From Macrostomum lignano (lineage: Eukaryota): 28,258 nucleotides of DNA. The notes beneath the pieces were generated by a model. The model searched no databases. It was not told the origin of the DNA and saw only the letters and a list, made by a program, of their open reading frames with translations. The stretch is taken from positions 1 to 28,258 of the forward strand of contig NIVC01005029.1 of NCBI GenBank assembly GCA_002269645.1. The letters are read 5' to 3'. Position 1 is the stretch's first letter. The number at the start of each line of letters is the position of its first letter. Of this stretch, positions 1 through 28,258 are shown one piece after another. The translations under genes were made by a program, and so were the position numbers.

Positions 1-830
1 GGGAGGCTGGCCAGCAACTGAGATCTTGGAGGCTGCCAGCACTGAGGATCTGGGAGGGTGCTGCCCAGCAACTGAGGATCTGGGAGGCTGGCCAGCAACT
101 GACACTCTGGGAGGCTGGCCCAGCAACTGACACTCTGGGAGGGCTGGCCCAGCAACTGACACTTTGGGAGGCTGCCCAGCAACTGACACTCTGGGAGGCT
201 GGCCCAGCAACTGAGGATCTGGGAGGCTGGCCAGCAACTGAGGATCTGAGAGGCTGGCACAGCAACTGAGGATCTGGGATGCTGGCCAGCAACTGACACT
301 CTGGGAGGCTGGCCAGCAAACTGACACTCTGGGAGGCTGGCCACAGCAACTGACACTCTGGGAGGCTGGCCCAGCAACTGAGGATCTGGGAGGCTGGCCC
401 AGCAACTGAGGATCTGGAAGGCTGGCCAGCAACTGAGGATCTGGAGGCTGGCCCAGCAACTGACACTCTGGGAGGCTGGCCCAGCAAACTGACACTCTGG
501 GAGGCTGGCGCCAGCAACTGACACTCTGGGAGCTGGCCCAGCAACTGACACTCTGGAGGCTGCCCAGCAACTGACACTCTGGGAGGCTGGCCCAGCAACT
601 GAGGATCTGGGAGGCTGGCCCAGCAACTGAGGATCTGGGAGGCTGGCCCAGCAACTGAGGATCTGGGAGGCTGGCCCAGCAACTGAGGATCTGGGAGGCT
701 GCCCAGCAACTGAGGATCTGGGAGGCTGGCCCAGCAACTGAGGATCTGGGAGGCTGGCCCAGCACTGAGGATCTGGGAGGCTGGCCCAGCAACTGAGGAT
801 CTAGGAGGCTGGCATAGCAACAGAGGATCT
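1..830. repeat. 28-bp minisatellite (GAGGATCTGGGAGGCTGGCCCAGCAACT; variant GACACTCT...), about 29 copies, runs off the window edge; intron 3 of the BTB gene
   Basis: Period 28 seen directly (GAGGATCT at 601 and 629). Many 1-bp indels between copies. Confidence 0.95.
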
Positions 831-837
831 AACGCAC

Positions 838-1344
838 CATGATCTTAGCGTGCATCCGACGCGAATCAATGTAATCCCTCAGCTGAGGCAGGTGGCTGGC
901 CAGCTCAAGCTTCGCGTCGTCGGCGGCCGCAGCGTCCTCGGGACCCGAGAGTCGGACAAAGCCACCGCAGCAGCCGCAGCGACAACAGCCGTGGCGAACT
1001 GCTGCTGCTCGCAGTCGATAACAGCCGAACCGTCTGAGGTCAGGTAGAGCAGGTGAACCTGGCCGGCGATGTGCGCCAGGAGTCGCTGAGCAGTGGCTGT
1101 CTGGCAGAAGTCGCCGAGAGTAGCGACAGCTTCGCCGTACTCCTTCGCCCCGCCGGAGCCAGTCACTGTATTCCGGTCCGCGTCCCCGTTGTCGCTCAAG
1201 TCCGTGTCGCTGTCGGACGAGTCGGAGTCGAAGTGCGGCGGTGTCGATCCCGACAGTCCAGTATCAGACGGTGTAGGGTTCCGGCGAACCAGTCGCACAG
1301 CAGGTCGCCTATAGCGGCTGAGCTGGCGGTCTCAGTGGAGCCGA
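838..1344 (-). CDS. Exon 3 of BTB-BACK protein (rest of BACK domain with an acidic insert); needs two +1 corrections to stay in frame
   Basis: Acceptor CTGTCCTCACTCGCAG|TC at 1345/1344 (phase 1, matching exon 2). Donor ATG|GTGCGT at 838/837. The GC3-rich frame reads VGSTETASSAAIGDLLCDWFAG..., shifts to PPHFDSDSS...AGQVHLLYL..., then shifts again to GPEDAAAADDAKLELASHLPQLRDYIDSRRMHAKIM. BACK-like conserved W and V-x-L-x-x-L pattern recognised from family knowledge. Confidence 0.6.
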
Positions 1345-1360
1345 CTGCGAGTGAGGACAG

Positions 1361-1895
1361 GTGTGTGTGCTGCCAGCTCTTGTTTGTGTGCTGCCAGCTC
1401 TTGTTTGTGTACTGCCAGCTCTTGTTTGTGTGCTGCCAGCTCTTGTTTGTGTACTGCCAGCTCTTGTTTGTGTACTGCCAGCTCTTGTTTGTGTGCTGCC
1501 AGCTCTTGTTTGTGTGCTGCCAGCTCTTGTTTGTGTGCTGCCAGCTCTTGTTTGTGTGCTGCCAGCTCTGAGCTCTTGTTTGTGTGCTGCCAGCTCTTGT
1601 TTGTGTGCTGCCAGCTCTGAGCTCTTGTTTGTGTGCTGCCAGCTCTTGTTTGTGCGCTGCCAGCTCTTGTTTGTGTGCTGCCAGCTCTTGTTTGTGTGCT
1701 GCCAGCTCTTGTTTGTGTGCTGCCAGCTCTTGTTTGTGTGCTGCCAGCTCTTGTTTATGTGCTGCCAGCTATAGTGAGTGTGCTGCCAGCTATAGTGAGT
1801 GTGCTGCCAGCTATAGTGATTGTGCTGCCAGCTCTTGTTTATGTGCTGCCAGCTATAGTGAGTGTGCTGCCAGCTATAGTGAGTGTGCTGCCAGT
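1361..1895. repeat. 21-bp minisatellite (GTGTGCTGCCAGCTCTTGTTT, grading into GTGCTGCCAGCTATAGTGAGT) in intron 2
   Basis: Direct tandem repetition. It accounts for the spurious 7-aa-repeat ORFs in all three + frames. Confidence 0.95.
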
Positions 1896-2315
1896 TCTGA
1901 ATCAGTCAGTGGGTAGGTACCTAGTGACACCAATACATTACATATTAAGGGAAACCTCTATAAAGTCACACGATATAATAATACTCATACGTGGATTTCG
2001 CATGGTATTCATAGCATAACTTTCAACGGAAAGCAGCTAACAGAACCCAGTTTTTCAGGCAGTTTAAACCCAGTTTTAGTTGTAGGAGTTACCAGTAAAT
2101 CGAATAGCGATACATAAATCACATGCAGTCAGCTAAAGTAGCAATTTCACTCTCACTGCTAGTGCCTGCTATGCCATCCCAAAGCGGTGTAGCTAGGAAG
2201 GCAACAAGTAAACATGTTATTGCGCACTTTTATAATCAAGTCGCGACTCGTGACTTAAGAGAAGTTTGTTAATTTTAAAGATATTAAGAATTCATATAGA
2301 TTGCGTAACTCTTAC

Positions 2316-2447
2316 CTAGCAGGTCAACTTTTATCTTAGGCAGCGGACAATCCAAGTCCAAGTCTACTATCTCTGCCAAATGCTGCACAATGTAGTTATC
2401 GATACCGTCAACTAGGCTGTCAAAGTCGGTTACTTGGGAGCGAAGCT
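2316..2447 (-). CDS. Exon 2 of BTB-BACK protein (start of BACK domain)
   Basis: 132 nt, phase 1-1. Acceptor CCATATTTCAG|AG, donor CTAG|GTAAGA. Translates ELRSQVTDFDSLVDGIDNYIVQHLAEIVDLDLDCPLPKIKVDLL, which fits the BACK start motif L..d.YI..Hf.ei directly after the BTB domain. Confidence 0.75.
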
Positions 2448-2514
2448 CTGAAATATGGCACAGAGTTTTGGGAGAATTCATACAGATAGTATTAGAGGAA
2501 TTCATGCCGGATTA

Positions 2515-3297
2515 CCCGTGACACCTGTGGGATTTTAGATCAATGGGGGATTAGTGGCAACACCTGTGGGATCTGATATCCATGGGAGATTAGTAGCGAG
2601 ACACCTGGGGGATCTGAGATCTATAGGAGATTAGTGGCGAACACCTGTGGGATCTATGGGAGATTAGCGACGCTTGTGGGATGAGATCCCTGGCTATGGG
2701 AGATTAGTGGCGACACCTGTGGGATCTGAGATCCATGGGAGATTAATGACGACACCTGGGGGATCTGAGATCCATGGGAGATTACTGACGACACCTGTGG
2801 GATCTGAGATCCATGGGATATTAAAGGCGAACATCTGTGGGATCTGAGATCCATGGGAGATTAGTGGCGAGACACCTGGGGGATCTGAGATCTATAGGAG
2901 ATTAGTGGCGAACACCTGTGGGATCTATGGGAGATTAGTGGCGACACCTGGGGATTTGAGATCCACGGGAGATTACTGGCGACACCTGTGGGATCTGAGA
3001 TCCATGGGATGTTAAAGGCGAACATCTTTGGGATCTGAGATCCATGGGAGATTAGTGGCGAGACACTTGGGGATCTGAGATCCATGGGAGATTAGTGGCG
3101 AGACACCTGGGGGATCTGAGATCCATGGGAGATTAAAGGCGAACACCTGTGGGATCTGAGATCCATGGGAGATTAGTGGCGACACTAATGTGAGATCTGA
3201 GATCCATGGAGATTAGCGACACCTGGGGGATCTATAGGAGATTAGCGACACTAGTGGGATCTGAGATCCATGGGAGATTAGTGGCGACATGTGGGGG
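2515..3297. repeat. ~39-bp minisatellite (GACACCTGTGGGATCTGAGATCCATGGGAGATTAGTGGC, with shorter and longer variants) filling intron 1
   Basis: Direct tandem repetition. Each unit carries the internal palindrome GGATCT-G-AGATCC. Confidence 0.9.
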
Positions 3298-3356
3298 AGC
3301 TCCAAGATGCACAATCAAGCTGCGGAAAAGAAGGCACAAAAGCAGAATACACCAAC

Positions 3357-3744
3357 CAAGCACGTTGCGCGGCTTCAACCCAGCCAGTAGTGTCTGGGCG
3401 CAGTACTTGACCAGAACAGGCAGGCGTAGGTAGCAGGCTGCCGAGTGCAGCTGGGCCAGAGCCAGAGGCTCCATCGAGCCGGGATCCGGCAGGCAGCCGG
3501 TGTAGACAAAGTGCAGCGCATGGCTAAACGCATCAGGCGTGAGATGACGCGGTAGGTTAAAGTGTCCACAGTTTGGTTCCTCAGTTAGCAGGCGCATGAA
3601 ATGCGGTGACGCCGCCGCTAGAACGCATTTGTGCGCCAGAAAGCGGCGCCCGTGAACGCTAATCTGCAGATCGCAAAACATGCCCTCCTCGCGTAGCTTG
3701 GCCAGCTTGGCCAGGTGATCGGGTATGCCACTAGGCTCAGACAT
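3357..3744 (-). CDS. Exon 1 of BTB/POZ-BACK domain protein (Kelch-like family; any Kelch repeats would lie beyond the window)
   Basis: ATG at 3744. Contains CDLQISVHGRRFLAHKCVLAAASPHF, a classic BTB motif, plus FVYTG and LVKYCAQTL. Donor CTTG|GTTGGT at 3357/3356, phase 1. Confidence 0.9.
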
Positions 3745-4836
3745 TTGGGATACGGTATAGCCTGTCCGTTTAAATGTTGTGGCCTCTCTGGACTGCTAAT
3801 TTTAAGTGCAACGCATTCAAGCATGCAATTTTTTATTCAGAGTCTTGATGTTCAGAATGAACTTGAATAGACAATATAATGGCATGAAAACACAGTAAAC
3901 ACAATCATGCTTAAGCCATGGATCACTGGTTTGATTTTGTGTGCATTCATATTAGTTTGTGGCTTGTGCAAAAAATATCCTAAGGCTACATTGCTGCTAA
4001 GCTTTTGGAAAAAAAGGCCTACATTTCGGTTTACACACAATGATAAACCTTAAACTTAATTTGGTATATAAACAAAGTTTATCAGAATATAAATAAAAGA
4101 AATTTGTAATCAATTTAAATGATCAAAACATTTTGAACATTTTGCATAGGAACATGAATTTTATTAAGTCAAATGTATACTTTTACAATTAAAAAACATA
4201 AAAAGCATGTTTAACTTCATCAGAACTATATAAATAGCAATGCTATAGTACTTAGCCATTGCTACTACGAGCTATTTAAACATTTTTTAAATTATCAAGT
4301 TAGTTCATAGATAAAACAATTTCTAATCTTAGCATATTAGCATAAGGTGCTAATATTTGTTTTTATTGTAATAGGCAATCTAACAACATTGCTATTAATA
4401 TTTTATTAAAATGCCATAGGGTTAATAATCTCTCTATTAAAATCTACATATACTAATTAATGTAATAAACATGACATTAGGAACAAAATTTACTCCATAA
4501 TGTTTTAGCTCTAACTTTTTTTGCTTAAACTCTAGCTACATTTCAAAAAGGCTTTAGATCTTATAGTTAGACATAGTCCATTGGATTTTTAATACAAATA
4601 GTTGGTAAATCACTAGATCAGTAGCAGCATTGTTATAGACAAGATTGGCAATAGCATCGGGCAATGGGCATTGGCACTTATCACATTTTTTCTAGTATAC
4701 ACATACACTAAGCTATGCCTTTACTTAAAAAAATAATTATAAATAGTAAAGTGATTGCAGTTTCACTTTAACTTTATATAATTTATCCCATATATACTTA
4801 AAAAAATTTATGAATGATATAGACATATTGTATAAT

Positions 4837-5482
4837 GGCAACCAATCAAAAGGGTGACAGATGAAAAGGGCAACAGTCAAAAGGGCGATAGTCAAAAGGG
4901 TGACAGGGTATTAGACCAAGAACTACTTAAGTAGAAGATTGGGAAACCTTGTTTCTTTGAAAATCTTAGAATCTGCCTCCTATCAAAAGCAATAACAAGA
5001 TATGTTAAGACATTAGAAATATTAGGCCTAGAATTGTAAGTGTTGGTATTGTGCATGTATATATACATTAATGTACATTTAAACAGTTCAATGAGGTTTA
5101 TTTATTTTATTTATTTACTTCAAATACTGGAGAAAATTCAGCCGTGGCAACTGCTTAGCAGATGATCTACTAAAGGCAGTTAGTGAAATAAATGGACCTC
5201 ACTGAACCACATTTTAACATTAATAGTGTGTCCAATATGTGTCCAGCTTTTATACATAACTGCTTGTACATTTTTAACAATGTAACAATGTATGGTAACA
5301 ATACCATATATTGTTTTAACAAATACAAGTATGATACATTTTTACTGCTCTAGCAGTAACAAATACTTCTAATGTATATGGAACTTGTAATTTCAATATA
5401 AGTACACTGTAACTGTCGCCCTTTAGATTCTCGCCCTTTTGACTATCGCCCTTTTGATCTGTCACCCTTTTGACTTGCAGCC
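4837..5482. mobile_element. Non-autonomous TIR element (MITE), GG..CC ends, 9-bp TSD; MULE- or Merlin-like
   Basis: TSD TTGTATAAT at 4828-4836 and 5483-5491. Inverted subterminal repeats of TCAAAAGGGYGAYAG (about 4 per end). No ORF. Confidence 0.85.
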
Positions 5483-5978
5483 TTGTATAATGTAGTAAAA
5501 ATAAATAGTATAATAAAAATAATAATGAAAAATGATAGACAAAAATTGAAACATTTTATACTATTAATAGATAAAGGTTTTTGGATAGTTTCTTCTTTTA
5601 TTTTCTATCTTTATCTTTATTTTAAGTAGACATATTAGTTTTAATTTAGAAAAAAGTTTCTTTTTACTTATCAATAAATACAATTACTAAACCTATTAAC
5701 TATTTACTATACTTTAGACAAAAAAATTATTTCTTATATTTAAAAAATAGGTCCTATGCCTTACTATTTAGAATTCTTATGGCATAAATTATGACCATCA
5801 ATGCCACCTTATCTATAATGTGCAAAGTAAAGATTCCAATGATATATTTTTTGATATTTTAAGATTTTGATGTCCAACTTATTTGTTTAAGTAAAAGACC
5901 CTAGGATCTTTTTTGCTTAAAAAGTTTTAATTTTTTATTGATTTTTGTATATTTTTAGTAGCTGGGTCATTTTAAGAT

Positions 5979-6642
5979 GGCAGTGCTTATCCCCACGGTA
6001 CCGTAGGAATAATTTCTGTCTTATTCCAACGGTACCGTGCGAATAATTTTCTGCTTATCCGCACGGCACACTGAGGAGATAGCTGCCCTATCTTCTACAT
6101 ATGCCGTGCGAATAATTTTCTGCTTATCCGCATGGCACACTGACGAGATAGCTGCCCTATCTTCTACATATGCCGTGTTTAGTACATACGATTTGAGTGC
6201 AGTATAACAACTTTGTTGAATTATTGTTGAATAAGTATACAGAAGGGTATCAGTAAAGCAGAATAACACGCATTTACACATGCATATACTAGTCTAGAAC
6301 TGATTCGAGTTTATACATCATCAAGATCAACAGCTTCTTAGTATCCTCAGTTCAAATTCCCTTTCAATAAGCTATAAACTATTCACGCACAACATATATA
6401 TGTAGCAGATAAAAACCGATAGGGCAGCTAGTAAAGCAGAGGAAATAAAACAGAGGACGTGTAGGGCAGCTATCTCGTCAGTGTGCCGTGCGGATAAGCA
6501 GAAAATTATTCCCACGGCATATGTAGAAGATAGGGCAGCTATCTCGTCAGTGTGCCGTGCGGATAAGCAGAAAATTATTCGCACGGTACCGTTGGAATAA
6601 GACAGAAATTATTCCTATGGTACCGTGGGGATAAGCACTGCC
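5979..6642. mobile_element. Non-autonomous TIR element, ~180-bp TIRs with 69-bp internal tandem units, 9-bp TSD; MULE- or Merlin-like
   Basis: TIR starts GGCAGTGCTTATCCCCACGGTACC. TSD TTTTAAGAT at 5970-5978 and 6643-6651. The 69-bp period (6035 and 6104) explains the 23-aa repeat ORFs. Confidence 0.9.
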
Positions 6643-8909
6643 TTTTAAGATAGGGTGTCCTATCATGTTTTTTAACTTAAAACATTTGTAACTTTTGAAC
6701 CAAAATAGATCTAGAACAAGGCTGCAAAAAGCAATCTATATCAAACTTCTAGTTATATATTTTTATATAGCTGCTTATGAATCCTAAATTAACTAAACAC
6801 ATAGGTCATAGTAGAGCATAAACTAGGCCTATGCTGATGGTTATTTGGTGATAAAAATGACTTGACTTAGTTTGAATTAATTTATTTGTATACCTAACTT
6901 TTATGCTTTTTCCTAGAATGTTTCCATAGTTCAGATTGTGTTTTAATGTACACTGGGTTTATGCCAGAAAAAATGACAAGACCTCATTTGTATGCCAGGT
7001 CCATAGTCCAGATCATGCTGGGTGCATGCCTGAACAAAAAATCAATAGTTACAAATGCACACTAATAAAACTGAGTGCATGTGCCCATTCTTAAAACTCT
7101 ATAGGTGCTGCAACAACAAATGACCTTTTTCACATTGTGACAATAAATGACCTTTTTTATTGCATAATAGACCTTTTTGACAGATATTTGGTTTTGGCAA
7201 TACTATTTATAGTAGAAAATTGATACATGCATAGATTTGTTTAAATGACTTATTACTAAAAAAATTATGATTGATATTTTCTTATTTAACAAGTCTACTT
7301 TATGACTTTCAGACTTATGTTAATGTTGGTTGCTTGCTTGCAGGTTGCAGCCATTGCTGGTTGGGTTGGGCTCCCTAAATACATATGCCCTTGTAATAGT
7401 AGTAGCAATATTAAATGACTCAGGAAAAAAGCCTGACTGGTCAATATGAAAAGCTGTTTATCTAATTTTCTTGTTAAAAGTAAATTGAATGTACTAAATC
7501 TAAATTATAGGCCTCCTCTTGGGCCTAGGCGCCTCCCGAAGTTAATATTTTCTACGAACTTATTAAATTTGAGTTTGCGCAAATTCAAATTACTTTTTGT
7601 ATATTAAAAACAAAGCAAAACACGCCAAGTACAGTAAACTTTGTAGCACAAAATAATATTAGCTTTAAGAAAAAATTATTTTAGTATATTTAAATCTTTC
7701 GGTTTCACACAAGTTGTGTAGGCTGAAGTATTTATGGTGACGTTTAAATTTGACTCTCCGGCCCGATCGACGAGGCGCCGCGCGGCTCTGCGCTGCCCTG
7801 CCCGCCGACTAATTAGGTCTATGAGCAAGGACAAACCTATGCAATTTTTGCCTTTTTTAATAATTCCTGTTCTGTATTTAAATACAGCCTGTTGTTCTAT
7901 TGTTTTTCGTTGAAGACCACCCGAAGATGCTGTTAAATATATTAGACCGAAAGGCGTGCTTTTAATTAAATACAAAATTTAGTACTGTGATTAGTTCTGT
8001 AATTTGTAAATTCTGTAAAACAAAGTTCTGTAATGTGTAAATTATAAACTTTTACTAGGGCCTAGTACTGTTTTATTTCTAAGTATATATTAGGGCGCCC
8101 AATAAAATGCAGAATCCACAGCGGAATTGGAATAGTAATAGAATAGCTCAGTAAAATGCGGAATCCGTAGCGGAATGGTATAATGCAGAATGAGCAATGG
8201 AATCCAGTAACTTTAACTAAAATGCAAATGCAAAGTAGCTGAAGTGCATTTTGATCTATTATTATATATAATCTTATAACAATAAAGCTTTCAAAATTTT
8301 ACCAAACTACTAGAGAGAAAATTATAATACTTTTCAACACCCATCAGCCATGTTATTTATGAGAGAACCTATATTACTACTTTGAGTAAGGTCCAGTAGA
8401 TGCTGCTATTTCTAGTTCAGTTTGCCTCCATATAGAATCATATTCAAATTTCTTTATATTGATGCAGGCCCCTTCGCAAGTTTATAATATCCCACCGACT
8501 TGTCACCAAGTTGTTGTAGGCGTTCTCTCTATTTCTACTGGATCCCACAGCTGATACCAAGTTGTACCAGGCCTTCTGGCTCTCTCTATTTAATTCTAAA
8601 GTTTAATCACTGAACTGCACTAAAACTGCTAAATTTGCTATTTCTAAGAATCCTATTTCTATATACTTATATGTACTTTTACGTTATGGGCTATCGTCGC
8701 TACGAATTACCCTTGGTAGCTTCAGTGCCCGAGCGGCAAGACACTGCTGACTACTGCTAAATTCCTAAAATTATCCAGTCCAAACACGGCGTTTACCACA
8801 GACCGAGGGGTTTCCGGCTTCTTTTAGTACTGTCTCTTACGACTTAGAACTGCATCACGCTAATCTGAGCAACCTGAAAATAATCCCTTCCTGGGTAATC
8901 CAACCTTTC

Positions 8910-8998
8910 TACACTGGGTATTCCACCCTTTGTACTGGGTATTCCACCCTCTTTGCACTGGGTATTCCACCCTCTTTACTGGGTATTCCACCCTCTTT
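8910..8998. repeat. Short tandem repeat, 4 copies of ACTGGGTATTCCACCCT(CT)TT(G)
   Basis: Seen directly, inside the outer element. Confidence 0.8.
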
Positions 8999-9965
8999 GA
9001 TCAGCAATCCCTGCTTATCACTGTACTGGCAAAACGCTTTCTGCTATCCAACACGGTAACTTAGTCTGCAATACTGCTTCAAAGGACTAATTCAGAAGAA
9101 CCAAGAAATCTTTTCCTGTTTCCTGTTAACTGATTAGGAAATCGAAAGGTTGAGGTTTCGTTTTATTTTGGCCTTGTATTTATACTAGTAATTAGAGTCT
9201 TGTTTCATTGGCTTACGTATCTAACATTAAAACAAATGAATGGCTAAAACAAATTATTCGCATCATTAAAACAAAATATTATTCAGTAAAACAAATTTAC
9301 GAATTAAAACAAATCATACGGTACTTATTATTTTGGCGGGAATTTAATTTCGCGGAAACAAACTAATTTTCTAGGAATAAACATAAGCCCTTCTACAATA
9401 TATCTTTTTTATATAGTTAAATTGCTGTTGGCAAAGCTATATATATTTAAAATTTCATTTTTTATCCTTACATTTTTCATTTTATGTTAGTGGATTCCAT
9501 AGTCAGGAAGGTGGCAAGTGCACGCGGGAATCAATTTATGGAAAAATCCTTGGTGCACGCCAATGTACACCAATTTTTTAAAACCCTTAACATGACGTTT
9601 CTGTTGCATGCCAAAAATCTTGAATACCAAAAATCATGTACGCCGAAAATTGTAGTATACCGTATTAGATACTATTTTTAAATAAATTTTCTACTTACGT
9701 TAAACAAAGTTTATATAGAAAAAGGAAATTCGCTTCAAAGAACATAGTGAGTATCAAAAACTTTTTCTTCACATTTCAAGAAACAAATAAACTAAAAGTC
9801 TACAAGAGTCACAAAATAAGAGCGTTTAAAAGTTATTAGATATTTTAATTTTAATGTTGGCTAGTAGAGTGTAGGCCTGGACTGTACGCATTTGTTTCCC
9901 CATTGATATTCGCATTGATATTCGAATTTTAACAAAAGCAAAATACTAAAAGCAACCCGTAGCAT

Positions 9966-12394
9966 GAAACTTTACACAGAGTAAACTGCAACCGCGAAAC
10001 GACTATTGGTCAAGTTTCAGCTCGATATGTAACTTTGGCTCTGAGCAGGAGCGATTTTCGATGTGTTCCATTTAAAATACATGTGATTCCAAAATTCGTA
10101 TTGATATTCGAGTACAGGTACTTCTGCTTCACTGATCTTGACGAAACTTTACACAGAGTAAACTGCAACCGTGAAACGACTATTGGTCAAGTTTCAGCTC
10201 GATATGTAACTTTGGCTCTGAGCAGGAGCGATTTTCGATGTGTTCCATTTAAAATACATGTGATTCCAAAATTCGTATTGATATTCGAGTACAGGTACTT
10301 CTGCTTCACTGATCTTGACGAAACTTTACACAGAGTAAACTGCAACCGTGAAACGACTATTGGTCAAGTTTCAGCTCGATATGTAACTTTGGCTCTGAGC
10401 AGGAGCGATTTTCGATGTGTTCCATTTAAAATACATGTGATTCCAAAATTCATATTGATATTCGAGTACAGGTACTTCTGCTTCACTGATCTTGACGAAA
10501 CTTTACACAGAGTAAACTGCAACCGTGAAACGACTATTGGTCAAGTTTCAGCTCGATATGTAACTTTGGCTCTGAGCAGGAGCGATTTTCGATGTGTTCC
10601 ATTTAAAATACATGTGATTCCAAAATTCGTATTGATATTCGAGTACAGGTACTTCTGCTTCACTGATCTTGACGAAACTTTACACAGAGTAAACTGCAAC
10701 CGTGAAACGACTATTGGTCAAGTTTCAGCTCGATATGTAACTTTGGCTCTGAGCAGGAGCGATTTTCGATGTGTTCCATTTAAAATACATGTGATTCCAA
10801 AATTCGTATTGATATTCGAGTACAGGTACTTCTGCTTCACTGATCTTGACGAAACTTTACACAGAGTAAACTGCAACCGTGAAACGACTATTGGTCAAGT
10901 TTCAGCTCGATATGTAACTTTGGCTCTGAGTAGGAGCGATTTTCGATGTGTTCCATTTAAAATACATGTGATTCCAAAATTCGTATTGATATTCGAGTAC
11001 AGGTACTTCTGCTTCACTGATCTTGACGAAACTTTACACAGAGTAAACTGCAACCGTGAAACGACTATTGGTCAAGTTTCAGCTCGATATGTAACTTTGG
11101 CTCTGAGCAGGAGCGATTTTCGATGTGTTCCATTTAAAATACATGTGATTCCAAAATTCGTATTGATATTCGAGTACAGGTACTTCTGCTTCACTGATCT
11201 TGACGAAACTTTACACAGAGTAAACTGCAACCGTGAAACGACTATTGGTCAAGTTTCAGCTCGATATGTAACTTTGGCTCTGAGCAGGAGCGATTTTCGA
11301 TGTGTTCCATTTAAAATACATGTGATTCCAAAATTCGTATTGATATTCGAGTACAGGTACTTCTGCTTCACTGATCTTGACGAAACTTTACACAGAGTAA
11401 ACTGCAACCGTGAAACGACTATTGGTCAAGTTTCAGCTCGATATGTAACTTTGGCTCTGAGCAGGAGCGATTTTCGATGTGTTCCATTTAAAATACATGT
11501 GATTCCAAAATTCATATTGATATTCGAGTACAGGTACTTCTGCTTCACTGATCTTGACGAAACTTTACACAGAGTAAACTGCAACCGTGAAACGACTATT
11601 GGTCAAGTTTCAGCTCGATATGTAACTTTGGCTCTGAGCAGGAGCGATTTTCGATGTGTTCCATTTAAAATACATGTGATTCCAAAATTCGTATTGATAT
11701 TCGAGTACAGGTACTTCTGCTTCACTGATCTTGACGAAACTTTACACAGAGTAAACTGCAACCGTGAAACGACTATTGGTCAAGTTTCAGCTCGATATGT
11801 AACTTTGGCTCTGAGCAGGAGCGATTTTCGATGTGTTCCATTTAAAATACATGTGATTCCAAAATTCGTATTGATATTCGAGTACAGGTACTTCTGCTTC
11901 ACTGATCTTGACGAAACTTTACACAGAGTAAACTGCAACCGTGAAACGACTATTGGTCAAGTTTCAGCTCGATATGTAACTTTGGCTCTGAGCAGGAGCG
12001 ATTTTCGATGTGTTCCATTTAAAATACATGTGATTCCAAAATTCATATTGATATTCGAGTACAGGTACTTCTGCTTCACTGATCTTGACGAAACTTTACA
12101 CAGAGTAAACTGCAACCGTGAAACGACTATTGGTCAAGTTTCAGCTCGATATGTAACTTTGGCTCTGAGCAGGAGCGATTTTCGATGTGTTCCATTTAAA
12201 ATACATGTGATTCCAAAATTCGTATTGATATTCGAGTACAGGTACTTCTGCTTCACTGATCTTGACGAAACTTTACACAGAGTAAACTGCAACCGTGAAA
12301 CGACTATTGGTCAAGTTTCAGCTCGATATGTAACTTTGGCTCTGAGCAGGAGCGATTTTCGATGTGTTCCATTTAAAATACATGTGATTCCAAA
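9966..12394 (+). repeat. Left arm, about 13.7 tandem copies of a 177-bp unit
   Basis: Period 177 (TTGGCT at 10035 and 10212). Copies differ almost only at one G/A site. Confidence 0.97.
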
Positions 12395-14904
12395 CAACAA
12401 CAACAACAACAGAGTACGCTGCCAGTTCGCAAAAGCAGCGTCAGATGGCGCGCTTCGAAGCTTGGGCGCGAACAAAGGCCGCACCGCCGGCAGAGTCCGG
12501 GGTGCCGGCGTAAGCCAGCAGACAGTCGACGTAGCGCCGAGTCCTCGCCTGTCCCCGCCGGTAGGGTGCCTGCAACGTAAGTAGCAGCACCTCCTGCACC
12601 GGCTCCGGACAGTAGGCCTCGGTGCGGATGACGTGGCCTGCTAGCTGGAGTCGCCGACGGCGCAGCAGATCGCTAGGACGGGCCAGGCCGGCGCGATGAT
12701 AGAGCGCCGTGTTGGTGACTCGCTCGTTGCCGATCTTGAAGGCGGCGCGCAGCAGGCCAGCGTGCGCCGCGTCGACTTGAGCCTCGAGCGAGTCTATCAG
12801 CGTCCAGGTCTCGGCGTTGTATAACAGGACGGTCTCGATCACCGCCTGGAACAGCGCCGCCCTCTGGCGGTCCGGTAGGGCCTCGGACTGCAGGACTGAC
12901 CTTATAGAACGAAAGGCAGCCCAGGCAAGTCCTCGGCGACGCCGCAGATCCTCGCGGACGTCGGGAACCAGACCGCCGAGGTAGACGAACTGCTGACATC
13001 TTGGAAGCTCACTCGCCTGTCCATCAGCGCCTCGGCAGAAGATTGCAGCCTCGGTGTCGTCCGGCACGCATAGCACGACGGTCTTCTGCGTGTTGACCAC
13101 CAGGCCGACGCTCGCCGCAACGGCAACCAGTCTATCCAGCTGTCGTTGGGCGCCCTCGAGGGCGAGGTCATCGGCGTAGCCAAGCACGCTGAGCCGTCTC
13201 TCCGGTTGGCGTCGACCCACGCGTCGCCGCAGCAGGAAGCCGTCGTCGTTGGAAGGCAGAGCAGTCCGTAGCACCCAGTCAAGCACCAGAATAAATAGGA
13301 ACGGCGCTAGCGTATCTCCCTGGAGCACCCCGGAGGATGTCTCGAAGAAATCCGATAGGCCGTCCGGTGTTTAGACAGCAGCCGTCGTGCCGTGATATAG
13401 CGCCATGACAGCAGAAATCAGCAGGTCTGGCACGTTGTACGCACGGAGCACCTCTGGGAGCGCGTCCCTCACGACCGAGTCGAAGGCCTTCCTGAAATCG
13501 ACGAAGATCAGGATCAGGGTCAACTGGCGGATGCGCGCCTCCTCGATGACTCGCCGAAGAGCCAGGATCTGCGTCACTGTGCCGCGATGGGGCCGGAATC
13601 CGTTCTGCTCAGGCCACAGGTACGGGTCCAGCACAGTCTGTAACCGCGATAGCAGCATGCGGTTGAACAGCTTCGCGGCGCAGGACTGTAGGCAGATGCC
13701 TCGATGCTCCTCGAGCTTGGTGGTGCCCGGCTTCTTTGGAATGGCGACGATGTGCGCCGTGGTCCATTCGTTTGGCGCCACCTCACCGGAAAGCACGCGG
13801 TTCATCACTCTGGCGACCTGAGTGGCCACGCAGTGGATCCGCAGCGCCTCGGTGGGCACCTCGTCTGGACCAAGCGCTTTGCCGCCCGGCGACTGCCGAG
13901 CGAACTTCACAACGTCGGCTGTGCTGACTGGGGCAACGTTGAAGCTCTCCTCCGCCGGCAACGGCGTCTCCGGCGGCAGCCTCAGATTTTCTGGAAGCGG
14001 AGGGGGCGGCGCGTTGACAATGGCGGCGAAGAACTCGCGCAGCTCGTTCCTGCGCTCATCCGGAATGTCGCCTGCTTGGTTGAGCGCGATGCGCCGCTTT
14101 CGCCCCGTCAGAGTGTTGATGACGGACCAGGCCACGCGCCCTCTGGCATCGGGCCCTGCGGCAGAGACGGCTTGGATGGCGTCATCGACAGCGGACTGCT
14201 GCCGCTGCAGGTAGACAGCCGCCAGAGCCTCCTCCGCCTCACGAGTTTGCCGCCCACTCAGACGGAGCCTCTCCAGATCTTCCCTCGCTTCGTCGATCGC
14301 GGGGTCGTCCTGCCAGACCGGCTGCCCGCGCTGGGCCGGTCGCATCAGCGGGACTGCTTGCTCCGCAGCGGCTCGAACTGCAGCGCTCACCTCCGCGTAC
14401 TCGGCTCCTCCACGCTTGTCGCCCAGCGCAGTGACAAAGACACCGGCAAAGCGACGCCGCGTCTCGGCGTCCCTGAGCGCGCGGTAGCAGCGCCGCGGTG
14501 GCCGCTTTGGCGGACGGTAGAGCGGGTCCCGAAGCCGAAGGTCGCAGATGAGCAGCCGATGGTCGGACAGCAGAGCCAGCGGCGTAATGGTGCGGCAGTT
14601 GGTGACGCGGCGGCACTCACGAAAGCGCATAAGCACGTGGTCGAGCTGTGCCAGCCTCCGCGTAGCGTTCCGGCCGCGCGCGTTCCGCCGCCTCTGCTTG
14701 CAGCCGACGAAGGTCGCGAGCCTGCCCGGTGACTTGCGGAATCTGGTGTTGGCCGACACCATGTCCTGTCTCTCCAGGAAGTCCTCTAGCGCTCCGGTAA
14801 TGCCGTTCTCGCGAGCTGTCACAAACAGCGATCGCTCGGACCTACGCAGAACTGCGTTCAGGTCTCCGAGAATGACCACTGTGTTACGTTGCGCCATCTC
14901 CTCC
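12395..14904 (-). mobile_element. 5'-truncated non-LTR retrotransposon, RTE/RTEX-like (AP endonuclease C-terminal part plus reverse transcriptase), with (GTT)n tail
   Basis: APE motifs ILGDLNA, LDHVL and SDH. RT motifs GPDEVP, RGICL, EQNGFRP, FVDFRKAFDSV, GVLQGDTLAP and YADD. C-terminal RRRRLQLAGHVIR. About 30-bp 3' UTR, then (CAA)n on the + strand at about 12392-12410. Clade assignment is from family knowledge, not a search. Confidence 0.93.
12441..14904 (-). pseudogene. LINE ORF (APE-RT) broken by one in-frame TAA at 13371-13373 and lacking its N-terminus
   Basis: ORFs 13371-14906 and 12441-13328 are in the same frame: ...TTAAV*TPDGLSDFFETSSGVLQGD... YADDLAL runs straight into EGAQ, possibly a short in-frame deletion (inference). 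Confidence 0.88.
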
Positions 14905-16297
14905 ACCTGTACTCGAATATCAATATGAATTTTGGAATCACATGTATTTTAAATGGAACACATCGAAAATCGCTCCTGCTCAGAGCCAAAGTTACATATC
15001 GAGCTGAAACTTGACCAATAGTCGTTTCACGGTTGCAGTTTACTCTGTGTAAAGTTTCGTCAAGATCAGTGAAGCAGAAGTACCTGTACTCGAATATCAA
15101 TATGAATTTTGGAATCACATGTAATTTAAATAGAACACATCGAAAATCGCTCCTGCTCAGAGCCAAAGTTACATATCGAGCTGAAACTTGACCAATAGTC
15201 GTTTCACGGTTGCAGTTTACTCTGTGTAAATTTTCGTCAAGATCAGTGAAGCAGAAGTACCTGTACTCGAATATCAATATGAATTTTGGAATCACATGTA
15301 TTTTAAATGGAACACATCGAAAATCGCTCCTGCTCAGAGCCAAAGTTACATATCGAGCTGAAACTTGACCAATAGTCGTTTCACGGTTGCAGTTTACTCT
15401 GTGTAAAGTTTCGTCAAGATCAGTGAAGCAGAAGTACCTGTACTCGAATATCAATATGAATTTCGGAATCACATGTATTTTAAATGGAACACATCGAAAA
15501 TCGCTCCTGCTCAGAGCCAAAGTTACATATCGAGCTGAAACTTGACCAATAGTCGTTTCACGGTTGCAGTTTACTCTGTGTAAAGTTTCGTCAAGATCAG
15601 TGAAGCAGAAGTACCTGTACTCGAATATCAATACGAATTTTGGAATCACATGTATTTTAAATGGAACACATCGAAAATCGCTCCTGCTCAGAGCCAAAGT
15701 TACATATCGAGCTGAAACTTGACCAATAGTCGTTTCACGGTTGCAGTTTACTCTGTGTAAAGTTTCGTCAAGATCAGTGAAGCAGAAGTACCTGTACTCG
15801 AATATCAATATTAATTTTGGAATCACATGTATTTTAAATGGAACACATCGAAAATCGCTCCTGCTCAAAGCCAAAGTTACATATCGAGCTGAAACTTGAC
15901 CAATAGTCGTTTCACGGTTGCAGTTTACTCTGTGTAAAGTTTCGTCAAGATCAGTGAAGCAGAAGTACCTGTACTCGAATATCAATACGAATTTTGGAAT
16001 CACATGTATTTTAAATGGAACACATCGAAAATCGCTCCTGCTCAGAGCCAAAGTTACATATCGAGCTGAAACTTGACCAATAGTCGTTTCACGGTTGCAG
16101 TTTACTCTGTGTAAAGTTTCGTCAAGATCAGTGAAGCAGAAGTACCTGTACTCGAATATCAATACGAATTTTGGAATCACATGTATTTTAAATGGAACAC
16201 ATCGAAAATCGCTCCTGCTCAGAGCCAAAGTTACATATCGAGCTGAAACTTGACCAATAGTCGTTTCGCGGTTGCAGTTTACTCTGTGTAAAGTTTC
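14905..16297 (-). repeat. Right arm, about 7.9 inverted copies of the same 177-bp unit
   Basis: Reverse complement of the left-arm unit, with more private substitutions than the left arm. Confidence 0.97.
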
Positions 16298-17791
16298 ATG
16301 CTACGGGTTGCTTTTAGTATTTTGCTTTTGTTAAAATTCGAATATCAATGCGAATATCAATGGGGAAACAAATGCGTTGGACTGTAGGCTAGGCTGTAGC
16401 CTCAACTAGTTGGTTTAATGAATATTCAAATTCAATTGTTCACGTTTAACTTTATATATTGTATATATATAGTGTATACATCTATATTTGACTTGTTGAT
16501 ATACTGTCAGTTTGTATTTGCACGCCAAGGTTACACGCCAAGTAAAAAACTTATACGCTGAAAATTTAGGCGTGGCTTGAGACCCCTATTTGCACGCCAA
16601 CTTTGCACACCAAAATTTTAGCGTGGCTTGTGCACGCGGGAAAATTCCCGCGTGCAGGCCACCTTCCTGAGTATGAAGTGGATTCCATATTTGATTTTGT
16701 ATTTTACCATTCTGCTGCTAATTCTACGTTTTACTATGCTATTCCATTCTGATTCCCCTGTGGATTCCACATTTTACCGGGTACCATATATTAGGCCTAG
16801 CAAATACAGATAATTTGTTCAAAACTTTAGAGCAATGCTAGACCTGTGCCATGGAGGATTTAGTAAAAAAAATTCACATTTTAAGCAATTTTTGCACTTT
16901 GGATAGAAAGACTTGGATTTAGAAAATTTTAAAATAGCCTATGTTAGATGTCACTTTCTATATATGTTCATTTTTATGCTTAGTATATCATGGCCATAAG
17001 ATAAAGATAGTCTCGACTCTCTTACTAGGCCAGCCCTAGGCTTACTATAAATGTAAATTTTGAATTTTATAATTTAAGCATATTTGAATGGCAATAAGGC
17101 AGGACTACTAGCTATATAGTAACAAGCTTATTTGACTAAAGGCAAGCTAGTGCTAGCTAAATAGTAGAAAAATTTTATGGGCAATAGGCCCAGCTGGCTA
17201 GCTAGAGTTTTGGCACCACAACACAACTCATTTTCTAAGTTCTAATGGCTATGGATCTGGCAGTGCTATATAGAACTTAAAAAATATTTTAAAAGATTAA
17301 AAAGACTAGGCCTAATAAGAATATGGCTTATATCTATTTAAAATTCAACATTAAAAGTATCTCCTTTCAAATCTTGAGACTCATCATCTAGTCTTAAATC
17401 TTATCTAGAACAAAGTCTCAATTTCTGCCACTTATAGAAAAACTATACTCCAGAAGGCATAGATCATGCTGAAAAATTCTGGCATGCATTTAGTTTAGCC
17501 TAAAATTGTAGCATGCATTGGCATATATTTGGGTATTGTATGCCAAAAGTGGCATGTTGGCATGCTATGGCATAGAAATAGCAGGCATAATAATAGTGAG
17601 GCATATTTTTTAAGACAAAAGTTCATGAAAAGACTTTGTATTGTGAAATGAAGACAAGAATTCATACTTATTTTTATTGCAAAATAACAAGTAAATTTTA
17701 TTGTGCCAAAAAAAGTTATTTACTTAGTATATTTATTATTTGCATGCTACAATAGTTTTAAAAAATGTTGAAGACTCAATAACATGATCTA

Positions 17792-17963
17792 CATACATGT
17801 GCAAATTTGGGAATCACCCGGCCATTTCTATTGGCAACATACACATGTAAGTCGCTATTGGCTGAGAGCAGTCACGTGACTACTATTCCGTCCAATAGCA
17901 ACTTACATGTGTGTGTTGCCAATAGAAATGGCCGGGTGAATCCCAACGTTGCGCCCAAGCATG
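17792..17963. mobile_element. Hairpin MITE copy 1 (CATACATG..CATG ends, 8-bp TSD; P-like or hAT-like)
   Basis: TSD ATGATCTA at 17784-17791 and 17964-17971. Long internal inverted repeat centred on GTCACGTGAC. Three copies in the window. Confidence 0.9.
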
Positions 17964-18931
17964 ATGATCTAGACTATAGTAGAAAAACAATATTGAAGAA
18001 TGTTCCTAATATTATAATAGCCTTGCCAGATCTATAGCTATTAGAAAATGAGTTCTAGTGCCAGAACTCTAGCCAGTGCCATTATTTTTACTAGTATAGC
18101 TATATGGGCTAAATAAACACTGTTATTTATACTAAACTATATAATTTTTTAATATATAGCCTCCAAGCTAAAATATAAATTTTCACATTTGAAGCTAGCT
18201 AGGACCAATCTCAAATGGGATTAGCCTAAGTCTAAGAAGCATAGCATAATAATCTATAAAGTACTACTACTGACAGTAGGCACAAGCGCTATAAATAGGC
18301 CATGAAAGATGAGGCCCCTACTGCAAGTCCCTAAAGTAGAGTAGAAATGTTTGTATTTTGATTGATTTTAATGCAATGAAATAGTTTCTCCTATATTAGA
18401 TATATATTACCTTGTATGCTTATGACTATGTTCTAATAAATATAAAATGCTAGTACTAGTCATAATGATTATATTGGCTATTGAATGCTTAAAAATCTAG
18501 CTCTTTTACTTTGAGTAGACTAGTGTAGTGAAAGTCCTTTTACTTGTCAATATTAATTATTATATATAGCTAGAAGTAAATTTTATTAAAAGTAGTTTTG
18601 CAAATAAATAGGAGCCTAACTTTGCAATGCAATTACATATATTAGAAGCCTGCTTAGACCTGAAAGCCATATTTAATTTGGTAATTGTGATTTTGGTTTT
18701 AACATTTTACTGTAAGCATAGCCTTGCAACTTAGTATATAAAACGAGTCCATTACTAAAATTTGTTTGAATGAAGGGCTATTGCTATGCTTCCAGATTTA
18801 TACTTCTACACACATTTAAAGTACACTATTATGTGCCAGTGCATAACAACTTTTTAATGCATTTCAATGTCTTGTTTATATTCATGTAACAACCAACTGT
18901 CCAGCCAACCAGACAGAGCCCAGTCATCTCC

Positions 18932-19273
18932 ATGGCAACCAGAGCTGGTGGTGATGCCACCTACTCGGTGAATGACAAGGCTAAGCCAGGCTTCATTCGG
19001 GTCTCCTTTGACCTGCCAGGTCTGAAGAAGGGCCTGCTAGATGGCAGCAAAAATGCCAAGAAGACTAGCAATTCAACCCTGAATGTGTCAATCGCGCCTG
19101 GCTCAGCTCACTTTGGCAGCGTGTCAATCAAAGGCCAGACGAAAGGTCACGTGATTGAGTACCAGCTACGCGCTGATCCCTCCGAGCTGCTCGGCGCGTG
19201 GCTTGGCTCCCCGCCCAGCTACTATGAGGTTGAGCAGGGAGTCCTGAGGGTCTTTCTCAAGCTAGCTGATTGA
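18932..19273 (+). CDS. Small intronless protein (113 aa), HSP20/alpha-crystallin-like or CS-domain fold
   Basis: ATG-to-TGA ORF, GC-rich against AT-rich flanks. FIRVSFDLPGLKK and EQGVLRVFLK resemble the ACD beta3 (D-L-P-G) and beta9 (G-V-L) motifs. TATATAAA near 18735 and ATTAAA at 19441 are candidate signals. Confidence 0.55.
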   Translation: MATRAGGDATYSVNDKAKPGFIRVSFDLPGLKKGLLDGSKNAKKTSNSTLNVSIAPGSAHFGSVSIKGQTKGHVIEYQLRADPSELLGAWLGSPPSYYEVEQGVLRVFLKLAD

Positions 19274-19844
19274 TTGGATTTTTAATGATAGGATGTGCAA
19301 TTGTGTCTTTGAAATTAGCAGTTAGAAATTGCAAGCTAGCTAGACATTTATTGACCATATTCGTCGCTAGTAGATTTATGTTATTATTTCTGCTATTAAG
19401 CGTCCATGAATATTATTGTATTTGTCATGCTTATCGGTTTATTAAAATATAAAGTTATTTTACTATGATCTATATTTATAAAATTTTGTTTGTCTGCTGT
19501 TTTGCCGCTAATAAAAATCAGTTGTTGCTGTATAATCGGCAAGTGATTTGCTTTTGTTTATTTATCCCAAACAAGCAAGGCTCGCTTCCACCGCCATGCC
19601 ATCAGATGCAGTCAGGTCAGATTTTGTGTGATTTCGCAGAATTTCTAAATTGAAGTTCAAGATTTATTTCTACATTTAGTCGTGTGATTTGATGGCAGTG
19701 TGAATCAACTTTTAATGTGTCGCTTTCACTAGCTGGCAATTTGACAGCAGGATAAATTTGTTCAAGTTGTGAGCTAGGGGAAGCGCCTGTAGCAGCGGTC
19801 GGCAAACCTTTTTTACCTCAAGGGTTAGATTAAGACAGGTGAGA

Positions 19845-20515
19845 GAGGAAAGGAGAGGGGAGCGGCTGGAGAGGAGCTCGAGGGAGACGCTAGAGAAGAG
19901 GGAGACGCTAGAGAAGAGGAGGAGGCTAGAGAAGAGGGAGACGCTAGAGAAGAGGGAGACGCTAGAGAAGAGGAGGAGGCTAGAGAAGAGGGAGACGCTA
20001 GAGAAGAGTGGAAGGCTAGAGAAGAGGGAGACGCTAGAGAAGAGGGAGACGCTAGAGAAGAGTGGAAGGCTAGAGAAGAGTGGAAGGCTAGATAAGAGGG
20101 AGACGCTAGAGAAGAGGGAGACGCTAGAGAAGAGTGGAAGGCTAGAGAAGAGGGAGACGCTAGAGAAGAGTGGAAGGCTAGAGAAGAGGGAGACGCTAGA
20201 GAAGAGGGAGACTCTAGAGAAGAGGGGAGGCTAGGGAAGAGTGGAGATGCTAGATAAAAAACGAAGGCTAGTGAGGCTAGTGAGGCGGGAGAAAAAAAGA
20301 GGAGACTATAGAACGGAAAAGGGGGCGAGGTGAGAGAGAAAAGCGGTGGGGAGAGGCGATAGAGAAGAGAGGTGAGGGTACAGAAATGAGAGAAGACAAT
20401 ACAACATGTAAGAGGATAAGTAAGATGGGAAATGAAATTAAAGCAGAGAATTGTGAAGAGAGAGAAAAGAAAGAAGCTGATGAGATGGATCAGAGAAGAG
20501 CTAAGAAGAGACACG
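19845..20515. repeat. Purine-rich 18-bp minisatellite (GAGGGAGACGCTAGAGAA, about 20 copies, to about 20230) followed by GA-rich low-complexity sequence
   Basis: Seen directly. It produces the LEKRET and SSLASP repeat ORFs. Confidence 0.9.
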
Positions 20516-21420
20516 TCAAACCTTGAGCGAGCGAATTGCTATTGTGGAGTTTCAATAAAGTACCCGAGGGCCGGATAGAGAGGCTTCGTGGGCCGCATGT
20601 GGTCTATAGCAACTCCTAATCAAGGACTTCTAGACTAGCAGGACGTAAAACTCAAAGATCGTGTAAATTTTTAGGAGGACGATTTCCTGGAAAAAATACA
20701 CTGCGGAGATAGGAGCAAATCATTTTTTCATCACAAAATCAATGATTGCATTTGATCTAAGGCAGCTAAGATAACCATTCTTTTTATTTAGCACGCACAA
20801 CATGTTACTCTATTATATTTTAATGTAGTTGTGTCTTGAAAGTTTCATCTTCATATTATTTTCTTTTTATTTCATAAGCCCCAAGTTGCAAAATACTCAC
20901 AAGTGGCATTAGCCGAACTTTGTATTTTTCCTTTTTAAAATCAAGTATATTTGCAATAAAAATGCTGCATTACGGTACTATTAAGCCATTATTGTAGGTA
21001 TAATTCCATTTCAATGTAGTAACTATACTAATAGACCTGTCTATGTAGTTAAATATATAAGGACAATATTTACAATATGCCCCCACCATTTTCATTTTTC
21101 TTGTTTTACCTAGGCCTCAAGTCTTTAGAAAGCTATCAGTTTTTACCTGAAAGCCAGACAGAAAAAAATGGTTAGGGCCTAGGCCTAGTCACAAAAATGG
21201 GCACTAACCTTTTTTCTAGGTTTTTACACTTTTAATTAGGCTTAGATTTTTAATTTTTTATTGCAAATTTGAATACACTATACTATATAAACTAGGCCTA
21301 GCACCCAGCTGGTTTAGGTTTACCTTCCTTGAATTATATATTTTGTTGAATATAATACCTTTAAAATTGCAATTTTAGTTTGTAATGGTATATTTCATAT
21401 CATATTTGAATCATAGGCCT

Positions 21421-21599
21421 CATACATGCGCAACCTTGGGAATCACTCGGCCATTTCTATTGGCAACACAGAACACACACATGTAAGTTGCTATTGGATG
21501 GAATAGTAGTCACGTGATTGCTCTCAGCCAATAGCAACTTATATATGTGTGTTGCCAATAGAAATGGCCGGGTGAATCCCTAGGTTGCACCCAAGCATG
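21421..21599. mobile_element. Hairpin MITE copy 2 (central segment inverted relative to copies 1 and 3)
   Basis: TSD ATAGGCCT at 21413-21420 and 21600-21607. Confidence 0.9.
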
Positions 21600-22632
21600 A
21601 TAGGCCTAATTATTAGATTATTATGATAGGTCTTTTATTATAAACTAAAAAATGGGTAATACAATACTGCATGCCCACATTTATCTTAACTTTAGCATTT
21701 ATTTACTATTGAAACTAGGCCTAGGCCTTATTGCACTCATAAAGCTTTGAAACTAGGAATATTTAGGCCTATTCATTTTACTACCTTATATCTATTTATA
21801 AAACTAAGCTGGCTCTAATAATTGACAATGAAAATCTAGTTTTTAGTATTAATTTAAAATTTGTTTATTAATTTAGTTATCTATATTCAGTTTTAATTTT
21901 ATTTTTCATAGGTAAATATGATTTTTTAATTAGTATTATTTAATAACTTAGATTTTGGCTATTAGGGTCTAATCCAAATACTAAATAGTACTTAGATGTC
22001 TAATTGTTACATTTTTATTCAATAATCTTTAATTTTACTATAAGTATTTTGTACCAATATATTATCCTATCATCTATCTTAATAGATAGATAGTTATCAT
22101 GCCAATTAAATTTTTGGTAGTAACTTACACTAGCAACCATTTTAGACAAAAGGCTGCAAAATCTAATCTTGTTAGATTTCAAACAGATTTCCTTATGATA
22201 TAAATTATGTCTAGCATTGTATTTGACATACTTAATCCTTTGATCTTTCATGTGCCTATCTGACTTCAGTGGAAATTTTTGCAAAGCATCAACCTGCTAA
22301 AATGCCATTGCACAAGATGATATACTTTTGGATACCAATTAAAGTGATCCACAAAGTGTCTTTCCTGACACCACAAGGTCTTCATTACATTTGACTTTAG
22401 CAAGTGAGTAAATTTTCTAAATGTTGTTTTTTTTAATATATGGATAAGGGTTAGTAAAAAGCAAGGGTCAATGTGGTTGGGGCAAAAGATGATATATCCT
22501 TACCTTTTACATGGCTAGTTTCCCTAAATTTATGATGGCATAGTTTGTAGCAAAATTTATGGTATAACCTTTTAGGAAAGTTCATTCCAATAAAAAGACA
22601 AAATTTCTCATTTTACCATTGCCCATACCTAC

Positions 22633-23356
22633 CAACATTTTAGTGTGGTGGATGGACTCCAGCACTAGGCCTATTGCTCATCATTGCAGCACTCAAGTCA
22701 AAGTTTTGCATTTTTGGGCTTCCAATATCAACTAGAGCGATAGTCTCAATTGGAGGCCATGGAAAGCAATCTCAAGCATGCTGGTAGAGCCTGGTGCCAA
22801 CCTTGGAAAGAATTTGGAGCCCACCTGATTGTTAATCATTTTTCATCTGGCAGCTGCAACTGAGCATTGGAAATGGAATTCACTATATCTATAACTGGCC
22901 AGCGGGAACTGCACACTGAGAAGCAATGCCCATGTCCTTCACCCCACATAACATTGAGGTCTCACTTTAGTGGTCTTAGCGATGTAGGATGCGATCTTCA
23001 TAGACATGCCATTGAACCTGATCTGCTATGCCACATCTCAAGAAAGCTGACTAATGTTTTAAGGGTATAGTGCGGCAAGACTGAGTCTGATAGATAGTCC
23101 AATTTCAGCCACTGTAGGCCGACTGTGCAAAATTAATTGAAGCAAATAAGCTTCATGGTACTTGCTAATTTGCCAATTTTTTCTCTTTTTAAATACTGAT
23201 ATCTGCTTTTCTGTTTAGTTTAGCTACAAGTTGCGCAGCCATTGGAGCTAAGGCCGCCCACGCATTGCCTGGATGTAGTGCTCCTCACTAACCCCGTGCA
23301 TAAAACTCCACATGGCCATGACAATCCAACTGCACTGTTAGTTCCACAAAAAAATT
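22633..23356 (-). pseudogene. Two decayed, phase-compatible exons (23197-23356 and 22633-23122) of an unidentified spliced gene, interrupted upstream by MITE copy 3
   Basis: 74-nt intron 23196-23123 (ATCA|GTATTT...TTGCACAG|TC). The 490-nt exon reads GLQWLKLDYLSDSVLPHYTLKTLVSFLEMWHSRSGSMACL* onward in one frame, with 6 TGA, 2 TAG and no TAA. A further exon may start at 22416 (KFTHLLKSNVMKTLWCQERHF...). Confidence 0.5.
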
Positions 23357-23364
23357 CTATGCCG

Positions 23365-23534
23365 CATACATGCGCAACCTGGGGAATCACTCGGCCGTTT
23401 CTATTGGCAACACACATGTAAGTCGCTATTGGCTGAGAATAGTCACGTGACTACTATTCCATCCAATAGCAACTTACATGTGTGTGTTGCCAATAGAAAC
23501 GGCCGGGTGAATCCCTAGGTTGCGCCCAGGCATG
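23365..23534. mobile_element. Hairpin MITE copy 3
   Basis: TSD CTATGCCG (23357-23364) and CTATGCCT (23535-23542), 7 of 8 matching. Confidence 0.9.
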
Positions 23535-24054
23535 CTATGCCTGGTAAACACTTAACACTACACTGCTGGTTATTATACTCATATTTCGACCTCCAAATTA
23601 AGCCAAGCCTTTACAGTATTTAAATTTACTTTTCTGATTTACTTTTGATTTACTTCATAGATACAAGTACCATGTCATACAAAATATTTACTCAATTTTG
23701 CCCTTGCAGTTGCATATTATGAGCTGTGCATCTTTGTGCCTGGTTTATTTTTCCATTTCTGAAACATCAAACATTGCAAAAAACCAATTCAAAAACAAAG
23801 AACATTTTCTATTTTCTACATCAGTATGTATAAAGAATGTATCTATACATTGCTCTTTTAATGTTTCAATGCACTGTATATATATTATAAATTACATCTT
23901 ACATTCTTTGCAAGTCAAAACAGTTGAAAGTTCACATTTCAGATCTGTGAAACAAAATAAAATTCATTTGAAATGAAAAAAAGTCTTGTCTTTTTTATTT
24001 ACTAAGGTGAAAGAGAAGTTATTAACTTTGAGTTATTTATAAGAAAGACATCAC

Positions 24055-24434
24055 CAGCAAAAATTAAGGTAGTGCCAATGAGTCTTGAAGTGCTAGTGTC
24101 AGCCAGCAAGCAGTTAAAGAACTGCAGTTGCTCATCTTGAATGCAGTGCACAGTAGAATAGCCTCAAAGCTTGATGTTGTCTGGTTACTAGAGCACAGCA
24201 ATCTTCTGTATGTTGACAACCAAACCAATTGCCAGCACAAAACCAACCAGCCTGCCTAGCTTTTTGGGTGGCAGGCTAGGTCACTGAGTTGTGACAAGTG
24301 AGCAGGACATGGAATGCCATAATGCAATCATTAGGTTGATCAAACATGAAGCATTGGCCAATACACAGCTAGTAGATAAGCTCAGAATGTAGGCTGAAAA
24401 TCAGGCAGTGGCAATTGAGGCTTGTTGCTGGCAG
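24055..24434 (-). pseudogene. Decayed exon resembling TM3-ICL2-TM4 of a class A (peptide-receptor/Srw-like) GPCR
   Basis: Acceptor TTTTGTTTCAG. Reads AYILSLSTSCVLANASCLINLMIALWHSMSCSLVTTQ*PSLPPKKLGRLVGFVLAIGLVVNIQKIAVL**. Ser lies 11 residues before the WH (=WR, CGT>CAT) position, as for S3.39/R3.50. Five in-frame stops. Confidence 0.4.
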
Positions 24435-25569
24435 CTGAAACAAAATATGTTGAAATATAAAGAATTTAATTGTTCAGGGTTAATGCAAAAATAAATATTA
24501 TCAAAGGTTGTCAATTGTATTTTAATATATAAGTCAACATAAAAAAAAAGCTAATACATAAGCAAAAGGTACAAAAATTCAATTAGAAGTTTTACTACTA
24601 TATGATGTAAATTTTTAGCTAAAAAAGTAATTTAAACTTAAAATAGTACACATATAAAACTATTTTAACAAATTCCTTTTTCTTAAACTATTATTTAACA
24701 TTTACCTTTTCTAACGACTACTAATCTATTTATTTTGTTAATTATTAATGCAAATATATTTCTTATTAACACATTTTAACCTATAAAACTTGCAATTTAA
24801 TAATAATAATAATAATAATATTAAAAGTTAAATACTAAAAAAATCTAGAATATTTCTTATAGATAGGCCTACTTAGTAAAAATGGTTAGAGCTTGTTTTT
24901 GTGCCTAGGTCTATATGACTATATTCTTGCTCCTATATATGCAGGTCTAGCTTAAAAAACTGATAGCTTTCTAAAGACTTGAGGCCTAGGTAAAACAAGA
25001 AAAATGAAAATGGTGGGGGCATATTGTAAATATTGTCCTTATATATTTAACTACATAGACAGGTCTATTAGTATAGTTACTACATTGAAATGGAATTATA
25101 CCTACAATAATGGCTTAATAGTACCGTAATGCAGCATTTTTATTGCAAATATACTTGATTTTAAAAAGGAAAAATACAAAGTTCGGCTAATGCCACTTGT
25201 GAGTATTTTGCAACTTGGGGCTTATGAAATAAAAAGAAAATAATATGAAGATGAAACTTTCAAGACACAACTACATTAAAATATAATAGAGTAACATGTT
25301 GTGCGTGCTAAATAAAAAGAATGGTTATCTTAGCTGCCTTAGATCAAATGCAATCATTGATTTTGTGATGAAAAAATGATTTGCTCCTATCTCCGCAGTG
25401 TATTTTTTCCAGGAAATCGTCCTCCTAAAAATTTACACGATCTTTGAGTTTTACGTCCTGCTAGTCTAGAAGTCCTTGCTCCTAATTACTCTTGCGGCAC
25501 TCTGAGGCACCGCGCCCTGTGGCATTGTCTCAACGCCTTACTGGCTGAAAATGTGAAAGGCTTTTAATT

Positions 25570-25890
25570 GTTGTTTAAGTCAGCCCGATCACTCTGAAGC
25601 TCTGGCTTGAAATTGAGGCATTGTCATGGCTTCAACGCTTGAAATTGTTGTTTCTTCTCCAAGGTGTACAGGATGACATGCAGCGTCACAGGGCCAAATA
25701 TTGCGGCAGCAACGCCAATTACAAGAAACTACTGCATGGAAATTTAATGTTTCAGCCATGCTTTCAAGCAGCTGCGAGCGCGCTACTGTACATGCAGCTG
25801 TGACTGCAGTTCAGACTTATGGCAGCGACTCTCTGGAAGGAGCTGGTGCCAATCCGACGGGTGGGTCAGGGCGTCGACATGCATGGGTTT
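25570..25890 (-). pseudogene. Decayed exon-like segment with one hydrophobic helix; weak resemblance to the tetraspanin large loop plus TM4
   Basis: Reads LTHPSDWHQLLPESRC...RSCLKAWLKH*ISMQ*FLVIGVAAAIFGPVTLHVILYTL. The stops are all one C>T change from Gln or Arg codons. The CCG motif is not seen, and + strand frames are also semi-open. Confidence 0.25.
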
Positions 25891-26994
25891 ATTAGTGATG
25901 GGGGGACGTGCCACAAATTGCATAAGGTTAGCCAAAAATGATCTACATGTACATGTACACATGTAAATTACTATAAATTCTTGCATATAATTTACATGTA
26001 CACTTTTTCAGAATCGCAGTGTTGTCACTTGAATAGCAATTGTTTAGTGTCGCAGACAGATCTAGGCGCTATTTTGTCGCCCTGAAGCAATCATCACCGC
26101 GGTCACACAAATATGTGGGGTACGTGGGCCGTAGTCAACTTTCAACTTTTCTTGTTTATTTTTTCAGCATCAAACCGTCCAGGCCAACCCTTAATAAATT
26201 TCTGGGTGCGCCACTGGGTGTAAAGTGGAAACTAAGGAACGGCGGAGCGAAGGACGTGCAGTGGAATTTTTGATTGTATAATACTTGGAGCTAAATAAAC
26301 CTCCCAAGTTCGGCAAAAATTATGATTTTTTACTTAATATTTTAATACTTCTGCAAAATTGTCAATAAATTTTAATTTCAATAACTACTTTACGATTCAT
26401 TAGTAGAAATGTTTGTATAAGATTTTGTTTTAACTGGTATATTTGCATTTAAATTTGCTTCTCAACAACAGATTTTTTGTCATGAAGTCTAGCTAGCGTT
26501 ATGCGCTGAGGGGCAGAGACGATAAATTCTCATAGTAATACAGCTTCAATACAGGGTATAGTATATGCGCTGAGTGTTGGGTCAGGACGATTATTCCTAC
26601 AGCTTCAGCAGTCAGTTAAGCTTGTGTCCATTGAATGCTATCATTTTATTAGGATTTATAAAATGCACCATCAAGATGTATGCAGATTTTCTTTTAACAT
26701 AGGTAAGTGCAAATATAATCCATTCAAATTCAAAATAGCAACTGTCTACTGTTTTTTGTCTAAATTTATATGACTAGGCCTAAGCTTAACCAGGCTCTAG
26801 GCATTAAGAGAACCAGTACAGTAGAGTAGGTTTAAATTTTCAAGTTAAAAGCTATAAATTGCTCATTGATAGGTTCCAGTTCCTATGGTTCTTTTCAGAA
26901 AATTGAAATAAAGCCTATCAACATCCACATAAATGCATGGCAATAATTTCCAATTTAATCTACCTGGTATGTCCGTGTGGTCATAATTTGTAAT

Positions 26995-27614
26995 GGAAGT
27001 GCTTCTCCCCACAGTCCCATGCCAATTGCAATAATTCCAATTTTATCCACACGGATCCATGTCAATAATTTCCAGCTTATCCCCATGGTAGCTTATTGAA
27101 ATAGCTGCCACCATTCAAGTCTATAGGCCGTGTCAATAATTCCAATTTTATCCATATAGATCTGTGTCAATAATTTCCAGCTAATCCCCATAGCAGCTAA
27201 TTAGAATAAAGAACCTTAAAATGAATCTGTTCAAAAACTGTCTTTTTGTTTTTATTGTTTTACAAATCTTCCAAATAAACTACATATATATTGAATAGTA
27301 TCAAGTACTTTGTTAAAACTTTTTGTCATTAAAAGGGTTAATTTTAAATATTTGCATGGCTGCTAGCTTTAATTAAAACAACCAAATGACCCAAAGATCA
27401 AAGTAAATGAGACTTGCAAAATCTAACTTTCAATATATAATAAGAATGATAATAGTACTAATAATAATAACAATATTGATTTAATGTCAGTACACAAAAC
27501 TAAACATAAACAACTGCACAATCTTAGCCATCGAAATAAGCTAAAAATTATTGACATGGATCCGTGTGGGTAAAATTTGAATTATTGGCATGGACCATGG
27601 GGATAAGCACTTCC
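26995..27614. mobile_element. Older non-autonomous TIR element related to the 5979-6642 family
   Basis: TIR GGAAGTGCTT(C/A)TCCCCA... versus GGCAGTGCTTATCCCCA. Subterminal CAATAATT..TTATCC repeats. Decayed 9-bp TSD ATTTGTAAT / ACTTATAAT (7 of 9, both differences transitions). Confidence 0.7.
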
Positions 27615-28258
27615 ACTTATAATATTTATTTTGGAATATTTTGTATGTAATAAAGTCTATTGGCACATATTAGCATACATGAGCTTATGAGCTAAAGAAG
27701 CAATTTTCATTCCAGCATACACTAGTACATGATCTTGACCCTGGCCCCTAGCAAACTTAAAAATTTACACTTCTCTAATGTGTACCAAGAAAAGACAATT
27801 ATAAAATAATACTTTAAATACTTTTTATTTGCTAAAATTGATTTAAAAAAGGCAAAAACCAAAAATCAGGTGCAAGTTTTATGAAAACCCTTTATTAGCA
27901 ATTTGAAAGCAATAAAAGTATAAAATTAAATTATTTGAATTTTTTAAATTTAGAAACATTTATAAAAGCATAATTATTTCACATATAGATTTATTTTTAA
28001 TAAAATTATTTGTTAAAATGGTAAATTAAATTACGACTAATATGTCTCTAATAAAAATGATAGAAAATCTAATAATATATTTATTAACTTCAAGTATCTT
28101 ATAATAGTAGATTCTATAATGCTACAACATATTTAATATTCTTTTCAAGGGTTTATTTGTTTATCACTTGTTATTATTGACAATGTAATTTCATTGGTAT
28201 TGTTGCTTAATAAGCATACAGTAAGCATCTAATTTGGAAGCCAGGTAACACATTAGAA

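What the first reader, a model, noticed from the sequence alone, without database searches (positions are those of the whole stretch)
9886..16377. Foldback transposon built from inverted 177-bp satellite arrays with an RTE-like LINE plugged into its axis of symmetry
Seen: an 8-bp TSD and 80-bp unique TIRs enclose about 13.7 satellite copies on + and about 7.9 on -. The array changes orientation exactly across the LINE, and the LINE has no TSD. The arms stop in almost the same phase of the unit. The left stops at ...GATTCCAAA, which overlaps the (CAA)n tail. The right extends 26 bp further to ...GAGTACAGGT, the middle of a self-complementary GTAC in the unit. Known: foldback elements with tandem repeats in their TIRs exist (Drosophila FB, Galileo, Tetris), and LINEs can patch double-strand breaks without TSDs. 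Inference: the ancestor was a spacer-less palindrome made by snap-back at GTAC. Its cruciform tip broke and was healed by LINE cDNA with a 26-bp deletion, so the LINE now acts as a stabilising spacer that could travel as cargo.
Basis: partly seen in the sequence, partly recalled or inferred. Interest (0 to 1): 0.85.

Follow-up and report, generated by a model that had tools for sequence, protein, structure and literature searches.

The report
Foldback transposon with LINE at centre
This is a long-inverted-repeat ("foldback") DNA transposon whose arms are arrays of a 177-bp repeat, with a truncated LINE retrotransposon joining the two arms; the anatomy is real, but it is a new example of known kinds of element, and this single locus does not show that a broken palindrome was healed by the LINE.

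Summary
Element 9886-16377 has an exact 8-bp target-site duplication (TGGACTGT) and identical 80-bp ends. It carries 13.7 (+) and 7.9 (-) copies of a 177-bp unit, and a 2,510-bp minus-strand LINE lies exactly between the two arrays.

New points:
- Each 177-bp unit repeats an 18-nt motif from the terminus (17/18 match). These are probably extra transposase-binding sites.
- The left arm grew by 3-unit blocks.
- The LINE is RTE-like by architecture, not by phylogeny. It lacks about 0.7 kb at its 5' end and has one in-frame stop. Its (TTG)n tail is shared by relatives.
- The LINE's 5' junction carries a 5-nt microhomology (CAGGT), seen by comparison with the closest relative. The right arm therefore ends somewhere in unit positions 149-154, not provably at the centre of GTAC.
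- The near-equal phase of the two arm ends has about 30% probability by chance.

The foldback-plus-nested-LINE reading stands. The snap-back origin at GTAC, the 26-bp deletion and the cargo role are unsupported. A break at the centre and an ordinary insertion with loss of a middle domain are about equally likely. No other copy was found in any collection searched. Interest is low to moderate.

The parts
9878..9885 (.). Left copy of the 8-bp target-site duplication, TGGACTGT
   Evidence: it abuts the element start directly and is identical to 16378-16385.
9886..9965 (+). Left terminal domain, 80 bp and non-repetitive. It holds two tandem copies of CATTGATATTCG.
   Evidence: 0 mismatches to the right terminal domain; found nowhere else in the window.
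9966..12394 (+). Left arm array: 13 full 177-bp units plus 128 bp. It shows a 3-unit higher-order pattern: G133A in units 3, 9 and 12, and units 7-9 are identical to units 10-12.
12393..12394 (.). 3' junction overlap: AA could come from the unit (CCAAA|A) or from the LINE tail. This is the priming site for reverse transcription on the + strand.
   Evidence: read directly from the sequence.
12395..12409 (-). LINE tail, (TTG)5 on the minus strand
   Evidence: Relatives L004 and L005 end in (TTG)5 and (TTG)7.
12410..12440 (-). LINE 3' UTR, 31 nt, with a 6-bp stem CGCTGC...GCAGCG
12441..14904 (-). LINE reading frame: C-terminal part of the endonuclease domain, a linker, the reverse transcriptase and a C-terminal region. 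It is 5'-truncated by about 139 codons plus the 5' UTR, roughly 0.7 kb. There is one in-frame TAA at 13371-13373, and the terminal TGA is at 12441-12443.
12975..13742 (-). Reverse-transcriptase domain (Pfam RVT_1, residues 388-643 of the translation)
   Evidence: E=7e-24, 85 bits against a cut-off of 29.6.
14905..14909 (.). 5' junction microhomology: ACCTG (CAGGT on the minus strand) belongs both to the satellite unit and to the LINE sequence
   Evidence: the alignment to L001 runs into the satellite, GTACAGGT|GGAGGAG against L001 GTGCAGGTGGAGGAG.
14905..16297 (-). Right arm array: 7 full units plus 154 bp. It has more private substitutions than the left arm.
16298..16377 (-). Right terminal domain, 80 bp
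16378..16385 (.). Right copy of the 8-bp target-site duplication, TGGACTGT

Best explanation
**What it is.** A non-autonomous foldback-type (long-TIR) DNA transposon, 3,982 bp without its insert, integrated here and made an 8-bp target duplication. Each arm is an 80-bp terminal domain followed by a tandem array of a 177-bp unit. Every unit carries one copy of an 18-nt motif that also occurs in the terminal domain (ATTCGYATTGATATTCGA). The arms are therefore most likely stacks of transposase-binding sites (inferred). The arm lengths differ because the arrays change copy number independently, and the left arm shows 3-unit block duplications.

**How the LINE got there.** A single retrotransposition event of an RTE-like LINE replaced whatever lay between the arms.
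- Reverse transcription was primed from a + strand 3' end in the left arm at CCAAA, which pairs with the (UUG)n tail. The junction is shown; the mechanism is inferred.
- Synthesis ran about 2.5 kb.
- The cDNA end was captured by the minus-strand 3' end of the right arm through a 5-nt CAGGT microhomology. The junction is shown by comparison with a relative.
- This produced no duplication and lost at least 21 bp.

**What cannot be decided.** The locus does not tell whether the initiating lesion was an endonuclease nick or a pre-existing break, nor how much was lost. I lean slightly to a break at or near the centre of closely apposed inverted arrays (about 0.45) over insertion in an arm with loss of a middle domain and inner repeats (about 0.35).
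For: - Duplication, identical ends and inverted arrays.
- Motif shared by terminus and unit: 17/18 over 18 nt. The 11-mer ATTGATATTCG occurs 25 times in the window, all inside the element, against 0.01 expected.
- Unequal repeat numbers in the two TIRs, and TIR repeats acting as secondary transposase-binding sites, are described for Galileo (PMC3573991). The same domain plan, with 8-10 bp duplications, is described for Tetris (PMC4079207).
- LINE identity: RVT_1. Relatives carry Exo_endo_phos plus RVT_1 on contigs of 3.0-3.5 kb. (TTG)n tails occur in L004 and L005. The window copy starts at residue ~140 of P0007.
- 5' microhomology.
- Microhomology at LINE junctions is documented for both classical and endonuclease-independent insertions, and deletions for the latter (PMC1920257).
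- Full-length RTE-clade elements normally make 10-12 bp duplications (PMC1291365), so their absence here marks a non-standard resolution.
Against: - No second copy of the terminus or of the 177-bp unit was found in any collection. Mobility as a family, the transposase superfamily and the ancestral centre are all untested.
- The LINE sequence upstream of the truncation point is inferred from a relative that is only 84% identical. The 5-nt microhomology is therefore probable, not proven.
- No reads were available to verify the assembly of two near-identical inverted arrays.
Confidence: 0.72

Rival explanations
1. The ancestor was a perfect, spacer-less palindrome created by snap-back at the GTAC at unit positions 153-156. 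Its cruciform or hairpin tip broke exactly at the axis. The break was healed by LINE cDNA with loss of 26 bp from the left arm only.
For: - The arm ends are 21-26 bp apart in phase.
- The maximal right-arm end coincides with the centre of a GTAC.
- The difference in arm length equals 6 units minus 26 bp, and the left arm shows 3-unit block duplications.
- There is no duplication around the LINE.
- Non-spaced inverted repeats are known to be breakage-prone (PMC3300023).
- LINEs can patch breaks (PMC1920257).
Against: - The phase coincidence has p about 0.30.
- The right junction lies in a 5-nt microhomology. The end cannot be placed at the GTAC centre, and the position is explained by annealing to the cDNA.
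- 13 of 177 positions are centres of 4-bp palindromes.
- The inner units of the two arms are no more alike than in any other register: 9-13 mismatches at every shift.
- The LINE keeps a complete tail and has no extra nucleotides, unlike most break-repair insertions (PMC1920257).
- Nothing bears on a snap-back origin.
Confidence: 0.15
2. An ordinary endonuclease-driven LINE insertion into the inner left arm of a foldback element that had a middle domain. The middle domain and inner right-arm repeats were lost either by a concomitant large target-site deletion or by a later deletion that also truncated the LINE.
For: - Foldback elements such as Tetris have a middle domain of variable size.
- Three other inverted-repeat elements in this window have spacers of about 300-500 bp.
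- Both LINE junctions show the normal annealing signatures.
- The right arm is 6 units shorter than the left.
- Deletions of kb scale accompany some LINE insertions.
Against: - It requires a deletion that removed every base of the middle domain yet stopped inside the right array.
- Large deletions are a minority of LINE insertions.
- The near-equal phase would be coincidence (p about 0.3).
Confidence: 0.35
3. The LINE was already the centre of the element before it transposed to this site. The chimera moved as a unit, with the LINE as cargo. This concerns when the LINE arrived relative to transposition, so it is compatible with any of the insertion models above.
For: Nothing direct. The arms differ by about 0.8% and the LINE has only one disabling substitution, so the two are of similar, young age.
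Against: No other copy with the same LINE junctions was found. In-situ nesting is the simpler assumption.
Confidence: 0.2
4. Assembly artefact: the inverted arrays, or their junctions with the LINE, are a chimeric join.
For: Near-identical inverted arrays are hard to assemble, and the copy numbers could be wrong.
Against: - The flanks are unique and carry an exact 8-bp duplication.
- Both LINE junctions have biologically coherent signatures: the tail primed at CAA/AA and a 5-nt microhomology.
- Diagnostic variants mirror each other from the outside: T30C in unit 1 of both arms and G133A in unit 3 of both.
Confidence: 0.05

Closest known systems
Tetris foldback transposon of Drosophila virilis (PMC4079207)
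   Same: It has long TIRs with an outer unique domain followed by tandem repeats of about 220 bp, 8-10 bp target duplications, no coding capacity, and TIR repeats related to a satellite.
   Different: Tetris has a much longer flanking domain (up to 866 bp), an inner TIR domain and a middle domain. Here the terminal domain is 80 bp, the unit is 177 bp, there is no sequence similarity, and the centre is occupied by a LINE. The host is an unidentified AT-rich animal genome.
Drosophila FB elements and Galileo (P superfamily) (PMC3573991; FB from general knowledge)
   Same: The TIRs are internally repetitive, the two arms differ in repeat number, and the repeats are proposed or shown to be extra transposase-binding sites. 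Some FB copies have little or no central loop (general knowledge).
   Different: FB makes 9-bp duplications and Galileo 7-bp ones. Their repeat units are shorter or degenerate. No transposase is known for the present element.
Xenopus Tx1 composite elements: the Tx1L LINE inside the Tx1D DNA transposon (general knowledge; mentioned in PMC1950540)
   Same: A non-LTR retrotransposon resides inside a DNA transposon that carries internal tandem repeats.
   Different: Tx1L is site-specific for a sequence in the repeats and makes a duplication in many copies. Here there is one locus, no duplication, and relatives show no common target.
Endonuclease-independent or deletion-associated LINE-1 insertions (PMC1920257)
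   Same: There is no duplication, target DNA is lost, and both junctions show microhomology.
   Different: Most such L1 events carry extra nucleotides or lack a proper tail, and they occur at sites unlike the endonuclease consensus. Here the tail is intact, and the endonuclease preference of this LINE family is unknown.
RTE-clade LINEs such as SR3 of Schistosoma mansoni (PMC1291365)
   Same: Full length is about 3.2 kb, with a single ORF holding an AP-endonuclease and a reverse transcriptase, and a very short 3' UTR ending in short tandem repeats instead of poly(A).
   Different: Clade membership was not tested by phylogeny. The family is GC-rich (57-67%), and its nearest named relatives are from Macrostomum lignano. 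SR3 copies have 10-12 bp duplications.

Membership tests
Foldback-type (long-TIR) DNA transposons | Long terminal inverted repeats that make up most of the element | tested here: met
   The arms are 2,509 and 1,473 bp and 99% complementary. Together they are 100% of the non-LINE sequence.
Foldback-type (long-TIR) DNA transposons | TIRs built internally of tandem repeats | tested here: met
   A 177-bp unit, 13.7 and 7.9 copies.
Foldback-type (long-TIR) DNA transposons | A target-site duplication flanking the whole element | tested here: met
   TGGACTGT on both sides, exact and abutting.
Foldback-type (long-TIR) DNA transposons | Multiple dispersed copies, or evidence of mobility | tested here: inconclusive
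   No further copy in the window, in viral contigs or in metagenome contigs (the one hit is a chance match in a bacterial gene). The array peptide finds no relatives. The source genome itself is not in any searchable collection.
Foldback-type (long-TIR) DNA transposons | A cognate transposase or superfamily (Mutator, P, ...) | not testable with these tools
   No autonomous copy is available. An 8-bp duplication fits several superfamilies.
RTE clade of non-LTR retrotransposons | A single ORF with an N-terminal AP-endonuclease and a reverse transcriptase, about 3.2 kb | tested here: met
   RVT_1 in the window copy. Relatives P0005 and P0007 carry PF03372 with or without PF00078 on contigs of 3.0-3.5 kb.
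RTE clade of non-LTR retrotransposons | A very short 3' UTR ending in short tandem repeats, with no poly(A) | tested here: met
   A 31-nt UTR plus (TTG)5, with the same tail in L004 and L005. The criterion is from PMC1291365.
RTE clade of non-LTR retrotransposons | Phylogenetic placement of the reverse transcriptase and endonuclease within the clade | not tested
   No reference set of clade sequences was on hand. PDB matches are only generic L1 and R2 reverse transcriptases.
Endonuclease-independent (break-repair) LINE insertion | No target-site duplication, with loss of target DNA | tested here: met
   No direct repeat at 12394/12395 against 14904/14905. At least 21 bp of unit sequence is missing.
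Endonuclease-independent (break-repair) LINE insertion | An insertion site unlike the element's endonuclease cleavage consensus | not testable with these tools
   The consensus of this family is unknown. Three relatives' 3' flanks give no clear pattern.
Endonuclease-independent (break-repair) LINE insertion | 3' truncation, loss of the tail, or extra nucleotides at the junctions (frequent, not obligatory) | tested here: not met
   The tail is intact and both junctions are clean. The criterion is from PMC1920257.

The most novel reading that the evidence does not exclude
The centre of a spacer-less foldback transposon extruded a hairpin or cruciform and broke. It was sealed by LINE cDNA, primed and captured on the two resected arm ends. 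The resulting chimera is stabilised by its 2.5-kb spacer and can be mobilised as one unit by the foldback element's transposase. This would be a natural case of a retrotransposon rescuing, and then hitch-hiking in, a DNA transposon.
Probability: 0.12. Interest if true: 0.6.

Novelty: new member of a known kind. Interest (0 to 1): 0.3.

Why it matters
This is a clean, young example of how satellite-like arrays are carried inside transposon arms. That is one proposed route by which satellites are seeded.

It also shows a LINE joining the two arms of a large inverted repeat with fully readable junctions. If other copies or an empty allele showed that the arms once abutted, it would be a natural record of palindrome centre-break repair by retrotransposition. 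As a single locus it is mainly an annotation result: a new foldback family, a 177-bp repeat, and a GC-rich RTE-like LINE family with (TTG)n tails.

Tried and rejected
- **Other copies by DNA.** Exact-pattern scans with the terminus and with the unit found nothing in viral contigs or in metagenome contigs. A second metagenome scan with the terminal double motif gave one hit, a chance match inside a GC-rich bacterial gene.
- **Other copies by protein.** The open frame that runs through the array finds no homologues.
- **Satellite as a structured or catalytic RNA** (for example a hammerhead retrozyme). There is no Rfam match even at E<=1 and no excess folding (z = 0.38). Rejected.
- **Inverted duplication generated by the LINE event itself** (fold-back rearrangement). 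Rejected, because the two outer flanks are unique and carry a direct 8-bp duplication.
- **Register test.** I asked whether the inner units of the two arms are mirror copies. Every shift of 0-6 units gives 9-13 mismatches, so the test is uninformative.
- **Host identification.** A BTB exon (3235-3795, minus strand) found only one unnamed Logan relative. The LINE's named relatives are all from Macrostomum lignano, at 84% identity or less, so the host is not identified.
- **Ribozymes at the 5' ends of LINE relatives.** None found.


Full report
**1. The observation**

Tandem Repeats Finder reports two arrays of one 177-bp unit. One is at 9966-12394 (13.7 copies, 99% matches) and the other at 14905-16297 (7.9 copies, 98%), with the consensus of the second being the reverse complement of the first. 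The inverted-repeat search gives arms 9886-11358 and 14905-16377, 1,473 nt, 99% complementary.

I cut both arms into an 80-nt outer segment plus 177-nt units. The outer 80 nt are identical in the two arms. The units differ from the consensus at 0-4 positions each. Immediately outside the element the sequence TGGACTGT occurs on both sides, at 9878-9885 and 16378-16385. An exact 8-nt match at fixed positions has a chance of about 1.5e-5. The 38-nt terminus occurs only at these two places in the window.

Between the arrays lies a 2,510-bp segment (12395-14904) of 64.7% GC, against 38% in the arms and 33-35% in the flanks.

**2. The arms**

The 80-bp terminal domain contains CATTGATATTCG twice in tandem. 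Every 177-bp unit contains the same core in the same orientation. The best local alignment of terminus and unit is ATTCGCATTGATATTCGA against ATTCGTATTGATATTCGA, 17/18. The 11-mer ATTGATATTCG occurs 25 times in the window, all inside the element, against 0.01 expected.

The arms are therefore stacks of a terminal motif. In Galileo, such TIR repeats hold secondary transposase-binding sites, and the two TIRs of one copy commonly differ in repeat number (PMC3573991). That the motif binds a transposase here is inference.

Unit 1 of both arms shares T30C and unit 3 of both shares G133A, so the arms mirror each other from the outside. The left arm has a three-unit periodicity (G133A in units 3, 9 and 12; units 7-9 are identical to units 10-12), the mark of block duplication. 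The right arm has more private changes. The arm-length difference is 6 units minus 26 bp.

The unit has no Rfam match and no unusual fold. One reading frame is open through both arrays (177 = 59 codons), but its peptide has no relatives. I take the open frame as chance.

**3. The LINE**

On the minus strand the segment is one reading frame from 14904 to a TGA at 12441-12443, interrupted only by a TAA at 13371-13373. Pfam finds RVT_1 (E=7e-24).

Its relatives are unnamed metagenome or Logan proteins and Macrostomum lignano reverse transcriptases, up to 84% identical. The longer ones combine Exo_endo_phos and RVT_1 and sit on contigs of 3.0-3.5 kb. One of these contigs is from a Tara Oceans marine metagenome.

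Against P0007 the window copy begins at about residue 140, inside the endonuclease domain. About 0.7 kb is therefore missing at the 5' end. After the stop codon come 31 nt with a 6-bp stem, and then (TTG)5. L004 and L005 end in (TTG)5 and (TTG)7.

A single ORF, about 3.2 kb and a very short 3' UTR ending in a short tandem repeat are the stated hallmarks of the RTE clade (PMC1291365). "RTE-like" is therefore fair on architecture. I did not test it by phylogeny.

**4. The two LINE junctions**

*3' junction.* The + strand reads ...GATTCCAAA|CAACAACAA.... The unit would continue ...CCAAAATTCG. The left arm thus ends at unit position 128, with a 2-nt overlap (AA) between the unit and the tail. A + strand 3' end here can pair with the (UUG)n tail and prime cDNA synthesis rightwards.

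*5' junction.* The minus strand reads ...GAGTACAGGT|GGAGGAGATGGCG. I aligned this stretch, including 40 nt of satellite, to the closest relative L001. The alignment continues into the satellite: window GTACAGGTGGAGGAG against L001 GTGCAGGTGGAGGAG. The protein context (VQVEEMAQR in P0007) agrees.

So CAGGT is most probably present in both partners, giving a 5-nt microhomology. By chance this would be about 1e-3 for a given junction. Two consequences follow.
- The junction looks like ordinary microhomology-mediated attachment of the cDNA end. This is documented for classical and for endonuclease-independent L1 insertions (PMC1920257).
- The end of the right arm cannot be placed more precisely than unit positions 149-154.

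There is no direct repeat around the LINE, whereas full-length RTE-clade copies make 10-12 bp duplications. At least 21 bp of unit sequence is missing.

**5.

The inference rests on two coincidences.
- *The arms stop in nearly the same phase.* An offset of 26 of 177 or less has probability 53/177 = 0.30 if the two ends are independent.
- *The right arm stops in the middle of a GTAC.* In the unit, 13 of 177 inter-base positions are centres of palindromes of 4 bp or more. With a 6-position ambiguity the chance of including one is roughly a third. The microhomology also gives an independent reason for the position, since CAGGT occurs once per unit and only 1-3 times per LINE.

A register test does not help, because the units are too uniform: there are 9-13 mismatches at every shift. 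Break-repair L1 insertions in humans lost 31 kb at 21 loci, so even a true break-repair event need not mean a small deletion.

The data therefore do not show a spacer-less ancestor, a 26-bp deletion or a snap-back origin. They do not exclude them either. The LINE abuts array sequence on both sides with no trace of a middle domain. Long non-spaced inverted repeats are known fragile sites (PMC3300023).

Weighing priors, Tetris and the other inverted-repeat elements in this window have spacers, while some FB copies do not (general knowledge). Against the weak likelihood ratio, I put a break at or near the centre of closely apposed arms at about 0.45 and insertion with loss of a middle domain at about 0.35.

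**6. Rejected alternatives**

A fold-back rearrangement generated by the LINE event itself is excluded by the unique flanks and the direct 8-bp duplication.

Misassembly cannot be excluded without reads. It is unlikely, given the coherent junction signatures and the mirrored outer variants.

**7. Comparison with known systems**

The element has the plan of Tetris (outer domain, tandem-repeat domain, 8-10 bp duplications, non-coding) and of FB and Galileo. It shares no sequence with them, and its transposase is unknown. I file it as a new foldback-type family on structure, with mobility and superfamily untested.

A LINE inside a repeat-bearing DNA transposon recalls the Xenopus Tx1 composites (general knowledge), but nothing suggests site specificity here.

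**8. Searches for other copies**

No match to the terminus or the unit was found in viral contigs. In metagenome contigs the unit found nothing, and the terminal motif gave one chance hit in a bacterial gene. The protein route found nothing either.

The host genome is not in the searchable collections. A BTB exon in the window has a single unnamed relative. The decisive test, the centres of other copies or an empty allele, could not be run.

**9. Verdict**

The anatomy is real and well resolved. The element is a new member of known kinds, in a very transposon-rich window. Interest is 0.3.

Noticed in passing
window 3235-3795 (minus strand): An open segment of 187 codons encodes a BTB/POZ domain (Pfam PF00651, E=2e-16). 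It is probably an exon of a host gene. Its only relative in the protein collection is an unnamed Logan protein at 60% identity.
   Followed up: partly
window 1-830, 1364-1898, 2520-3298: Three GC-rich minisatellites lie next to each other in an otherwise AT-rich window: 28 bp x30, 21 bp x25 and 40 bp x20.
   Followed up: no
window 4837-5484 and 5979-6642 (and possibly 27029-27598): There are further small foldback-like elements whose inverted arms are themselves tandem repeats. One has 15-bp units and a 506-bp spacer. Another has 181-bp arms (98% complementary) with 34/69-bp units and a 302-bp spacer. They show that internally repetitive inverted-repeat elements with spacers are common in this genome.
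   Followed up: partly
window 20621-21144 and 24955-25478: A 524-bp perfect (100%) inverted repeat encloses 3.8 kb with no reading frame longer than 93 codons. It may be another long-TIR element or a recent inverted duplication.
   Followed up: partly
window 17799-17954, 21428-21590, 23372-23525: Three copies of a MITE-like repeat of about 150 bp that is itself palindromic (arms 88-93% complementary).
   Followed up: no
window 19880-20254: An 18-bp purine-rich tandem array (GAGGGAGACGCTAGAGAA x21) with strong GC and AT skew.
   Followed up: no
window 10035-12584 (+) and 14858-16228 (-): The 177-bp unit is exactly 59 codons, and one frame stays open through both arrays, giving ORFs of 849 and 456 aa. 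No homologues were found, so this is probably chance (roughly 3%).
   Followed up: yes
window 12410-12440; L004 and L005 3' ends: The LINE 3' UTR carries a short stem (CGCTGC...GCAGCG) just upstream of the (TTG)n tail. L004 has GACTGCA...TGCAGTC at the same place. This may be the recognition hairpin for the reverse transcriptase.
   Followed up: no
L001, L003, L004, L005: The LINE family is GC-rich (57-67%) in every source, while the contig ends are AT-rich. Relatives occur in a Tara Oceans marine metagenome and in Macrostomum lignano, so the family is spread among marine or aquatic invertebrates. Short hairpin-forming AT-rich sequences sit at the 5' ends of L001, L004 and L005.
   Followed up: partly
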